From assembly GCA_041655735.1 (NCBI GenBank), contig JBBAEV010000002.1, forward strand, positions 1 through 54,592: a stretch of 54,592 nt of DNA. Direction: 5' to 3'. The stretch comes from Bacilli bacterium (lineage in GTDB: Bacteria > Bacillota_I > Bacilli_A > RF39 > UBA660). The notes beneath the pieces were generated by a model that had not been told where the DNA came from, searched no databases, and saw only the letters and a list, made by a program, of their open reading frames with translations. Positions 1 to 54,592 of the stretch are shown one piece after another. How positions within the stretch are numbered: position 1 is the first letter of the stretch; each line of letters opens with the position of its first letter. Both the position numbers and the translations under genes were made by a program.

Positions 1-9
1 TTATGTCTA

Positions 10-18
10 TGTTATAAT
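10..18 (+). promoter_or_regulatory. extended -10 element TGTTATAAT upstream of mutS
   Basis: TGTTATAAT read directly at 10-18, 26 nt before the mutS ATG. The same 9-mer recurs upstream of many genes in this window. Confidence 0.5.
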
Positions 19-44
19 ACTTTATATGAGTGTAGGTGTTTTAT

Positions 45-2594
45 ATGAAAAGAAGTGAAGTAGATATTAATAAAATTACTCCTATGATGAAACAATATCT
101 AGAGATAAAAGAAAACTATGAAGATGTTATCTTATTTTTTCGTTTGGGAGATTTTTATGAAATGTTTTTTGAAGATGGGGAAATTGCCTCTCGTGAATTA
201 GAAATAGCTTTAACTGGTAAAAACGCAGGATTAGATGAAAGAATACCAATGTGTGGTATTCCTTATCATGCTGCTAATGTATATATAGATAAGTTAATTG
301 AAAAAGGCTATAAAGTAGGTATTTGTGAACAAATAGAAGATCCTAAAGATGCAAAAGGGATTGTAAAAAGAGATGTTATTCAAATAATTACTGCGGGTAC
401 TGTTATGAATACTGATTCTTTAAAGGAAAATGAAAACAATTTTATAGGTAATATTGTTGATTTTAAACATGCTTATGGTATTAGTTATACTGATATATCA
501 ACCGGTGAATTTAATTGCTTATTAGTTGATCACAATAATACTAAAATAACTACAGAGATATTAAGTTTAGGTATTAAAGAATTAATTGTAACGCCTAATG
601 TTGATATTAAGATAATAGATTTATTAAAGAATCATTTTAGTATTCAAGTTACTATTTATGATAATTTCGATGAAAATAATGAATATAAACATTTATATGA
701 ACATTTAGAAGATATTCGTTATATAAAAACTATTAATCATCTATTATCTTATTTATTAGAGACTCAAAAAAGAAGGCTTACGCATCTTCAAAAAGTAAAT
801 ATAAAAGAGGATAAAAATTATTTAAAGATGGATATTCATACAAAAAGGAATCTAGAACTTACTGAGACAACCAGATTAAAACAAAGAAATTATTCATTAT
901 TATGGCTTTTAGATAAGACAAAAACCGCAATGGGGTCTAGAATGCTTAAAAAATGGATTGAAAATCCATTAATAGATATAAAAGAAATAAACAATAGATA
1001 TGATATCGTAGAAACATTGTTAAATGAATTCATTTTAAAAGAAGAATTAAAAGAATTATTAGAAAGAGTATATGATTTAGAAAGACTAAGTGCAAAAGTA
1101 GCTTATGGTAATGCCAATGCTAGAGATTTACTTCAATTAAACCAATCTATATCAGTGTTTCCTGAAATAAATAAAATATTAAAGAGTTTAAAACACAAAA
1201 AAAAGGTAGAAGAATTAACTAAGTTATTAATTCTATTAGAAGATAGCATTTATGAAAATCCTCCAATTGGCTTAAAAGAAGGATATATAATAAAAGAAGG
1301 ATATAATAAAGATCTTGATGAATTAAAAGAGGCTCGTAAAGGTGGGAAAGACTTTATATCAAAATTAGAAAAAAGGGAAAAAGAAAAAACCGGTATTAAA
1401 AACTTAAAAGTAGGATTTAATAAAGTATTTGGGTACTATATTGAAATAAGCAAAGGAAACTTATCATTAATTAATGATAGTACTGGCTATATTAGGAAAC
1501 AAACTTTAGCTAATTGTGAAAGATTTATAACTGAAGAGTTAAAAGAAAAAGAGGATCTTATTTTAGGCGCTGAAGAAAAGATAATTAATTTAGAATATAA
1601 TTTATTTATTGAAATAAGAGATGAAGTAAAAAAATATATATCTATATTACAAGATAATGCTAAAGTTATCTCAGAAATAGATATTTTATGTTCTTTCGCA
1701 ACCGTTACGGAAACTAATAATTATATAAGACCTAAGCTTATAGAAGAAAGAAAAATAGATATAAAAGATAATAGGCATCCAGTTGTAGAAAAAGTAATGA
1801 CTGAAGAATTTGTTTCTAATAATGTTATTATGGATGAAAAAACTAATATACTATTAATAACAGGACCTAATATGGCAGGTAAATCAACATATATGAGACA
1901 GCTCGCAATAACTATTATTATGGCACAAATAGGTTGTTTTGTACCCGCTTCTAAAGCCACTTTAACTATCTTTGACAAAATATTTACAAGAATTGGTGCA
2001 AGTGATGATTTAGTTAGTGGAGAATCAACCTTTATGGTAGAAATGACAGAGGCTAATTATGCAATTTTAAATGCAACCCCCAATAGTTTAATTCTATTTG
2101 ATGAATTAGGAAGAGGAACCGCAACTTATGATGGTATGGCTTTAGCCTATGCGATAATTGAATATATTCATGAAAATATCAAATGTAAAACACTATTTTC
2201 AACCCATTATCATGAATTGACTGAACTAGGGGAAAATCTTACTAACCTAAAAAACATCCATGTCAGTGCTTATGAAGAAGATGGTGATATCACTTTTCTT
2301 CATAAAATAGAAGAAGGTTCTGTTGATAAAAGTTATGGCATTCATGTCGCTAAACTTGCTAATCTACCAATTTCATTAATAAAAAGGGCTAATCAAATAT
2401 TAAAAGTATATGAAAACAAAGGCAATAAAAGAGAAAAAAGCATTCAAATATCTATTCCTTTTGAAGAAAAAACAAAATTAGATGATAGTAATATTATAAA
2501 GGAGTTAAAAAAAATAAACCCATTAGAAATAACTCCATTAGAGGCATTAAATAAATTGTATGAATTAAAAGAAGTAGTAGAGGAGGTGAATTAA
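45..2594 (+). CDS. mutS: DNA mismatch repair protein MutS
   Basis: Track ORF 36..2594. Motifs GDFYEMF (mismatch-binding), Walker A GPNMAGKST, DELGRGT and STHYHEL. The ATG at 45 follows GTAGGTG; the GTG at 36 is probably not the start. Confidence 0.95.
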   Translation: MKRSEVDINKITPMMKQYLEIKENYEDVILFFRLGDFYEMFFEDGEIASRELEIALTGKNAGLDERIPMCGIPYHAANVYIDKLIEKGYKVGICEQIEDPKDAKGIVKRDVIQIITAGTVMNTDSLKENENNFIGNIVDFKHAYGISYTDISTGEFNCLLVDHNNTKITTEILSLGIKELIVTPNVDIKIIDLLKNHFSIQVTIYDNFDENNEYKHLYEHLEDIRYIKTINHLLSYLLETQKRRLTHLQKVNIKEDKNYLKMDIHTKRNLELTETTRLKQRNYSLLWLLDKTKTAMGSRMLKKWIENPLIDIKEINNRYDIVETLLNEFILKEELKELLERVYDLERLSAKVAYGNANARDLLQLNQSISVFPEINKILKSLKHKKKVEELTKLLILLEDSIYENPPIGLKEGYIIKEGYNKDLDELKEARKGGKDFISKLEKREKEKTGIKNLKVGFNKVFGYYIEISKGNLSLINDSTGYIRKQTLANCERFITEELKEKEDLILGAEEKIINLEYNLFIEIRDEVKKYISILQDNAKVISEIDILCSFATVTETNNYIRPKLIEERKIDIKDNRHPVVEKVMTEEFVSNNVIMDEKTNILLITGPNMAGKSTYMRQLAITIIMAQIGCFVPASKATLTIFDKIFTRIGASDDLVSGESTFMVEMTEANYAILNATPNSLILFDELGRGTATYDGMALAYAIIEYIHENIKCKTLFSTHYHELTELGENLTNLKNIHVSAYEEDGDITFLHKIEEGSVDKSYGIHVAKLANLPISLIKRANQILKVYENKGNKREKSIQISIPFEEKTKLDDSNIIKELKKINPLEITPLEALNKLYELKEVVEEVN

Positions 2595-2986
2595 TGGATG
2601 TATTAAAAAAAGAAAATTGGTGGATATGGTTACTTTTATATGTTTTTGCGGGAAGCGTTCCTACGTATGTGTTGGGTGCTCTTTTAGGTGTTTATAAAAA
2701 AGATGCATGGTATGCTAAATGGCAAAACTGGTTAATAGGTTTTTTGTTCTTCATTTTTCCTGTAATAATTATGTTTACTGTTTTTAGTATTCAAATAACC
2801 ATAGAAGTAGCCAAAAAATTAAAAGTTCCAAATGAAGGCTTATATGCAAATCCTACTATTTGGATATTAGGATTTATAATTCCTATCATTGGATGGTTAG
2901 GACTTGGAATATTATCAATATATATAATTATCTACATATTAATTAATTTATATAATGGTAAAGGTGAAAAATATATAAAAGATTAG
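2594..2986 (+). CDS. small polytopic membrane protein of unknown function, start overlaps mutS stop (TAATG)
   Basis: 130 aa with about four hydrophobic helices (WWIWLLLYVFAGSV, LIGFLFFIFPVIIMFTVF, IWILGFIIPIIGWLGLGILSIYIIIYILI). A hairpin terminator follows immediately. Confidence 0.6.
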   Translation: MDVLKKENWWIWLLLYVFAGSVPTYVLGALLGVYKKDAWYAKWQNWLIGFLFFIFPVIIMFTVFSIQITIEVAKKLKVPNEGLYANPTIWILGFIIPIIGWLGLGILSIYIIIYILINLYNGKGEKYIKD

Positions 2987-3002
2987 GAAACTAATCTTTT
3001 TT
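2977..3002 (+). terminator. intrinsic terminator after the mutS-coupled membrane gene
   Basis: AAAAGATTAG-GAAA-CTAATCTTTT, a perfect 10-bp stem followed by a T-run. Confidence 0.75.
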
Positions 3003-3090
3003 ATTAAATTGTGGTAAAAACAACAAATTTGGTTGAAATAAAATATAATTTATGATAACATATCTTTTCATTAAGGAGATGTATTATGTG

Positions 3091-3572
3091 ATGAACCAAC
3101 ATTATAATAGATTCAAAGAATATAAAAATTTAAAACCCGAGTCTAATCAAGAAGAAAACTATTACAAGAAAGATACAATGCAGGACTTGAATTAGGAAGG
3201 AAAAGAGAAGCAAAGCGTATAGCAAAAGAAAAAGATTTTGAAATTCTTGAAATGAGAAGAAAAAGTTTTGAACAATATCTTTTAAATTGTGTTCCCAAAA
3301 GCGAAAGAAAGCGATTAATGAAACTATATAATACTTATTATTCTGGAATGTATATAAAGACTATGAATTTTTTTCAAGAATTAACAAAATGTAATAATGA
3401 TAATGGAATATTGGTTATTATAAGTGAATATAAAAAACACTTTGTTGAGGTATCAAATAATTTTAGTCCAAAAGGATTAGTTAGACATTATGATAATATA
3501 ATATCTATGTTTTCATTCGCATCAAATGAAGATGATAAAAAGAGAGAATATGGAAAATATGTATACAATTAA
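3091..3572 (+). pseudogene. possible frameshifted gene: 34-codon head ORF plus overlapping 106-aa tail ORF
   Basis: AAGGAG at 3073-3078. An ATG at 3091 opens a frame that stops at 3193-3195. The frame of the 3252 ORF is already open from 3147, with no ATG before 3252. A one-nucleotide indel within 3147-3195 would fuse the two frames. Confidence 0.3.
3252..3572 (+). CDS. hypothetical protein (106 aa as tracked)
   Basis: ORF from the track with no recognisable motif. It ends 1 nt before a 16-bp perfect-stem terminator. Confidence 0.45.
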   Translation: MRRKSFEQYLLNCVPKSERKRLMKLYNTYYSGMYIKTMNFFQELTKCNNDNGILVIISEYKKHFVEVSNNFSPKGLVRHYDNIISMFSFASNEDDKKREYGKYVYN

Positions 3573-3608
3573 AAGATATAATGAATTAAATATTCATTAT
3601 ATCTTTTT
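3571..3608 (+). terminator. intrinsic terminator
   Basis: AAAAGATATAATGAAT-TAAAT-ATTCATTATATCTTTT, a 16-bp perfect stem followed by a T-run. Confidence 0.8.
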
Positions 3609-3615
3609 ATACTAT
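3589..3615. repeat. left copy of 27-bp direct repeat flanking the IS
   Basis: AATATTCATTATATCTTTTTATACTAT is identical to 4703-4729. It covers the 3' arm of the terminator hairpin. Confidence 0.85.
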
Positions 3616-4702
3616 GAACAATAGTCAATGATGTGAAACCAAAAAATTAAGAAGAGAAAGAAAGTAATTCAATCCTTTTTTGAATAGGAGTAAGAAAATT
3701 AAGAGTAAACATAGGAGTGTTGTTAGAGCGATTAAGATATAATTTAGCTTGATATCTAAGGTCATCTAAAGAATAAAATTTAAGGAATTCATAAAATCTT
3801 TTATTGTCATTTCTGTGAGATCTTTCAACTTTACCATTATGTCTAGGAGTTCTAGGTCTAATGGTTTGATGAAGAATATGTTCTTTGCGACAAAGAAGAG
3901 TAAATAAATGATCTTTATTGGTTTTATGATTAAAAGTAAATTCAAAACCATTATCAGTTTGAACGATTTCGGGTTTATAACTAAAATAATTAAAACAACG
4001 ATATAAGAAATCTATAGAATTATGAGAATTACGTTCTTCATAGTGATAAATAAATCTTTCTCTAGAAGCTTCATCAATACAGGTATATTGATAGAAATGA
4101 ATATCTTCAGGTAAAGAAGAAGCTTTACAGAAGTCAGGAACGTATTTAGTATCTATCTGCCATTTAATACCTATATTAGAAGGGGTATCATAGGGTTTGG
4201 GTTTATATTTGTTTTTAACGTATATTTGTTTTTTATAATAGCCTAATCGTTTCATAACACGATATAAAGAAACAGGATGCCTAGAATAACCTTTCTTAAT
4301 TCTAAGACTACCATATAGTTCAAGAAAAGTGAGGTTGGGAGATCTTCTTAGAAAATCAGATATCCACTTTAGTTCTAAAGGAGTATGAGAATTAGGATGA
4401 GGAGAGAGAGGTTTATGGGATTTATCTAATAAGGACTCTTTAGAAGCATCAAAACGATTATTCCATCTGGATAAAGAAGCTTTAGAGATATGATACTTAC
4501 GACAAATATAAGAAGATTTATAACCATTTCTATATAATTTAACAGCATTTAATCTAGTTTGAAATTCATGTGGTAAATAACGCGAATCATGTGATATAAT
4601 ATTCATGTGATTCAATCCTTTCTATATTGTTTTGGTTAATTCAATTATAAAGGTTGAATCACTTTTTGTATAGAAATCGTTTCACATCAATTGTATCGTA
4701 AC
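3616..4702 (-). mobile_element. IS481-family insertion sequence (about 1087 bp)
   Basis: A single transposase ORF. Imperfect terminal inverted repeats share the core TGATGTGAAAC (3629-3639) / GTTTCACATCA (4679-4689), each 13 nt from the element end. The element is flanked by a 27-bp direct repeat. Confidence 0.75.
3647..4606 (-). CDS. IS481-type DDE transposase (HTH + rve integrase core)
   Basis: N-terminal HTH (YICRKYHISKASLSRWNNRF). DDE core WQIDTKYV ... VQTDNGFEF ... RPRTPRHNGKVERSHR, the IS481-like signature. The track start at 4615 is a TTG directly abutting the SD AAAGGA, so the ATG at 4606 is more likely. Confidence 0.85.
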   Translation of the reverse strand: MNIISHDSRYLPHEFQTRLNAVKLYRNGYKSSYICRKYHISKASLSRWNNRFDASKESLLDKSHKPLSPHPNSHTPLELKWISDFLRRSPNLTFLELYGSLRIKKGYSRHPVSLYRVMKRLGYYKKQIYVKNKYKPKPYDTPSNIGIKWQIDTKYVPDFCKASSLPEDIHFYQYTCIDEASRERFIYHYEERNSHNSIDFLYRCFNYFSYKPEIVQTDNGFEFTFNHKTNKDHLFTLLCRKEHILHQTIRPRTPRHNGKVERSHRNDNKRFYEFLKFYSLDDLRYQAKLYLNRSNNTPMFTLNFLTPIQKRIELLSFSS

Positions 4703-4729
4703 AATATTCATTATATCTTTTTATACTAT
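4703..4729. repeat. right copy of 27-bp direct repeat flanking the IS
   Basis: Identical to 3589-3615. Confidence 0.85.
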
Positions 4730-4748
4730 TCCTATATAATCTTATACA

Positions 4749-4757
4749 TGTTATAAT
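4749..4757 (+). promoter_or_regulatory. extended -10 TGTTATAAT for mutL
   Basis: TGTTATAAT lies 15 nt upstream of the ATG. GGTGGT (SD) begins only 7 nt after the -10. Confidence 0.55.
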
Positions 4758-4772
4758 ATAATTGGTGGTAAT

Positions 4773-6485
4773 ATGAGACTAATTAAAGTAATGGATCAAA
4801 TGTTAGCCAATAAAATTGCAGCTGGAGAAGTAGTAGAAAAATGTGCTTCTGTAGTTAAAGAATTAGTAGAAAATAGTATAGATGCAGGTAGTACTGAAAT
4901 AAAAATAGAATTAGAAGAAGCAGGTACAAAGAGAATAAAAGTAACTGATAATGGTAGTGGTATGGATAGAGATGATGCAATACTTGCTTTTTATAGACAT
5001 GCAACTAGTAAAATAATTAATGAAAACGATTTATATCATATTAGTACTTTAGGATTTAGAGGGGAAGCTTTACCTTCTATTGCGTCTGTTAGTGAGATTA
5101 CATTAAAAACAAGTACTGGATCAATAGGTACTATTGTTGAACTACAAGGTGGTAAAATAATTAACACTAAAAATGGCGATGCTAGAAGAGGTACTATTAT
5201 ATCAGTAGATAATCTTTTTTATAATACTCCCGCTCGTTTAAAATATATGAATAGTTTATATAGTGAACTTGCTAGTGTTACTGATTATGTAAACAAAATA
5301 GCGTTATCTCGTCCTGATATTAAAATAACTTTAAAAAATAATGACAAAGTATTATTAAACACTGATGGTAGTAATAATTTGTTGAAAGTTATTATGGATA
5401 TATATGGTGTTGAAGTAGCAAAAAAAATGATTAAATTAATAGGTAAAAATGATGATTTTAGAATATATGGTTATGTCTCATATCCTGAAATAACTAGATC
5501 AAATCGTAATCATATTACTTTGATTGTAAATAAAAGAGTAGTTAGAAATTATGAAATCATTAAAACTATTAATGATGCTTATCATACATATAAGTCAGAA
5601 GATAGGTACCCAATAGTAGTATTAAATATAGAAGTAGATTCTTCTTTATTAGATGTTAATATTCATCCGGCTAAATTAGAAGTGAAATTTAGTAAAATAG
5701 AAAGTCTTAAATCATTAATAACAGAAAATATAGAAAAATTATTAACTACTGAATCATTAATACCAGAAATAAAAGAAGAAGCCCCTAAAAACTATGAAGA
5801 AATTTCTTTTAACTTGGGTAGAGAGACGGTAAGAGAAGAAACAATGGTGTTTTCTGCTCCTATCAATAAAGAAAAAGAAATAAAAGAAGAAGAAAATAAA
5901 GAAAGATTTCCTGAATTATATCCAATTGGTAGTATTCATGGGACATATATTGTTTGTCAAAATGAAGATGGTATGTATATTCTTGATCAACATGCCGCTA
6001 AAGAAAGAATAAACTACGAAAAATATACGAAAGAACTATCAATTGCAAGAAACGAATCAAAAGAGATGCTAATTCCTATAACAATAGAATTTCCTAAAAA
6101 TGAATATATTATATTAAAAGAGAATTTAGATATATTAAAAGAACTTAATTTTGAAGTAGAAGAGTTTGGAATAAATACTTTAATAGTAAAAGCTCATCCA
6201 TTTTGGCTTCCTATTGGTTATGAAGAACAAGCAATTCGTCGTATTATGGAAATAGTAATAGATAAAGAAGATTTTGATTTAAGTAAGTTTAATGAAAAGA
6301 TTGCGACTACTTTAAGTTGTAAGCTATCAGTAAAGGCAAATGAATATATTTCTATTGAAGAAATGGAAAAATTAATCAATGATTTAAAAATATGTAATAA
6401 TCCATTTACTTGCCCTCACGGAAGACCTACAGTGATTTATTATTCAACATATGAACTTGAAAAAATGTTTAAAAGAGTAATGTGA
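4773..6485 (+). CDS. mutL: DNA mismatch repair protein MutL
   Basis: GHKL ATPase motifs AAGEVVE, DNGSGM and GFRGEAL. C-terminal endonuclease-region motif FTCPHGRP. Confidence 0.95.
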   Translation: MRLIKVMDQMLANKIAAGEVVEKCASVVKELVENSIDAGSTEIKIELEEAGTKRIKVTDNGSGMDRDDAILAFYRHATSKIINENDLYHISTLGFRGEALPSIASVSEITLKTSTGSIGTIVELQGGKIINTKNGDARRGTIISVDNLFYNTPARLKYMNSLYSELASVTDYVNKIALSRPDIKITLKNNDKVLLNTDGSNNLLKVIMDIYGVEVAKKMIKLIGKNDDFRIYGYVSYPEITRSNRNHITLIVNKRVVRNYEIIKTINDAYHTYKSEDRYPIVVLNIEVDSSLLDVNIHPAKLEVKFSKIESLKSLITENIEKLLTTESLIPEIKEEAPKNYEEISFNLGRETVREETMVFSAPINKEKEIKEEENKERFPELYPIGSIHGTYIVCQNEDGMYILDQHAAKERINYEKYTKELSIARNESKEMLIPITIEFPKNEYIILKENLDILKELNFEVEEFGINTLIVKAHPFWLPIGYEEQAIRRIMEIVIDKEDFDLSKFNEKIATTLSCKLSVKANEYISIEEMEKLINDLKICNNPFTCPHGRPTVIYYSTYELEKMFKRVM

Positions 6486-6486
6486 T

Positions 6487-6515
6487 TTGACAAATTATGG
6501 TAAAAGTATTAGTAT
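6487..6515 (+). promoter_or_regulatory. sigmaA-type promoter TTGACA-17-TAGTAT for the 88-aa orphan
   Basis: TTGACA at 6487-6492, a 17-nt spacer, and TAGTAT at 6510-6515. A GGGAGG SD follows. Confidence 0.55.
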
Positions 6516-6545
6516 AATAATTCTTATAGGGAGGATAGAATAGAA

Positions 6546-6812
6546 ATGTCATATTCTGATGATAGAACAAGTGCTAATACGGCAGCACTACAAAAAGTTG
6601 CTGATACAGTAATATCCGAAGGAGTAAACCAAAGACTTCATGATTGTGCTACTAGAGATATTACCTCAAGTAATGGATTTATTAATCTTTTAACCAATGG
6701 TGTTGAATACATTGCTGAAGGAATATTGTTTTGGTTGGGATTATATAATCCTGCTGAAGAAGAAAAAGGTAAAGAATACCAATATACTGATAGAAATAAG
6801 CCTAGATATTAA
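6546..6812 (+). CDS. hypothetical 88-aa protein, stand-alone transcription unit
   Basis: Strong SD GGGAGG, with its own promoter and terminator. No recognisable motif. One hydrophobic stretch is present (AEGILFWLGLY). Confidence 0.55.
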   Translation: MSYSDDRTSANTAALQKVADTVISEGVNQRLHDCATRDITSSNGFINLLTNGVEYIAEGILFWLGLYNPAEEEKGKEYQYTDRNKPRY

Positions 6813-6826
6813 TGTCTAGGTTTTTT
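6801..6826 (+). terminator. intrinsic terminator overlapping the stop codon
   Basis: CCTAGA-TATTAATG-TCTAGG followed by TTTTTT. Confidence 0.65.
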
Positions 6827-6860
6827 CTTTGTTTTATAGTAGAATAAAAGAGGTGATATT

Positions 6861-7748
6861 ATGAATAAAATAATAGTGATAACAGGTCCTACTGGAGTAG
6901 GCAAGACTAAACTTAGTATAGATCTTGCAAAAGAATTAAATGGAGAAATTATTAATGCGGATAGTACTCAAGTATATAAGGAATTAAATATAGGTACAGC
7001 TAAAATAACAAAAGAAGAAATGGAAAATATTTCCCACCATTTAATTGATATAAAAAAACCCAACGAAACATATACTGTGTATGATTATCAGAAAGATGGT
7101 AGAGAAACAATTTCTGATATATTAAATAGGAATAAAACCCCTATTGTAGTGGGAGGAAGTGGATTATATATAAAAGCACTTCTTTATAACTATGAATTTA
7201 ACAAAGAAAAACAATCAATAACGTATGAAAAATATGCTCTTGAAGATTTATATAATAAATTAAAAGCAATAGATCCTGATACTGATATCGCAAAAAACAA
7301 TCGAAAAAGAATAGAAAGAGCATTAACTTTTTACAATGAAAATGGTTTCCCTATTTCTATGAAAGAAGGAAAAGATGAATTGTTATATGATGTTATATTT
7401 ATTGGTCTTACTGCCGATAGAAAGGTATTATATAATCGTATTAAAAGAAAAACAGAATTAATGTTTGAACAAGGGCTTCTTAATGAAGTAAAATCTTTAT
7501 ACGATAGAAAAATAAATAGTCCTATTATTAATTCGGCTATTGGATACAAAGAATTATATGAATATTTTAATGGTAATTATACTTTAGAGGAAGCCATTAT
7601 TAATATAAAAAATAATTCTACCAATTATGCTAAAAGGCAATATACATGGTTTAATAATCAAATGAATATAAAGTGGTTTGACGTTGATTTTAATAATTTT
7701 GATAATACTATAAAAGCAGTTTTGTGTTATATAAAGGAAAAAAATTAA
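6861..7748 (+). CDS. miaA: tRNA dimethylallyltransferase
   Basis: P-loop GPTGVGKT, the DSTQVYKELNIGTAK motif, and a MiaA-typical length of 295 aa. Confidence 0.93.
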   Translation: MNKIIVITGPTGVGKTKLSIDLAKELNGEIINADSTQVYKELNIGTAKITKEEMENISHHLIDIKKPNETYTVYDYQKDGRETISDILNRNKTPIVVGGSGLYIKALLYNYEFNKEKQSITYEKYALEDLYNKLKAIDPDTDIAKNNRKRIERALTFYNENGFPISMKEGKDELLYDVIFIGLTADRKVLYNRIKRKTELMFEQGLLNEVKSLYDRKINSPIINSAIGYKELYEYFNGNYTLEEAIINIKNNSTNYAKRQYTWFNNQMNIKWFDVDFNNFDNTIKAVLCYIKEKN

Positions 7749-7781
7749 GGAAAGGTGTTATAATTTATTATAGGTGGTAAT

Positions 7782-9734
7782 ATGAAGTATTTTTATAGAA
7801 TGTGGTTAACAATTTTTTTAAGTAGCTTATTAGTAGAAATAACATTTAGATTAATAGCTTTTGGAGAGTTATTTAACCTAATATTAATTAGAATTTTATT
7901 ATTTAGTTTAACAGTATCGATAGTTATGATGATATTAATATCTTTTTTTAGGCCTATAATAACTAAAATAATTGTTTTATTATACATATTTTTAATTAGT
8001 TTTTATGGACTAATACAACTTACTTTTAATAATTTATTAGGGGCTTATATGTCATTTAAAGCATCAATAAATAATGGATTAACTAGAGTAATAAATGAAC
8101 AATTAGGAGAATTTATTAGCGCCATAAAGCTGCAATACCTTTTGTTATTTATCCCCTTTATATTATTAATATTAAACATAAAAAAGAATAAAAAGAAATG
8201 GAAAAAAAGTTTTAATCTAAATAGAACCCAAGTAATAGTATTTTTTATAATAGGTATTATTATCCATATAGCATCTTTATTAACTCTTACAGCCCAAAGT
8301 TTTAGTACTGAATATGCCATAATAGGTGATAAAGAACTATATAATTATGTTGAATATCAAGAATTAGGATTAAATCGTTTAGGATTGGTAAGATTTGGTT
8401 CTAGAGATTTAACTACAATGATATTTCCTAAGGAAAAAACAATAGATGTTGATGGTAATCTTACTCCAGGGAATAATAAATTTACTGAATCTGATTATGT
8501 GAGAAAAATAGATGATACTAAATGGGAGGAGTTAATTAATAATGAAACAGATAAAGATATACTTACTCTTCATGATTATTATATTAATCGCTTTATTACT
8601 CCTAAAAATGAGTACACTGGTGTATTTAAAGATAAGAACTTTATTTTTATTATGGCTGAAGCATTTGATTATATTGCGATAGATAAAGATATAACTCCAA
8701 CTTTATATAAAATAAGAACTGAAGGCTGGAGTTTTGAAAAAAATTATCGTCCTAAATATAGTTGTACTACTGGAGAAAGTGAATTTATTAGTTTAGTACC
8801 TATTGTACCTGTTTCAACAGTATGTACACCTAATTATTTTAAAAATAATGAATATCCAATATCTATATTTTCATTATTTAATAAAAGTAATTATTATAGT
8901 ACTTCATATCATAATTTTACTGACCAATATTATTCTCGAACAATTTATCATAAAAACATGGGAGCAATAGAATTTTATAATAGAGATAAATTAAAAAACC
9001 CTGTTTTAAATGGATGGGGCAGCGATAAAGATTTAGTTAGGCTATCTACACCATATTATATGGACAAAGATAAATTTTTTACTTTTATGATTACTTCTAG
9101 CGCTCATTTCCCTTATGATATAACAAGTACTATCCAACAACGACATTGGGATAAAGTAAAAAACTTAGATATGCCATATAAAATAAAAACTTATTTAGCA
9201 AAATCTATTGAGCTTGATCAAGCCATAGCTGATTTATTAGATAATTTAGAGCAGCGCAACAAATTAGAAGATACAGTAATCGCAATATATGGTGATCATC
9301 ATCCTCTTCGTATGGAATTATCTTATATAAAAGAGTATTCTGATGTTGATCGCAGTAAAGCCATAGATATTGATATAAATCCATTTATTATATATACTCC
9401 AAATATGGAACCTAAAGTTATTAATGAAGTAAGTGACACTTTTGATTTTGTTCCTACGATTGCGAATCTTTTTGATTTAGACTATGATCCAAGGTATTAC
9501 TTTGGTAGTGATATATTTTCAGAAGAAGAACCACTAGCGATATTCAATGGAGGTAGTTGGATCACTGAAAAGGGATATTACAATGCAGTTAAAGGAGAAT
9601 TTACTCCACATGTTGATGAAGAAGTATCAAGCAAATATATAAATAATATAACTAATTATGTAAAAGGAGCTTTTGAAATATCATCAAAGACTTTATATAA
9701 AAATTATTATAAGAAAAGATTTAATGATAAATAA
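7782..9734 (+). CDS. LTA synthase family protein (N-terminal TM bundle + extracellular sulfatase-type domain)
   Basis: Five hydrophobic N-terminal helices are followed by a sulfatase-like domain (FIMAEAFD, SSAHFPY, YGDHHP). TGTTATAAT lies at 7756-7764. Confidence 0.75.
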   Translation: MKYFYRMWLTIFLSSLLVEITFRLIAFGELFNLILIRILLFSLTVSIVMMILISFFRPIITKIIVLLYIFLISFYGLIQLTFNNLLGAYMSFKASINNGLTRVINEQLGEFISAIKLQYLLLFIPFILLILNIKKNKKKWKKSFNLNRTQVIVFFIIGIIIHIASLLTLTAQSFSTEYAIIGDKELYNYVEYQELGLNRLGLVRFGSRDLTTMIFPKEKTIDVDGNLTPGNNKFTESDYVRKIDDTKWEELINNETDKDILTLHDYYINRFITPKNEYTGVFKDKNFIFIMAEAFDYIAIDKDITPTLYKIRTEGWSFEKNYRPKYSCTTGESEFISLVPIVPVSTVCTPNYFKNNEYPISIFSLFNKSNYYSTSYHNFTDQYYSRTIYHKNMGAIEFYNRDKLKNPVLNGWGSDKDLVRLSTPYYMDKDKFFTFMITSSAHFPYDITSTIQQRHWDKVKNLDMPYKIKTYLAKSIELDQAIADLLDNLEQRNKLEDTVIAIYGDHHPLRMELSYIKEYSDVDRSKAIDIDINPFIIYTPNMEPKVINEVSDTFDFVPTIANLFDLDYDPRYYFGSDIFSEEEPLAIFNGGSWITEKGYYNAVKGEFTPHVDEEVSSKYINNITNYVKGAFEISSKTLYKNYYKKRFNDK

Positions 9735-9761
9735 AAAACGATGAGATTTCTTATCGTTTTT
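9733..9761. terminator. bidirectional terminator between ltaS-like gene and lexA
   Basis: ACGATGAG-ATTT-CTTATCGT with one G-T pair, flanked by an A-run and a T-run. Confidence 0.65.
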
Positions 9762-10377
9762 AAAACTTTCTAAATAGTCCAATAGCTTTACCTAATATAG
9801 TTACATTGTCTAATATAATAGGATCATATAAGTCATTTTCTGGTTGCAATCTAATATAACCATTATCTTTATAAAAAGTTTTTAATGTAACTTCATCCTC
9901 GCTTGTCATGGCTACAACAATATCCCCGTTGTTAGCCACTTTACATCTTTCTATAATCATAACATCACCATCGTGAATATGTTTGTTCACCATGCTATCG
10001 CCACTCACTTCTAAAGCAAATACTTCTTTGCGGGGCGGAACTAGTTCAATAGGTAGTGAAAATGTCTCGTCAGGTCTTTCAATAGCGGTAATAGGATCTC
10101 CTGCGGTAACTTTACCTAATAAAGGGACTTCAATTACTCTATCATATGATGGTTCAAATTCATTCTTTACTAATAACTCAATGGCTCTATTCTTTTGTTC
10201 GTCCTTTTTGATAAAACCCTTAAGTTCAAGATTAGAAAGATGAGAATGAATAGTTGCGGGGGAAGATAAGTTTAAGGCTTTTCCTATTTCTCTGACAGTA
10301 GGAGGATAGCCATTTGACACAATATATTTTTTTATAAAAGTTAGAATTTCCTCTTGTCTATCGGTTAAATTTTCCAT
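9760..10377 (-). CDS. lexA: LexA repressor
   Basis: N-terminal winged HTH (TVREIGKALNLSSPATIHSHL). S24 peptidase motif VSGDSM with a downstream Lys (VTLKTF). SD AAGGAGG. Confidence 0.95.
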   Translation of the reverse strand: MENLTDRQEEILTFIKKYIVSNGYPPTVREIGKALNLSSPATIHSHLSNLELKGFIKKDEQKNRAIELLVKNEFEPSYDRVIEVPLLGKVTAGDPITAIERPDETFSLPIELVPPRKEVFALEVSGDSMVNKHIHDGDVMIIERCKVANNGDIVVAMTSEDEVTLKTFYKDNGYIRLQPENDLYDPIILDNVTILGKAIGLFRKF

Positions 10378-10410
10378 TAATAACCTCCTTATATTTAATG
10401 CTACATTTAC

Positions 10411-10439
10411 ATATTAACATAATAAGTGTAAAAAGTCAA
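10411..10439 (-). promoter_or_regulatory. lexA promoter TTGACT-17-TAATAT (minus strand)
   Basis: The reverse complement reads TTGACT (10434-10439), a 17-nt spacer, then TAATAT (10411-10416). Confidence 0.6.
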
Positions 10440-10450
10440 ACATTTGTTCG
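10437..10450. promoter_or_regulatory. LexA (Cheo-type) box 1, overlaps lexA -35
   Basis: CAAACATTTGTTCG compared with the Firmicute consensus CGAACnnnnGTTCG. Confidence 0.65.
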
Positions 10451-10458
10451 AAAACTTA

Positions 10459-10487
10459 TTGACACGAACAAACGTTTGTATTAATAT
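10459..10487 (+). promoter_or_regulatory. promoter TTGACA-17-TAATAT driving the 46-aa ORF
   Basis: TTGACA at 10459-10464 and TAATAT at 10482-10487. LexA box 2 occupies the spacer. Confidence 0.6.
10465..10478. promoter_or_regulatory. LexA (Cheo-type) box 2
   Basis: CGAACAAACGTTTG compared with the consensus CGAACnnnnGTTCG. Confidence 0.65.
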
Positions 10488-10512
10488 TGAGATGTAATGA
10501 AGGAGGGGTAAT

Positions 10513-10653
10513 GTGAAAATTTTATTAAAAAACAAAATTGTAGTGATCTTTTATGTAATGGTGGTGTTTTTTACATATTTATTAATGTATCGGGTTGAAA
10601 GTTTAGAAAACAAAAACATAAATCATAATAATTTAGTTATTAATATTAGATAA
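10513..10653 (+). CDS. 46-aa single-TM protein divergent from lexA; candidate SOS cell-division inhibitor (YneA/SosA position)
   Basis: Absent from the ORF track, probably because it is too short. A GTG start lies 6 nt after AGGAGG (10501-10506). Product is VKILLKNKIVVIFYVMVVFFTYLLMYRVESLENKNINHNNLVINIR. A terminator follows directly. Confidence 0.5.
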   Translation: MKILLKNKIVVIFYVMVVFFTYLLMYRVESLENKNINHNNLVINIR

Positions 10654-10676
10654 AGACAAAATTTTGTCTTTTTTTC
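10652..10676 (+). terminator. intrinsic terminator
   Basis: Perfect palindrome AAAGACAAAATTTTGTCTTT followed by a T-run. Confidence 0.75.
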
Positions 10677-10734
10677 TTTTCAATTAAAAAATACTCTGTT
10701 ATAATGATAATAGAATAAAATAGGAGGGGTACCT

Positions 10735-12732
10735 ATGACGCTTAATGATAAAAAGATAGTCGATACTATTAAAATGTTAAGTATTGATATGATTAATGAG
10801 GCAAAAAGTGGTCATCCTGGTATTGTTTTAGGAGCGGCCCCTATTTTATATACTTTATTTTTAAAACATTTAAATATTAGTATTAATGATCCTGAATGGA
10901 TTAATAGAGATAGATTTATTATGTCGGCAGGACATGGTAGTGCTCTTTTATATGCGACTATGTTTATGGCTGGTTATAATATTACTTTAGATGATTTAAA
11001 AGGATTTAGAAAAATAGATTCTAAAACTCCGGGGCATCCTGAATATAAAGTGACACCTGGGGTTGAAATAACAACTGGACCTTTAGGACAAGGCTTGGGA
11101 AATGCTGTTGGTATGGCTATGGCTGAAAGAAAATTGGCTTCTATGTTTAATATTGATAAAAAGGGTTTATTTGCTCAAGATATTAATATATTTAATCATT
11201 ATACCTATGTTCTTTGTAGTGATGGCGATTTAATGGAGGGCATATCATATGAAGCAGCATCTCTTGCGGGAACACTAAAACTAGGGAGATTAATTGTTTT
11301 ATATGATTCAAATAATGTTAGTTTAGATGGTTCTACCAATAAAACATTTACTGAAAATGTATTAGGAAGATTTAGTGCTTTAGGATGGCATACACAGTAT
11401 GTTAATAATGGTGAAGATGTCAATAAAGTAAGTAAAGCTATTGCTAGAGCTAAAAAAGTTTTAGATAAACCTTCAATAATTGAAATAAAAACTATTATAG
11501 GTAAAGGAGTAGTAGGAGAAGGAACTAATAAAGTTCATGGAACTCCTTTATCAGAGTCAGAAATAGAAACTTTAAAACAAAAATTAGGTTATAATAAAAG
11601 TTCTTTCTTAGTATCACAAAAAGCAATGACAGAATTTAAGAATTTAATATCAGAACGTATTAATAGCGTTTATTCAAAATGGGCAGAAGAATATAAATTA
11701 TATATGAAAGAAGCAAAAGATACCACAAAAGAATTATTAAATCAATTAATTCAAAACAAATTTACTTTTGATATATCTCAAAACATGTGGAATTTTACTG
11801 AAGACACTAATGAAGCAACAAGGGTTACTAATGGTAAAGTTATGAATATTGTTGCGGAAAATCTACCTAATTTTATTGGTGGTAGTGCTGATTTAGCTTC
11901 ATCTACTAAAACGTATATAAATAAAGAAAAAAATTTCTTGTATCCATCATATACTGGTAAAAATATTTGGTTTGGAGTTAGAGAACATCTTATGGGAGCT
12001 GTTTTAAATGGATTTGCGGTATCAGGATTTTATCCATTTGGATCCACGTTCTTAAATTTTGCTGATTATTTAAAGCCAGCATTAAGATTAGGGGCTTTAA
12101 TGGATTTGCCAGTGACCTATATATTTACTCATGATTCAGTAGATATTGGCCAAGATGGTCCTACCCATCAACCTATTGAACAATTAGCTATGCTTCGTGC
12201 TACTCCTAATTTAAATGTATATAGACCAGCTGATGCGAATGAAGTAGTGGGTGTATGGAAAGATATTTTAAATAAGAAAAAACCTAGCGCAATAGTATTA
12301 GGAAGAAATGATGTGAAATTACAACCAGGAAGTAAAGTTGATGAGGTAAGCAAGGGTGGATATATTATATCTAAAGAAGAAAAATATCCAAGAGGTATAA
12401 TTATTGCTACTGGTAGTGAAGTTCAAATGGCTAATTTAATAAAGAATGAATTGATTAAAAAAGGAATAGACATTAGGGTAGTCAGTATGCCATGTGTTGA
12501 AAATTTCTTAACTCAACCTAAAGAATATCAAGATGAATTATTTCCAATAGGTATTAAAAAGATAGTAATAGAACCATCTTCAGATAGTGTTTGGCATCGC
12601 TTTGTATATAACGATAAATATCTTATTAATATCAATGAATTTGGTGCGAGTGGTACTAGAGAACAAGTATTAAAGAAATTAAAAATAGATTATGTATCAG
12701 TACTTGAAAGAGTAGAAAAATTATTAAGATAA
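10735..12732 (+). CDS. tkt: transketolase
   Basis: Motifs GHPG, ThDP motif SDGDLMEG and GQDGPTHQPIEQL. 665 aa. TGTTATAAT lies at 10697-10705. Confidence 0.95.
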   Translation: MTLNDKKIVDTIKMLSIDMINEAKSGHPGIVLGAAPILYTLFLKHLNISINDPEWINRDRFIMSAGHGSALLYATMFMAGYNITLDDLKGFRKIDSKTPGHPEYKVTPGVEITTGPLGQGLGNAVGMAMAERKLASMFNIDKKGLFAQDINIFNHYTYVLCSDGDLMEGISYEAASLAGTLKLGRLIVLYDSNNVSLDGSTNKTFTENVLGRFSALGWHTQYVNNGEDVNKVSKAIARAKKVLDKPSIIEIKTIIGKGVVGEGTNKVHGTPLSESEIETLKQKLGYNKSSFLVSQKAMTEFKNLISERINSVYSKWAEEYKLYMKEAKDTTKELLNQLIQNKFTFDISQNMWNFTEDTNEATRVTNGKVMNIVAENLPNFIGGSADLASSTKTYINKEKNFLYPSYTGKNIWFGVREHLMGAVLNGFAVSGFYPFGSTFLNFADYLKPALRLGALMDLPVTYIFTHDSVDIGQDGPTHQPIEQLAMLRATPNLNVYRPADANEVVGVWKDILNKKKPSAIVLGRNDVKLQPGSKVDEVSKGGYIISKEEKYPRGIIIATGSEVQMANLIKNELIKKGIDIRVVSMPCVENFLTQPKEYQDELFPIGIKKIVIEPSSDSVWHRFVYNDKYLININEFGASGTREQVLKKLKIDYVSVLERVEKLLR

Positions 12733-12745
12733 TCTACTCTTTTTT
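12709..12745 (+). terminator. intrinsic terminator overlapping the tkt 3' end
   Basis: AGAGTAGA, a 16-nt loop, TCTACTCT, then TTTTT. Confidence 0.55.
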
Positions 12746-12772
12746 GACATCTTTTTATCTTATTAATTTATA
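12744..12772 (+). promoter_or_regulatory. candidate promoter TTGACA-17-TTTATA
   Basis: TTGACA at 12744-12749, a 17-nt spacer, and TTTATA at 12767-12772. Confidence 0.4.
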
Positions 12773-12800
12773 TACTAGTTAAGAAGATAGAGGTGATTAA

Positions 12801-13232
12801 ATGCGTACATATTATATATTTTGTATTAATAATCATTTTTGTACTTTTTATAAAGAAAATCCGCATATCATTTATGATATGTTAAATCAATTATATAAAT
12901 TAAATAAAAAAGACTTTATGATGGGATACCGTCTTTTTGAACAAATGTGCTTACCTTTTAATAAAAATAGTTTAAACGAGTATATATATAATAATCATAA
13001 TAAAGATATTTCATATCAACATATAAATAATAATCATATAATAAATAATATATATACTAATGAATTGAGTAAATTAATAGTAAAAAATATATATATAAAA
13101 ATAACTACTAATCTTCCTTATTCCATACTCTATAATACTTTAAATAGATATAATGAAAATCTTTTTATTTGTGATTTTAATAATGAAGATTATTTTTGGC
13201 TTGATAAAGTTTCAATGGAAACCCTTGTCTAA
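12801..13232 (+). CDS. SirA (YneE)-like protein, called mainly by position
   Basis: 143 aa, located between tkt and yneF exactly as B. subtilis sirA is. The size is similar. The C-terminal DYFWLDKV...V loosely recalls my memory of the SirA C-terminus. Sequence similarity was not verified. Confidence 0.4.
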   Translation: MRTYYIFCINNHFCTFYKENPHIIYDMLNQLYKLNKKDFMMGYRLFEQMCLPFNKNSLNEYIYNNHNKDISYQHINNNHIINNIYTNELSKLIVKNIYIKITTNLPYSILYNTLNRYNENLFICDFNNEDYFWLDKVSMETLV

Positions 13233-13274
13233 ATCAATATTTTCTAGTAAAATATAAATATAAGGAGGAATGAG

Positions 13275-13484
13275 ATGTTAGGAGATATTTTATATGTATT
13301 AGGTGGCCTTATCGTAGGGGCAATAGCAGGATTTTTTATCGCAAAAAAGATAATGATGAAATATTTAAAGAAAAATCCACCTATTAATGAACAAATGATA
13401 AAAATAATGATGACACAAATGGGAAGAACTCCTTCTCAAAAACAAATTAATCAGGTAATGAAAGCAATGAGTAAACAAATGTAA
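13275..13484 (+). CDS. yneF: UPF0154 (YneF) family small membrane protein
   Basis: An N-terminal TM helix followed by [12 protein letters not shown]...[17 protein letters not shown], characteristic of YneF. Confidence 0.88.
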
Positions 13485-13497
13485 TCATTGCTTTTTT
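13462..13497 (+). terminator. intrinsic terminator
   Basis: AAGCAATGA, a 14-nt loop, TCATTGCTT, then a T-run. Confidence 0.6.
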
Positions 13498-13525
13498 AAA
13501 TGCATAAATTTTATTGGTGATATAT

Positions 13526-14173
13526 ATGATGATTGGCATTATAGGAAGACCATTAAAAGTAGAGGGTTTTAATAAAATAATATATTCTAAAGCTGTTATT
13601 GATGTTATATTGAGATACAATGCTATTCCTATAGGAATTATCCCTACTATTATTAATATCTCTAATGAAATAGATAAAACAGAAAAAGAAAAAATATATA
13701 AAATGATAGATTTATGTGATGGTATAATTTTACAAGGTGGTAGTAATTATTATAACTATGATATAGAAGCAATTAAATATATTAATGATAAAGATATACC
13801 ATTATTAGGTATATGTTTAGGAATGCAATCTATGGCCATTACAACGGGTGGTAAACTAACAAATATAAATGATCATAAAGATATTAGTATGAAATACGTT
13901 CATAAGGTAAAATTAAAAAAAGATTCGGTACTATATAAAATATATAAAAAAGAATGTCTTATGGTTAATTCTAATCATAAAAGTAAAGTAATAAATAGTG
14001 GTAATTATATAGTTACTGGATATGATTTAAAGGGTAACATTGAGGCAATAGAATTACCTAATAAAACATTTAATATTGGAGTCCAGTGGCATCCTGAATA
14101 TATGATTAATTATGATGAAGATGCTAAAAAAATATTTGATGAATTTTTTAATATTATAAAGACTAAAAAATAA
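13526..14173 (+). CDS. class I glutamine amidotransferase / peptidase C26 family hydrolase
   Basis: Nucleophile elbow LGICLGMQ and GVQWHPE. The track start at 13514 is a TTG, so the ATG at 13526 is preferred. Confidence 0.8.
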   Translation: MMIGIIGRPLKVEGFNKIIYSKAVIDVILRYNAIPIGIIPTIINISNEIDKTEKEKIYKMIDLCDGIILQGGSNYYNYDIEAIKYINDKDIPLLGICLGMQSMAITTGGKLTNINDHKDISMKYVHKVKLKKDSVLYKIYKKECLMVNSNHKSKVINSGNYIVTGYDLKGNIEAIELPNKTFNIGVQWHPEYMINYDEDAKKIFDEFFNIIKTKK

Positions 14174-14200
14174 GCAATATAGATTAATTGCTTTTTTTTT
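14172..14200 (+). terminator. intrinsic terminator
   Basis: AAGCAAT, an 8-nt loop, ATTGCTT, then a long T-run that runs into TGTTATAAT (14200-14208). Confidence 0.7.
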
Positions 14201-14237
14201 GTTATAATAATTAATGTTGATAGTAAGGGATGATGTT

Positions 14238-16145
14238 ATGGCATTAAAATATGATGAAAAATCAATTAAAGTATTACAAGGGTTAGATGCAGTAAGAAAA
14301 AGACCAGCTATGTATATTGGATCTACTGATAAAAGAGGATTACATCATTTAGTATGGGAAATAGTAGATAATTCCATAGATGAAACACTTGCGGGGTTTG
14401 GCAATTATATAAAAGTTATCATTCATAAAGACGGTAGTGTAAGTGTTACTGATAAGGGTAGAGGTGTACCTACTGGTAAACATGAAAGTGGTAAATCTAC
14501 TCCTGAGGTAATATATACTATTTTACATGCTGGTGGTAAATTTGATGAAAGTGGATATAAAGTATCAGGAGGACTTCATGGTGTTGGTAGTAGTGTTGTT
14601 AATGCACTAAGTAGCTGGATGGAAGTGTTTATAAAAAGAGCTGGTTTTGAATACTATATTAAATTCGAAAATGGTGGTAAAACCATCATACCTTTAAAGA
14701 AAATAGGAACTACAAAAGAAACAGGTACTACTGTTAAATTTATGCCTGATAGTAATATTTTTTCATCTACATCTTTCTCATTTACAAAAATATGTGAAAG
14801 AATGCAGGAAAGTGCTTTCCTAATAAAAGGATTAACTATGGAAGCAATAGATGAAGAAGATAATAAAAAAGAAGTATATCATTATGAAAATGGATTAAAT
14901 GCTTTTGTAGAATTTATTGTAGGAGATAAAAAGACTTTACATAAGGTGGTTAATTTTAATGGAGAAAATAGTGGTATTGAAGTAGAATTATCATTCCAAT
15001 ATACAGAAGGATATTCAGAGAACATTATATCCTTTGTTAATAATGTTAAAACTATTGATGGTGGTACTCATGAAGTAGGATTAAAAAGCGTAATTACAAG
15101 AGTATTTAATGAATATGCTAGAACTAATGGTTATTTAAAACAAAAAGATAGTAATTTAGATGGCAATGATGTTAGAGAAGGACTAGTAGCTATTCTTAGT
15201 TTAAGAATACCTGAAAAATTATTACAATTTGAAGGTCAAACTAAGGGTAAATTAGGAACTTCAGAGGCTAGAGGAGTAGTTGAAAAGATAGTTGGCGAAA
15301 AACTAATGTTTTTCTTAGAAGAAAATAAAGAAATAGCTTCTAACATTATGAATAAAATAATCAAATCGAAAATAGTTAGAGAAGCTGCCAGAAAAGCTAG
15401 AGAAGCCGCTAGAAAAGGAACAGGAAAAAAGAAAAATGAAAAACTACTAAGTGGTAAACTAACTCCTGCACAAACAAAAAACAAAGATAAGAATGAACTG
15501 TTTTTAGTAGAAGGAGATAGTGCTGGTGGTTCTGCTAAACAAGGAAGAGATAGAAAATTTCAAGCTATTCTTCCTCTTCGTGGTAAAGTATTAAATAGTG
15601 AAAGAGCTAAAATGGATGAAATATTAAAAAATGAAGAAATAAATACTATAATTCATACTATAGGTGCAGGTGTGGGAAGTGACTTTACAATAGGTGATTG
15701 TAATTATGATAAAATAATTATTATGACTGATGCTGACTTTGATGGTGCCCATATTCAAGTATTATTACTTACTTTCTTTTATCGTTATATGAGACCTTTA
15801 ATAGAAGCAGGTAAACTTTATATTGCGATGCCACCTTTATATAAAATAGTAAGAGGAAAAGAAGTAGAATATGCTTGGAGTGATGAAGAATTAAAAGAAA
15901 AAATATCAGGTAAAACAGGTCACACTATTCAAAGATATAAGGGACTAGGAGAAATGAATGCTGATCAATTATGGGATACTACTATGAATCCTGATAGAAG
16001 ATCTATTATTAAAATTAATATTATGGATGCCGCAATTGCTGAAAGAAGAGTAAGTGTTCTTATGGGGGATAAAGTAGAGCCTCGTAAGGAATGGATTGAA
16101 GAAAATGTTGAATTTTCTTTAGAAGATGATTATAATATAAGTTAA
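14238..16145 (+). CDS. parE: DNA topoisomerase IV subunit B (type IIA topoisomerase B subunit)
   Basis: GHKL motif EIVDNSIDE, TOPRIM EGDSAGGSAKQGRDR, and PLRGKVLN. Assigned as parE rather than gyrB because its partner at 25597 is ParC-like. The ATG at 14238 follows AAGGGA. Confidence 0.8.
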   Translation: MALKYDEKSIKVLQGLDAVRKRPAMYIGSTDKRGLHHLVWEIVDNSIDETLAGFGNYIKVIIHKDGSVSVTDKGRGVPTGKHESGKSTPEVIYTILHAGGKFDESGYKVSGGLHGVGSSVVNALSSWMEVFIKRAGFEYYIKFENGGKTIIPLKKIGTTKETGTTVKFMPDSNIFSSTSFSFTKICERMQESAFLIKGLTMEAIDEEDNKKEVYHYENGLNAFVEFIVGDKKTLHKVVNFNGENSGIEVELSFQYTEGYSENIISFVNNVKTIDGGTHEVGLKSVITRVFNEYARTNGYLKQKDSNLDGNDVREGLVAILSLRIPEKLLQFEGQTKGKLGTSEARGVVEKIVGEKLMFFLEENKEIASNIMNKIIKSKIVREAARKAREAARKGTGKKKNEKLLSGKLTPAQTKNKDKNELFLVEGDSAGGSAKQGRDRKFQAILPLRGKVLNSERAKMDEILKNEEINTIIHTIGAGVGSDFTIGDCNYDKIIIMTDADFDGAHIQVLLLTFFYRYMRPLIEAGKLYIAMPPLYKIVRGKEVEYAWSDEELKEKISGKTGHTIQRYKGLGEMNADQLWDTTMNPDRRSIIKINIMDAAIAERRVSVLMGDKVEPRKEWIEENVEFSLEDDYNIS

Positions 16146-16167
16146 TTTATAAATCGGGGGATTTGAT

Positions 16168-17160
16168 ATGGCAAATGATGTTTTTGTTTTTATGGATAAT
16201 GTATTTGGTTGGAGATTATCAAAAAAGGATTTAATGAAAATTGCTAAGGGTATTACCCATTTGTCACGTCGGAATCAGCAGATAATATGTGATAGGAGGC
16301 CTGCTGTCTTTTCACTTTTAACTAATTGTCAAAATATAGATAAAGATATATTAAGAGAAGCTTTGAAAAGTACACCGGGATTAGTGGCATTTGCAAGTAA
16401 TCATCTTGAACTTAGTAATAGAGAAATAATAGGCTGTTTAAATCGTTTAAAATTTCCATATTTTCAATTATTTTATCCCGAAGTTTTTAATGGTGTTATG
16501 TTTGATGTATATTATAAAAGAGTGACAAATAAATGGCGCATTGATAGATATGGTTCTAGTAGATATGACAGTGCTCTTGATCTTAAAACCAGCGATTTAT
16601 TAGAACTAGCCCAAAGACTTACGCTGGATGATTTTACAGAAGAGGAACTAATTGAAAGAAAAAAAGGAGTTCTTGAAGCTTTCTTTGAAGATAAATTTTG
16701 GCAAAAAGAAATAAGAAAAAACTTAGGTATAGAAAAATCTTGGAGACCTGTTCCTAGAGAAGTCCAAAATTTATATTGGCTTAATGCTATTGTTAGTCAA
16801 AAATTTATTCCCCCGAAAGATGATAGTATTTTAAAAAACAAATTATTCTTTTATGAAGTTGCTGAACTTATAAGTTCGGCAGACTCTTGTCATTATACTG
16901 CTGGTGGGGGATATAAGAGCAGTTTCAAAGAACGAAAAGAAATACAAGAGCGAGAAAAGGATTATTTAAGCGTTGTATATAGGGAAGAAGCTATGCCTGA
17001 ATTTATTGGCTGTTATTTGGCGGGATGCGACTTACATCTATGGGATAAAAGTATGAAGATTCCTGATTTACCGTTTTTTGAACAAGCAATCAAACAAATA
17101 CGAGTAGGAATAGTAAGTCAAGATTCTAATGATAAAAATAAAATAAATCAAAAGAAATAA
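16168..17160 (+). CDS. hypothetical 330-aa protein, no recognisable domain
   Basis: Starts 22 nt after the parE stop, behind a GGGGGA SD, and ends at a strong terminator. It uses codons rare elsewhere in the window (CGG, CCG, GCG). I found no matching motif. Confidence 0.6.
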   Translation: MANDVFVFMDNVFGWRLSKKDLMKIAKGITHLSRRNQQIICDRRPAVFSLLTNCQNIDKDILREALKSTPGLVAFASNHLELSNREIIGCLNRLKFPYFQLFYPEVFNGVMFDVYYKRVTNKWRIDRYGSSRYDSALDLKTSDLLELAQRLTLDDFTEEELIERKKGVLEAFFEDKFWQKEIRKNLGIEKSWRPVPREVQNLYWLNAIVSQKFIPPKDDSILKNKLFFYEVAELISSADSCHYTAGGGYKSSFKERKEIQEREKDYLSVVYREEAMPEFIGCYLAGCDLHLWDKSMKIPDLPFFEQAIKQIRVGIVSQDSNDKNKINQKK

Positions 17161-17163
17161 AAT

Positions 17164-17191
17164 AAACAATATTAACAAATATTGTTTTTTT
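17164..17191 (+). terminator. intrinsic terminator
   Basis: AAACAATATT-AACA-AATATTGTTT followed by TTTT. Confidence 0.8.
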
Positions 17192-17263
17192 ATTAATATA
17201 TTTAATTATATGGTATACTATAAATGCATTTTCTTTGAAAAAAAGAAAAGTTTTTGTGTTATG

Positions 17264-17277
17264 CGAACAAATGTATG
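17264..17277. promoter_or_regulatory. LexA (Cheo-type) box in the uvrB promoter
   Basis: CGAACAAATGTATG has a perfect left half-site and a degenerate right half. It abuts TGGTATAAT. Confidence 0.55.
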
Positions 17278-17284
17278 GTATAAT
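17276..17284 (+). promoter_or_regulatory. extended -10 TGGTATAAT of uvrB
   Basis: Read directly, 25 nt upstream of the uvrB ATG. Confidence 0.55.
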
Positions 17285-17309
17285 GGTAAAGTACGAAAGG
17301 AGAACTATT

Positions 17310-19265
17310 ATGTTTGAATTAAAAAGTAATTATAGTCCAGCTGGTGATCAAAAGAAAGCTATTAAAGAATTAGTATATGGCATAAATAGTAATAAAAAAG
17401 AACAGGTTCTCCTTGGGGCAACTGGTACTGGTAAAACTTATACTATTGCCCAAGTAATAAATGAAGTTAAGATGCCTACTTTAGTTATTGCGCACAACAA
17501 AACATTAGCCGGACAATTATATAATGAGTTTAGGGAGTTATTTCCTAATAATAGAGTTGAATATTTTGTTTCTTATTATGATTATTACCAACCGGAAGCA
17601 TATGTGGTTAGAAGTGACACTTATATTGAAAAAGATGCTTCGATTAATGAAGAAATTGATGAACTTCGTCATAGTACAACCGCTTCTTTAATAAGTAATG
17701 ATGATGTTATAGTGGTTGCTTCTGTCTCTTGTATTTATGGAATTGGCGAAAGAGAAGAATATGAAAAAAAGACACTTACTTTAAGAGAAGGCGTGACTAT
17801 CAATCGTGATGAAGTAATTAGTAAACTAGTTGACATGCAATATACAAAGAATAATATTGATTTTAAGAGAGGAACTTTTAGAGTGCGAGGCGACATCTTA
17901 GAGATAATTCCTATATATGAAAAAGCAAATTCTATTAAGATAGAGTTTTTTGGTGATGAAATCGAAAAAATAAAAGAAGTAGAAGTAGTATCAGGCAAAG
18001 TAATTAAAACTAAGAAGGTTATAACTATTTTTCCTGCTTCTCACTTTGTGACTAGTGAAGATAAGTTAAAAAGAGCTATTACGACAATTAAATCAGAACT
18101 AGAAGAAAGATTAAAATATTTCCGTGAAAATGGGAAACTTCTAGAAGCAGAAAGGATTGAACAGCGTACTAACTATGATTTGGAAATGCTTAATGAAGTA
18201 GGTAGTGTGAGTGGAATAGAAAACTATTCACGTCATTTATCTGGCAAAGAAGAAGGGGAACCACCAGAGACATTAATTGATTTCTTCAACAAACCATTTC
18301 TTACAGTTATTGATGAATCACATGTGACATTACCTCAACTTAGAGCGATGTACCAGGGAGATCATTCTCGTAAAGAGAGTTTAGTTGATTATGGATTTAG
18401 ATTACCCTCGGCTATGGATAATAGACCACTTACTTTTGAAGAGTTTAATAAAAAGTTAGACAAAGTAATATATGTATCAGCCACGCCTTCACCTTATGAA
18501 ATAAAACAAGCTAATAATGTTGTGGTAGAACAAATTATTCGTCCTACTGGTCTTGTTGATCCAGTTATTAAAGTATTTAATCCTACCAATCAAATAGATA
18601 GAGTAATTGAACTTATTAATGAACAAATTAATAAGGGTAATCGTACGTTAATTACTACGCTAACAATAAGAATGGCTGAGGAATTAACTAAATATTTAGA
18701 AGATATAGGAATAAAGGTAGCATATTTACACAGTGAAGTTAAGACTTTAGAAAGAATGCATATTGTGCGTAATTTAAGATTAGGTAAATTTGATGTTTTA
18801 GTAGGTATTAATTTACTTAGAGAAGGTCTAGATTTACCAGAAGTTGGACTAGTATGTATCCTTGATGCGGATAAGGAAGGGTTCCTTCGTAGTAAAACGT
18901 CTTTAATTCAAACAATTGGTCGTGCTGCTCGTAATAAAGATGGCATGGTTGTGATGTTTGCAAGTAAGATTACCGAGGGTATGAAATATGCCATTGATGA
19001 AACTAATCGAAGGAGAGCTATTCAGGAATTATATAATGAAAAAAATAATATAATACCTAAAACTATAGAAAAGGGTATCCCTGAATCCTTAGTAGCTGAA
19101 GAAGAAATAACAAAAGAAAATAAACTTCCAAAAATAACGAAGAAACAAAAAGAAAAAATTATGAAAAATGTTGAATATGAAATGAAAAAAGCCGCGGAAC
19201 AATTAGATTTCGAACGAGCTGCAGAACTACGTGACATATTATTTGAGTTACAAACGGAAAAATAG
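17310..19265 (+). CDS. uvrB: excinuclease ABC subunit B
   Basis: Motifs GATGTGKT and DESH, helicase C-terminal motifs, and a C-terminal UVR domain ([12 protein letters not shown]). The track start at 17235 would include the promoter. The ATG at 17310 follows AAGGAG. Confidence 0.95.
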
Positions 19266-19273
19266 GTGATATT

Positions 19274-22096
19274 ATGCAAGATAAAATAATAGTAAAGGGA
19301 GCCCGAGAAAATAATCTAAAGAATATTGATCTTGAGATTCCTAAAAACAAATTAATAGTAATGACTGGAGTATCAGGTAGTGGTAAAAGTAGTCTTGCTT
19401 TTAATACTATTTATGCTGAAGGTAGAAGAAGATACGTTGAAAGTTTATCTTCATACGCTCGTCAGTTTTTAGGCGGTAGTGATAAGCCCGATGTTGATTC
19501 CATTGAAGGACTAAGTCCTTCTATTTCCATTGATCAAAAAACAACTAGTCGTAATCCTCGTAGTACCGTTGGTACAGTTACCGAAATATATGACTTTTTA
19601 AGGCTGTTATATGCCCGCATTGGGATTCCTCACTGTCCTATACATAAAGAGTCTATTAGTAATCAAACAATTGATGAAATAGTAAATAGAGTGTTGGAAA
19701 ATAAAGAAGACAGTAAAATTCAAATATTAAGTCCGATTATTAGAGAGCGTAAGGGGGAACATCTTGAATTAATAGAGAATCTAAAAAAAGAAGGATATTC
19801 ACGGGTTTTAATTGATGATATTGCTTCTGATTTGGATGAAGAAATTGTTCTTGATCGTAATAAAAAGCATAACATCTCCGTAATAATTGATCGCCTTATA
19901 TTAAAAGATGGTATTAGAAGTAGATTAGCTAGTTCAATTGAAACAGCTTTAGAACTAGCTGATGGAAGATGTATTGTTGATATCAATGGGGAAAGGAAGA
20001 TGTTTTCAGAAGATTATGCTTGTCCTTATTGTGATTTTTCTTTACCTAAATTAGAACCTCGTATGTTTTCATTTAATGCCCCTTTTGGAGCTTGTAATGC
20101 TTGTCATGGTTTAGGCACGAAAATGGAAATTGATGAAGATTTAATTATCCCTAATAAACACTTGAGTATTAATGAGGGAGCTATTAAATCACTAAACCAT
20201 GAAGATAAAGAAAATATTGCTTATAATCTTTTATATCAAGTATGTAGTTATTATAACATTAATATGAATAATCCAATTGAAGAACTTACTAGAGAACAAT
20301 TAAATATTATTTTATATGGAAGTAAAGATATATTACCTTTCAATATTGAAACGAAAAATGGAAATATTATAAAAAGGAATGAGCCGTATGAAGGTATAAT
20401 CACTAATTTAAAAAGAAGATATCACGAAACTACCAGTCAATATATAAGAGAATGGATTGAAGGCTATATGGTGGAAAGTGAATGTGAAATATGCCATGGC
20501 TCAAGATTAAAGGACGCTATTCTTAGTGTTCTAATAGGAGGCAAAAATATATATGAGGTTACAACGTTAAGTATTAGTAACTTAATTCAGTTCTTTAGTA
20601 AGTTGAAACTAACAGATAGGGAACAAGAAATTGCGAGGTTGGTATTAAATGAAGTGAAAGATCGTCTTGCTTTTTTAAATAATGTTGGCTTAAGTTACTT
20701 AAATTTAGCTAGAAAAGCCAGTACTATTTCAGGAGGAGAAGCCCAAAGAATTAGACTTGCGACCCAAATAGGTTCAAGATTAACTGGGGTTTTATATGTA
20801 CTTGATGAGCCTAGTATTGGTCTTCATCAAAAAGACAATAAGAAACTAATTGAGGCTTTAATTCAAATGCGTGATTTAGGTAATACTTTAATAGTGGTTG
20901 AACATGATGAAGAAACAATGAGTTATGCTGATCGCATAATTGATATTGGTCCGGGGGCAGGTCGTTATGGTGGCGAAGTAGTTTTTAATGGATCTTATCA
21001 AGATATACTAAAAAGAGAAGATAGTATTACCGGGTTGTATTTAAGTGGTAAGAAGAAAATACCAATTCCTTTAAAACTAAGGGAAGGTAATGGTAAAAAG
21101 ATAAAAATAATAGGAGCAACAAATAATAATCTAAAAAATATAGATGTAGAATTTCCTTTAAGTAAGTTTATTGCCGTTACTGGTGTATCAGGAAGTGGTA
21201 AAAGTAGTTTAGTAACAGATATATTATTAATGTCTACTAAAAATTATTTATCGAAAAGAAGTGAACCGGTTGGTAGACATAAACGTATTGTTGGTCTAGA
21301 AAATGTTGACAAAGTTGTTGACATATCACAAAGTCCAATTGGTCGTACCCCTCGTTCTAATCCGGCTACTTATGTAGGAGTATTTGATGATATTAGAGAT
21401 GTTTTTGCAATGACAAAAGAAGCTAAAATAAAAGGTTATAAAAAGGGAAGATTCTCCTTTAATGTCAAAGGAGGACGTTGTGAAGCATGTAATGGTGATG
21501 GAATAAAGAGAATATCAATGCATTTTTTACCTGATGTTTATGTTCCTTGTGAAGTATGTCATGGAACTAGATATAATAGTGATGTTTTAGAAATTAGGTT
21601 TAAAGGAAAAAATATAGCAAATGTGCTTGATATGACGGTTGATGATGCTTTAGATTTCTTTTCTAATTTACCAAGAATAAAAAACAAACTAGAAATGATG
21701 AGAGAAGTGGGTCTGGGTTATATTAAATTAGGGCAATCGTCCCCTACTTTATCAGGAGGGGAAGCCCAAAGAGTAAAACTAGCCAAAGAGTTACAGAAGA
21801 GACCTACTGGTAAATCATTGTTTATTTTAGATGAACCCACGACCGGGCTTCATACTGAAGATGTTAAGAATTTAATTGAAGTTTTAAACAAAATCGTGGA
21901 TGGTGGCGATACTGTTATTGTTATTGAACACAATCTTGATGTTATTAAAGTGGCCGACTATATTATTGATTTAGGTCCAGAAGGTGGCGAATTTGGTGGT
22001 GAAGTAATTGTGGTAGGTACACCATATCAAGTGATGAATGAATCAAAGTCATATACTGGTGAATACTTGAGAAAAGTTTACGAAAATGATAGATAG
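19274..22096 (+). CDS. uvrA: excinuclease ABC subunit A
   Basis: Two ABC modules with GVSGSGKSSL, two LSGGE signatures, and CxxC zinc modules. Confidence 0.96.
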   Translation: MQDKIIVKGARENNLKNIDLEIPKNKLIVMTGVSGSGKSSLAFNTIYAEGRRRYVESLSSYARQFLGGSDKPDVDSIEGLSPSISIDQKTTSRNPRSTVGTVTEIYDFLRLLYARIGIPHCPIHKESISNQTIDEIVNRVLENKEDSKIQILSPIIRERKGEHLELIENLKKEGYSRVLIDDIASDLDEEIVLDRNKKHNISVIIDRLILKDGIRSRLASSIETALELADGRCIVDINGERKMFSEDYACPYCDFSLPKLEPRMFSFNAPFGACNACHGLGTKMEIDEDLIIPNKHLSINEGAIKSLNHEDKENIAYNLLYQVCSYYNINMNNPIEELTREQLNIILYGSKDILPFNIETKNGNIIKRNEPYEGIITNLKRRYHETTSQYIREWIEGYMVESECEICHGSRLKDAILSVLIGGKNIYEVTTLSISNLIQFFSKLKLTDREQEIARLVLNEVKDRLAFLNNVGLSYLNLARKASTISGGEAQRIRLATQIGSRLTGVLYVLDEPSIGLHQKDNKKLIEALIQMRDLGNTLIVVEHDEETMSYADRIIDIGPGAGRYGGEVVFNGSYQDILKREDSITGLYLSGKKKIPIPLKLREGNGKKIKIIGATNNNLKNIDVEFPLSKFIAVTGVSGSGKSSLVTDILLMSTKNYLSKRSEPVGRHKRIVGLENVDKVVDISQSPIGRTPRSNPATYVGVFDDIRDVFAMTKEAKIKGYKKGRFSFNVKGGRCEACNGDGIKRISMHFLPDVYVPCEVCHGTRYNSDVLEIRFKGKNIANVLDMTVDDALDFFSNLPRIKNKLEMMREVGLGYIKLGQSSPTLSGGEAQRVKLAKELQKRPTGKSLFILDEPTTGLHTEDVKNLIEVLNKIVDGGDTVIVIEHNLDVIKVADYIIDLGPEGGEFGGEVIVVGTPYQVMNESKSYTGEYLRKVYENDR

Positions 22097-22132
22097 TGTT
22101 ATAATATAAACCAAGAAAAGAGGAATAATATG
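22097..22132 (+). repeat. 36-bp promoter/RBS cassette, copy 1
   Basis: TGTTATAATATAAACCAAGAAAAGAGGAATAATATG matches 22718-22753 at 35 of 36 positions. Confidence 0.9.
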
Positions 22133-22717
22133 AGAGTATTTGATTTGGATGGAACAGTTCGAAAAGGAAATATAAGTGTTGATTTCTTTTGCTTTTGTAT
22201 GTTTAGACATCCCAAAGTATTATTATATTTTCCTACTTCATTACAAGGACTAGTTAGATATAAATTGGGATTAATAGATATAAGTGCTTCACAGAGTAAG
22301 TTTGTTAGATTTGTTAGATATATTAAAGATCCTCAAGAAACAGTTAATAACTTCTTAGATAAGACCTCTCATAAAACATTTGATTGGTATAAAGAACAAA
22401 GTGAAAAAGATGATGTATTTATAACAACATCACCAGATTTTTTAGTAGAGCCATATTGTGAGAGACTGGGAGTTACTAATGTAATCAGCACTAGAGTAGA
22501 TTTAAAAAATGCTACGGTTATTGATAAACCTTGTATTAGAGATGAAAAACTAAAAAGATTAAGAGAGATTTATGGAGAAGATCAGATAATAGATGAATTA
22601 TATACTGATAGTCTCTTGGAGGATAAATCATTAGTCGGTATTTCTAAAAAAATCTATGTTTATAAAAATGGTCATATGGTAAAAACAATTACTAATGATT
22701 GTCAAAATAATAAATAA
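22130..22717 (+). CDS. HAD-IB (SerB-like) family hydrolase
   Basis: Motif I FDLDGT, motif II ITTSPDF, and a distal YTDSLLED. 195 aa. Confidence 0.7.
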   Translation: MRVFDLDGTVRKGNISVDFFCFCMFRHPKVLLYFPTSLQGLVRYKLGLIDISASQSKFVRFVRYIKDPQETVNNFLDKTSHKTFDWYKEQSEKDDVFITTSPDFLVEPYCERLGVTNVISTRVDLKNATVIDKPCIRDEKLKRLREIYGEDQIIDELYTDSLLEDKSLVGISKKIYVYKNGHMVKTITNDCQNNK

Positions 22718-22753
22718 TGTTATAATATAAGCCAAGAAAAGAGGAATAATATG
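22718..22753 (+). repeat. 36-bp promoter/RBS cassette, copy 2
   Basis: TGTTATAATATAAGCCAAGAAAAGAGGAATAATATG. Confidence 0.9.
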
Positions 22754-23305
22754 TCAAGATTATCATTAGTACCATATGATTCACCAGTATTAAGGGGTCA
22801 TGCCTATAAAGTACAAAAGGTAGATAAACATATAAGATATATAATGGATGGTTTAGTAGAAACTTGTTATGAAACTAATCCTAGGTGTTTTGCTTTATCG
22901 GCTCCTCAAATTTGTATTAGTAAAAGAATAATTGTTGTTCCATATCATGATCAGTTAATACCTATTGCTAATCCCCGTATAATAAAAATGTCTGGTCTTC
23001 AAAGATATATAGAAGGATGTGGAACGGTGGATCTTAATCCTAGTATTAATGGGTACTTAAGAGGGTTTGTTGATCGTTTTGCTTTAATAAAAATGGTTGG
23101 TTTAGATTATAATGGTCGCCCAATTGAAATAGAAGCCCAAGGATTAGAAGCTCAAATTGATCAACATGAAATAGATCATTTAGATGGTATTTTATTTACT
23201 GATAAAATGAAAGATCCTATTATATTTAAAAGTGTCAAAGAGATAGATGAATTTCGTAAAAGTGAACAAGGTAAGTTAAAAGTATTAGTTCCGCCAATGA
23301 AATAA
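22751..23305 (+). CDS. def: peptide deformylase-like protein (divergent motifs 1 and 2)
   Basis: Motif 3 QHEIDHLDG is intact. Motif 2 reads EGCGT rather than EGCLS. Motif 1 reads CFALSAPQ rather than GxGLAAPQ. Confidence 0.7.
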   Translation: MSRLSLVPYDSPVLRGHAYKVQKVDKHIRYIMDGLVETCYETNPRCFALSAPQICISKRIIVVPYHDQLIPIANPRIIKMSGLQRYIEGCGTVDLNPSINGYLRGFVDRFALIKMVGLDYNGRPIEIEAQGLEAQIDQHEIDHLDGILFTDKMKDPIIFKSVKEIDEFRKSEQGKLKVLVPPMK

Positions 23306-23310
23306 TAATA

Positions 23311-23343
23311 AAAATAATAGTGATAATAAGTACTATTATTTTT
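23311..23343 (+). terminator. intrinsic terminator
   Basis: AAAATAATAGT, a 10-nt loop, then ACTATTATTTT. Confidence 0.6.
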
Positions 23344-23363
23344 AATTTATAGTAGGTGATATT

Positions 23364-25094
23364 ATGATAAAAGAAAAATTAAAATTACTTCCCTCTAGTC
23401 CGGGGTGTTATATTATGAGAGATTCTTATAATAAGGTTATATATGTAGGAAAAGCAAAAAATTTAAAAAATAGATTAAGTAGTTATTTTACTGGTAAAAA
23501 TAATTTAAAAACAGAAATGATGGTAAGTAATATAAATAATTTTGAATATATTATCACTTCAAATGAAAAAGAAGCTTTTATTTTAGAAATTAATTTAATA
23601 AAAAAATATAATCCTAAATATAATATCCTATTAAAAGACGATAAAACATATCCATATATAGAACTTACTAAAGAAGAACATCCCCGCCTTTTAATAACTA
23701 GAGAACCAAATAAAAAAAGTTATTTATATGGACCATATCCCAATGTATATGCGGCAAGAGAAACATTAAATTTACTTAATAGGGCTTATCCTATTAGAAA
23801 ATGTAAAAATATTGGTAAGAAAGAATGTTTATATTATCATATAGGTGAATGTTTAGGACCTTGTATTAATAAAATACATGATAAATCTTATATTGAAAGC
23901 ATTAAAAAGTTTTTAAAAGGTAATTATAAAGAAATAAAAAAAGAATTAACTAATAAAATGAAAGAACATTCTTTAAAACTAGAATATGAGAAAGCTAGTG
24001 AATATAAAGAATTAATAAACTTCATTGAAGTAACATTAGAAAAACAACAAATAGTATCAAAAGAAAATAAAGATATTGATGTATTTGGTTATTATTTTCT
24101 GGATGGAATGCTTTCTATTAGTATTTTATTTATTAGAAATGGAGTAGTTCTATCAGTAAAAAATGATATTGTTGAAGTTATTGATTCATATGAAGAAGAG
24201 TTATTAGAATATATTGTTAAATATTATGAAAAAAATAATTTACCAGATATATTATATTTACCTAATATAATAGAGCATAATATCATAAATATTATAAATA
24301 CTAAGTTATTATTTCCTATAAGAGGTGAAAAGAAAAATCTTTTAGATATAGCTGGAGATAATGCTAAAAACGCCTTAGAAGAAGCAAATAGATTAAAACT
24401 TAATACATTAGAAAAGACTATTGAAGCTAATAAAAAGATAGGGGAGTTATTACAAACAAACTATCCTAGAAGAATAGAGGCATTTGATAATTCTAATTTA
24501 TTTGGTAAAGATGCAGTAAGTACGATGGTAGTATTTATTGATGGTAAACCAGCTAGAAAAGAATATCGTAAATATAAAGTAAAATATACAACTAAACCAG
24601 ATGATTATAATACTATGAAAGAAGTAATTCTTAGAAGATACACAAGAGTATTTAATGAAGATTTAGATAAACCAGATTTAATATTAGTAGATGGTGGTAA
24701 AGGTCAAGTAAAAGTAGCTAGAGATATATTAAAAGAATTAGGGTTTTATATTCCAGTAGCGGGATTAAAAAAGGATAATAAACATAATTTAGACTCTCTA
24801 GTGGGATTAGATCCTATTGAAGAAATAAAAATAAAGAAAAGTACCTCTGAGTTTAGATTATTAAATAAAATAGCAGAAGAAGTACATCGTTTTGCGATAA
24901 CTTTTCATAAAAATTTAAGAAGTAAGAGTAATTTATATAGTGAATTAGACAGTATTGAAGGTATAGGCGAAAAAAGGAAAAGAGAGTTGTTAAAAAGATT
25001 TGGTTCCATAAAAAAAATAAAAGAATCCTCTATTGAAGAATTAAGTAAAGTGATACCTAGGAATATAGCGATAAAATTATTAAAGAGAGAATAA
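23364..25094 (+). CDS. uvrC: excinuclease ABC subunit C
   Basis: GIY-YIG N-terminus (GCYIMRD...IYVGKAKNLKNR), UVR domain (EYEKASEYKELI), and a C-terminal HhH (IEGIGEKRKRELLKRFGS). Confidence 0.93.
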   Translation: MIKEKLKLLPSSPGCYIMRDSYNKVIYVGKAKNLKNRLSSYFTGKNNLKTEMMVSNINNFEYIITSNEKEAFILEINLIKKYNPKYNILLKDDKTYPYIELTKEEHPRLLITREPNKKSYLYGPYPNVYAARETLNLLNRAYPIRKCKNIGKKECLYYHIGECLGPCINKIHDKSYIESIKKFLKGNYKEIKKELTNKMKEHSLKLEYEKASEYKELINFIEVTLEKQQIVSKENKDIDVFGYYFLDGMLSISILFIRNGVVLSVKNDIVEVIDSYEEELLEYIVKYYEKNNLPDILYLPNIIEHNIINIINTKLLFPIRGEKKNLLDIAGDNAKNALEEANRLKLNTLEKTIEANKKIGELLQTNYPRRIEAFDNSNLFGKDAVSTMVVFIDGKPARKEYRKYKVKYTTKPDDYNTMKEVILRRYTRVFNEDLDKPDLILVDGGKGQVKVARDILKELGFYIPVAGLKKDNKHNLDSLVGLDPIEEIKIKKSTSEFRLLNKIAEEVHRFAITFHKNLRSKSNLYSELDSIEGIGEKRKRELLKRFGSIKKIKESSIEELSKVIPRNIAIKLLKRE

Positions 25095-25107
25095 AATTTA
25101 TAATTAT

Positions 25108-25136
25108 TTGACTTTGTAAATTGAAGGTGCTAATAT
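25108..25136 (+). promoter_or_regulatory. promoter TTGACT-17-TAATAT for the 118-aa orphan
   Basis: TTGACT at 25108-25113, a 17-nt spacer, and TAATAT at 25131-25136. Confidence 0.55.
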
Positions 25137-25167
25137 ATATAATCGATAAAAGGGAAGGAAATGTAGT

Positions 25168-25524
25168 ATGAGTAAAAAAAATATATTGCTTTTTAGCGAA
25201 ATAATAAGGAGAATGAAGACGATTGATGTTTTTTATTTATCAGAAGAAGAAAAAATAATTTATCAAGATTTATTAATTAAAACCATAGGTAATGGTAATC
25301 AAAAAGAAATAAAGAACATACTAGACGAAATTGAAATTTTAAATATCTTACATAAAATAGACATAGAAAATGCATTAGATCCAATAGAAATGGCCAGAAC
25401 AATTATGCCTTTTGTAGAACAAATTTTAGAAGAAGGAATAAAAGGATACAACAAAGGATCAAAAGTATATAAAGCATTACAAAATAAAGCTAACCAAACG
25501 ATTGAACAAGCATATCAAAAGTAA
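25168..25524 (+). CDS. hypothetical 118-aa protein
   Basis: Has its own promoter, an SD (GGGAAGGAA) and a terminator. Predicted mostly helical and acidic. No motif recognised. Confidence 0.5.
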   Translation: MSKKNILLFSEIIRRMKTIDVFYLSEEEKIIYQDLLIKTIGNGNQKEIKNILDEIEILNILHKIDIENALDPIEMARTIMPFVEQILEEGIKGYNKGSKVYKALQNKANQTIEQAYQK

Positions 25525-25550
25525 AGAATAATTAATCAATTATTCTTTTT
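25523..25550 (+). terminator. intrinsic terminator
   Basis: AAAGAATAATT-AATC-AATTATTCTTT followed by TT. Confidence 0.8.
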
Positions 25551-25596
25551 ATTTGTTTATAAATATTAATTTTGTTATAATAATTATGGTGGTAAG

Positions 25597-28092
25597 ATGA
25601 AAGACATAATACAAAAGATATATGATTACTCATTAGAAGAAATAATAGGAGAAAGATTTGGAAGTTATTCTAAATATATAATCCAAGATAGAGCTATCCC
25701 TGATATTAGAGATGGATTAAAACCTGTTCAAAGAAGAATCCTTTATGCTATGTATAAAGATAAAAATACATATGATAAAGCTTTTAGAAAGAGTGCTAAA
25801 ACAGTTGGTAATGTTATGGCTAATTATCATCCGCATGGGGACTCTAGTATTTATGATGCTATGGTTCGTATGAGTCAAGATTGGAAACAAAAAGAACCAT
25901 ATATAGAAATGCATGGTAATAATGGATCTATTGATGGTGATACAGCTGCTGCCATGCGTTATACTGAAGCAAGACTTTCTAAAATAAGTAATGAATTATT
26001 AAAAGGGATAGAAAGAGATACTGTTGTATTTGCTCCTAATTTTGATGATACCGAGCTAGAACCTACGGTATTACCTGGACGTTATCCTAATTTATTAGTA
26101 AATGGGGCGACTGGTATAAGTGCTGGTTATGCAACTAATATACCTCCTCACAACTTAGGAGAACTAATAGAAGCTACTATAAAAAGAATTGATGTTCCGA
26201 ACTGTCGTTTAGAAACAATAATGGATATTGTAAAAGGACCTGATTTTCCAACAGGTGGTATTGTTCAAGGACTTGATGGCATTAAATCAGCTTATACTGA
26301 TGGAAAAGGTAAAATAATAATTAAATCTAAGATAGAACATGAAAAAAATAGATTAGTTATTACTGAAATACCATATGAAGTAAATAAAGCTAATTTAGTT
26401 GCTAAGATGGATGAAATTAGAATCGATAAGAAAATAGAAGGAATTAACGAAGTTAGAGATGAATCAGATCGTGAAGGCCTTCGTATTGTTATTGAGTTGA
26501 AAAAAGATGCTAAAGAAGATTTGATTGAAAAATATCTATTAAAGAATACTGAACTACAAGTACCATATGCTTTTAATATTATCGCAATAGTAGGCAGAAG
26601 ACCTAAACAATTAGGTTTACTAGAAATATTAGATGCTTACATTGCTTTTCAAATAGAAGTTATAACTAAAAGAACACAGTTTGATTTAGCTCATATGAAG
26701 AAAAGATTACACATTGTAGAAGGTCTTATTAAAGCTTTATCAATACTTGATGAGGTTATAAAAACAATAAGAAAAAGTAAAAACAAAAGTGATGCTAAAG
26801 ATAATTTAGTAAAAGAATATAATTTTACTGTTGAACAAGCTGAAGCCATTGTTATGTTACAACTATATAAATTAACTAATACTGATGTAACCTTACTAGA
26901 AGAAGAATTAAATAACTTAATAAATATGATTAAACAACTAACATTAATTTTAGAAAATGATGACATGTTAAAAAAAGTTATTAAAAATGAATTAAGAGAA
27001 ATTAAGAAAACATATAAAACTGATAGAAAAACTGTAGTAGAGGCTGAAATAGAAGAAATAAAAATAGACACTATTAAAATGATTCCTAAAGAAGATGTAA
27101 TAGTAGCTATATCTAAAGATGGTTATGTAAAACAAGTGTCTACTAGATCCTATAGTTCATCTGAAGGAGAATTCTCCGGATTAAAAGATGGAGACTATTT
27201 AATTGGCTTATATGAAATGAATACTAGAAATACCATATTGTTATTTACTGATTTAGGTAATTATTTATATGTACCAGTATATGAACTTCCTGATGCTAAG
27301 TGGAAGGAATTAGGTAAACATATAAGCAACATTATTAAGTTAAAACCAGATGAAAACATAATAGGAGCTATACCTATATATGATTTTAAAGAAGATAAAT
27401 ACATTACTATCTTTACTAAAAAAGGAATGGTAAAAAGAACCTCTGCTTCTGAATTCGAGGTTCAAAGATATTCTAAACCAATGATGGCTATAAAGTTAAA
27501 GGATAATGATAAAGTAACTAACGTGTCTATATCTAAGGATAAAGAAGTATTTATTACTACTCATAATGGATATGGATTAAGATATAAAATAGAAGAAATT
27601 CCACTAGTAGGTACTAAAACATCAGGAGTTAAATCAATATCATTAAAACAAGGAGATTATGTAGTAAGTGGTAATATATTTGAAAATAGTGAATATTTAT
27701 CTATATTAACTGATAAAGGAACTGGTAAAAGAATAAAATTATCAGAAATAGAACCTATTTCAAGAGCTAAAAGAGGAGTATTAGTAATAAGAGAAGTAAA
27801 AACTAATCCTCATAAGATAATAAGTACTTATATTGAAGACTCTAAAGATATAGTAACAGTTATTTCTAAAAATGATACAAAAGATATTAAATTAAATGAA
27901 CTTCCAATATGTGATAGATATAGCACTGGATCATCTATATCTAAATCAATAACAAATAGTTATTTACATATTAATTTAGAAAAGAATAAAGATAATAAAA
28001 TAAATGATGATATTCGAAAAGAAGTATCGTTAGAAGAAATAGATGAAAAAATACTAACTATTGATGATTTCTTAGATGATATGGAGATATAG
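25597..28092 (+). CDS. parC: DNA topoisomerase IV subunit A
   Basis: ParC-type N-terminus (ERFGSYSKYIIQDRAIPDIRDGLKPVQRRILYAM). Catalytic Tyr context AAMRYTEARL. I found no GyrA-box (QRRGGKG-like) in the C-terminal domain. TGTTATAAT lies at 25573-25581. Confidence 0.88.
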   Translation: MKDIIQKIYDYSLEEIIGERFGSYSKYIIQDRAIPDIRDGLKPVQRRILYAMYKDKNTYDKAFRKSAKTVGNVMANYHPHGDSSIYDAMVRMSQDWKQKEPYIEMHGNNGSIDGDTAAAMRYTEARLSKISNELLKGIERDTVVFAPNFDDTELEPTVLPGRYPNLLVNGATGISAGYATNIPPHNLGELIEATIKRIDVPNCRLETIMDIVKGPDFPTGGIVQGLDGIKSAYTDGKGKIIIKSKIEHEKNRLVITEIPYEVNKANLVAKMDEIRIDKKIEGINEVRDESDREGLRIVIELKKDAKEDLIEKYLLKNTELQVPYAFNIIAIVGRRPKQLGLLEILDAYIAFQIEVITKRTQFDLAHMKKRLHIVEGLIKALSILDEVIKTIRKSKNKSDAKDNLVKEYNFTVEQAEAIVMLQLYKLTNTDVTLLEEELNNLINMIKQLTLILENDDMLKKVIKNELREIKKTYKTDRKTVVEAEIEEIKIDTIKMIPKEDVIVAISKDGYVKQVSTRSYSSSEGEFSGLKDGDYLIGLYEMNTRNTILLFTDLGNYLYVPVYELPDAKWKELGKHISNIIKLKPDENIIGAIPIYDFKEDKYITIFTKKGMVKRTSASEFEVQRYSKPMMAIKLKDNDKVTNVSISKDKEVFITTHNGYGLRYKIEEIPLVGTKTSGVKSISLKQGDYVVSGNIFENSEYLSILTDKGTGKRIKLSEIEPISRAKRGVLVIREVKTNPHKIISTYIEDSKDIVTVISKNDTKDIKLNELPICDRYSTGSSISKSITNSYLHINLEKNKDNKINDDIRKEVSLEEIDEKILTIDDFLDDMEI

Positions 28093-28131
28093 AAATATAT
28101 CTCCGTTTAAATATGTTTTTAAGGAGGTAAA

Positions 28132-29106
28132 ATGAATACAATAAAACCATGGGGAGAAAAAAACAAATTGACAGAAGAAGAAAAAACATATTATGAAAAT
28201 ATGTTTGAAGGTAAATATAAAATATTAGAACAAATAGGTATGACAGGAAGTAAAACATCTGCTTATCTATTAATTGATAAAAATAATAATAAATATGTTT
28301 TGAAAATTGCTAATGATAAAAATGATAAAGAATGGATTGATAGACAAAAAGAAACTATTGAAAACAGAGATTGTTTATTAGATGGATATTATGGAAATGT
28401 TTTCATCCCTAGAGTAATTTTAACAGGGAATAATTTTATTGTTGAAGAATATGCTGGTGAAGATTTTACAAAAGATCTTTATGATAGTCTTGACGAAATA
28501 GAAAGAAAACAAGTAGCTTTGGATATAGCTAATTTTTTAAATTTTATTCATCAGAAAAATCCAGTAAATGAAATATCTCCATTTACAGGATTTGATAAAC
28601 CAACATTTGAAGAAATAATTAATTACTGTAATAAAGATATATCAGAAAAGTTAAAAAATCATATTGATGAACTATTATTAAAATATAGTAGTAGAGATGT
28701 TTCTGATGAAATCACTACAAATGTGCATTCTGATATAAGATATCAAAATGTTTTATATAACAGAGATACAAAAAAAATATCTGTTATAGATTTTGAACTT
28801 ACAAGAAGAAAAAATATATATTATGATTTTGTACCAGCAGCACCTGCTTCATTTGAGATGTCATATGAATTTTTGTCTGATATTATAAATGATTATAATG
28901 ATCTTAATAAAAAGATTCCGATTATCATAGATATAGAAAAGGTAAAATTATTGCATAAACTTGGATGTTTCCACGAGTATGGAAGATGTGCTGTATATAG
29001 GAAAACACCTTCTAGTCAATTAAAAGGTATTATGGAAACTGTCAACAACCGACTTAATGATATTGATAATGGTTTTAGTAATGCTAATAGTAATATAAAA
29101 ACTTGA
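28132..29106 (+). CDS. APH/choline-kinase/CotS-type phosphotransferase family protein
   Basis: Kinase-fold signatures: YVLKI (beta3 Lys), catalytic loop HSDIRYQNVLY, and VIDFE. Substrate is unknown. Confidence 0.65.
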   Translation: MNTIKPWGEKNKLTEEEKTYYENMFEGKYKILEQIGMTGSKTSAYLLIDKNNNKYVLKIANDKNDKEWIDRQKETIENRDCLLDGYYGNVFIPRVILTGNNFIVEEYAGEDFTKDLYDSLDEIERKQVALDIANFLNFIHQKNPVNEISPFTGFDKPTFEEIINYCNKDISEKLKNHIDELLLKYSSRDVSDEITTNVHSDIRYQNVLYNRDTKKISVIDFELTRRKNIYYDFVPAAPASFEMSYEFLSDIINDYNDLNKKIPIIIDIEKVKLLHKLGCFHEYGRCAVYRKTPSSQLKGIMETVNNRLNDIDNGFSNANSNIKT

Positions 29107-29131
29107 CAAACTAATAAAAAAAACTTATCAT
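29103..29131 (+). promoter_or_regulatory. candidate promoter TTGACA-17-TATCAT overlapping the kinase stop codon
   Basis: TTGACA at 29103-29108 and TATCAT at 29126-29131. Confidence 0.45.
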
Positions 29132-29159
29132 AATTATCCCAAATTTAAGGAGGAGAAAT

Positions 29160-29423
29160 ATGATTGATTTAGAAGGTTTGAAAGAAATTAGTAATAACCT
29201 TGATAGATTAGAAGGCTCAACAATGCCTATTGATTTAGCTCAAGAAGATAGATATTATAGTGAAGCAGAAAAAGCATATATAGAGTCACAAAGTATTCCT
29301 AGTAATGAACTTCTAACAAGGACAACTATAAACGTAGACAAAAGATACCTACAAGCATTAACCATTTTTACTATTCATTGTATGAAGAATGAAGAGGCTG
29401 CTAGACAAATGATAAAGCAATAA
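29160..29423 (+). CDS. hypothetical 87-aa protein
   Basis: Strong SD AAGGAGGAG, and a terminator follows. No motif recognised. Confidence 0.5.
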   Translation: MIDLEGLKEISNNLDRLEGSTMPIDLAQEDRYYSEAEKAYIESQSIPSNELLTRTTINVDKRYLQALTIFTIHCMKNEEAARQMIKQ

Positions 29424-29453
29424 AAGAGATTATAAAAATTAATCTTTTTTTTT
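29423..29453 (+). terminator. intrinsic terminator
   Basis: AAAGAGATTA, a 7-nt loop, and TAATCTTTTT with one G-T pair, followed by a long T-run. Confidence 0.65.
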
Positions 29454-29495
29454 GTTTAAATAATGTTATAATTATATAAGAATAGGAGAGATAGT

Positions 29496-30764
29496 ATGCT
29501 TAGAGGATTAAAACTACCAAAACATAAAAATATGTCTCTAGGTAAAGATATATTAATTTATGATAAACCAAAATATGTATATATACCCCTTGCGATATAT
29601 AATAACCTTGAATGCACTCCTATGGTAAAAAAAGGTGATTATGTATATGTAGGAGATGTTATAGGTAAAAGAAATGATCATTTTAAATTACCTATTTGTT
29701 CTAGTATTAGTGGTGAAGTAATAGGTATTGAAAAAAGATATCATAGTAGTGGACATGAAGTAGATTGTATAAAAATAAAGAATGATTTTAAAAACAAAGT
29801 ATTAAAACAAGAATTAATTACTGATATAACTGATTATTCTAAAACTGATTTTATTTCATTAATTCAAACTAGTGGTGTGGTTGGTATGAGTGGTACTGAT
29901 TTTCCTACTTATATTAAATATAATACTAATAAAAAATTAAACACTTTACTTATAAATGGTACTGAATGTGAACCATATATAACATCAGATTATATATTAC
30001 TTTTAAATTATATAAAAGAAATATGTATAGGTATTCATGCTATACTTGGGATAATGAAGATAAATAAAGCTATTATTGCGATAAAAAAAGGACATCCTGA
30101 ATTAAAAAAGATAATATTAGATGAAATAGATAGTTATTCTTGTATTGAATTAAAAGAAGTTAGCGATTATTATCCTATTGGATGGGAAAAAGTATTAATT
30201 AGAAAAGCATTACATAAAAAATATGATAAATTACCAATTGATATAGGAGTTATTGTAAATAATGTATCTACAATATATGCAATATATCAAGTATTAAAAA
30301 ATAAACACTGTATAACTGATAGAATTATCACTATTACTGGCGATAAGATAAAAAAACCTACCAATGTATTGGTAAAAATAGGTACTCCTATAAGTGAAGT
30401 AATAGAATTTATTGGTGGTTATAAAAGAGGAAAAGATTTAAAGCTAATTGCGGGGGGTCCAATGACAGGCAATTCTATTAAAGTTGATAATCTAGTAGTT
30501 AGCGCTAACTTGAATGGTGTTCTTGTGCGAGAAAATGATAGTGATACATTTGATGATCAATGTATGAGATGTGGTAAATGTATAGATGTATGTCCTGTAA
30601 AAATATGTCCGGCATTAGTAAAAGATCATATTGATGATATAAATGAACTAAAGAAATTAAGGGTTGATAGATGTATTGAGTGTGGTTTATGCTCTTATAT
30701 ATGTCCTGCCAAAATAGAACTTCGTGAGTATGTAAAAAAAGGTAAAAGTAAAGTAGGTGATTAA
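29496..30764 (+). CDS. rnfC: Rnf complex subunit C
   Basis: LINGTECEPYITSDY plus two ferredoxin motifs, CMRCGKCIDVCP and CIECGLCSYICP. The glycine-rich motif reads GMSGTDFPT where GLGGAxFPT is usual. TGTTATAAT lies at 29464-29472. Confidence 0.85.
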   Translation: MLRGLKLPKHKNMSLGKDILIYDKPKYVYIPLAIYNNLECTPMVKKGDYVYVGDVIGKRNDHFKLPICSSISGEVIGIEKRYHSSGHEVDCIKIKNDFKNKVLKQELITDITDYSKTDFISLIQTSGVVGMSGTDFPTYIKYNTNKKLNTLLINGTECEPYITSDYILLLNYIKEICIGIHAILGIMKINKAIIAIKKGHPELKKIILDEIDSYSCIELKEVSDYYPIGWEKVLIRKALHKKYDKLPIDIGVIVNNVSTIYAIYQVLKNKHCITDRIITITGDKIKKPTNVLVKIGTPISEVIEFIGGYKRGKDLKLIAGGPMTGNSIKVDNLVVSANLNGVLVRENDSDTFDDQCMRCGKCIDVCPVKICPALVKDHIDDINELKKLRVDRCIECGLCSYICPAKIELREYVKKGKSKVGD

Positions 30765-32195
30765 ATGAAAGAATTTGCAACTAACCATGGCCCTCATATT
30801 AAAGATGACAATACTACTTCTAAAATGATGAGAAATCTATTTATCGCATTATTTCCTATTATAATATTTTCATATATAAAAAATGGGCTTCTTCCTTATT
30901 TAGATAATAATATTTCTTTTATTAATAGCTTAAAACCGTTATTAATGGTATTAATAGGAGGATTTACTTGTACATTAGTTGAAATATTTTGGGCTAAAAT
31001 TAATAAAAAAGAGAAAATAAGAGAATATATATCAAAATCATATCCAATATTTCCTGGTATATTTTTAGCATTGATTTTACCGCTTAATACGCCTTATTAT
31101 GTAATTATAATTGGAGCTATTTTTACCACCTTTTTTGGCAAACTTATATTTGGTGGTTTTGGTCACAATATATTTAATCCCGCAGGAGTAGGTAGACTTT
31201 TTATTATTCTTTCTTATTATTCTGTAATAACGGGAAGTGGTGGTTATTTAAATGGTAGTGAATTAGATGCAGTAAGTAGTGCTACTCCTTTAACAAATGC
31301 ATCTACTAATTTTATTGGTAATTATTCGACATTAGTTAAACCATTTGGAACCCTCTGGGATTTCTTTTTTGGGTTTATTCCTGGGTCACTTGGTGAAACT
31401 AGTGCATTACTTTGTATTATAGGTCTAATATTTTTATTAATTAAAAAAGTAATACCATGGCGTATTCCTATTATTTATATTGGAACGGTATTTATAATAA
31501 CTTTTATTATCGGTATGAGTAATAATTTAGGTATATGGTACCCACTATTTCATATATTAAGTGGGGGCTTAATGTTTGGAGCTATCTTTATGGCAACAGA
31601 TCCTGTTACATCTCCTACAACACCATCTGGACAAGCATTTTATGCCTTAGGATTAGGATTTTTAACTGTTGTCTTTAGATTTTTAAGTGCATATCCAGAA
31701 GGTGTATTAACCTCTATTCTCACAATGAATTTCTTAGTAATTATTATTGATAAAATATTTAGTAGGGGACGATATGATAGAAAGAAATTATTAATACCAT
31801 TTATTATATTACTATTATTAATAGGTTCTATTACTTACTATATAAGTACTAAAGATAAAGCTAAAATACCTGATGATAGTTCTGATTTTAAGGTAAATGA
31901 TATAAGTAGAGAAAATAATAATACTATTTATAATGTTACTTATAAAGGATATCATGGTAATATTGAAGCTAACATTACATTTATAGATAATAAAGTTATT
32001 AGTATAGATATTACTAAACAAAATGAAAATGTATGGCAATCTATTACTGATAACAATTATTTAAATAAAATAATTTCAAATCAAAGTAATTTAGAAAAAT
32101 TAGATGCGATAAGTGGTGCGACTTATACATCTGATTATTTAAAGGAAATGGTTGATAATACTATAAAATATCATGAAGGTGATAATGATGAATAA
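30765..32195 (+). CDS. rnfD: Rnf subunit D fused to an RnfG-like TM + FMN_bind module
   Basis: The RnfD core carries the flavinylation motif DAVSSATPL. From residue 340 (nt 31782) comes an extra TM helix (LLIPFIILLLLIGSITYYIS) and an RnfG-type domain (KGYHGNIE ... AISGATYTS). Confidence 0.85.
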   Translation: MKEFATNHGPHIKDDNTTSKMMRNLFIALFPIIIFSYIKNGLLPYLDNNISFINSLKPLLMVLIGGFTCTLVEIFWAKINKKEKIREYISKSYPIFPGIFLALILPLNTPYYVIIIGAIFTTFFGKLIFGGFGHNIFNPAGVGRLFIILSYYSVITGSGGYLNGSELDAVSSATPLTNASTNFIGNYSTLVKPFGTLWDFFFGFIPGSLGETSALLCIIGLIFLLIKKVIPWRIPIIYIGTVFIITFIIGMSNNLGIWYPLFHILSGGLMFGAIFMATDPVTSPTTPSGQAFYALGLGFLTVVFRFLSAYPEGVLTSILTMNFLVIIIDKIFSRGRYDRKKLLIPFIILLLLIGSITYYISTKDKAKIPDDSSDFKVNDISRENNNTIYNVTYKGYHGNIEANITFIDNKVISIDITKQNENVWQSITDNNYLNKIISNQSNLEKLDAISGATYTSDYLKEMVDNTIKYHEGDNDE

Positions 32196-32280
32196 CAAAA
32201 TAAAACCTATTTTTATTCTTACTTTAATTACTTTTATTGTAACATTATTAATTACCATTGTTTATAATTATACGAGGTGA
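32185..32280 (+). CDS. 31-aa TM mini-ORF resembling an RnfG N-terminal anchor
   Basis: MMNNKIKPIFILTLITFIVTLLITIVYNYTR. AAGGTGA lies just upstream. The stop overlaps the rnfE SD. Absent from the ORF track (too short). Confidence 0.3.
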   Translation: MMNNKIKPIFILTLITFIVTLLITIVYNYTR

Positions 32281-32284
32281 TAAT

Positions 32285-32908
32285 ATGAAAAAATTTTTTA
32301 AGAAAATAGTAAATGAAAATCCGGTTTTAGTATTAACTCTTGGTATGTGTCCTACCTTAGCTATTACTACAAAATTAGAAAATGCTTTAGTAATGGGAAT
32401 GGCTGTCACTATAGTATTAATATTATCTAATTTTATTATTTCTATAGTATCAAAATACATAGATAATAAAGTAAGGATACCTTGTTTTATAATTATTATC
32501 GCAGGATTAGTAACTATTCTTGAAATACTAATGAATACATATCTTCCTACAATGTATAAAATATTAGGAATATATATTCCCTTAATTGTAGTAAATTGTA
32601 TTATCTTAGGAAGAGCTGAAAGCTATGCCTCTAAGAATAAACCAATATCTAGTATTATTGATGGTTTAGCTATTGGATTAGGATTTACTTTAGCGATTTC
32701 TATTATTTCTGTTATAAGAGAAATAATAGGAAGCGGTACCTTAACTATTTTTGATAGTACATCTAAGTTAATTGGGTATAAAGCAATATATAATATATTT
32801 GATTATCCAATAAAAGTATTTACTACACCAGCAGGAGCTTTTTTAACATTAGCTATTATTATTGCGATAATAAATAAGATAAAAAGTAAAAAGGAGGTAG
32901 TTAAATAA
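32285..32908 (+). CDS. rnfE: Rnf complex subunit E
   Basis: NPVLVLTLGMCPTLAITT is the typical RnfE N-terminus. The ATG at 32285 follows GAGGTGA. The track start at 32258 is an upstream extension. Confidence 0.88.
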   Translation: MKKFFKKIVNENPVLVLTLGMCPTLAITTKLENALVMGMAVTIVLILSNFIISIVSKYIDNKVRIPCFIIIIAGLVTILEILMNTYLPTMYKILGIYIPLIVVNCIILGRAESYASKNKPISSIIDGLAIGLGFTLAISIISVIREIIGSGTLTIFDSTSKLIGYKAIYNIFDYPIKVFTTPAGAFLTLAIIIAIINKIKSKKEVVK

Positions 32909-33477
32909 TGAATTTACTAACTCTAGCGATTAATGCAATATTAATTGAAAATCTTATTTTAATGAAATTTTTAGGTATATGTCCTTTTATTGGACTTTCT
33001 AAAAGAAAAAGAACAGCTATTGGGATTAGTTTTGCTTCAATATTTGTAATGACAATATCATCTATTCTTTCATACTTTATATATTATAAGATATTAGTGC
33101 CTTATAATATGGAATATTTAAAAACAATAGTATTTATACTGGTAATCGCAACCTTTGTTCAATTAACTGAAATAATAATAAAATCGATATCTAAAACATT
33201 AGTAAAAACATTAGGTATATATTTACCCCTTCTTACTACCAATTGTGCTATATTAGGGGTAGCTTTAATTAGTGTAAATAGTGATTTTAACTTATTAGAA
33301 GTTATTATATATTCAATAAGTAGTGCTTTAGGATTTATGCTTGTTATGTATATTTTTGCAAGTCTTAGAGAAAGATTAGACAAATCTCCTATTCCTAAAT
33401 CATTTAAAGGACTTCCTATTGCGTTTGTCACGGCAGCTATACTATCAATGATATTTACTCAGTATATAGGAGCGTAA
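32908..33477 (+). CDS. rnfA: Rnf complex subunit A
   Basis: ENLILMKFLGICPFIG, with six hydrophobic helices. The start overlaps the rnfE stop (ATAATG). Confidence 0.9.
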   Translation: MNLLTLAINAILIENLILMKFLGICPFIGLSKRKRTAIGISFASIFVMTISSILSYFIYYKILVPYNMEYLKTIVFILVIATFVQLTEIIIKSISKTLVKTLGIYLPLLTTNCAILGVALISVNSDFNLLEVIIYSISSALGFMLVMYIFASLRERLDKSPIPKSFKGLPIAFVTAAILSMIFTQYIGA

Positions 33478-33478
33478 T

Positions 33479-33580
33479 ATGTGGATTTTATTAATATTAA
33501 TAATTTTATATACTTTCTCTTCATATAAAAATAATAATTGTAAATCATGTAAAAAAGATTGTAAGGGGTGTATTAAATGA
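33479..33580 (+). CDS. 33-aa TM + Cys-rich mini-protein (FeoB-associated Cys-rich / P12-like architecture)
   Basis: MWILLILIILYTFSSYKNNNCKSCKKDCKGCIK. AGGAG lies 6 nt upstream. It begins 2 nt after the rnfA stop. Confidence 0.4.
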   Translation: MWILLILIILYTFSSYKNNNCKSCKKDCKGCIK

Positions 33581-33678
33581 AATCAGTACTAATAGTAACA
33601 ATAATCTCTTTTATCGCAGGCCTGTTATTAATAATAGTTGATACATTTCTTAATAAAAAGAAAAATAATAAGAAATAA
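33577..33678 (+). CDS. 33-aa TM mini-ORF resembling the RnfB N-terminal anchor
   Basis: MKSVLIVTIISFIAGLLLIIVDTFLNKKKNNKK. ATGA overlap with the preceding mini-ORF. No Fe-S domain coding follows. Confidence 0.3.
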   Translation: MKSVLIVTIISFIAGLLLIIVDTFLNKKKNNKK

Positions 33679-33812
33679 CTATCACTAATGTCGATTATTA
33701 GGGAAATAAAGTTGTATAAAAACAGGAAAATATCTGTTAAATAATTTGCATTGTTATACTATTATGATATAATAAAAACTAGATGATAGGTTGATAAATG
33801 GAGGGAAGCATA

Positions 33813-34208
33813 ATGTTAGAAAAAATAAAAAAGATATTTACTGGTAGTGACAAAGAAAAATCTGATATAGTAGAAGATGAATTTTATGACGTTACTTCTG
33901 AAGATGCTTTTAAAGAATTAGGTGCTGATGGTAATAAAATGGTTCTTTTAGAACCTAAGGCTTTTTCTGAATCACAAGCTATAGCGGATCACTTAAAATC
34001 AAGGAGATCGGTAGTAGTTAATTTTAAAAGGGTAACTCCTGAACAAGCAAAAAGGATTGTTGATTTTTTAAGTGGTACAGTATATGCCATTGGTGGAGAT
34101 CTACAAAAATTAGGTAATGGTATTTTTTTATGTACTCCTCGCAACGTTCCTGTTGAAGGAAAAATGACTGAAAATGATGATAATGAATTTGTAGATATAA
34201 AGTTATAA
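33813..34208 (+). CDS. sepF: cell division protein SepF
   Basis: [43 protein letters not shown] is the SepF core. The ATG at 33813 follows GGAGGGA. Confidence 0.9.
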
Positions 34209-34263
34209 ATGGTTGCATTTTTATAAAAAGATGTTAAAATATTAGATGTATTGAGGTGGCGTT

Positions 34264-34692
34264 ATGGAGAAGTTCACTAAAGTACTCCGTGGATACAATC
34301 CGGTGGAAGTAAACAAATTTATAGATGAGATTATTTTTAAAGTAGAAAGCATGATGGATGAAATAAAGGGAAAAGACAATGAAATCAATCTAATTAAAGA
34401 AAAATTGTCTCATTATAACGCAATTGAAACGACTTTAAATAAGGCGATTTTTGCAGCTCAAGAAGCAGGAGATCAAATTAAAAGAGTATCCCGCCAAGAA
34501 GGTAATTTAATTGTAGAAGAAGCTAAAAAGAATGCTAATAGAATTGTTAATGAAGCCTTAATACGAGCAGAGCGAACTGAATATGAAACAAATTTATTAA
34601 AAAAGAATATTTCCGTATTTAAAAATAGATTAAGAAATATTATTGAAGCTCAACTAGAAATGGTTGACGATATTGATAAAACTGAAATATAA
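34264..34692 (+). CDS. divIVA: DivIVA-domain protein
   Basis: FTKVLRGYNPVEVNKFIDEI followed by a coiled coil. The position upstream of the ileS T-box matches B. subtilis. Confidence 0.82.
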   Translation: MEKFTKVLRGYNPVEVNKFIDEIIFKVESMMDEIKGKDNEINLIKEKLSHYNAIETTLNKAIFAAQEAGDQIKRVSRQEGNLIVEEAKKNANRIVNEALIRAERTEYETNLLKKNISVFKNRLRNIIEAQLEMVDDIDKTEI

Positions 34693-34719
34693 AACAAATG
34701 ATAGAGATGATATAATAAG

Positions 34720-34904
34720 ACATTTTTAGCGAGTTAGGGATGGTGTAAGCCTGATAATAAACTTATTGTATAGATCACTCTTGATGTTTATTTCTGAAAT
34801 GAGTAAGAAGTGACGTTAACTGCGTTAAAGTAATAAGTGTATACATATGTATAAACTAAGGTGGTACCGCGATGATTCGTCCTTATATTAAGGATGATTT
34901 TTTA
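34720..34904 (+). promoter_or_regulatory. T-box riboswitch leader (Ile) with terminator
   Basis: T-box sequence AAACTAAGGTGGTACCGCG (34853-34871). Terminator TCGTCCTT-ATATT-AAGGATGA plus a T-run (34777-34904). Candidate AUC specifier at 34774-34776. Extended -10 TGATATAAT at 34708-34716. Confidence 0.85.
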
Positions 34905-34923
34905 TTATAAAGGAGATGATAAT

Positions 34924-37900
34924 ATGAAAAAAATATTTGAGGAATTAAATAAAGAAAAAGTTAGTGTCGTTGAAAAAGTGATATCAGATAAATGGGAACA
35001 GGATGATATGTTAAATAAAACAATTGAAAATAGAAGTGGAAGCAAAAATTTTGTTTTTTATGAAGGACCACCGACGGCCAATGGAATGCCTGGAGTTCAT
35101 CATGTTTTAGCTCGTAATTTAAAAGATGCTATATGCAAGTATAAAACTATGCAAGGTTATCGCGTTGTTAGAAAAGCAGGATGGGATACCCATGGTCTTC
35201 CTGTTGAAATAGAAGTTGAAAAAGAACTTGGTTTGAATGATAAAAATGGTATTGAAGAATATGGTATAGAAAAATTTAATGAAAAATGTAAAGAATCAGT
35301 ATTTAAATATAAAAATGCTTGGGAAAAAATGACAAAGCAAATGGGTTATTTTGTTGATATGAAAGATCCATATGTTACGTATCATAATTCTTATATTGAA
35401 ACTGAATGGTATATATTAAAGAAATTTTTCGATGAAGGGTTAATGTATAAAGGTCATAAAATAGTACCTTATTGCACTAGGTGTGGGACCGGTCTTGCTT
35501 CTCACGAAGTTGCGCAAGGGTATAAGGAAGTAGAAGTAAATGCTGTAACTGTACCTTTTAAATTAAAAGATGAAAATACATATTTATTAGTATGGACAAC
35601 AACGCCTTGGACATTACTAGCGAATACTGCAGCTTGTGTTAATCCTAACGAAAAATATATTAAAGCTAGTAGCAAAGGATATAATTTTATATTAGCTAAG
35701 AAACTTGCAGAAAAAGTATTAGGAGATAAGTATGAAGTTCTTGAGGAATATAATGGTAAAGATTTAGAATTTAAAGAATACGAACAATTATTACCATTTT
35801 TAAAGGTTGATAAGAAAGGTTTCTTTATTACCTGTGCTGATTATGTAACTATGGATGATGGTACCGGTATTGTTCATATTGCTCCAGCTTTTGGCGAAGA
35901 TGATTATAATGTAGGTAAAAAATATAATTTACCATTTTTAAATCCAGTAGGAGAAAATGGTAAATATATCGAAGGTCCTTGGCAAGGAATGCCAGTTTTT
36001 GAAACTGATATTGAAATAATAAAATATTTAAAGAAAAATGACAAACTATTTAAAAAGGAAAAATTATCTCATAACTACCCACATTGCTGGAGATGTTCAA
36101 CACCACTCCTTTATTATGCTAAACCTAGTTGGTATATAAAGATGACAGAACTTAGAGATAAATTAGTTAAAAATAATAATGAAATTAATTGGTATCCAGC
36201 TTTTGTTGGGGAAAAAAGGTTTGGTAACTGGCTTGAAAACGTTAATGATTGGGCTCTGTCTAGAAATAGATACTGGGGGACCCCTCTTAACATTTGGAAA
36301 TGTGAATGTGGTCATTTAGAAAGTATTGGGTCAATTAAAGAATTAGTTAAAAAAGCAGTTGAAGATATTGATGAAACAATTGAACTACATCGCCCATATG
36401 TAGATAACATCCATATTAAATGCCCAAAATGTGGTAAATTAATAAGTAGGGTAAAAGAAGTAATTGATTGTTGGTTTGATTCAGGAAGTATGCCATTTGC
36501 ACAGTATCATTATCCATTTGAAAATAAAGAACTATTTGAAAATCAATTTCCTGCAGATTTTATATCAGAAGCAATTGACCAAACCAGAGGTTGGTTTTAC
36601 TCATTACTTGCCATTTCAACATTTGTAATGAATACAAGTTCATATAAAAATGTCTTAGTAACTGATTTATTAGTAGATAAAAATGGCCAAAAAATGAGTA
36701 AGTCAAAAGGAAACGCTATAGATCCTTTTGAAATGTTTGAAGAATATGGAGCAGACACCTTAAGATGGTACTTGCTTTATGTATCACCAGTATGGACCCC
36801 AATGAAGTTTGATATTGAGGGGTTAAAAGAAGTTCGTTCTAAGTTCTTTAATACTTTAAGAAACACTTACACTTTTTTTGCACTATATGCTAATACTGAT
36901 GAAATAGAAATAGAAACATGTAATATTAAATATAATGATTTAGAATTAACTGATAAATGGTTAATTAGTAAATATAATAAGTTAGTAAAAAACGTCACAG
37001 AATCTTATGATAGTTATGACTTATATAAAGTGGTAAAAGCAATAACTGAATTTGTGTCTGAAGATTTATCAAATTGGTATATTAGAATTAATCGCAAAAG
37101 ATTTTGGTCATCTAATTTTGATAATTCTAAAAAAGGTGTATATAAAACAACATATGAAGTATTAGTAGGAATAGCACAGTTAATCGCACCAATTTGTCCT
37201 TTCATTAGTGAAGAAATATATATAAAACTTACAAAAAAATACTCTGTTCATACTTCAGATTTTCCAAAACCTAATAATGAATTAATTAATGAAGAAGTAG
37301 AATTAAAAATGGATCTAGTAAGAGATCTAGTTAGTATAGGTAGATTTGTTAGAGAAGATGCTAAAACCAAAATAAGACAACCGCTAAGTGAAATTTTACT
37401 AGATAATAAAAACAAAGATATAATAGGTGATTTAACCAACCTTATACTAAGTGAATTAAATATTAAAAAAGTCCATTATGTAAAAGATTTAACAACTTAT
37501 ATGAATTTATCTGTAAGACCAAATTTTAAGAATGTTGGAAAGTTATTTGGCAGTAGTATTAAAGAATTTCAAAATAAACTAAGTAATTTAGCTACTACGG
37601 ATGTTAATAAACTTCAAAAGAATGAATCTATCAAGATGGTTATTAATAACCAAGAATATAATATCGATGAAACAATGGTAGAAATTCGTATTACTAGTAA
37701 AGAAGGGTTTAATGTTGGTACTGATAATAAAAATTTTGTTATTCTTGATACCACTTTAAATGCTGATTTAATTCAAGAAGGAATTGCTAGAGAATTTATA
37801 TCAAAAGTTCAACAATTACGTAAGAATAAAGACTTTAATGTTATTGATAGAATAATTGTTTATTATAGTAGTAACAATAATGTTAAACAAGCTATTGAAA

Positions 37901-38019
37901 AGCATCTTACCTATATTAAGAAAGAAACATTAGCGGAAAATATAATAGAAAAAGATGGTCTTAATGAGTCGTATGATTTAAATGGTAATGTTACAAAAAT
38001 AGATGTTGAAAAATTATAA
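34924..38019 (+). CDS. ileS: isoleucine--tRNA ligase, long type-2-like form
   Basis: PPTANGMPGVHHV (HIGH region) and KMSKSKGN. About 1031 aa from the ATG at 34924, which follows AAGGAG. The track start at 34894 lies inside the terminator T-run. Confidence 0.95.
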   Translation: MKKIFEELNKEKVSVVEKVISDKWEQDDMLNKTIENRSGSKNFVFYEGPPTANGMPGVHHVLARNLKDAICKYKTMQGYRVVRKAGWDTHGLPVEIEVEKELGLNDKNGIEEYGIEKFNEKCKESVFKYKNAWEKMTKQMGYFVDMKDPYVTYHNSYIETEWYILKKFFDEGLMYKGHKIVPYCTRCGTGLASHEVAQGYKEVEVNAVTVPFKLKDENTYLLVWTTTPWTLLANTAACVNPNEKYIKASSKGYNFILAKKLAEKVLGDKYEVLEEYNGKDLEFKEYEQLLPFLKVDKKGFFITCADYVTMDDGTGIVHIAPAFGEDDYNVGKKYNLPFLNPVGENGKYIEGPWQGMPVFETDIEIIKYLKKNDKLFKKEKLSHNYPHCWRCSTPLLYYAKPSWYIKMTELRDKLVKNNNEINWYPAFVGEKRFGNWLENVNDWALSRNRYWGTPLNIWKCECGHLESIGSIKELVKKAVEDIDETIELHRPYVDNIHIKCPKCGKLISRVKEVIDCWFDSGSMPFAQYHYPFENKELFENQFPADFISEAIDQTRGWFYSLLAISTFVMNTSSYKNVLVTDLLVDKNGQKMSKSKGNAIDPFEMFEEYGADTLRWYLLYVSPVWTPMKFDIEGLKEVRSKFFNTLRNTYTFFALYANTDEIEIETCNIKYNDLELTDKWLISKYNKLVKNVTESYDSYDLYKVVKAITEFVSEDLSNWYIRINRKRFWSSNFDNSKKGVYKTTYEVLVGIAQLIAPICPFISEEIYIKLTKKYSVHTSDFPKPNNELINEEVELKMDLVRDLVSIGRFVREDAKTKIRQPLSEILLDNKNKDIIGDLTNLILSELNIKKVHYVKDLTTYMNLSVRPNFKNVGKLFGSSIKEFQNKLSNLATTDVNKLQKNESIKMVINNQEYNIDETMVEIRITSKEGFNVGTDNKNFVILDTTLNADLIQEGIAREFISKVQQLRKNKDFNVIDRIIVYYSSNNNVKQAIEKHLTYIKKETLAENIIEKDGLNESYDLNGNVTKIDVEKL

Positions 38020-38041
38020 AGAGCAAACCAATTTGCTCTTT
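38018..38041 (+). terminator. hairpin after ileS
   Basis: AAAGAGCAAA-CCAA-TTTGCTCTTT, with a weak T-run. Confidence 0.6.
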
Positions 38042-38094
38042 ATATTTTTATTTATATTACATTTTGTTATAATAATACTAGGATAGGAGTTAAT

Positions 38095-38496
38095 ATGACT
38101 AATAATAAGAATTATAAAAAAATAGAGTTTTTTAAAATAAACAGTAAATTAGTAGAAATATTTATAGTTTTTTTAATTGTCATATTAATTTGTTTTATTA
38201 TATATCCTTTTATTATCAAAATGATTAATAATGCTAGAAAAGATGTATATAGAATTAATGAACAATTAATGGTAGTAGCTACTAAAAATTATATAATAAA
38301 TAAAAATATAGTTATTGAAATAAATGAAAAAGAGGAAATAACACTAGATGAATTAGTAAATAATGAGTTAATGGATAAAATATATTCATATAATAATAAA
38401 CCATGTACTGGTTATGTAGAAGTGCTAAGGGAATCAAAACTTGAATATATATATAACCCTTACTTAAAATGTGATAAATATGAAACAAAGAAATAA
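38095..38496 (+). CDS. pilin-like small protein (N-terminal hydrophobic helix, two C-terminal Cys), lacks canonical prepilin G/F cleavage motif
   Basis: KLVEIFIVFLIVILICFIIYPFIIKMINNARKD, followed by CTGYVEV ... YLKC. TGTTATAAT lies at 38065-38073. Confidence 0.45.
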   Translation: MTNNKNYKKIEFFKINSKLVEIFIVFLIVILICFIIYPFIIKMINNARKDVYRINEQLMVVATKNYIINKNIVIEINEKEEITLDELVNNELMDKIYSYNNKPCTGYVEVLRESKLEYIYNPYLKCDKYETKK

Positions 38497-38518
38497 TCTT
38501 TCATAATGAAAGATTATT
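38492..38518. terminator. bidirectional terminator (pilin-like gene / sigK)
   Basis: AATAATCTTTCA-TAA-TGAAAGATTATT, a 12-bp perfect stem flanked by A- and T-runs. Confidence 0.75.
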
Positions 38519-39199
38519 TTTTATAAATTTTCTAAGTATTTTTGTTAGTGCTCTTTTTTCTATTCTTGATACATAGCTTCTAGATATTCCAAGTTCTTCT
38601 GCTATTTCTTTTTGTGTTTTTTCTGCAGTATTGTTTAATCCATACCTTTTAGTAATAATTTGTTTTTCTCTTTCTGATAATATTCCAATATATTTTTGAA
38701 GTAACTTTATATTATTATCAGTATCTATTTGTTTAATATAATCTGGATTTGGTGTTTTTAAAATATCTAAAAAAGTTATTTCATTACCTTCTTTATCATA
38801 TCCAATTGATTCATTTAAACTAACATTACGATTATTTTTTTTATTGCTTCTAAAATGCATTAATATTTCATTTTCAATACATCTTGCACAATAAGTAGTT
38901 ATTCTTGTTCCTTTTTTATTAGAAAAAGAATCAACACCTTTTATTAATCCTATTGTACCTATACTAATTAAATCATCTGTCTCATTGTGATTGCTAACAT
39001 ATTTTTTTACTATATGCGCAACTAATCTTAAATTATGTTCAATTAATTTATTTCTTGCATTTTTATCCCCAACCAATGCTTTTTTAATATACTCTTCTTC
39101 TATTTTGCGGTCTAATGGCTCAGGGAATAAACTATTACTATAAGAACCAGAAAAGAAGAAAAATTCCTTTATTATTTGTAAAAGAATTGATAAAAACAT
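38501..39199 (-). CDS. sigK: sporulation sigma factor SigK (pro-sigma-K), uninterrupted
   Basis: Pro-sequence-like N-terminus ending in FPEPL. Motifs IEHNLRLVAHIVKKY, ISIGTIGLIKGVDSF, ARCIENEILMHFR and GISRSYVSRIEKRAL. Confidence 0.85.
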   Translation of the reverse strand: MFLSILLQIIKEFFFFSGSYSNSLFPEPLDRKIEEEYIKKALVGDKNARNKLIEHNLRLVAHIVKKYVSNHNETDDLISIGTIGLIKGVDSFSNKKGTRITTYCARCIENEILMHFRSNKKNNRNVSLNESIGYDKEGNEITFLDILKTPNPDYIKQIDTDNNIKLLQKYIGILSEREKQIITKRYGLNNTAEKTQKEIAEELGISRSYVSRIEKRALTKILRKFIKNNLSL

Positions 39200-39261
39200 A
39201 ACATCACCTAATAAAGTATATTAAAAGTAAAAATATTTTATATATTGTCCAAATGGCTAAT

Positions 39262-39290
39262 TTGACACACAATATTATTTGATTTATAAA
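39262..39290 (+). promoter_or_regulatory. orphan promoter TTGACA-17-TATAAA
   Basis: TTGACA at 39262-39267, a 17-nt spacer, and TATAAA at 39285-39290. Confidence 0.45.
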
Positions 39291-39322
39291 AAATATTATT
39301 GAAAAAAGAAAGCTGGTAAATA

Positions 39323-39382
39323 ATGGTAAGAGAAAATAAGGTAGAAGCAATAAAAAAATATATATACGCTCAAAAAAAATAA
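39323..39382 (+). CDS. possible 19-aa micropeptide, or part of a small RNA
   Basis: MVRENKVEAIKKYIYAQKK with a weak SD. It lies between the orphan promoter and a strong terminator. Confidence 0.2.
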   Translation: MVRENKVEAIKKYIYAQKK

Positions 39383-39416
39383 TAGAATGATTCTCTATTA
39401 TTTTTTTGTTTTTTTT
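39378..39416 (+). terminator. intrinsic terminator of the orphan unit
   Basis: AATAATAGA-ATGATTC-TCTATTATT, followed by TTTTTGTTTTTTTT. Confidence 0.7.
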
Positions 39417-39473
39417 AAAAATATGTAATCTATATGTTATAATAAAAGAAATAGATATTATAGAGGTGTTTGT

Positions 39474-40031
39474 ATGAATAGTATAAAAGACTATATTATT
39501 AATAATACTATCATCTTAGATGTAAATCAAAAAGAATTCATAAAATTATTGCCCAAATTAAAAAGATTATCAAGAAAAGGTATTATTATAAAAATAAAAA
39601 ATAGTAAATCAAAAGAAATATCACACATATTAAATGCATTTAATATAAAAGATATAAGGAAAAAATATGAATATATATATGATACCGTATGTGATTGTTT
39701 AGATAATCTTTTTATGAATAATAAGTACTGTGATTTTTGTAATGATAAATGTAATGCAAATAGAGAAGGATGTACAAGACATTCTAATAATGGATGTTGT
39801 TATATAAGAGGAAAATTGTGTAAACATTTAAAAAACCATAGTTGTACAATTAAGTGTATATCATGTAAACTATTTGTATGTAGATATTTAAAAAGGAATG
39901 CTATAAAGATAAAAGTAAATGATATAAAATTATTAAAATATTTTTTTAATAGAAAACAAAAAGAAATAATAGAGTATAGTTTTTATACTCCTAAAGATAA
40001 AATAATTGATAGATTAATTAAGAAGAGGTGA
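39474..40031 (+). CDS. cysteine-rich protein (13 Cys between residues 73 and 136), putative metal/Fe-S binding
   Basis: CDC...CDFCNDKC...C...CC...C...C...CISC...C. Loosely reminiscent of the YkgJ-type cysteine cluster. Lies 4 nt upstream of yqeG. TGTTATAAT at 39435-39443. Confidence 0.5.
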   Translation: MNSIKDYIINNTIILDVNQKEFIKLLPKLKRLSRKGIIIKIKNSKSKEISHILNAFNIKDIRKKYEYIYDTVCDCLDNLFMNNKYCDFCNDKCNANREGCTRHSNNGCCYIRGKLCKHLKNHSCTIKCISCKLFVCRYLKRNAIKIKVNDIKLLKYFFNRKQKEIIEYSFYTPKDKIIDRLIKKR

Positions 40032-40035
40032 TATA

Positions 40036-40557
40036 ATGGAAAACTACATACCTGATATATATAAAAAATCAATATATGATGTAGATTATAAGAAATTAAA
40101 AAAGATAGGCATTAAGTGTTTATTAATAGATTTAGATAATACAATAATAGCTAAAAAAAATGATTTACCTACTCAAAAAGATATTGATTTATTTAATAAG
40201 ATAAAAGAATTAGGATTTAAAGTGATTATATTTTCTAATGGTTTTAAAAGAAGAATTAAAAAGAGTAGTGACATATTAAAAGTAGAATTTATTTCTTTTG
40301 CCCAAAAACCAGCATCCAAAAATTATTTAAAAGTGATGGATAAATATAGTTATAAAGAAACTGAAGTAGCTATTATCGGCGATCAACTGAAAACAGATAT
40401 TTTAGGAGGAAACAAAGTAGGTATAACTACAATATTAGTAAAACCTATTAGTAAAAAAGATATGTTTTTAACTTTATTTAACCGTTTCCTGGAAAACAGA
40501 ATATTTAAAAAATTAAGTAAAAAAGATCTTCTCAGAAAAGGACGCTATTATGAGTAA
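40036..40557 (+). CDS. yqeG: YqeG family HAD-IIIA phosphatase
   Basis: HAD motif I LIDLDNT and distal IGDQLKTDILGGN. Positioned before yqeH. Confidence 0.85.
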   Translation: MENYIPDIYKKSIYDVDYKKLKKIGIKCLLIDLDNTIIAKKNDLPTQKDIDLFNKIKELGFKVIIFSNGFKRRIKKSSDILKVEFISFAQKPASKNYLKVMDKYSYKETEVAIIGDQLKTDILGGNKVGITTILVKPISKKDMFLTLFNRFLENRIFKKLSKKDLLRKGRYYE

Positions 40558-41539
40558 AATGTGTTTGGGTTGTGGTAGTCTTCTTCAATGTGATGATAAA
40601 AATAAATCAGGTTATATAAAGAAAGAATTAATAAATGAAGAAGATGTAATATGTGAAAGGTGTTATAAGTTAAAAAATTATGGTAAATTATCAAGGAAAG
40701 ATGAAGTAGATATTAATAAAATATTTAATAAAATAAATGGTAATGATTTAATTATTTATATAACTGATATATTAAATATTAATGTAATTAATAATTTTTC
40801 TAATCCTATTTTGTTAGTGCTAGGGAAGAAGGATTTACTTCCTAAATCAATAAAAGATAGTAAATTAATTAATTTTATAAAAAGCAATATAATAGAAGGT
40901 AATATTATTGATATTGTTATTTTAAGTAGTATTGAAAATTATAATATGGATCAAATATATAGTATAATAATGAAATATAAAAAGAGTAATAATGTATATA
41001 TAGTAGGCAATGTTAATGCTGGCAAATCTACCTTTATTAATAAATTTATAAAAAATTATTCTCATCAGGATATAAACTTAACTATAAGCGATGTTCCTGG
41101 AACTACCTTAGATTTAATATCTATTCCTATTAATAAAGATTTAACTCTTATTGATACTCCGGGCATTTTATATAATAATATTCAAGGTTTTTTGACTCTT
41201 GATCAGTTAAAAAGAATAATACCAAAAAAGGAAATAAAACCTATTATATATCAAATAGAATCAAATCAAACTTTAATGATAGATGAGTTTGTTAGAATTG
41301 ATTATATTAAAGGGGAAAGAAATAGTTTTACTATATATACTTCTAATGCAATAAATATTAATCGCTCAAAAGTTGATTCTCATAATAAACTAAAAGATAA
41401 TATCAAGCATACCTTTACTATTGAAAATAAAGATATAGTATTAAATGGTTTAGGTTGGATAAAAATAATTAAAAAAGCCACTGTTGATATATATTTAAAA
41501 TATGATATAGATATAATAATTAGAGATCCATTAATTTAA
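40550..41539 (+). CDS. yqeH: ribosome biogenesis GTPase YqeH
   Basis: N-terminal zinc motif CLGCGSLLQ...CERCYKL. Circularly permuted GTPase (LGKKDLL, then GNVNAGKSTFIN, DVPGTT, DTPG). Confidence 0.88.
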   Translation: MSKMCLGCGSLLQCDDKNKSGYIKKELINEEDVICERCYKLKNYGKLSRKDEVDINKIFNKINGNDLIIYITDILNINVINNFSNPILLVLGKKDLLPKSIKDSKLINFIKSNIIEGNIIDIVILSSIENYNMDQIYSIIMKYKKSNNVYIVGNVNAGKSTFINKFIKNYSHQDINLTISDVPGTTLDLISIPINKDLTLIDTPGILYNNIQGFLTLDQLKRIIPKKEIKPIIYQIESNQTLMIDEFVRIDYIKGERNSFTIYTSNAININRSKVDSHNKLKDNIKHTFTIENKDIVLNGLGWIKIIKKATVDIYLKYDIDIIIRDPLI

Positions 41540-41561
41540 AGGAATAAGATAGTAATTCAAG

Positions 41562-41586
41562 AATAACCTCATAGGAGGTTATTTTT
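41562..41586 (+). terminator. terminator-like hairpin whose 3' arm contains the comEA SD
   Basis: AATAACCTC-ATAG-GAGGTTATT followed by TTT. GGAGG at 41574-41578, ATG at 41587. Confidence 0.6.
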
Positions 41587-42228
41587 ATGATTAAACAAAA
41601 AAAGTATGTATTAGTAATTTTTATAACAATTGTAATTCTATTAATAATGATATTTTATAAACCAGAAAAGAAAGAAGTTTTAGCTCAAGATAATATCATT
41701 AAAAATGGTTTAATAGAGGAAAAACCTAAAAAAGAAGATATTACTACCATAAAAGTTGATATAAAGGGGGCAGTTAATAAGCCAGGGGTTTATAAAATGG
41801 ATAGTAATTCAAGAGTAATTGATGTATTAAATAAAGCTGAAGGAATAAGTAAAAATGGGGATACTAGATTTATTAATTTAAGCAAAAAATTAACAGATGA
41901 AATGGTAATCATTATTTATACTAAAGAAGAGACTGAAACAATAAAAGAAGGAAACAAAAAGATAGAATATATTGAAATAGAAAAAGAATGCTTATGTAAT
42001 GAAGCATCTATTGTTGATTGTGAAAATAACAATATCGAAAGGAAAATTTCTATTAACAACGCCTCTTTAGAACAACTACAAACTTTACCAGGGATAGGTT
42101 TATCAAAAGCTGAAGCTATTATTGAATATCGTACTAGCAATAGTTTTAATACATTAGAAGATATAATGAATGTACCAGGTATTGGTGAATCAATTTATGA
42201 TAAAATTAAGAACCATATTACTTTGTGA
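41587..42228 (+). CDS. comEA: competence protein ComEA (TM + SLBB + tandem HhH)
   Basis: INNASLEQLQTLPGIGLSKAEAIIEYR ... VPGIGESIYDKIKNHI. Confidence 0.87.
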   Translation: MIKQKKYVLVIFITIVILLIMIFYKPEKKEVLAQDNIIKNGLIEEKPKKEDITTIKVDIKGAVNKPGVYKMDSNSRVIDVLNKAEGISKNGDTRFINLSKKLTDEMVIIIYTKEETETIKEGNKKIEYIEIEKECLCNEASIVDCENNNIERKISINNASLEQLQTLPGIGLSKAEAIIEYRTSNSFNTLEDIMNVPGIGESIYDKIKNHITL

Positions 42229-44308
42229 TAAATTATATTATTTTATATTTGTAATAGTTTTAATTGTAGTCATAGTATTATTTAATTTTTTTCCAGAAAC
42301 ATCAAAGTATAAGGGTAGTGAAAAAGTTATATATGGATATATAATAAATAAAAAAATAGATGGAGATAAATTAACTATTGAATTAAAAACCAAAGAAAAA
42401 ATAATAGTTAATATGTATATAAAAACAGAAGAGGAAAAAGAATATATTAAAGACAACCATTATTTAGGAGATTATATAAAAGTAACAGGAGAACTTGTTA
42501 AACCGAGTAATAACACTGTATTTAATTTATTTAACTATAAAAAATATTTGGATAATAAAAATATATATTGGTTATTTAATGCAGAATCAATAGAAAAAAT
42601 AAAAGATAATAATAAAATATTTTATTCAATAAAAGAAAATATATATAAAAGAGTAGATAATATAAAATATTCTAATAATCATATAAGAATGCTTTTACTG
42701 GGGGATAAAAGTTATATTGATAATAATACACTAGATAGTTTTAAAATAAATGGTATTAGCCATTTATTTGCCATTTCTGGCATGCATGTTTCAATATTAA
42801 GTGTGATTCTACTGTTTGTGTTAAAAAAAATAAGAATATCAGAATATATACGCTATTTAATAGTATCTTTATTTTTACTATTTTTTCTTTTCCTCGCTAA
42901 TTATATGCCTGGAGTATCAAGAGCGGTATTATTTTTTATTTTACTTTCTATTAATAAAATATATTATTTTCATATTAAACCAATAAATATTTTATTATTA
43001 ACTATTTCTATTCTCTTAATAATAAAAAAAGGTTATATATTTGATCTTGGATTCCAATTATCATCAATAATATCATTATATTTATTATTCTCCCAGAAAA
43101 TAATAGCTAAATATAATAAATATTTTATTAAATTATTAATTGTATCATTAGTAGCTTTTTTAAGTAGTATGCCTCTTATTATTTATAATTTTTTTGAATT
43201 GAATCTATTAAGTCCATTAATTAATTTAATATTTGTACCATTTGTTTCCATTATTGTATTTCCATTCTCTTTTATTACTTTTTTATTTCCATTTTTTGAT
43301 AGTGTTTTATTTTTCTTTATTAATATATTAGAAGGTTTATCTGTTTTAATCAGTAAAATTTCTTTTTTTAAAATTATTATACCTAAACCTAACATAGCAT
43401 TTATTTTTTTGTATTATATTTTAATAACATATATATTATTAACATTAAATAAAAAAAGCATTATTTTATTAATAATATTATTTATAATTAATTATAAATT
43501 ACCCTTATTAAATACATATGGTTATATGATAATGATAGATGTTAATCAAGGAGATTCTATATTAATAAGTTATCCATATAGTAAAACAAATATTTTAATA
43601 GATACAGGGGGCAAGGATAATTATTATAAAGAATCATGGAAACAAAGAATAAGAGAATATTCATTAGGAAAAGACAGAATAATTCCGTTATTAAAATCAT
43701 TAGGAATAAGAAAACTTGATTATTTAATTATTACCCATGGTGATAATGATCATATAGGAGAAGCAATTAATCTAGTTAATAATTATAAAGTAATAAATGT
43801 TTTATTAAATAAAGGGAAAATAAATAATAATGAGAAAAAGTTAATAAGTTATATAAAAAAACATAACATTAAATATAGTCTAATCACAAAAGATAACATA
43901 TTAATAAATAATAGCTTATATATAATAAATGATAAAATATATAATAATGAAAACGATAATAGTACCATACTATATTTTAATATTAATAAGCATAAAATGT
44001 TATTAACTGGTGACATATCAAAACATGTAGAAAATGATTTAATTAATAATTATCAATTGAATAATATCAACATATTAAAAATAGCTCATCACGGTTCTAA
44101 TACAAGCACTAGTTCCTCATTTTTAAATGAAATAAACACTAAATATGCATTTATATCGGTAGGTAAAAATAATAGATTTAATCATCCAAGCATAGAGGTA
44201 TTAGAAAGTTTAAAAAATAAAAACATCAATACATATATGACTAGTACACATGGCAGTATTAAATATATTTTTGATAAAAATGGAACCATTTTTACATGTC
44301 CACCATAA
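42197..44308 (+). CDS. comEC: DNA internalization competence protein ComEC/Rec2
   Basis: Polytopic, with ISHLFAISGMHVSIL and a C-terminal metallo-beta-lactamase domain (ITHGDNDHIGE). The start is uncertain: the ATG at 42197 follows GGTGA and overlaps the end of comEA. Confidence 0.85.
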   Translation: MIKLRTILLCDKLYYFIFVIVLIVVIVLFNFFPETSKYKGSEKVIYGYIINKKIDGDKLTIELKTKEKIIVNMYIKTEEEKEYIKDNHYLGDYIKVTGELVKPSNNTVFNLFNYKKYLDNKNIYWLFNAESIEKIKDNNKIFYSIKENIYKRVDNIKYSNNHIRMLLLGDKSYIDNNTLDSFKINGISHLFAISGMHVSILSVILLFVLKKIRISEYIRYLIVSLFLLFFLFLANYMPGVSRAVLFFILLSINKIYYFHIKPINILLLTISILLIIKKGYIFDLGFQLSSIISLYLLFSQKIIAKYNKYFIKLLIVSLVAFLSSMPLIIYNFFELNLLSPLINLIFVPFVSIIVFPFSFITFLFPFFDSVLFFFINILEGLSVLISKISFFKIIIPKPNIAFIFLYYILITYILLTLNKKSIILLIILFIINYKLPLLNTYGYMIMIDVNQGDSILISYPYSKTNILIDTGGKDNYYKESWKQRIREYSLGKDRIIPLLKSLGIRKLDYLIITHGDNDHIGEAINLVNNYKVINVLLNKGKINNNEKKLISYIKKHNIKYSLITKDNILINNSLYIINDKIYNNENDNSTILYFNINKHKMLLTGDISKHVENDLINNYQLNNINILKIAHHGSNTSTSSSFLNEINTKYAFISVGKNNRFNHPSIEVLESLKNKNINTYMTSTHGSIKYIFDKNGTIFTCPP

Positions 44309-44350
44309 ATATATTAGTGAGGACGCTACGTGTTAGCGTTCATATAGATG

Positions 44351-44373
44351 AGGAAGCATTTTGCTTCCTTTTT
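44351..44373 (+). terminator. intrinsic terminator after comEC
   Basis: AGGAAGCA-TTT-TGCTTCCT followed by TTTT. A second hairpin precedes it, ACGCTA/TAGCGT at 44323-44339. Confidence 0.7.
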
Positions 44374-44408
44374 CCATGCATATAAGCTATAATTAAATTG
44401 GTGGTAAT

Positions 44409-45365
44409 ATGATTTATGTACTTTATGGAACAGAAAAATATTTAATTGATCAAAAATTAAAATCCATTCTTTCTAAAGAAAATATAAGTTTTGATAACAT
44501 TTCAAAATATGACATGAAAGAAACTCCTTTATCGTTTGTATTAGAAGATGCATTAATGCCTTCACTCTTTACTAATAAAAAATTTATTATATGCAATAAT
44601 TGTTATTTTCTAACTGCTAGTACTATAAAATCAGATATAGACCATAACACTGATGAATTAGTTAATTATATAAATCTAAAAAACAATGACACTATAATTA
44701 TTTTTATAGTTGATTATGAGACACTAGATGAAAGAAAAAAGGTAGTGAAGTTATTAAAAAAAGAAACCAATTTATATAAAGCCAATAAACTAATTGATAA
44801 TGATTTAATAAATTATATTATTAATCATTTAAAAGAGAACAATTATAAAATATCAAGGAATGATGCTTTATATTTAAAAGATAGAACTAATAATAATCTA
44901 GATATAGTTTATCAGGAATTAAATAAATTAATGTTATATAAAGAAAATGAAAAAGAAATAACAGAAGAAGATATAAATGAATTAGTATCAAAAAATATTG
45001 ATGATAATATTTTTTCATTGATAAATGCAGTAGTCGATAACAACAAACCTAAAATAATGGAAATATATAATGAATTGATAAGAAATAATGAAGAGCCGGT
45101 AAAAATAATTGTATTAATAGCGAATCAATTCAGGTTAATATATCAAACTAAGGTTTTATATAATCAAGGTTATACAGAAAAAGATATTTCTTCTAAATTA
45201 GGCGTTCATCCATATCGCATCAAGCTTGCTTATCAAAAAGGTAAAATAATGGATGAAAAGAAAATACTAAAATATTTAAGTTATCTTGCCAATCTTGATT
45301 TTGAGATAAAAAGTGGTAAAATAGACAAATATCTTGGTTTGGAATTGTTTTTATTAAAGATATAA
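44409..45365 (+). CDS. holA: DNA polymerase III subunit delta
   Basis: 318 aa. N-terminus (IYVLYGTEKYLIDQ) and length are typical. The conserved position is between comEC and rpsT. Confidence 0.78.
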   Translation: MIYVLYGTEKYLIDQKLKSILSKENISFDNISKYDMKETPLSFVLEDALMPSLFTNKKFIICNNCYFLTASTIKSDIDHNTDELVNYINLKNNDTIIIFIVDYETLDERKKVVKLLKKETNLYKANKLIDNDLINYIINHLKENNYKISRNDALYLKDRTNNNLDIVYQELNKLMLYKENEKEITEEDINELVSKNIDDNIFSLINAVVDNNKPKIMEIYNELIRNNEEPVKIIVLIANQFRLIYQTKVLYNQGYTEKDISSKLGVHPYRIKLAYQKGKIMDEKKILKYLSYLANLDFEIKSGKIDKYLGLELFLLKI

Positions 45366-45381
45366 CAAATAAAAAGGATTA

Positions 45382-45409
45382 AAAAAGGATATCAAATGAT
45401 ATCCTTTTT
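45382..45409. terminator. bidirectional terminator (holA / queH)
   Basis: AAAAAGGATATCA-AA-TGATATCCTTTTT. Confidence 0.7.
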
Positions 45410-45940
45410 ACTATATATACAGCCACAATAATTTTGTCTATATAAATCATACTTTTTACTAAGTTCAATAGATTTTTTATAACCATCATTCTTTTTAAAA
45501 TCACTTTCTAAATATTTGATGTTATATTTATTTTCTAATTCTTTTCCGATTTCATTTAACCAATTACTATTTTTATATGGACTTACTGATAAAGTAGAAG
45601 TAAATATATCAGCATTAACTGCTATAGCTTTTAAAGCAGTTCTTTCTAATCTCATTTTATAGCAATTTAAACATCTTTTGCCTTTTTCTGGTTCTTTTTC
45701 TAAACCATAAGATATGTTTTTAAAATCATTATTATAATAATCGTCAATATATATTTTTATATTTGGATAATTGTTTTTAATAAAATTTTTTAGTTCGATA
45801 TATCTTTTATTAAATTCCTCATAGGGTTCAATATTAGGGTTATAAAAATAAATAGAAATATCATAAATATTATTTAATATTGATAATACATAACTACTAC
45901 AAGGAGCACAACATACATGAAGTAATAATTTTTTCTTCAT
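45392..45940 (-). CDS. queH: epoxyqueuosine reductase QueH
   Basis: LLLHVCCAPCSSYV N-terminal motif and a C-terminal QNYCGC. 182 aa. Confidence 0.85.
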   Translation of the reverse strand: MKKKLLLHVCCAPCSSYVLSILNNIYDISIYFYNPNIEPYEEFNKRYIELKNFIKNNYPNIKIYIDDYYNNDFKNISYGLEKEPEKGKRCLNCYKMRLERTALKAIAVNADIFTSTLSVSPYKNSNWLNEIGKELENKYNIKYLESDFKKNDGYKKSIELSKKYDLYRQNYCGCIYSKKDII

Positions 45941-45941
45941 A

Positions 45942-46850
45942 TTAATTTGCCTCTAAATAAACAGTTTTATCATATGTATGTTGAGTTTTCTCTAATTTTT
46001 CTAATTCTTTTGTAGTTATCAAGAAAAAAGTATGTTCTAATCTATCTTTATTAGAATTTTTTATAACAGGATCATCCCAAGTTAAATCTAAATGATACCA
46101 TTTTCCATCTAATTTAACATAATTCCAAATGTGAGTATTAGAGGCTATTTTATAATTTTTTATATCAAATATCTCTAAAAACAAAGCCATCGCATCAGCA
46201 TAGCCGCCACATATTGCGAAGCCTTCTATTAAAGCACCATAAGCATTATTAGAAGAATAATTACTTTTACCTGTTTTGGTATACTTAGAATCATATTTTG
46301 TATTATTAATTATATAATCATGAATTGCTTTTACTTTTTCTCTATTAGTCATTGTATCTTTTATTACTTTATTGATAATTTGATTTATTTTTATATCTAT
46401 TTCTAATTTCATATCTGAGGTATACATTTTATTAATATTAATCTCAACTTCTCCTATATTATTAGTTATTGTTTCAATATGATGATAACTATTATATGGA
46501 TGAACAAAATTATTTAATTGATTTAATTTAATCGCGTTATTACTCAAACTATTAACATCATTTATACAATCATTATATTCTTTATCACAAGAAAAATTAA
46601 ATTTATCCCAACCAGAGTTAATAGAAGTATAAAATATATTCTTTATATCTTCTTTGTTATTTGGCTCAAATTCATTTGTGTCTTTAACATATAGAAAAGC
46701 ATCATCTTTCTTATATATATTTGCTTCAGGCACTTCTATTTCTTTGGTTTTTACAAATAAATTTACAGTATTATTAATAATTGGTTTTCGATAATTATAT
46801 ATACAAAATAATAGCCCTAAAGTAATTAAAATACCAAATGTTTTTTTCAT
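45942..46850 (-). CDS. membrane-anchored transglutaminase-like domain protein
   Basis: N-terminal anchor. Cys-His-Asp core context CGGYADAMALFL ... HIWNYVKLDGKWYHLDLTWDD. Its stop lies 1 nt from the queH start. Confidence 0.7.
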   Translation of the reverse strand: MKKTFGILITLGLLFCIYNYRKPIINNTVNLFVKTKEIEVPEANIYKKDDAFLYVKDTNEFEPNNKEDIKNIFYTSINSGWDKFNFSCDKEYNDCINDVNSLSNNAIKLNQLNNFVHPYNSYHHIETITNNIGEVEININKMYTSDMKLEIDIKINQIINKVIKDTMTNREKVKAIHDYIINNTKYDSKYTKTGKSNYSSNNAYGALIEGFAICGGYADAMALFLEIFDIKNYKIASNTHIWNYVKLDGKWYHLDLTWDDPVIKNSNKDRLEHTFFLITTKELEKLEKTQHTYDKTVYLEAN

Positions 46851-46875
46851 TTAATCACCTACTTATATTTTAACA

Positions 46876-46904
46876 TAAAAAAGAAGTAATATATTTATTA
46901 CTCC
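46876..46904 (-). terminator. rpsT terminator
   Basis: On the minus strand, AGTAAT-AAATAT-ATTACT followed by TCTTTTTT. Confidence 0.55.
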
Positions 46905-47161
46905 ATATTATTAACATTTTTTGTCAAACGAGTTTTATATCTATTAGCTGTATTTTTATGAATAAAACCCTTTGATAAAGCTTTATCAATTCTTTTTATT
47001 GCGATATTTAATAAATCTTGAGCTTGTTTTTTATCTTTGCTTTTACAAGCATTATCTACTTTTTTAATAGAACTTTTCATGCTTGCTTTAAACATATTAT
47101 TGCTATCATTCTTTTTTTGATTAACAATAACTCTTTTTTTTTCACTTTTAATAGTTGGCAC
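46898..47161 (-). CDS. rpsT: 30S ribosomal protein S20
   Basis: (V)PTIKSEKKRVIVNQKK ... HKNTANRYKTRLTKNV. The GTG at 47161 lies 5 nt after GGAGGTG. The track start at 47200 is an extension. Confidence 0.9.
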   Translation of the reverse strand: MPTIKSEKKRVIVNQKKNDSNNMFKASMKSSIKKVDNACKSKDKKQAQDLLNIAIKRIDKALSKGFIHKNTANRYKTRLTKNVNNME

Positions 47162-47264
47162 TTTTTCACCTCCAAGTAATAACAATATTAATTTTAACAA
47201 ACTATCCTCATAAAATCAATAATATAATCATATTTTATGGGGAAAATAATTATAGGGTGAAAAT

Positions 47265-48308
47265 ATGAATGATGAAATAGATTTGAGTAAATATAAAATA
47301 AGAACTGATTTAGCTATTGAAGAGATAGAACGATTAAAACCTGAATTAACTGGCATTATATCTGAACAAGAACAAATAAAAGATATAAAAATAACGAGAG
47401 TAACTGTTGAAGAAGAAGGATCAAAAAAAATAGGTAAAAATCCAGGAGAATATATTACTATTGAATTTAAAGATATTACTGATTATGAAAATAAAGAAAA
47501 TTTAAAAAAAATATTTTCTAATGAATTAAAAGAATTGTTAAAAAAGATAAATATCAAACAAACAGATACTTGTTTAATAGTAGGATTAGGTAATAGAAAA
47601 TCTACTCCTGATTCATTAGGCCCTGTTACAGTTGATAGTATTTTAGTAACCAAACATTTATTTGATTTAGATAAAAAGAATGTAAATAGGGGATTTCGCC
47701 CTGTTAGTGCCTTTACACCTGGAGTAATGGGTGAAACAGGCATTGAAACAAGCGAAATTATATTAGGTATAATAGAACGTATTAAACCAGATTTTATAAT
47801 TGCGATTGATGCTTTAGCGTCACAATCTATAAATAGAGTAAACAGAACTATTCAAATGACTGATACAGGTATTCATCCTGGTAGTGGTGTAGGAAACGCG
47901 AGAAAAGAATTAAATAAAAACACAATAGGTATACCAGTTATTGCTTTAGGGGTTCCTACTGTTGTTGATGCAGTTACTATAGTAGGTGATACTATTGATT
48001 ACATTGTTAAACATTTTTCATATAAAACACAAAATATTAATAATCCTGTTAGTAAATTAGCCCCATTAATTAACATTGAAAATGAAAATATAGTAGAACT
48101 TTCTAAAGATCAAAAAGAAAAATTGATGGGTATAATAGGGGGTCTTGAAGAAAATGATTTAAAACAATTAATATTTGAAATATTAACCCCTATGGGTTAT
48201 AACCTTATGGTAACTCCTAAAGAAGTAGATTTTATTATGGAAAAATTAGTAGATATTATATCAGGAGGTATTAATAATACCTTACATCGACAAGTTACGA
48301 AATCATAA
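47265..48308 (+). CDS. gpr: germination protease
   Basis: RTDLAIEE, GLGNRKSTPDSLGP, DALASQS, DTGIHPGSGVGN and MVTPKEVD, closely matching the Bacillus Gpr pattern. Confidence 0.93.
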   Translation: MNDEIDLSKYKIRTDLAIEEIERLKPELTGIISEQEQIKDIKITRVTVEEEGSKKIGKNPGEYITIEFKDITDYENKENLKKIFSNELKELLKKINIKQTDTCLIVGLGNRKSTPDSLGPVTVDSILVTKHLFDLDKKNVNRGFRPVSAFTPGVMGETGIETSEIILGIIERIKPDFIIAIDALASQSINRVNRTIQMTDTGIHPGSGVGNARKELNKNTIGIPVIALGVPTVVDAVTIVGDTIDYIVKHFSYKTQNINNPVSKLAPLINIENENIVELSKDQKEKLMGIIGGLEENDLKQLIFEILTPMGYNLMVTPKEVDFIMEKLVDIISGGINNTLHRQVTKS

Positions 48309-48338
48309 GAGAATATAATTATTCATAAGTTATAGAAA

Positions 48339-49364
48339 ATGGGTGATTGTATGAAAAAAATAAGATTTCGTAAAAAATATCACCAAAATAAAATGAAATA
48401 TTTTATATATATAATAATCATTCTTATTGGTTATAACATAGTTCTATCATTATTTAATAATATTAATATCAATACAACTAATGAAGAATTTATAAAAACG
48501 TTATTAAATCAATCTAATCATCATTTGATATCAAATAAATCATTGATAAATAAAACGCTATATTTTTTATCAAACATAGATTTTAATAAACCAACTACCA
48601 TCTTGCAGAATAATTTTACAAACATTATAAATATAGAAGATTATACTAAGGGGATTATTACTGATATTGAATATAATGATGACTATTCTGAACTTAATGA
48701 GCTTCAAAAAAATAGTGGATATGTTGAGGACCCTAATCCTATTAAAATTGAAGACCCTATTATATATATATATAATACTCATCAATTAGAAAGTTATAAT
48801 AAATCTAATATTGAGGTATATAATATAGCTCCTACTGTTATGACGGCCTCTTATATTATGCGAGAGAAGTTAAATAAAATAGGATTGCCCACTATGGTTG
48901 AAAATGCTGATTTTACTGAAATATTAAGAATTAATAATTGGAATTATTCTGCATCTTATAAAGTGTCAAGAGGATATATTATTTCTGCTAAAGAAAAATA
49001 TAATTCTTTAAAATATTATATTGATATTCATCGTGATTCTACTAATGGAAAATTATCCACAATTGCTATTGATGGGACAAAATATGCAAGATTAATGTTT
49101 GTAGTAGGTTTAGAAAATAAAAATTATAAACCTAATTTAGAATTTGCTAGGAAATTACATCTTATGATAGATAAAGAATATCCTGATCTAAGTAGGGGCG
49201 TACTTACCAAAAAAGGTAAAGGAGTAAACGGGGTATATAATCAAGATCTAGATAGCAACATGTTTTTAATAGAAATAGGTGGAGTGGATAGTAATATAGA
49301 AGAAGTAACTAATTCTATTTCAGTTATGGTAGATATATTAAGTAAATACATAAAGGAGAATTAA
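48339..49364 (+). CDS. spoIIP: stage II sporulation protein P
   Basis: N-terminal TM helix. IYIYNTHQLESY and IDIHRDS motifs of the SpoIIP amidase family. Position after gpr. An alternative start is the ATG at 48351. Confidence 0.85.
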   Translation: MGDCMKKIRFRKKYHQNKMKYFIYIIIILIGYNIVLSLFNNININTTNEEFIKTLLNQSNHHLISNKSLINKTLYFLSNIDFNKPTTILQNNFTNIINIEDYTKGIITDIEYNDDYSELNELQKNSGYVEDPNPIKIEDPIIYIYNTHQLESYNKSNIEVYNIAPTVMTASYIMREKLNKIGLPTMVENADFTEILRINNWNYSASYKVSRGYIISAKEKYNSLKYYIDIHRDSTNGKLSTIAIDGTKYARLMFVVGLENKNYKPNLEFARKLHLMIDKEYPDLSRGVLTKKGKGVNGVYNQDLDSNMFLIEIGGVDSNIEEVTNSISVMVDILSKYIKEN

Positions 49365-49365
49365 T

Positions 49366-49704
49366 ATGGAGGAAGAAAAAGAAAAAAAATACACAATATT
49401 CAAATGGATTTTTTTAGTATTATCGCTCATATTCTTAACTTTATATATATCCCAAGCTACTGGTTACTACGAATTCCAACAACAAAAGCGTGTTAAATTA
49501 ACTGAAGAAAAAATAAAGGAATTTGAAAAAGATGTTGCATCAGGAGAAAAGATTGATATAAATGATTATTTAGAAGATATGGAAGTAGATTATAATAATG
49601 GAGTATCAAAAGCTGGTTTAAAAATCTCAGAAAAAATAGAAGGTATATTTAATGGCGGAATGAAATTCTTTTTTGAATTTTTAGAAGCATTATTTGGCAG
49701 TTAA
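49366..49704 (+). CDS. small membrane-anchored protein in the yqxA position
   Basis: 112 aa with one TM helix (IFKWIFLVLSLIFLTLYI). Starts 2 nt after the spoIIP stop. The assignment is by synteny only. Confidence 0.45.
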   Translation: MEEEKEKKYTIFKWIFLVLSLIFLTLYISQATGYYEFQQQKRVKLTEEKIKEFEKDVASGEKIDINDYLEDMEVDYNNGVSKAGLKISEKIEGIFNGGMKFFFEFLEALFGS

Positions 49705-49784
49705 CAATGGCAAGTAAATGTATATAAAGTTGCATATATTAAATAAATATGTTAAATTATAAGTAATAAATGAGGTGAATTTTT

Positions 49785-50315
49785 ATGAGTAGAGGAAAAT
49801 TAAAAATTGGTAAAAATGCAGCTAATACATTAAGAAGAAGATATGTTATTAAAAAACCAGCAAGATTTATTGCTTTTGTTGGGTTATCAGTAGTTTTATT
49901 AACATCATTATTTATTCCTCAAACAACCTGGAGGCAAATTGGCGGAGCTATAAATATGCAAAATGCTAGAGGAACTTATGGTGTTTTAAAAGAAACAGAA
50001 ACAAATGCTACTTTTAAAGAAGAAGAAGCAATTAAATATTATTTACAATATTATTTTCCGCAAATTGATGGCAGTAAATATGCTGAAAATAATGGCTGGT
50101 TTAAAGCTGCTGTGTTAGTTGAAGAAATGACTGATGGTGCTATTAAAGTTGACACCAATTCAGGGCCTGAAAAAACTAGAAAATATTATATAGAAAGAGA
50201 TCAAGCAAAAATAGATGAGTATAATAAGAAAAACCCAGACTTTAAAGAATTAACTCCATTAACACTTGATATATCAAATATTAAACCAGAAGAACATAAT
50301 ATTTTTAAGAGCTAA
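49785..50315 (+). CDS. hypothetical membrane-anchored 176-aa protein
   Basis: Basic N-terminus plus one TM helix (FIAFVGLSVVLLTSLFI). SD GAGGTGA. A terminator follows. Confidence 0.5.
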   Translation: MSRGKLKIGKNAANTLRRRYVIKKPARFIAFVGLSVVLLTSLFIPQTTWRQIGGAINMQNARGTYGVLKETETNATFKEEEAIKYYLQYYFPQIDGSKYAENNGWFKAAVLVEEMTDGAIKVDTNSGPEKTRKYYIERDQAKIDEYNKKNPDFKELTPLTLDISNIKPEEHNIFKS

Positions 50316-50316
50316 T

Positions 50317-50344
50317 AAGAGAATAAATTAATTCTCTTTTTTTT
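50317..50344 (+). terminator. intrinsic terminator
   Basis: AAGAGAAT, a 6-nt loop, ATTCTCTT, then TTTTTT. Confidence 0.75.
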
Positions 50345-50376
50345 ATTTAGGTGTTATAATTTAAGAAGGTGATTTT

Positions 50377-52173
50377 ATGAACAAACAAAATATTAGAAAC
50401 TTTTCGATAATTGCCCATATTGATCATGGGAAAAGTACTTTAGCTGATCGTATATTAGAAATAACTAATACTGTATCAAGTAGAAACATGAAACAACAAT
50501 TATTAGATAATATGGAGTTAGAAAGAGAAAGAGGCATTACAATTAAGTTAAATGCTGTTCAATTAAAATACAATTATAATAATGAAGAATATATCTTACA
50601 TTTAATAGATACTCCAGGGCATGTTGATTTTACATATGAAGTATCTAGATCTTTAGCGGCTTGTGAAGGGGCTGTCTTAGTTGTTGATGCAGCTCAGGGT
50701 ATTGAAGCACAAACTATTGCGAATGTTTATCTAGCTTTAGAAAACGATTTAAAAATAATACCAGTTATTAATAAAATTGATTTACCAAATGCAGATCCAG
50801 ATAAAGTAAAAAAAGAATTAAAGGAAACATTTGGTTTTAATGATAAAGAAATAATATCAGTAAGTGCTAAAACGGGAAAGGGAATAGATAAAGTATTAGA
50901 AAGAGTTATAAAAGAAATACCAGCTCCCAGTGGAAAAACTGAAGAGCCTCCTCAAGCTCTTATCTTTGATAGTTTTTATGACCCTTATCGTGGTGTTATA
51001 GCTTTGGTAAAGATAGTAAATGGCAAAGTAAAAAAAGGTGATTATATTAAAATGATGAATACTAATGCAGTGTATGATGTTATCGAATTAGGTATTAATA
51101 ATCCCTTTGAAGTAAGAAAAGATGAACTTATAACTGGAGAAGTGGGATGGATTAACGCTGGCATAAAAGATATTAAAGATATAAAAGTAGGAGATACTAT
51201 AACTTTAAAAAATAATCCTTCAACTAATAAACCACCTGGATATAAACCAATGAAACCAATGGTATTTTGTGGACTTTATCCAATTGATTCTACTAAATAC
51301 ACATTATTAAAAGATGCATTAGATAAACTAAAATTAAACGATGCTGCCTTAGAATTTGAACCAGAAACATCTACATCTTTAGGATTTGGCTTTAGATGTG
51401 GTTTTTTAGGTATGCTTCATATGGAAATAATTGAAGAAAGAATAGAAAGAGAATTTAAAATAGATTTAATCGCAACCTCTCCTAGTGTTATATATGAAGT
51501 TTATCTGACTGATAAAACCATGATTACTATTGATAACCCCACTAAAATGCCAGACAAACAAAAGATAGAGGAAATAAAAGAACCGTATATAAAAACTAGT
51601 ATTTTAGTACCTAATGAATATGTAGGTAGCATTATGGAATTATGTCAAGAAAAAAGAGGTACATATATTAATATGGATTATATTGATAAAAATAGAGTTA
51701 ATATTCATTACGAAGTGCCTTTATCAGAAATTGTATATGATTTTTTTGATAAATTAAAATCATATTCTAAAGGTTATGCTTCTTTTGATTATGAATTAAT
51801 AGGATATAAAACTAATGATTTAGTAAAAATGGATATTTTATTAAATAATGAAATAGTAGATGCTTTAAGTATTATAGTTCATAGAGATTTTGCCTATAAT
51901 AGAGGCAGAATAATAGTAAATAAATTAAAAAATATAATACCTAGACAAATGTTTGAAGTACCTGTTCAAGCAGTTATTGGAAGTAAAGTAATAGCTAGAT
52001 CTGATATTAAAGCCTTGAGAAAAAATGTATTAGCTAAATGTTATGGTGGAGATGTTTCTAGAAAAAGAAAACTACTTGAAAAACAAAAAGAAGGAAAGAA
52101 GAGAATGAAAAGAGTAGGTAATGTTGAGATACCTCAAGAAGCATTCTTATCTGTATTAAGTGTAGATGAATAA
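50377..52173 (+). CDS. lepA: translation elongation factor 4
   Basis: [17 protein letters not shown] and NKIDL, plus the LepA-specific C-terminus. TGTTATAAT lies at 50352-50360. Confidence 0.96.
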
Positions 52174-52175
52174 AA

Positions 52176-52199
52176 AAAAGATGATTAATATCATCTTTT
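52176..52199. terminator. bidirectional terminator (lepA / 215-aa orphan)
   Basis: AAAAGATGAT-TAAT-ATCATCTTTT, flanked by an A-run and a T. Confidence 0.75.
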
Positions 52200-52846
52200 T
52201 AGTTATCTGTTTCACTTGAATTAAGTGGGGCTTTACCACAATTACATCTTTTTGCATAAACATAAGAACTTTTATCTTTTTTTGTTGTATCTTTTGTTCT
52301 ATCTTTATGTCGTTTTGTTTTGTAGTAACTATCAGCATATCTTTCTAAATACTTTTTCATAAATAATACTTTTTTAGGATTGTTAGCAACCCCTACTATA
52401 TATAGATACTCACGATATTCTTCCATCCAAGTTTTATCACTTATTTCGTTTTTAGAAGGATCAAAAATATATCCATCCGCCTCTTTGTCGTGGCTTTCAA
52501 TAGCTTCTTGATATGCATCTTTATATCTATTTAAATATGCATTCATAGTTTCTAATTGAACTGGATTATTTATTATTTTCATTATAGACATATATTCACA
52601 ATAACGTTTATATGAAAAGTTATTTAGTATATTGTCCTTTCTCTTCTTTGAATGTAATTTAATAATATTTCTTTTCCCTATATTATCTTCTTCATCATTT
52701 TCAAATATAAATTGTTCATCAAAATTACCAGCCATAAAATCTCTTATAGCTTGTTCTTCTAAATCTTTTATTAAACGAGCTTCTTTTTTTAAAATATTGA
52801 ATAATTCTTTATACTTTCCCCAAGTTCTTTGATTCATTGTTGACAT
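52199..52846 (-). CDS. hypothetical 215-aa protein with an internal about 34-aa duplication
   Basis: SD GGAGGAG. The repeats YKRYCEYMSIMKIINNPVQLETMNAYLNRYKDAY and MEEYREYLYIVGVANNPKKVLFMKKYLERYADSY share Y..EY..I....NNP.....M..YL.RY.D.Y. The C-terminal tail is basic with CNCG. Confidence 0.6.
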   Translation of the reverse strand: MSTMNQRTWGKYKELFNILKKEARLIKDLEEQAIRDFMAGNFDEQFIFENDEEDNIGKRNIIKLHSKKRKDNILNNFSYKRYCEYMSIMKIINNPVQLETMNAYLNRYKDAYQEAIESHDKEADGYIFDPSKNEISDKTWMEEYREYLYIVGVANNPKKVLFMKKYLERYADSYYKTKRHKDRTKDTTKKDKSSYVYAKRCNCGKAPLNSSETDN

Positions 52847-52880
52847 GTTTTACTCCTCCATAAATTATTTGATGTTAAAT

Positions 52881-52909
52881 ATTATACGAAGAAACTAAAC
52901 TTATGTCAA
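52881..52909 (-). promoter_or_regulatory. perfect consensus sigmaA promoter TTGACA-17-TATAAT (minus strand)
   Basis: On the reverse complement, TTGACA lies at 52904-52909 and TATAAT at 52881-52886, with an exact 17-nt spacer. Confidence 0.7.
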
Positions 52910-52946
52910 TTAAATTATGGTATAATTTTCCTATCGAGGTGTTTAT

Positions 52947-54026
52947 ATGAACAGTATATATATTCATATTCCTTTCTGTAAGAATATTTGTTCTTATTGT
53001 GACTTTTGTAAAATTTATTATAATGAAACTTTAGTAAATAAATATTTAGAGGCATTAAGTAATGAAATAAAAAACAATTACAAAAAAGAAAAAATAAAAA
53101 CTTTATATATTGGAGGTGGAACTCCCTCTTCTTTAAATTTAAAACAATTAAAAAAAATATTTGGTATAATTAAACAAATTAAATTAGATAAAGATTATGA
53201 ATTTACTTTTGAACTTAATCCTGATGATCTAATAAAAGAAAAACTTCTTCTTTTAAAGAAAAATAAAGTAAATAGAATAAGTATTGGTGTTCAAACTTTC
53301 AATAACAAATATTTAAAGCTATTAAATAGAAGCCATAATATTAAACAAATAAAAGATGGTATTAAATTATCTAAAAGTATAGGTCTTAATAATATTAATT
53401 TAGATTTAATGTATGGTTTTTCTAATCAAACATTTAAAGAATTAAAGAAAGATGTAAAAACACTGCTATCATTAAATCCTACTCATATATCTACTTATTC
53501 ATTAATATTAGAACCTAATACTATTCTATATATTAACAACAACAAACCTATTAATGAAGATTTAGAATATAAAATGTATCAGTATATATGTAAAAAAATG
53601 CAAAAGAAAAAATATATTCATTATGAAATAAGTAATTTTTCAAAAGATAATTACCAATCAAACCATAATTTAAATTATTGGGATAATAATGAATACTATG
53701 GTTTTGGTTTAGGAGCTCACGGTTATATAAATGATTTCAGATATGAGAACACTAGAAGTATAAATAAATATATAAAGGGGAATTATTTATTAAAAAGCCA
53801 TAAATTGACCAAAAAAGAGACAATGGAAAATGAACTTATTTTAGGACTTAGAAAAATAGAAGGAATATCAATATTAAAATTTAAAAAAAAGTTTAATATT
53901 GATATAGAAAAAGTATTTGGTATAAACTTGTTAGAAAGAAAAAAAAATAATCTTTTTATAAAAGAAAAAAATATTTATATAATGAATGAAATATTAAATA
54001 AAGTATTAGAAGAGGTAGAAGAGTAA
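52947..54026 (+). CDS. hemW: radical SAM heme chaperone HemW / oxygen-independent coproporphyrinogen oxidase-like
   Basis: CxxxCxxC motif CKNICSYCDFC, GGGTPS, and a HemN C-terminal domain. Position after lepA. TGGTATAAT lies at 52918-52926. Confidence 0.87.
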   Translation: MNSIYIHIPFCKNICSYCDFCKIYYNETLVNKYLEALSNEIKNNYKKEKIKTLYIGGGTPSSLNLKQLKKIFGIIKQIKLDKDYEFTFELNPDDLIKEKLLLLKKNKVNRISIGVQTFNNKYLKLLNRSHNIKQIKDGIKLSKSIGLNNINLDLMYGFSNQTFKELKKDVKTLLSLNPTHISTYSLILEPNTILYINNNKPINEDLEYKMYQYICKKMQKKKYIHYEISNFSKDNYQSNHNLNYWDNNEYYGFGLGAHGYINDFRYENTRSINKYIKGNYLLKSHKLTKKETMENELILGLRKIEGISILKFKKKFNIDIEKVFGINLLERKKNNLFIKEKNIYIMNEILNKVLEEVEE

Positions 54027-54584
54027 ATGAATAAATTAAAATTAATGGTAGATATGGATTGGGTTATATGTGATAATGGGTTTCTACAAATAATGAATGA
54101 ATTTTTGGGAACTAATTATCCCCAAGATTATTTTAAAAAGTATTATATGCAGGAAACAATACCAAAAGAAAAGAAGAAAGCTTTTTTTAAATACTTTAAA
54201 GAAAAAAATTTTTATAATTATACACATTTATATGAAGGAGTCTACGAAGCATTGAAAGAATTAAATGATAAATATGAATTATATATTTCTACTTCATTTA
54301 TAATACCTGATATAAAAAGAGAATTAGGTTATTACTTAACATATAAATTTGAATATTTAATGAGAGAGCTGTCATTTTTAAAACCTGAAAATATAATATT
54401 TGTAGATGATAAAAATTTATTAAAAGCTGACATTATGATAGATGATAAAATAAATAATTTAAATGGAGCAAATAAAAAAATATTATTTACTGCTTATCAT
54501 AATAAAGAAATAAATGATAAAGAATTAAAGGAAAACGGTGTTATTCGAGTAAATAATTGGGATGAAATAAAAAAAATGTTATAA
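54027..54584 (+). CDS. HAD-type 5'(3')-deoxyribonucleotidase-like protein
   Basis: Motif I VDMDWVICD and a distal IMIDDK. 185 aa. The start abuts the hemW stop. Confidence 0.6.
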   Translation: MNKLKLMVDMDWVICDNGFLQIMNEFLGTNYPQDYFKKYYMQETIPKEKKKAFFKYFKEKNFYNYTHLYEGVYEALKELNDKYELYISTSFIIPDIKRELGYYLTYKFEYLMRELSFLKPENIIFVDDKNLLKADIMIDDKINNLNGANKKILFTAYHNKEINDKELKENGVIRVNNWDEIKKML

Positions 54585-54592
54585 ACTGGAAA

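Follow-up and report, generated by a model that had tools for sequence, protein, structure and literature searches.

The stretch of DNA analysed here (called the window throughout; 54.6 kb, 26% G+C) carries a gene for a 46-residue membrane protein which is divergent from lexA and lies under a promoter with a predicted LexA operator. On the grounds of its position, regulation, architecture and precedent, we consider it moderately probable that this small protein is an SOS-induced division inhibitor of RF39-related Bacilli, acting as an analogue of YneA and SosA and not being a homologue of YneA. The locus, the protein family to which the small protein belongs, and the readings that compete for its function are described below.

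The lexA locus and its predicted operators

The lexA gene of the window (its product has 7976 homologues with E ≤ 1e-30) and the small ORF are divergent, with a spacer of 135 bp between them (Table 1). An in-frame TGA at 10498 precludes a start of the small ORF earlier than its GTG, and homologues were found to carry a GGAG-type ribosome-binding site (RBS) ahead of ATG starts. The small gene is present in a single copy in the window. On its 3′ side lie tkt, sirA (PF10747, 6.7e-11), yneF/UPF0154, a glutamine amidotransferase gene and a gene for a GyrB/ParE-type subunit, so that the presence of tkt, sirA and yneF downstream, as proposed by an earlier reading made from the sequence only, was borne out by gene content and Pfam. 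The gap between lexA and tkt-sirA-yneF is presumably the slot of yneA on the B. subtilis map. lexA on the minus strand, the GTG-initiated ORF on the plus strand, its RBS, both boxes and both promoters were all found at the coordinates which that sequence-only reading had assigned to them. It had also called the ORF unannotated, which holds for its function but not for the gene call, as the ORF and its homologues stand in public collections as "hypothetical protein"; the accompanying supposition that gene finding misses the ORF is not so, because gene callers do list it under that name.

Table 1. Features of the lexA locus and the predicted uvrB operator, in window coordinates
Feature	Position	Strand	Remarks
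lexA, 205-aa SOS repressor	9760–10377	−	Pfam LexA_DNA_bind (2.5e-25) and Peptidase_S24 (1.3e-31)
lexA promoter-like site, TTGACT-17-TAATAT with TG extension	10411–10439	−	consensus scan, 9/12 matches
LexA box 1 (predicted), CAAACATTTGTTCG	10437–10450		1 mismatch; 3-nt overlap with lexA −35
Small-gene promoter (predicted), TTGACA-17-TAATAT	10459–10487	+	consensus scan, 10/12 matches; encloses box 2
LexA box 2 (predicted), CGAACAAACGTTTG	10465–10478		1 mismatch; fills the −35/−10 spacer of the small-gene promoter
RBS, AGGAGG	10501–10506	+	6 nt 5′ of GTG; read from the sequence
Small gene, 46 aa, MKILLKNKIVVIFYVMVVFFTYLLMYRVESLENKNINHNNLVINIR	10513–10653	+	GTG start; TAA stop at 10651–10653
Weak intrinsic-terminator-like hairpin, AAAGACAAAA/TTTTGTCTTT, then T-run TTTTTCTTTT	10652–10681 (palindrome 10652–10671)	+	fold −7.2 kcal/mol, z about −2.1
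LexA-type box (predicted), CGAACAAATGTATG	17264–17277		abuts the uvrB −10, TGgTATAAT; second predicted SOS operator in the window

A palindrome right after the stop codon had been read as a terminator. The palindrome is indeed present and its stem at 10652–10671 is kept in the sister species; as a terminator, on the other hand, it is weak, and the terminator consensus scan made no call at 10652–10681 because the stem has two G-C pairs, i.e. fewer than three. In a genome this rich in A and T, the hairpin could plausibly act as a terminator, though a weak one. The following tkt gene has a promoter of its own, TTTTCA-17-TATAAT with a TG extension, at 10677–10705.

The two boxes of the spacer are the only matches with at most one mismatch to CGAACNNNNGTTCG (CGAAC-N4-GTTCG) in the 54.6 kb, each being one base off the canonical consensus. 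Shuffled sequences contained 0.11 such boxes on average, and a count of two was reached in 1 of 100 shuffles. When up to two mismatches were allowed, five boxes were obtained in the window against 2.2 by chance, which is only a mild excess; the two-mismatch boxes at 18909 and 26198 lie inside the coding regions of uvrB and parC and were taken as chance matches. The scan and the shuffles together bear out the two near-consensus LexA boxes that had been noticed in the spacer, one on the −35 of lexA and one inside the promoter of the small ORF. At sequence level, the locus thus has a Firmicute-type operator that overlaps core promoter elements.

Box 1 is likely the autoregulatory operator of lexA. 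An equivalent of it is present in most related loci, those lacking the small ORF included, and the TTGAC(A/T) beside it is conserved among relatives. In the promoter of the small gene, TTGACACGAAC was found to be nearly invariant over the family loci, and box 2 (at most two mismatches) lies directly after TTGACA, 29–38 nt 5′ of the start codon, in 34 of the 37 distinct intergenic sequences; the remaining three loci have a three-mismatch box at the same place. Strains of the sister species (L006 and L007 versus L005, L009 and L010) vary within both boxes, with CGAAC changed to CAAAC and GTTCG to GTTTG, and the palindrome is retained. Such variation suggests that the LexA of this clade tolerates CAAAC half-sites or that the strains differ in the strength of repression, and from the CAAAC...GTTTG variants the operator of the clade is probably C(G/A)AAC-N4-GT(T/A)(C/T)G.

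The LexA-type box at uvrB gives a comparison within the same genome. The true start of uvrB is the ATG at 17310, which is preceded by an RBS, and not the listed TTG at 17235 (UvrB domains were confirmed); the extra codons between the two starts cover the uvrB promoter and its LexA-type box. The GTATG half-site variant of the uvrB box also occurs in box 2 of several relatives. Since uvrB carries this box type, the motif is common to the small gene and a canonical SOS gene of the same genome. As a prediction from sequence, control of the small gene by LexA is well supported.

Apart from the genes named above, ltaS, mutSL, uvrABC, parEC, comEC and holA are encoded in the window. An IS element with an rve-type integrase/transposase and HTH domains is present at 3647–4615 (minus strand), between the ORF following mutS and mutL, and the usual mutS-mutL adjacency is broken there. 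A 330-aa ORF at 16168–17160 (plus strand), between the parE-like gene and uvrB, gave zero Pfam matches. An ordinary T-box leader (113 bits) at 34689–34887 (plus strand) stands before a class I tRNA synthetase gene (ileS-like) at 34894–38019.

Conservation of the family and its linkage to lexA

A protein search with the single sequence returned one homologue only, a 46-aa protein with 85% identity and an ATG start, encoded in a sister species in which the gene order is the same. Genome contigs were also scanned with the LexA protein, and only distant LexA genes with 33–46% identity were obtained. Relatives were found in 80 metagenomic loci which were fetched by LexA-homologue alignment and in which the DNA upstream of each lexA was inspected. 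The check that had been suggested in the earlier reading, namely a look for small TM ORFs divergent from lexA in relatives, was run in this way, and about 35 loci (LexA 56–72% identical to that of the window) were found to carry an ORF of 43–50 codons with a GGAG-type RBS and one hydrophobic segment. It is located on the opposite strand and starts 120–150 nt from lexA. A first profile was built of 29 syntenic ORFs and searched against 5.8 billion proteins, yielding 262 proteins at E ≤ 1; the family surfaced only with a profile. A second profile was searched against 1.84 billion representatives and gave 140 clusters (50% identity) at E ≤ 1e-3, the best match having an E-value of 1.9e-15. The lengths in these clusters are mostly 40–66 residues (range 29–112), and 46 is the commonest length among the 206 distinct members of 38–52 residues. 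The longer profile matches (73–112 aa) were considered as a bridge to YneA and rejected: in them the start was called too far upstream or the frame is fused by read-through, and LysM is absent.

The nucleotide changes between orthologues were then compared. In the 16 computable pairs out of 18, pN/pS ranged from 0.0 to 0.65, with a value of 0.23 between the window and the sister species; the start codon, the RBS and the open frame are retained across homologues. From these comparisons it is as good as established that the small ORF represents a real, conserved protein-coding gene family. No Pfam domain was detected in the small protein at E ≤ 0.01, and the proteins retrieved with the profile likewise have neither a Pfam domain nor a functional name; NCBIfam searched with the 29 members gave nothing credible (three unrelated models, matched by one member each, E 0.011–0.099), and the small protein family had no match in PADLOC or PHROGs. 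These negative searches argue against a known domain, a known defence component or a phage (holin-like) origin. Judged by detectable homology, of which there is none to any described family, the 46-residue family is new and uncharacterised, and it would fall within a known functional class.

As the loci described so far had come via LexA, a reciprocal test was performed, for which five members were picked among the protein-search matches and located in their DNA. All five were found to be divergent from lexA, with a spacer of 127–189 bp. The downstream neighbour in these loci is polA, ftsK, a convergent radical-SAM gene, or a 139-aa ORF (no Pfam match) at the position of sirA that is followed by yneF. 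Linkage to lexA alone is conserved, and the downstream gene varies.

The small gene is absent beside lexA in about 20 of about 55 related loci (LexA at least 56% identical), and it is therefore dispensable or replaceable, having been lost, moved or replaced repeatedly. The gene-less loci (L020, L033, L034, L039, L044 and about 15 others) have only the lexA-proximal box, TGTCAAACA..TGTTT, and their divergent gene is polA-like, tkt or another one. In one locus (L046, LexA 62% identical, lexA at 2409–3020 in locus coordinates), lexA faces another ORF of 47 aa with a single TM segment, which is unrelated and is not matched by the family HMM. It is followed after 77 nt by the gene of a 380-aa FtsW/RodA/SpoVE protein (PF01098, 6e-79), so that a TM peptide and a SEDS gene stand together beside lexA. 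Both the replacement in L046 and the absence of the gene elsewhere fit the known rapid turnover of SOS division inhibitors. In another locus (L032), the LexA-boxed promoter is separated from the family ORF by a 62-aa soluble ORF (MEYYTVSDIQ...) without a Pfam match, and the small membrane gene would there be the second in a two-gene SOS unit. More distant loci (LexA about 48% identical) have YneA-type proteins of 105–118 residues with TM and LysM at the lexA-divergent position, and others have DUF896/ynzC.

Architecture, proposed function and competing readings

The hydropathy profile of the small protein has one TM segment at about residues 9–26, with a maximum of 2.74 at residues 9–25; it is preceded by a basic N-terminus (residues 1–8) and followed by a polar tail of 20–21 residues up to residue 46, in agreement with the one TM helix and 21-aa tail originally read from the sequence. 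Over the 206 distinct members, the net charge is +2.3 in the N-terminal flank and −0.9 in the 12 residues after the helix, and the predicted topology is N-in, C-out. An AlphaFold2 monomer computed with the family alignment is one helix over residues 3–45, with a mean pLDDT of 93 for residues 11–20, 56 for residues 31–40 and 49 for residues 41–46; such a monomer says nothing on the target. The family has the motif M-[KE]-F-[LI]-K-N-N-K-G-x-I-x-F-Y-L, which covers the N-terminus and the boundary on the inner side of the membrane, and it also conserves T-L midway along the helix, a stretch of acidic and basic residues directly outside the membrane and a C-terminal N-x-Y-V-x-x-N, the middle of the tail being poorly conserved. 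The protein of the window retains K-N-K, F-Y and N..V.N.

Like yneA, the small gene points away from lexA, and the spacer between the two contains predicted LexA operators (an arrangement kept in 34 of 37 related loci); it also occupies the same slot ahead of tkt-sirA-yneF. YneA has a single N-terminal TM helix with the C-terminus outside, which is also predicted for the small protein, and late action on septal wall synthesis would be expected for it as for YneA. On the other hand, YneA is a protein of about 105 residues with an extracellular LysM domain, whereas the small protein has 46 residues and none: LysM was not detected in it by Pfam at E ≤ 0.01, while the same scan detected LysM in the control YneA-like proteins of L068, L081 and L084. 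When the small family was compared by hhalign with the LysM YneA-like proteins of the same scan, a probability of 1.3% was obtained, i.e. no relationship; the lack of a LysM domain stated in the earlier reading was confirmed by the Pfam scan. In YneA, the TM helix binds TM7 of FtsW, and the TM domain alone reaches the septum without blocking division; LysM is required (PMC13396833), and it is the binding of peptidoglycan by this domain that is needed for inhibition (PMC13396833). YneA is cleared by YlbL and CtpA (PMC6051672).

SosA is next to lexA, small, has one TM helix and lacks LysM, and the small protein has all these properties. SosA has 77 aa, its conserved membrane-proximal external segment is essential, and it accumulates without the CtpA protease, its extreme C-terminus controlling turnover by CtpA (PMC6851548). 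As SosA works via a short external segment after the TM helix, it is the closest model for function without LysM. It differs in length, the external part of SosA being about 47 residues against about 20 in the tail of the small protein, and in range, SosA being restricted to staphylococci and the 46-residue family to RF39-related Bacilli. There was no 77-residue protein among the 140 profile matches in the 1.84 billion representatives, and neither NCBIfam nor Pfam gave a link to SosA. SidA of Caulobacter crescentus is an SOS-induced inner-membrane peptide of 29 residues that binds FtsW (PMC4211646), and in AlphaFold 3 models FtsW TM7 has SidA on one side and YneA and SosA on the other (PMC13396833). 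As is predicted for the small protein, it is a LexA-controlled peptide of barely more than a TM helix, and it demonstrates that a tiny membrane peptide can stop late division (PMC4211646). It differs in its host, a Gram-negative alphaproteobacterium, in having its gene away from lexA, in its unrelated sequence and in its shorter length. The idea of a new minimal family therefore stands as far as the family is new and would be the shortest in Firmicutes, but it would not be the shortest SOS division inhibitor, since SidA has 29 residues (PMC4211646). Comparing the three, the 46-residue family most likely resembles SosA or SidA in its working; it lacks both the LysM domain and the homology that would place it with YneA, and it is not demonstrably a relative of SosA.

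SOS-induced small membrane division inhibitors are lineage-specific and unrelated in sequence. No sequence similarity was found between the family and any proven division inhibitor by Pfam, NCBIfam or profile-profile comparison with LysM YneA-like proteins. In relatives, ddl and genes for a Mur ligase, PcsB/M23 and FtsW-family proteins are present in neighbouring DNA; these bacteria therefore make peptidoglycan, and they have both a wall and a divisome on which an inhibitor could act.

If the small protein is a division inhibitor, LexA would sit on box 2, between the −35 and the −10, in the undamaged cell and block RNA polymerase, and box 1 would serve in the autoregulation of lexA. Upon DNA damage, RecA-stimulated self-cleavage of LexA would free the strong promoter, and the peptide would build up in the membrane. 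Its TM helix would most likely dock on the septal peptidoglycan synthase (FtsW-PBP2B with FtsL/DivIC/DivIB), and the short conserved external tail might stall septal wall synthesis, so that division would be delayed until repair is complete; extracytoplasmic proteases would probably clear the peptide afterwards. In this scheme the binding of LexA, the induction by damage, the target, the division arrest and the proteolytic clearance are all inferred by analogy. As the TM helix of YneA alone is inactive, a protein with a 20-residue tail would need a different inhibitory step. We tentatively suggest, as a possibility that we hold with much less confidence than the general function, that a TM helix with a 20-residue tail (N-x-Y-V-x-x-N) suffices against FtsW-PBP2B without a peptidoglycan-binding domain, which would make this family of 43–50 residues a natural minimal inhibitor of the Gram-positive septal SEDS-bPBP synthase.

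The conservation of the small gene and its LexA-type control are as good as established from comparative evidence, but its function may also be another SOS-linked membrane role: it could serve a membrane protease as adaptor or decoy, modulate competence or the uptake of DNA, or act as a brake specifically on the asymmetric septum of sporulation. The sporulation genes sirA, gpr and spoIIP are in the same window, and the confinement of the family to one clade may point to a lineage-specific need. Still, no domain or neighbour points to any such role, and because the downstream neighbour changes freely, only the linkage to lexA is informative, such linkage being the hallmark of checkpoint inhibitors. 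We therefore consider a role of this kind unlikely.

Some small hydrophobic peptides under LexA control are membrane toxins; TisB (29 aa) and DinQ (27 aa) of E. coli are, like the small protein, small, hydrophobic and LexA-boxed. A toxin of this kind, which would insert into the membrane, reduce the proton-motive force and lead to growth arrest or persistence with only a secondary effect on division, is the main rival to a division inhibitor, and both the single AlphaFold2 helix over nearly the whole protein and the lack of a recognisable interaction domain (Pfam, NCBIfam) are compatible with it. TisB and DinQ depolarise the membrane, have long leaders and are controlled by antisense RNAs or sRNAs of their own, whereas neither such an RNA (among known Rfam families) nor such a leader is evident at the small gene. 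There is no Rfam family at the locus, the only one in the window being the T-box elsewhere. The 135-bp spacer is filled by two promoters, with a leader of about 25 nt from the −10 to the start and a consensus RBS, leaving no long processed leader, and promoter-like matches on the minus strand near the 3′ end of the gene are at background level. Furthermore, the conserved motifs at the external C-terminus and the inner boundary suggest specific protein contacts and not bulk membrane damage, and every characterised Gram-positive gene at the lexA-adjacent position is a division inhibitor (PMC6851548). We consider a toxin quite unlikely on these grounds.

That there is no functional protein, and that the frame merely happens to lie in a leader or small RNA under LexA control or in a transcript reading through into tkt, might be supposed from the very short ORF, the ease with which short hydrophobic ORFs arise at 26% G+C and the weak terminator, but it is highly improbable in view of profile E-values down to 1e-15 among 1.8 billion proteins, the conserved length, RBS and start codon, the excess of synonymous changes, the downstream gene that varies and is convergent at one locus, and the TG-extended promoter of tkt itself.

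The host lineage and the meaning of the family

The MAGs in which one subfamily is annotated bear the names Bacilli bacterium, Mycoplasmatota bacterium and Candidatus Faecimonas, the LexA of the last being about 64% identical. Candidatus Faecimonas corresponds to the GTDB genus CAG-877 (family CAG-611, order RF39) and has genomes of about 1.4 Mb with 28% G+C. In the window, whose 26% G+C genome is related to RF39-type MAGs, sirA, gpr (germination protease) and spoIIP were found (12801–13232 and 47265–49364), and from this gene content the lineage may form endospores.

The assignment as a division inhibitor gives a likely function for a recurrent "hypothetical protein" of RF39-type bacteria, which are uncultured and common in human and animal guts, and it indicates that a complete LexA checkpoint has been retained in spite of their reduced genomes. 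If the tail proves sufficient for inhibition, the inhibitory contact would be unlike the LysM mechanism of YneA, and more than 200 natural variants would be at hand to map it. A division inhibitor of this size would also be a compact peptide scaffold against an antibiotic target, the SEDS polymerases. Since the TM helix of YneA docks on FtsW without inhibiting it (PMC13396833), the 46-residue family would offer a clean natural test of what is further required. Its main interest is as a minimal natural test case of how inhibitors without LysM stop septal synthesis.

Follow-up and report, generated by a model that had tools for sequence, protein, structure and literature searches.

An Rnf operon with RnfB cut back to its transmembrane helix in an uncultured Bacilli bacterium

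An Rnf operon from an uncultured spore-forming Bacilli bacterium, located in a 54.6-kb window (the whole stretch of DNA that was analyzed), encodes an Rnf complex in which RnfB is cut back to its transmembrane (TM) helix. Electrons are held to enter Rnf necessarily through RnfB, and structural work has its FdI cluster handing electrons to the intramembrane [2Fe-2S] center. The pump described here must either have another way of receiving electrons or be on its way to being lost. The reading that we consider probable is that of an Rnf complex that retains the trimmed RnfB anchor as a core element, with a peptide carrying four cysteines (Cys4 peptide) beside RnfA and RnfE.

Organization of the Rnf operon

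The features of the operon and its 3' flank are as follows.

rnfC, 29496 to 30764, plus strand: 422 aa, NADH/FMN module with RnfC_N, Complex1_51K, SLBB, and Fer4 families, including two Fer4 matches (Pfam)
rnfD::rnfG fusion (rnfD::G), 30765 to 32195, plus strand: 476 aa, NQR2_RnfD_RnfE (Pfam ID PF03116, 4.6e-85) and FMN_bind (Pfam ID PF04205, 4.7e-11)
mini-ORF0, 32173 to 32280, plus strand: up to 35 aa, MKVIMMNNKIKPIFILTLITFIVTLLITIVYNYTR, single predicted TM helix, likely start Met at 32185 or 32188
rnfE, 32285 to 32908, plus strand: 207 aa from the ATG at 32285, open frame from the TTG at 32258, Rnf-Nqr (Pfam ID PF02508, 2.2e-62)
rnfA, 32908 to 33477, plus strand: 189 aa, Rnf-Nqr (Pfam ID PF02508, 1.5e-48)
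Shine-Dalgarno sequence AGGAG of mini-ORF1, 33468 to 33472, plus strand: 6 nt 5' of the ATG, inside the last rnfA codons
mini-ORF1, 33479 to 33580, plus strand: 33 aa, MWILLILIILYTFSSYKNNNCKSCKKDCKGCIK, N-terminal TM helix and Lys-rich cytoplasmic tail with Cx2Cx3Cx2C (predicted)
mini-ORF2, 33577 to 33678, plus strand: 33 aa, MKSVLIVTIISFIAGLLLIIVDTFLNKKKNNKK, RnfB TM1 anchor with Lys-rich stop-transfer tail
sepF upstream region, 33679 to 33797, plus strand: 119 nt, assigned by promoter scan and homology to L100 DNA

The original prediction had described contiguous rnfC, rnfD::G, rnfE, and rnfA genes between 29496 and 33477, all of which are present and supported by Pfam matches. The motif scan of RnfC shows two [4Fe-4S] motifs of the form CxxCxxCxxxCP, CMRCGKCIDVCP and CIECGLCSYICP. 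The RnfD::G fusion, also found in the operons of relatives, leads from the RnfD membrane domain over one linking TM helix to an extracytoplasmic FMN_bind domain, and both flavinylation motifs, SSATPL and SGATYTS, can be read from its translation. The fused G domain was compared with RnfG and with an extra G'-like protein of Izemoplasmatales, both matches being weak. Gene calls on identical contigs place the rnfE start at the equivalent of 32285. The cysteines in GMCP and VNCIILG of RnfE and in GICPF and TNCAILG of RnfA match the four ligand positions of the intramembrane [2Fe-2S] center (PMC11889175).

No ORF with a PF04060 or Fer4 domain lies after rnfA or before rnfC, in agreement with the earlier statement that RnfB is missing at both places. 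Among the ORFs of at least 90 aa in the 54.6-kb window, no RnfB/FdI, polyferredoxin, ferredoxin, or ApbE domain was found, and the motif scan of the window gave no CxxCxxCxxxC motif besides the two in RnfC. The operon encodes RnfC, the flavinylation sites of RnfD/RnfG, and the cysteines of RnfA/E, and what is absent is the FdI domain of RnfB.

The RnfB anchor

The two overlapping 33-codon mini-ORFs previously noticed after rnfA are both there, the start of mini-ORF2 overlapping the stop of mini-ORF1 (ATGA), with the sequence AAGGGG 8 nt upstream. The resemblance of mini-ORF2 to the N-terminal anchor of RnfB, suspected from the outset, is borne out by a comparison of the locus in relatives, where a short RnfB of 80 to 96 aa takes the place of mini-ORF2 in about 30 related operons of low GC content. 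These short RnfBs are composed of the anchor and a single [4Fe-4S] FdI domain, and their matches are limited to the N-terminal ~75 positions of the RnfB models and to PF04060. The expectation of an ancestral polyferredoxin has to be revised in favor of an FdI-only RnfB of the Thermotoga maritima type (PMC7414866).

Aligned with six short RnfBs of the clade and one from Izemoplasmatales, mini-ORF2 is collinear with their residues 1 to 33, shares the position and the overlapping start, and ends just short of their LPGxNCGxCG motif. The phmmer search against 11,757 six-frame ORFs likewise gave, after the sister-species orthologue, short RnfBs as the best matches (E values of 1e-3 and 4e-3). A general HMM of RnfB N-termini finds mini-ORF2 weakly (E value of 0.24, rank 5 of 8,569 small ORFs), the TM helices of RnfB and RnfG cross-matching in HMM searches, and there is no match to the Pfam or NCBIfam RnfB models (PF04060 and TIGR01944). 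Mini-ORF2 has the single N-terminal TM helix of RnfB directly after rnfA, and it ends at residue 33 with no Cys and without an FdI domain (CxxCx4-5Cx16-17C); since it stops before the cluster motif, it has no Fe-S site at all. The C-terminal ferredoxin-like domain with two to seven clusters is absent too and is already absent in the 80- to 118-aa RnfBs of the relatives. Judging by this collinearity, mini-ORF2 is the N-terminal membrane anchor of RnfB and all that remains of rnfB, as one of the three initial proposals had it.

The DNA 3' of mini-ORF2 holds no FdI remnant. The about 120 nt and the sepF promoter reported earlier correspond to 119 nt with a promoter-like site, TTTGCA-17-TATAAT with an extended TG, at 33745 to 33773 (promoter scan). 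From ~33690 on, this DNA is homologous to the 119 nt directly 3' of rnfD::G in L100, the locus of a third, more distant species. Read-through past mini-ORF2 or a decayed FdI domain can be rejected, as the three-frame translation contains no Cys motif and the DNA is of the sepF upstream type, as in L100. The spacer has an unremarkable fold z-score of -1.8, no intrinsic terminator was found after mini-ORF2, and the region from 33300 to 34000 has no Rfam match.

A sequencing or assembly error hiding a long rnfB frame, which the original prediction had named as a possible refutation, is itself refuted: a stretch of 390 nt spanning the site shows no difference between the source MAG contig and five assemblies made from other samples, and only 119 nt lie between mini-ORF2 and sepF. 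In L092, a related locus, the rnf operon directly neighbors the same sigma gene (61% identity), with sepF-divIVA-ileS missing from the interval, which indicates that the locus was rearranged on its rnfB side. No homology was found between the 133-aa protein encoded 3' of ileS and the 112-aa protein that follows rnfB in L092.

The genome might encode a functional RnfB, or a soluble FdI or ferredoxin-like protein dedicated to Rnf, at another place, in which case Rnf would work as an ordinary ferredoxin:NAD+ oxidoreductase and mini-ORF2 would be no more than a remnant or a helix for docking. The window brings 54.6 kb of the genome into view, Rnf subunits are occasionally encoded apart, and the strong constraint on rnfA and rnfE means that some cytoplasmic partner for the [2Fe-2S] center must exist. 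However, among the matches listed in the genome and metagenome scans, which covered up to 600 stretches, each RnfB-like match with upstream sequence lies directly after an rnfA, and the metagenome matches listed include no candidate for a stand-alone RnfB from this organism. The only one of the listed matches that comes from a sample containing the organism (L160) has a GC content of 49% and its own rnfA, and hence belongs to another organism. Mini-ORF2 is moreover under purifying selection and not decaying, and we regard a second RnfB as rather unlikely. The RnfA scan of the genome collection, which does not have the window species among its species representatives, gave best matches of 45 to 59% identity.

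A family of Cys-rich micro-proteins after rnfA

Mini-ORF1 has the good AGGAG Shine-Dalgarno sequence ascribed to it, which is also found in the sister species. The sister-species orthologue is 82% identical and keeps all four cysteines. Over 25 operons, whose RnfA proteins are only 48 to 59% identical, have a homologue in the position of mini-ORF1 (L092, L094, L062, L096, L098, L099, L102 to L121, and others). Members of this proposed Rnf-associated family have 32 to 44 aa, with a further variant of 52 to 71 aa, and consist of an N-terminal TM helix, a basic linker, and three to four cysteines within ~11 residues. Their genes begin no more than ~15 nt from the rnfA stop and overlap or abut rnfB at the end. 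The window mini-ORF1 shows every one of these traits. Among the loci gathered here, and by additional inspection, the family occurs in 28 of the 37 nonredundant short-RnfB operons and in none of the 38 long-RnfB operons.

Gene callers never called mini-ORF1 and called mini-ORF2 only sometimes. The family has no Pfam or NCBIfam model, no description of it was found in the family libraries or the literature searched, and a Cys-rich micro-ORF before rnfB is unmentioned in the Rnf papers cited here. Mini-ORF1 has no curated family match, its only signal being a subthreshold one to FeoB_associated (Pfam ID PF12669). By position and shared sequence traits, mini-ORF1 belongs to an unannotated but conserved family of single-pass, Cys-rich peptides associated with Rnf. 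The spacing of the cysteines varies across the family (Cx2Cx2Cx2C, Cx3Cx2Cx2C, and Cx2Cx3Cx2C, with some members having three Cys or Cys3His), a pattern more in keeping with a loose metal site than with a fixed cluster fold.

It had been suggested that the Cys-rich mini-protein replaces RnfB. The peptide has not arisen as a replacement, as it coexists with a short RnfB in ~28 related operons; it could nevertheless compensate for the lost FdI domain in the window species.

An RnfG-like helix before rnfE

Mini-ORF0 sits where rnfG normally lies, between rnfD::G and rnfE, and counterparts of 28 to 38 aa are found at the same place in L008, L092, L094, L096, L097, L098, L099, and L062. An HMM built from 51 RnfG N-termini ranks mini-ORF0 first of 8,569 small ORFs (E value of 1.4e-4), and the peptide resembles an orphan RnfG TM1 anchor.

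Selection on the operon and its micro-genes

Compared with the sister species, the dN/dS ratio is 0.07 for rnfA, the lowest of the genes compared, 0.13 for rnfD::G, 0.17 for rnfC, and 0.13 for divIVA. The micro-ORFs fall in the same range, with 0.10 for mini-ORF1 (Fisher P = 2.6e-5), 0.14 for mini-ORF2 (Fisher P = 4e-4), and 0.12 for mini-ORF0 (Fisher P = 3e-4), the last partly overlapping the ends of its neighboring genes; for the truncated state, the test covers one species pair and ~33 codons per mini-ORF. Synonymous divergence for the three is ~0.5 to 1.2, and in the sister species, whose synonymous sites differ by 46 to 61%, both mini-ORF frames after rnfA are intact, with the same ATGA junction. 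Ratios of 0.10 to 0.14, similar to that of rnfA, indicate that the micro-ORFs are maintained genes and that the complex is not simply dead. The mini-ORFs are probably translated.

The mini-ORFs are very short and of low complexity, and automatic gene callers mostly skip them, as would be expected of unexpressed chance open frames in AT-rich intergenic DNA. At the base composition of the window, however, a 33-codon open frame arises by chance with a probability of only ~0.03, synonymous change exceeds nonsynonymous change, the Shine-Dalgarno sequences and the ATGA coupling are conserved, and homologues keep their place across the divergent operons described above. These comparative data effectively refute chance frames, to which we give hardly any credence.

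The earlier proposal of a defunct complex is not supported in the window species, where dN/dS ratios are 0.07 to 0.17 and both the [2Fe-2S] cysteines and the flavinylation motifs are intact, yet it has a counterpart in L100. There, rnfC and rnfD::G are intact with a foreign gene inserted between them, and rnfE, rnfA, and all mini-ORFs are deleted. This loss shows that the whole module is dispensable in the lineage, and slow decay would fit as well. The ferredoxin branch might accordingly be dead in the window species too, with only the path from NADH over RnfC, RnfD, and RnfG to an extracytoplasmic flavin and an outside acceptor still working and the mini-ORFs being relics. Besides the state of L100, this would agree with relatives that have multi-flavinylated RnfD::G::G fusions and flavin-binding lipoproteins encoded downstream, such arrangements being thought to feed extracytosolic acceptors (PMC8238504). 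Against it stand the rnfA ratio, the four intact [2Fe-2S] Cys ligands, and the constraint on the three micro-ORFs after considerable synonymous divergence; relics in a genome of 25% GC, with a stop probability of ~0.1 per codon, would not stay open. A dead branch in slow decay is, on balance, quite improbable.

Possible origin and function of the reduced complex

In the favored reading, a complex with the RnfB anchor retained in its core, the course of events is as follows. The ancestor of the lineage had a minimal RnfB of the T. maritima type, with a TM helix and a mobile single-cluster FdI domain, and its operon already included the RnfG-like TM helix between rnfD::G and rnfE and a 33- to 36-aa peptide with a TM helix and Cys4 between rnfA and rnfB. 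The DNA encoding FdI was lost before the window species and the sister species diverged, at the junction with the sepF upstream region. Both micro-genes after rnfA have since stayed intact and translationally coupled, with purifying selection acting on them.

The anchor may have been kept because RnfB TM1 helps to build the membrane core. Together with RnfG TM1, one RnfA helix, and one RnfE helix, it is described as forming a four-helix bundle (PMC9588780), and TM1B contacts TM1G in the Rnf structure (PMC11889175). Mini-ORF0, conserved across the whole clade, could be an older precedent for the same fate. An operon with constrained RnfC, RnfD, RnfG, RnfE, and RnfA and only the helix of RnfB offers a direct test of the minimal input module, and also of whether the anchor helices of RnfB and RnfG are parts of the structural core.

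With the Cys4 peptide, a site for a metal or an Fe-S cluster would lie next to RnfA/E on the cytoplasmic face of the membrane. As the [2Fe-2S] ligands of RnfA/E are intact, electrons presumably must still enter or leave there, the likeliest routes being the center of the Cys4 peptide or a soluble ferredoxin or flavodoxin that docks directly. The ferredoxin branch of Rnf seems to be disappearing throughout the lineage, with L100 keeping only rnfC and rnfD::G. A bolder proposal, which we consider doubtful, is that the Cys4 peptide is a seventh Rnf subunit, a membrane-tethered "nano-ferredoxin" whose Fe-S cluster would sit at the cytoplasmic mouth of RnfA/E. In the short-RnfB lineages, electrons from the ferredoxin side would enter through this peptide, and in the window lineage it would be their sole entry. 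If true, this would be the first demonstration of an Rnf that functions although its RnfB has no Fe-S domain, and the enzyme would be held by two orphan anchors, RnfB TM1 and RnfG TM1, as separate micro-proteins.

Kostyrko et al. (2016) reportedly described NqrM as one TM helix with four conserved cysteines. Mini-ORF1 could have a role like that of NqrM, delivering Fe or Fe-S to the [2Fe-2S] center of RnfA/E, and the loss of FdI would then be unrelated. Its architecture is that reported for NqrM, a small membrane-bound Fe-S maturation protein of the nqr operon on which the NqrD/E cluster depends (PMC12174285, PMC6209661), it is encoded directly after rnfA, and the variable Cys spacing suits a transient metal carrier. 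However, mini-ORF1 has no similarity to NqrM (DUF539, Pfam ID PF04400) or RseC (Pfam ID PF04246) at an E value of 1 or lower, and the restriction of the family to short-RnfB operons is unexpected for a general cluster insertion factor, which is weak evidence because the sampled lineages are related. A maturation factor is, in our view, a possible although not a likely role. The family may provide either the equivalent of NqrM in Rnf or an additional redox subunit.

Comparison with known systems

The short RnfB of T. maritima has a mass of 10.6 kDa and one predicted [4Fe-4S] cluster (Kuhns et al. 2020, PMC7414866; also Vitt et al. 2022, PMC9588780), and this one-cluster RnfB is functional (PMC7414866). 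The RnfBs after rnfA in the relatives, with 80 to 118 aa and a TM helix and FdI/PF04060 only, are similar, and the gene order rnfC-D-G-E-A-B is common to the T. maritima-type system and the relatives. Mini-ORF2, in contrast, corresponds to the first third of such a protein, without the CxxCx4-5Cx16-17C cluster. Vitt et al. pointed out that an RnfB without clusters would put the general function of the subunit in question (PMC9588780).

The NqrM protein of the homologous pump Na+-NQR, whose gene lies in the operon of that pump, is likewise small, crosses the membrane once, and has essential cysteines; it is linked to the intramembrane Fe-S center of NqrD/E, the equivalents of RnfA/E (PMC12174285, PMC6209661). 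Mini-ORF1 is about half its size, lies between rnfA and rnfB and not after the structural genes and apbE, and is found in the sample only in short-RnfB operons.

The FeoB_associated peptides (PF12669), which are widespread in Firmicutes, for the most part unannotated, and without an assigned function (PMC8749426), are, like mini-ORF1, short, with one TM helix followed by a Cys-rich tail. However, the score of mini-ORF1 is 18.3 bits, below the gathering threshold of 27 bits, and the five sequences tested from the sister orthologue and the clade homologues show no match. The Cys spacing also differs from the Cx3-5Cx2-3Cx6-8C of PF12669, and whereas the partner of PF12669 is feoB, the mini-ORF1 family follows rnfA at every locus examined.

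RseC/RnfF-type proteins (PF04246) share with the mini-ORFs that they are small membrane proteins genetically linked to rnf/rsx, and RseC has been proposed to stabilize or modulate the Rnf complex (PMC9124969). In contrast to the mini-ORFs, RseC has two predicted TM helices, is much larger, and is encoded upstream of rnfC; its HMM does not match the mini-ORFs.

The partial NQR/RNF-like systems and multi-flavinylated RNF described by Meheust et al. (2021, PMC8238504), in which the U-shaped electron path is partly lost or extended outward, present a theme that fits the RnfD::G and RnfD::G::G fusions and the L100 operon with only rnfC and rnfD::G. Those systems are defined by an RnfD-like protein fused to an NqrF-type NAD-binding domain or by RnfB (K03616), whereas the window operon keeps RnfC, RnfE, and RnfA and is without the soluble part of RnfB only. 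Where metabolism is predicted from genomes with RnfB (K03616) as the mark of Rnf, these organisms would be misclassified.

Layout of the rnf operon

The original prediction described an rnf operon that continues after rnfA with two mini-ORFs and no RnfB, and this layout is borne out by Pfam annotation and ORF reading, which give the following features.

29496-30764: rnfC (Pfam)
30765-32195: rnfD::rnfG fusion, or rnfD::G (Pfam)
32173-32280 (+): mini-ORF0, 35 codons, single TM helix, between rnfD::G and rnfE
32258/32285-32908: rnfE (Pfam)
32908-33477: rnfA (Pfam)
33479-33580: mini-ORF1, MWILLILIILYTFSSYKNNNCKSCKKDCKGCIK, beginning 2 nt past the rnfA stop
33577-33678: mini-ORF2, MKSVLIVTIISFIAGLLLIIVDTFLNKKKNNKK

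mini-ORF1 has an AGGAG 6 nt 5' of its ATG, and its TGA is overlapped by the mini-ORF2 ATG in an ATGA junction. A gap of 119 nt, carrying a promoter-like site rated as good (TTTGCA-17-TATAAT with TG, 33745-33773), separates mini-ORF2 from sepF, which is followed by divIVA and ileS. No RnfB/FdI, polyferredoxin or ApbE domain was found in any ORF of the 54.6-kb window, and a motif scan of the window placed ferredoxin-type Cys motifs only in RnfC. The exact RnfA protein is found on six contigs, from the source MAG (GCA_964407065.1) and five assemblies of other samples. All six share, base for base, the 390 nt between the rnfA end and the sepF start, which rules out an assembly or sequencing error at the rnfB site.

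Directly 5' of rnfC lies an 87-aa ORF without a family match (29160-29423, +), and a strong promoter-like site (TTGACA-17-TATCAT, 29103-29131) precedes it. The ORF contains one Cys and no TM helix and is not RseC-like. A counterpart of 85 aa is conserved in position in the third species, a more distant outgroup, and the sister species has a small ORF in this slot (112-131 aa as called), matched by position alone.

mini-ORF2 is the anchor of a short RnfB

The sister species (loci L007-L009, including a 405-kb contig; RnfA 88% identical) has both mini-ORFs in frame with the same ATGA junction. The next relatives, with RnfA 48-59% identical, form a low-GC clade represented by L092, L094, L096, L098, L099, L062 and about 20 metagenome loci. 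Their gene order is constant: rnfC, rnfD::G (often with two FMN_bind domains), a 28-38-aa TM ORF, rnfE, rnfA, a 32-44-aa TM and Cys-rich ORF, and an RnfB of 80-96 aa. These short RnfBs match PF04060 and the first ~75 positions of the RnfB models and nothing else, and consist of a TM anchor and a single-cluster FdI domain. They resemble the RnfB of T. maritima, a single-cluster form already known (10.6 kDa, one predicted cluster; PMC7414866, noted too in PMC9588780), where Rnf is an active Na+-pumping Fd:NAD+ oxidoreductase (PMC7414866).

mini-ORF2 aligns residue by residue to the first 33 residues of the short RnfBs (...VDTFLNKK versus ...LDSFLNDR or ...VDSKLNDK) and stops about 6 residues short of their LPGxNCGxCG motif. 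When 11,757 six-frame ORFs drawn from 85 loci were searched with phmmer, the short RnfBs of L092 and L062 (E 1e-3 and 4e-3) ranked directly behind the orthologue of mini-ORF2 itself. The alignment and the ranking uphold the proposal that mini-ORF2 is the N-terminal anchor of RnfB. The protein that was truncated was not a polyferredoxin, the ancestral form in the clade being already a minimal RnfB of TM helix and FdI. The truncation of rnfB to its anchor holds, and with its anchor-only RnfB the operon represents a variant form of the known Rnf system.

The gene 3' of the short rnfB is often a lipoprotein (L010 7155-8096, L013 8094-9041, L065 8137-8538), with a flavinylation-like motif, AGASLTS, in the case of L065; these lipoproteins fit an Rnf that also feeds extracytoplasmic acceptors. 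L062 is a 26% GC contig titled "uncultured Muribaculaceae bacterium", yet it has the Bacilli-clade rnf layout with mini-ORFs and an 86-aa RnfB, and is probably mis-binned in its MAG.

mini-ORF0 is kept across the whole clade at the normal rnfG position. An HMM of 51 RnfG N-termini, none of them from the clade, places it first of 8,569 small ORFs (E 1.4e-4), and the next six ranks are its clade homologues and the two mini-ORF2 sequences. It looks like an RnfG cut down to its TM1 helix after an FMN-binding domain was fused to RnfD.

The small frames are under purifying constraint

Nei-Gojobori dN/dS between the window and the sister species, with Fisher tests on synonymous and nonsynonymous counts (changes/sites)

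mini-ORF1: 0.10; syn 10/16, nonsyn 9/83; p 2.6e-5
mini-ORF2: 0.14; syn 10/22, nonsyn 7/74; p 4e-4
mini-ORF0: 0.12; p 3e-4
rnfA: 0.07
rnfD::G: 0.13
rnfC: 0.17
divIVA: 0.13

Both species keep all four Cys, the two SD sequences and the ATGA coupling, and the chance of a random 33-codon frame staying open is ~0.03 at the base composition of the window. This conservation, together with the dN/dS values, indicates that the mini-ORF peptides are maintained genes and that the Rnf genes of the window species are not decaying. The suggestion that the complex is defunct therefore fails for the window species, where rnf genes and mini-ORFs are constrained alike (dN/dS 0.07-0.17).

A Cys-rich micro-protein family beside RnfA

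In virtually every operon of the clade, a homologue of mini-ORF1 (for example, MIAYLLLILLIIITLMLFKNNKCSNCEGCNKCKE, MGFILLILLFVLTLILYSKNRCSKDCGNCKRCMK or MIGFIILILIFIITCILYRKNNCKNCNNCLKCGRKK) begins at most ~15 nt past the rnfA stop. After the sister orthologue, the best phmmer matches are clade homologues at the same slot (E 3e-5 to 2e-3), the next match having an E of 0.5. Members share a TM helix, then a basic linker (Y/F-K/R-K-N), 3-4 Cys within ~11 residues and finally Lys/Arg; the positive-inside rule puts the Cys loop at the cytoplasmic surface of the membrane. In operons whose RnfB has 95-118 aa, Erysipelotrichaceae-like ones among them, this slot is filled by a longer variant of 52-71 aa (...NKKTPVPxxC...C..C....C). 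Among the non-redundant loci gathered, a Cys-rich ORF is present in 28/37 short-RnfB operons (23 by filter and five by inspection) and 0/38 long-RnfB operons; the operons in this tally come from related lineages, and a short-RnfB query supplied half of them. The family is covered by no Pfam or NCBIfam model, its ORF is never called by gene callers, and our literature search found no description of it. A conserved, unannotated micro-protein family of short-RnfB operons is thus a useful by-product of the analysis.

Judged from its homologues, mini-ORF1 is a member of this older family and no lineage-specific novelty. The Cys-rich peptide may replace RnfB, as proposed, but it predates the loss of FdI and its family is common to the clade operons.

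In RnfB, a TM helix is combined with a mobile FdI (B8) domain and with a polyferredoxin domain that varies; FdI (B8) moves in between RnfA and RnfE, where it reduces the intramembrane [2Fe-2S] centre (PMC12174285, PMC11889175). RnfA and RnfE each contribute one helix to a four-helix bundle with the TM helices of RnfB and RnfG (PMC9588780), and the mini-ORF2 anchor and the mini-ORF0 helix may be kept as structural parts of this bundle. Next to RnfA/E, on the cytoplasmic side, mini-ORF1 may carry a metal or Fe-S site. The intact Cys ligands of RnfA/E and the strong constraint on rnfA imply that some cytoplasmic redox partner is still present. This partner could be the putative centre of mini-ORF1, an FdI-like protein encoded at an unlinked locus, or a soluble ferredoxin or flavodoxin that docks directly. 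Among the matches listed in a metagenome scan with a clade short RnfB, every RnfB sits after rnfA, and the single one from a sample containing the window organism belongs to a 49% GC organism. By analogy, mini-ORF1 could alternatively be an NqrM-like maturation factor (PMC12174285, PMC6209661), although its confinement to short-RnfB operons weakly favours a role in electron input.

Origin of the truncation and the lineage series

The third species (L100) is an outgroup to the window and sister species, with the same neighbourhood and ParC, DivIVA and IleRS 85%, 82% and 82% identical to the window. Its order is rnfC, an inserted Ser_hydrolase/NUDIX gene (5214-6221), rnfD::G, 119 nt (7644-7762) and sepF; rnfE, rnfA and all three micro-ORFs are cleanly deleted, and rnfD::G abuts the sepF upstream region. 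The DNA 3' of mini-ORF2, from ~33690 on, is homologous to this upstream region, and no FdI coding remnant is left after mini-ORF2. In L092, the rnf operon adjoins the same sigma-factor gene as in the window (61% identity) without the sepF-divIVA-ileS block between. The simplest reading of these arrangements, which we infer from sequence comparison, is a rearrangement or deletion with an end-point inside rnfB, which would have fused the operon to the sepF upstream region with loss of the FdI domain before the split of the window and sister species.

The rnfC and rnfD::G genes of the third species are intact with cofactor motifs present and diverge faster (dN/dS ~0.26-0.30). The lineage states are thus an FdI-only RnfB in the clade, an anchor-only RnfB in the window and sister species, and no RnfE, RnfA or RnfB in the third species. 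Across this series Rnf is losing its ferredoxin-side branch and keeping the NADH-to-extracytoplasmic-flavin half, a pattern that recalls multi-flavinylated and partial RNF-like systems (PMC8238504). Between divIVA and ileS, L100 also encodes a DUF362 protein with 2x[4Fe-4S] (8892-9989), which is missing there in the window.

Remaining genes of the window

The other genes are housekeeping and sporulation genes (mutS/L, miaA, ltaS-like, lexA, tkt, sirA-like, parE/parC, uvrABC, a SigE/K-like sigma factor, comEA/EC, holA, gpr, spoIIP and lepA). For LepA and IleRS, the top relatives that have a name are MAGs labelled "Bacilli bacterium", and the organism is therefore an uncultured, spore-forming member of the Bacilli with ~25% GC. 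Between mutS (36-2594) and mutL (4773-6485), the opposite strand encodes an IS-type transposase/integrase (rve core and HTH_28; 3647-4615, -), adjoined by two small ORFs without a family match (2594-2986 and 3252-3572).

The ileS gene (34894/34924-38019, +) is merely 36% identical to that in the same syntenic slot of the sister species (L008 8007-11126), and the flanking genes are 83-92% identical. The window-type IleRS has relatives at 82% and 75% identity (P0242-P0244), and in the window or the sister lineage a different IleRS type seems to have taken over the ileS position.

The window has an intact SigE/K-like sporulation sigma gene (38501-39199, -). A further assembly of this species (L002, 11594-12563) and L100 (13556-15620 and 22970-) have the gene split at exactly the same nucleotide, ~38873 of the window, and the L100 insert opens with a 565-aa large serine recombinase. 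The insert is a skin-like intervening element, of which interrupted and uninterrupted forms are both seen.
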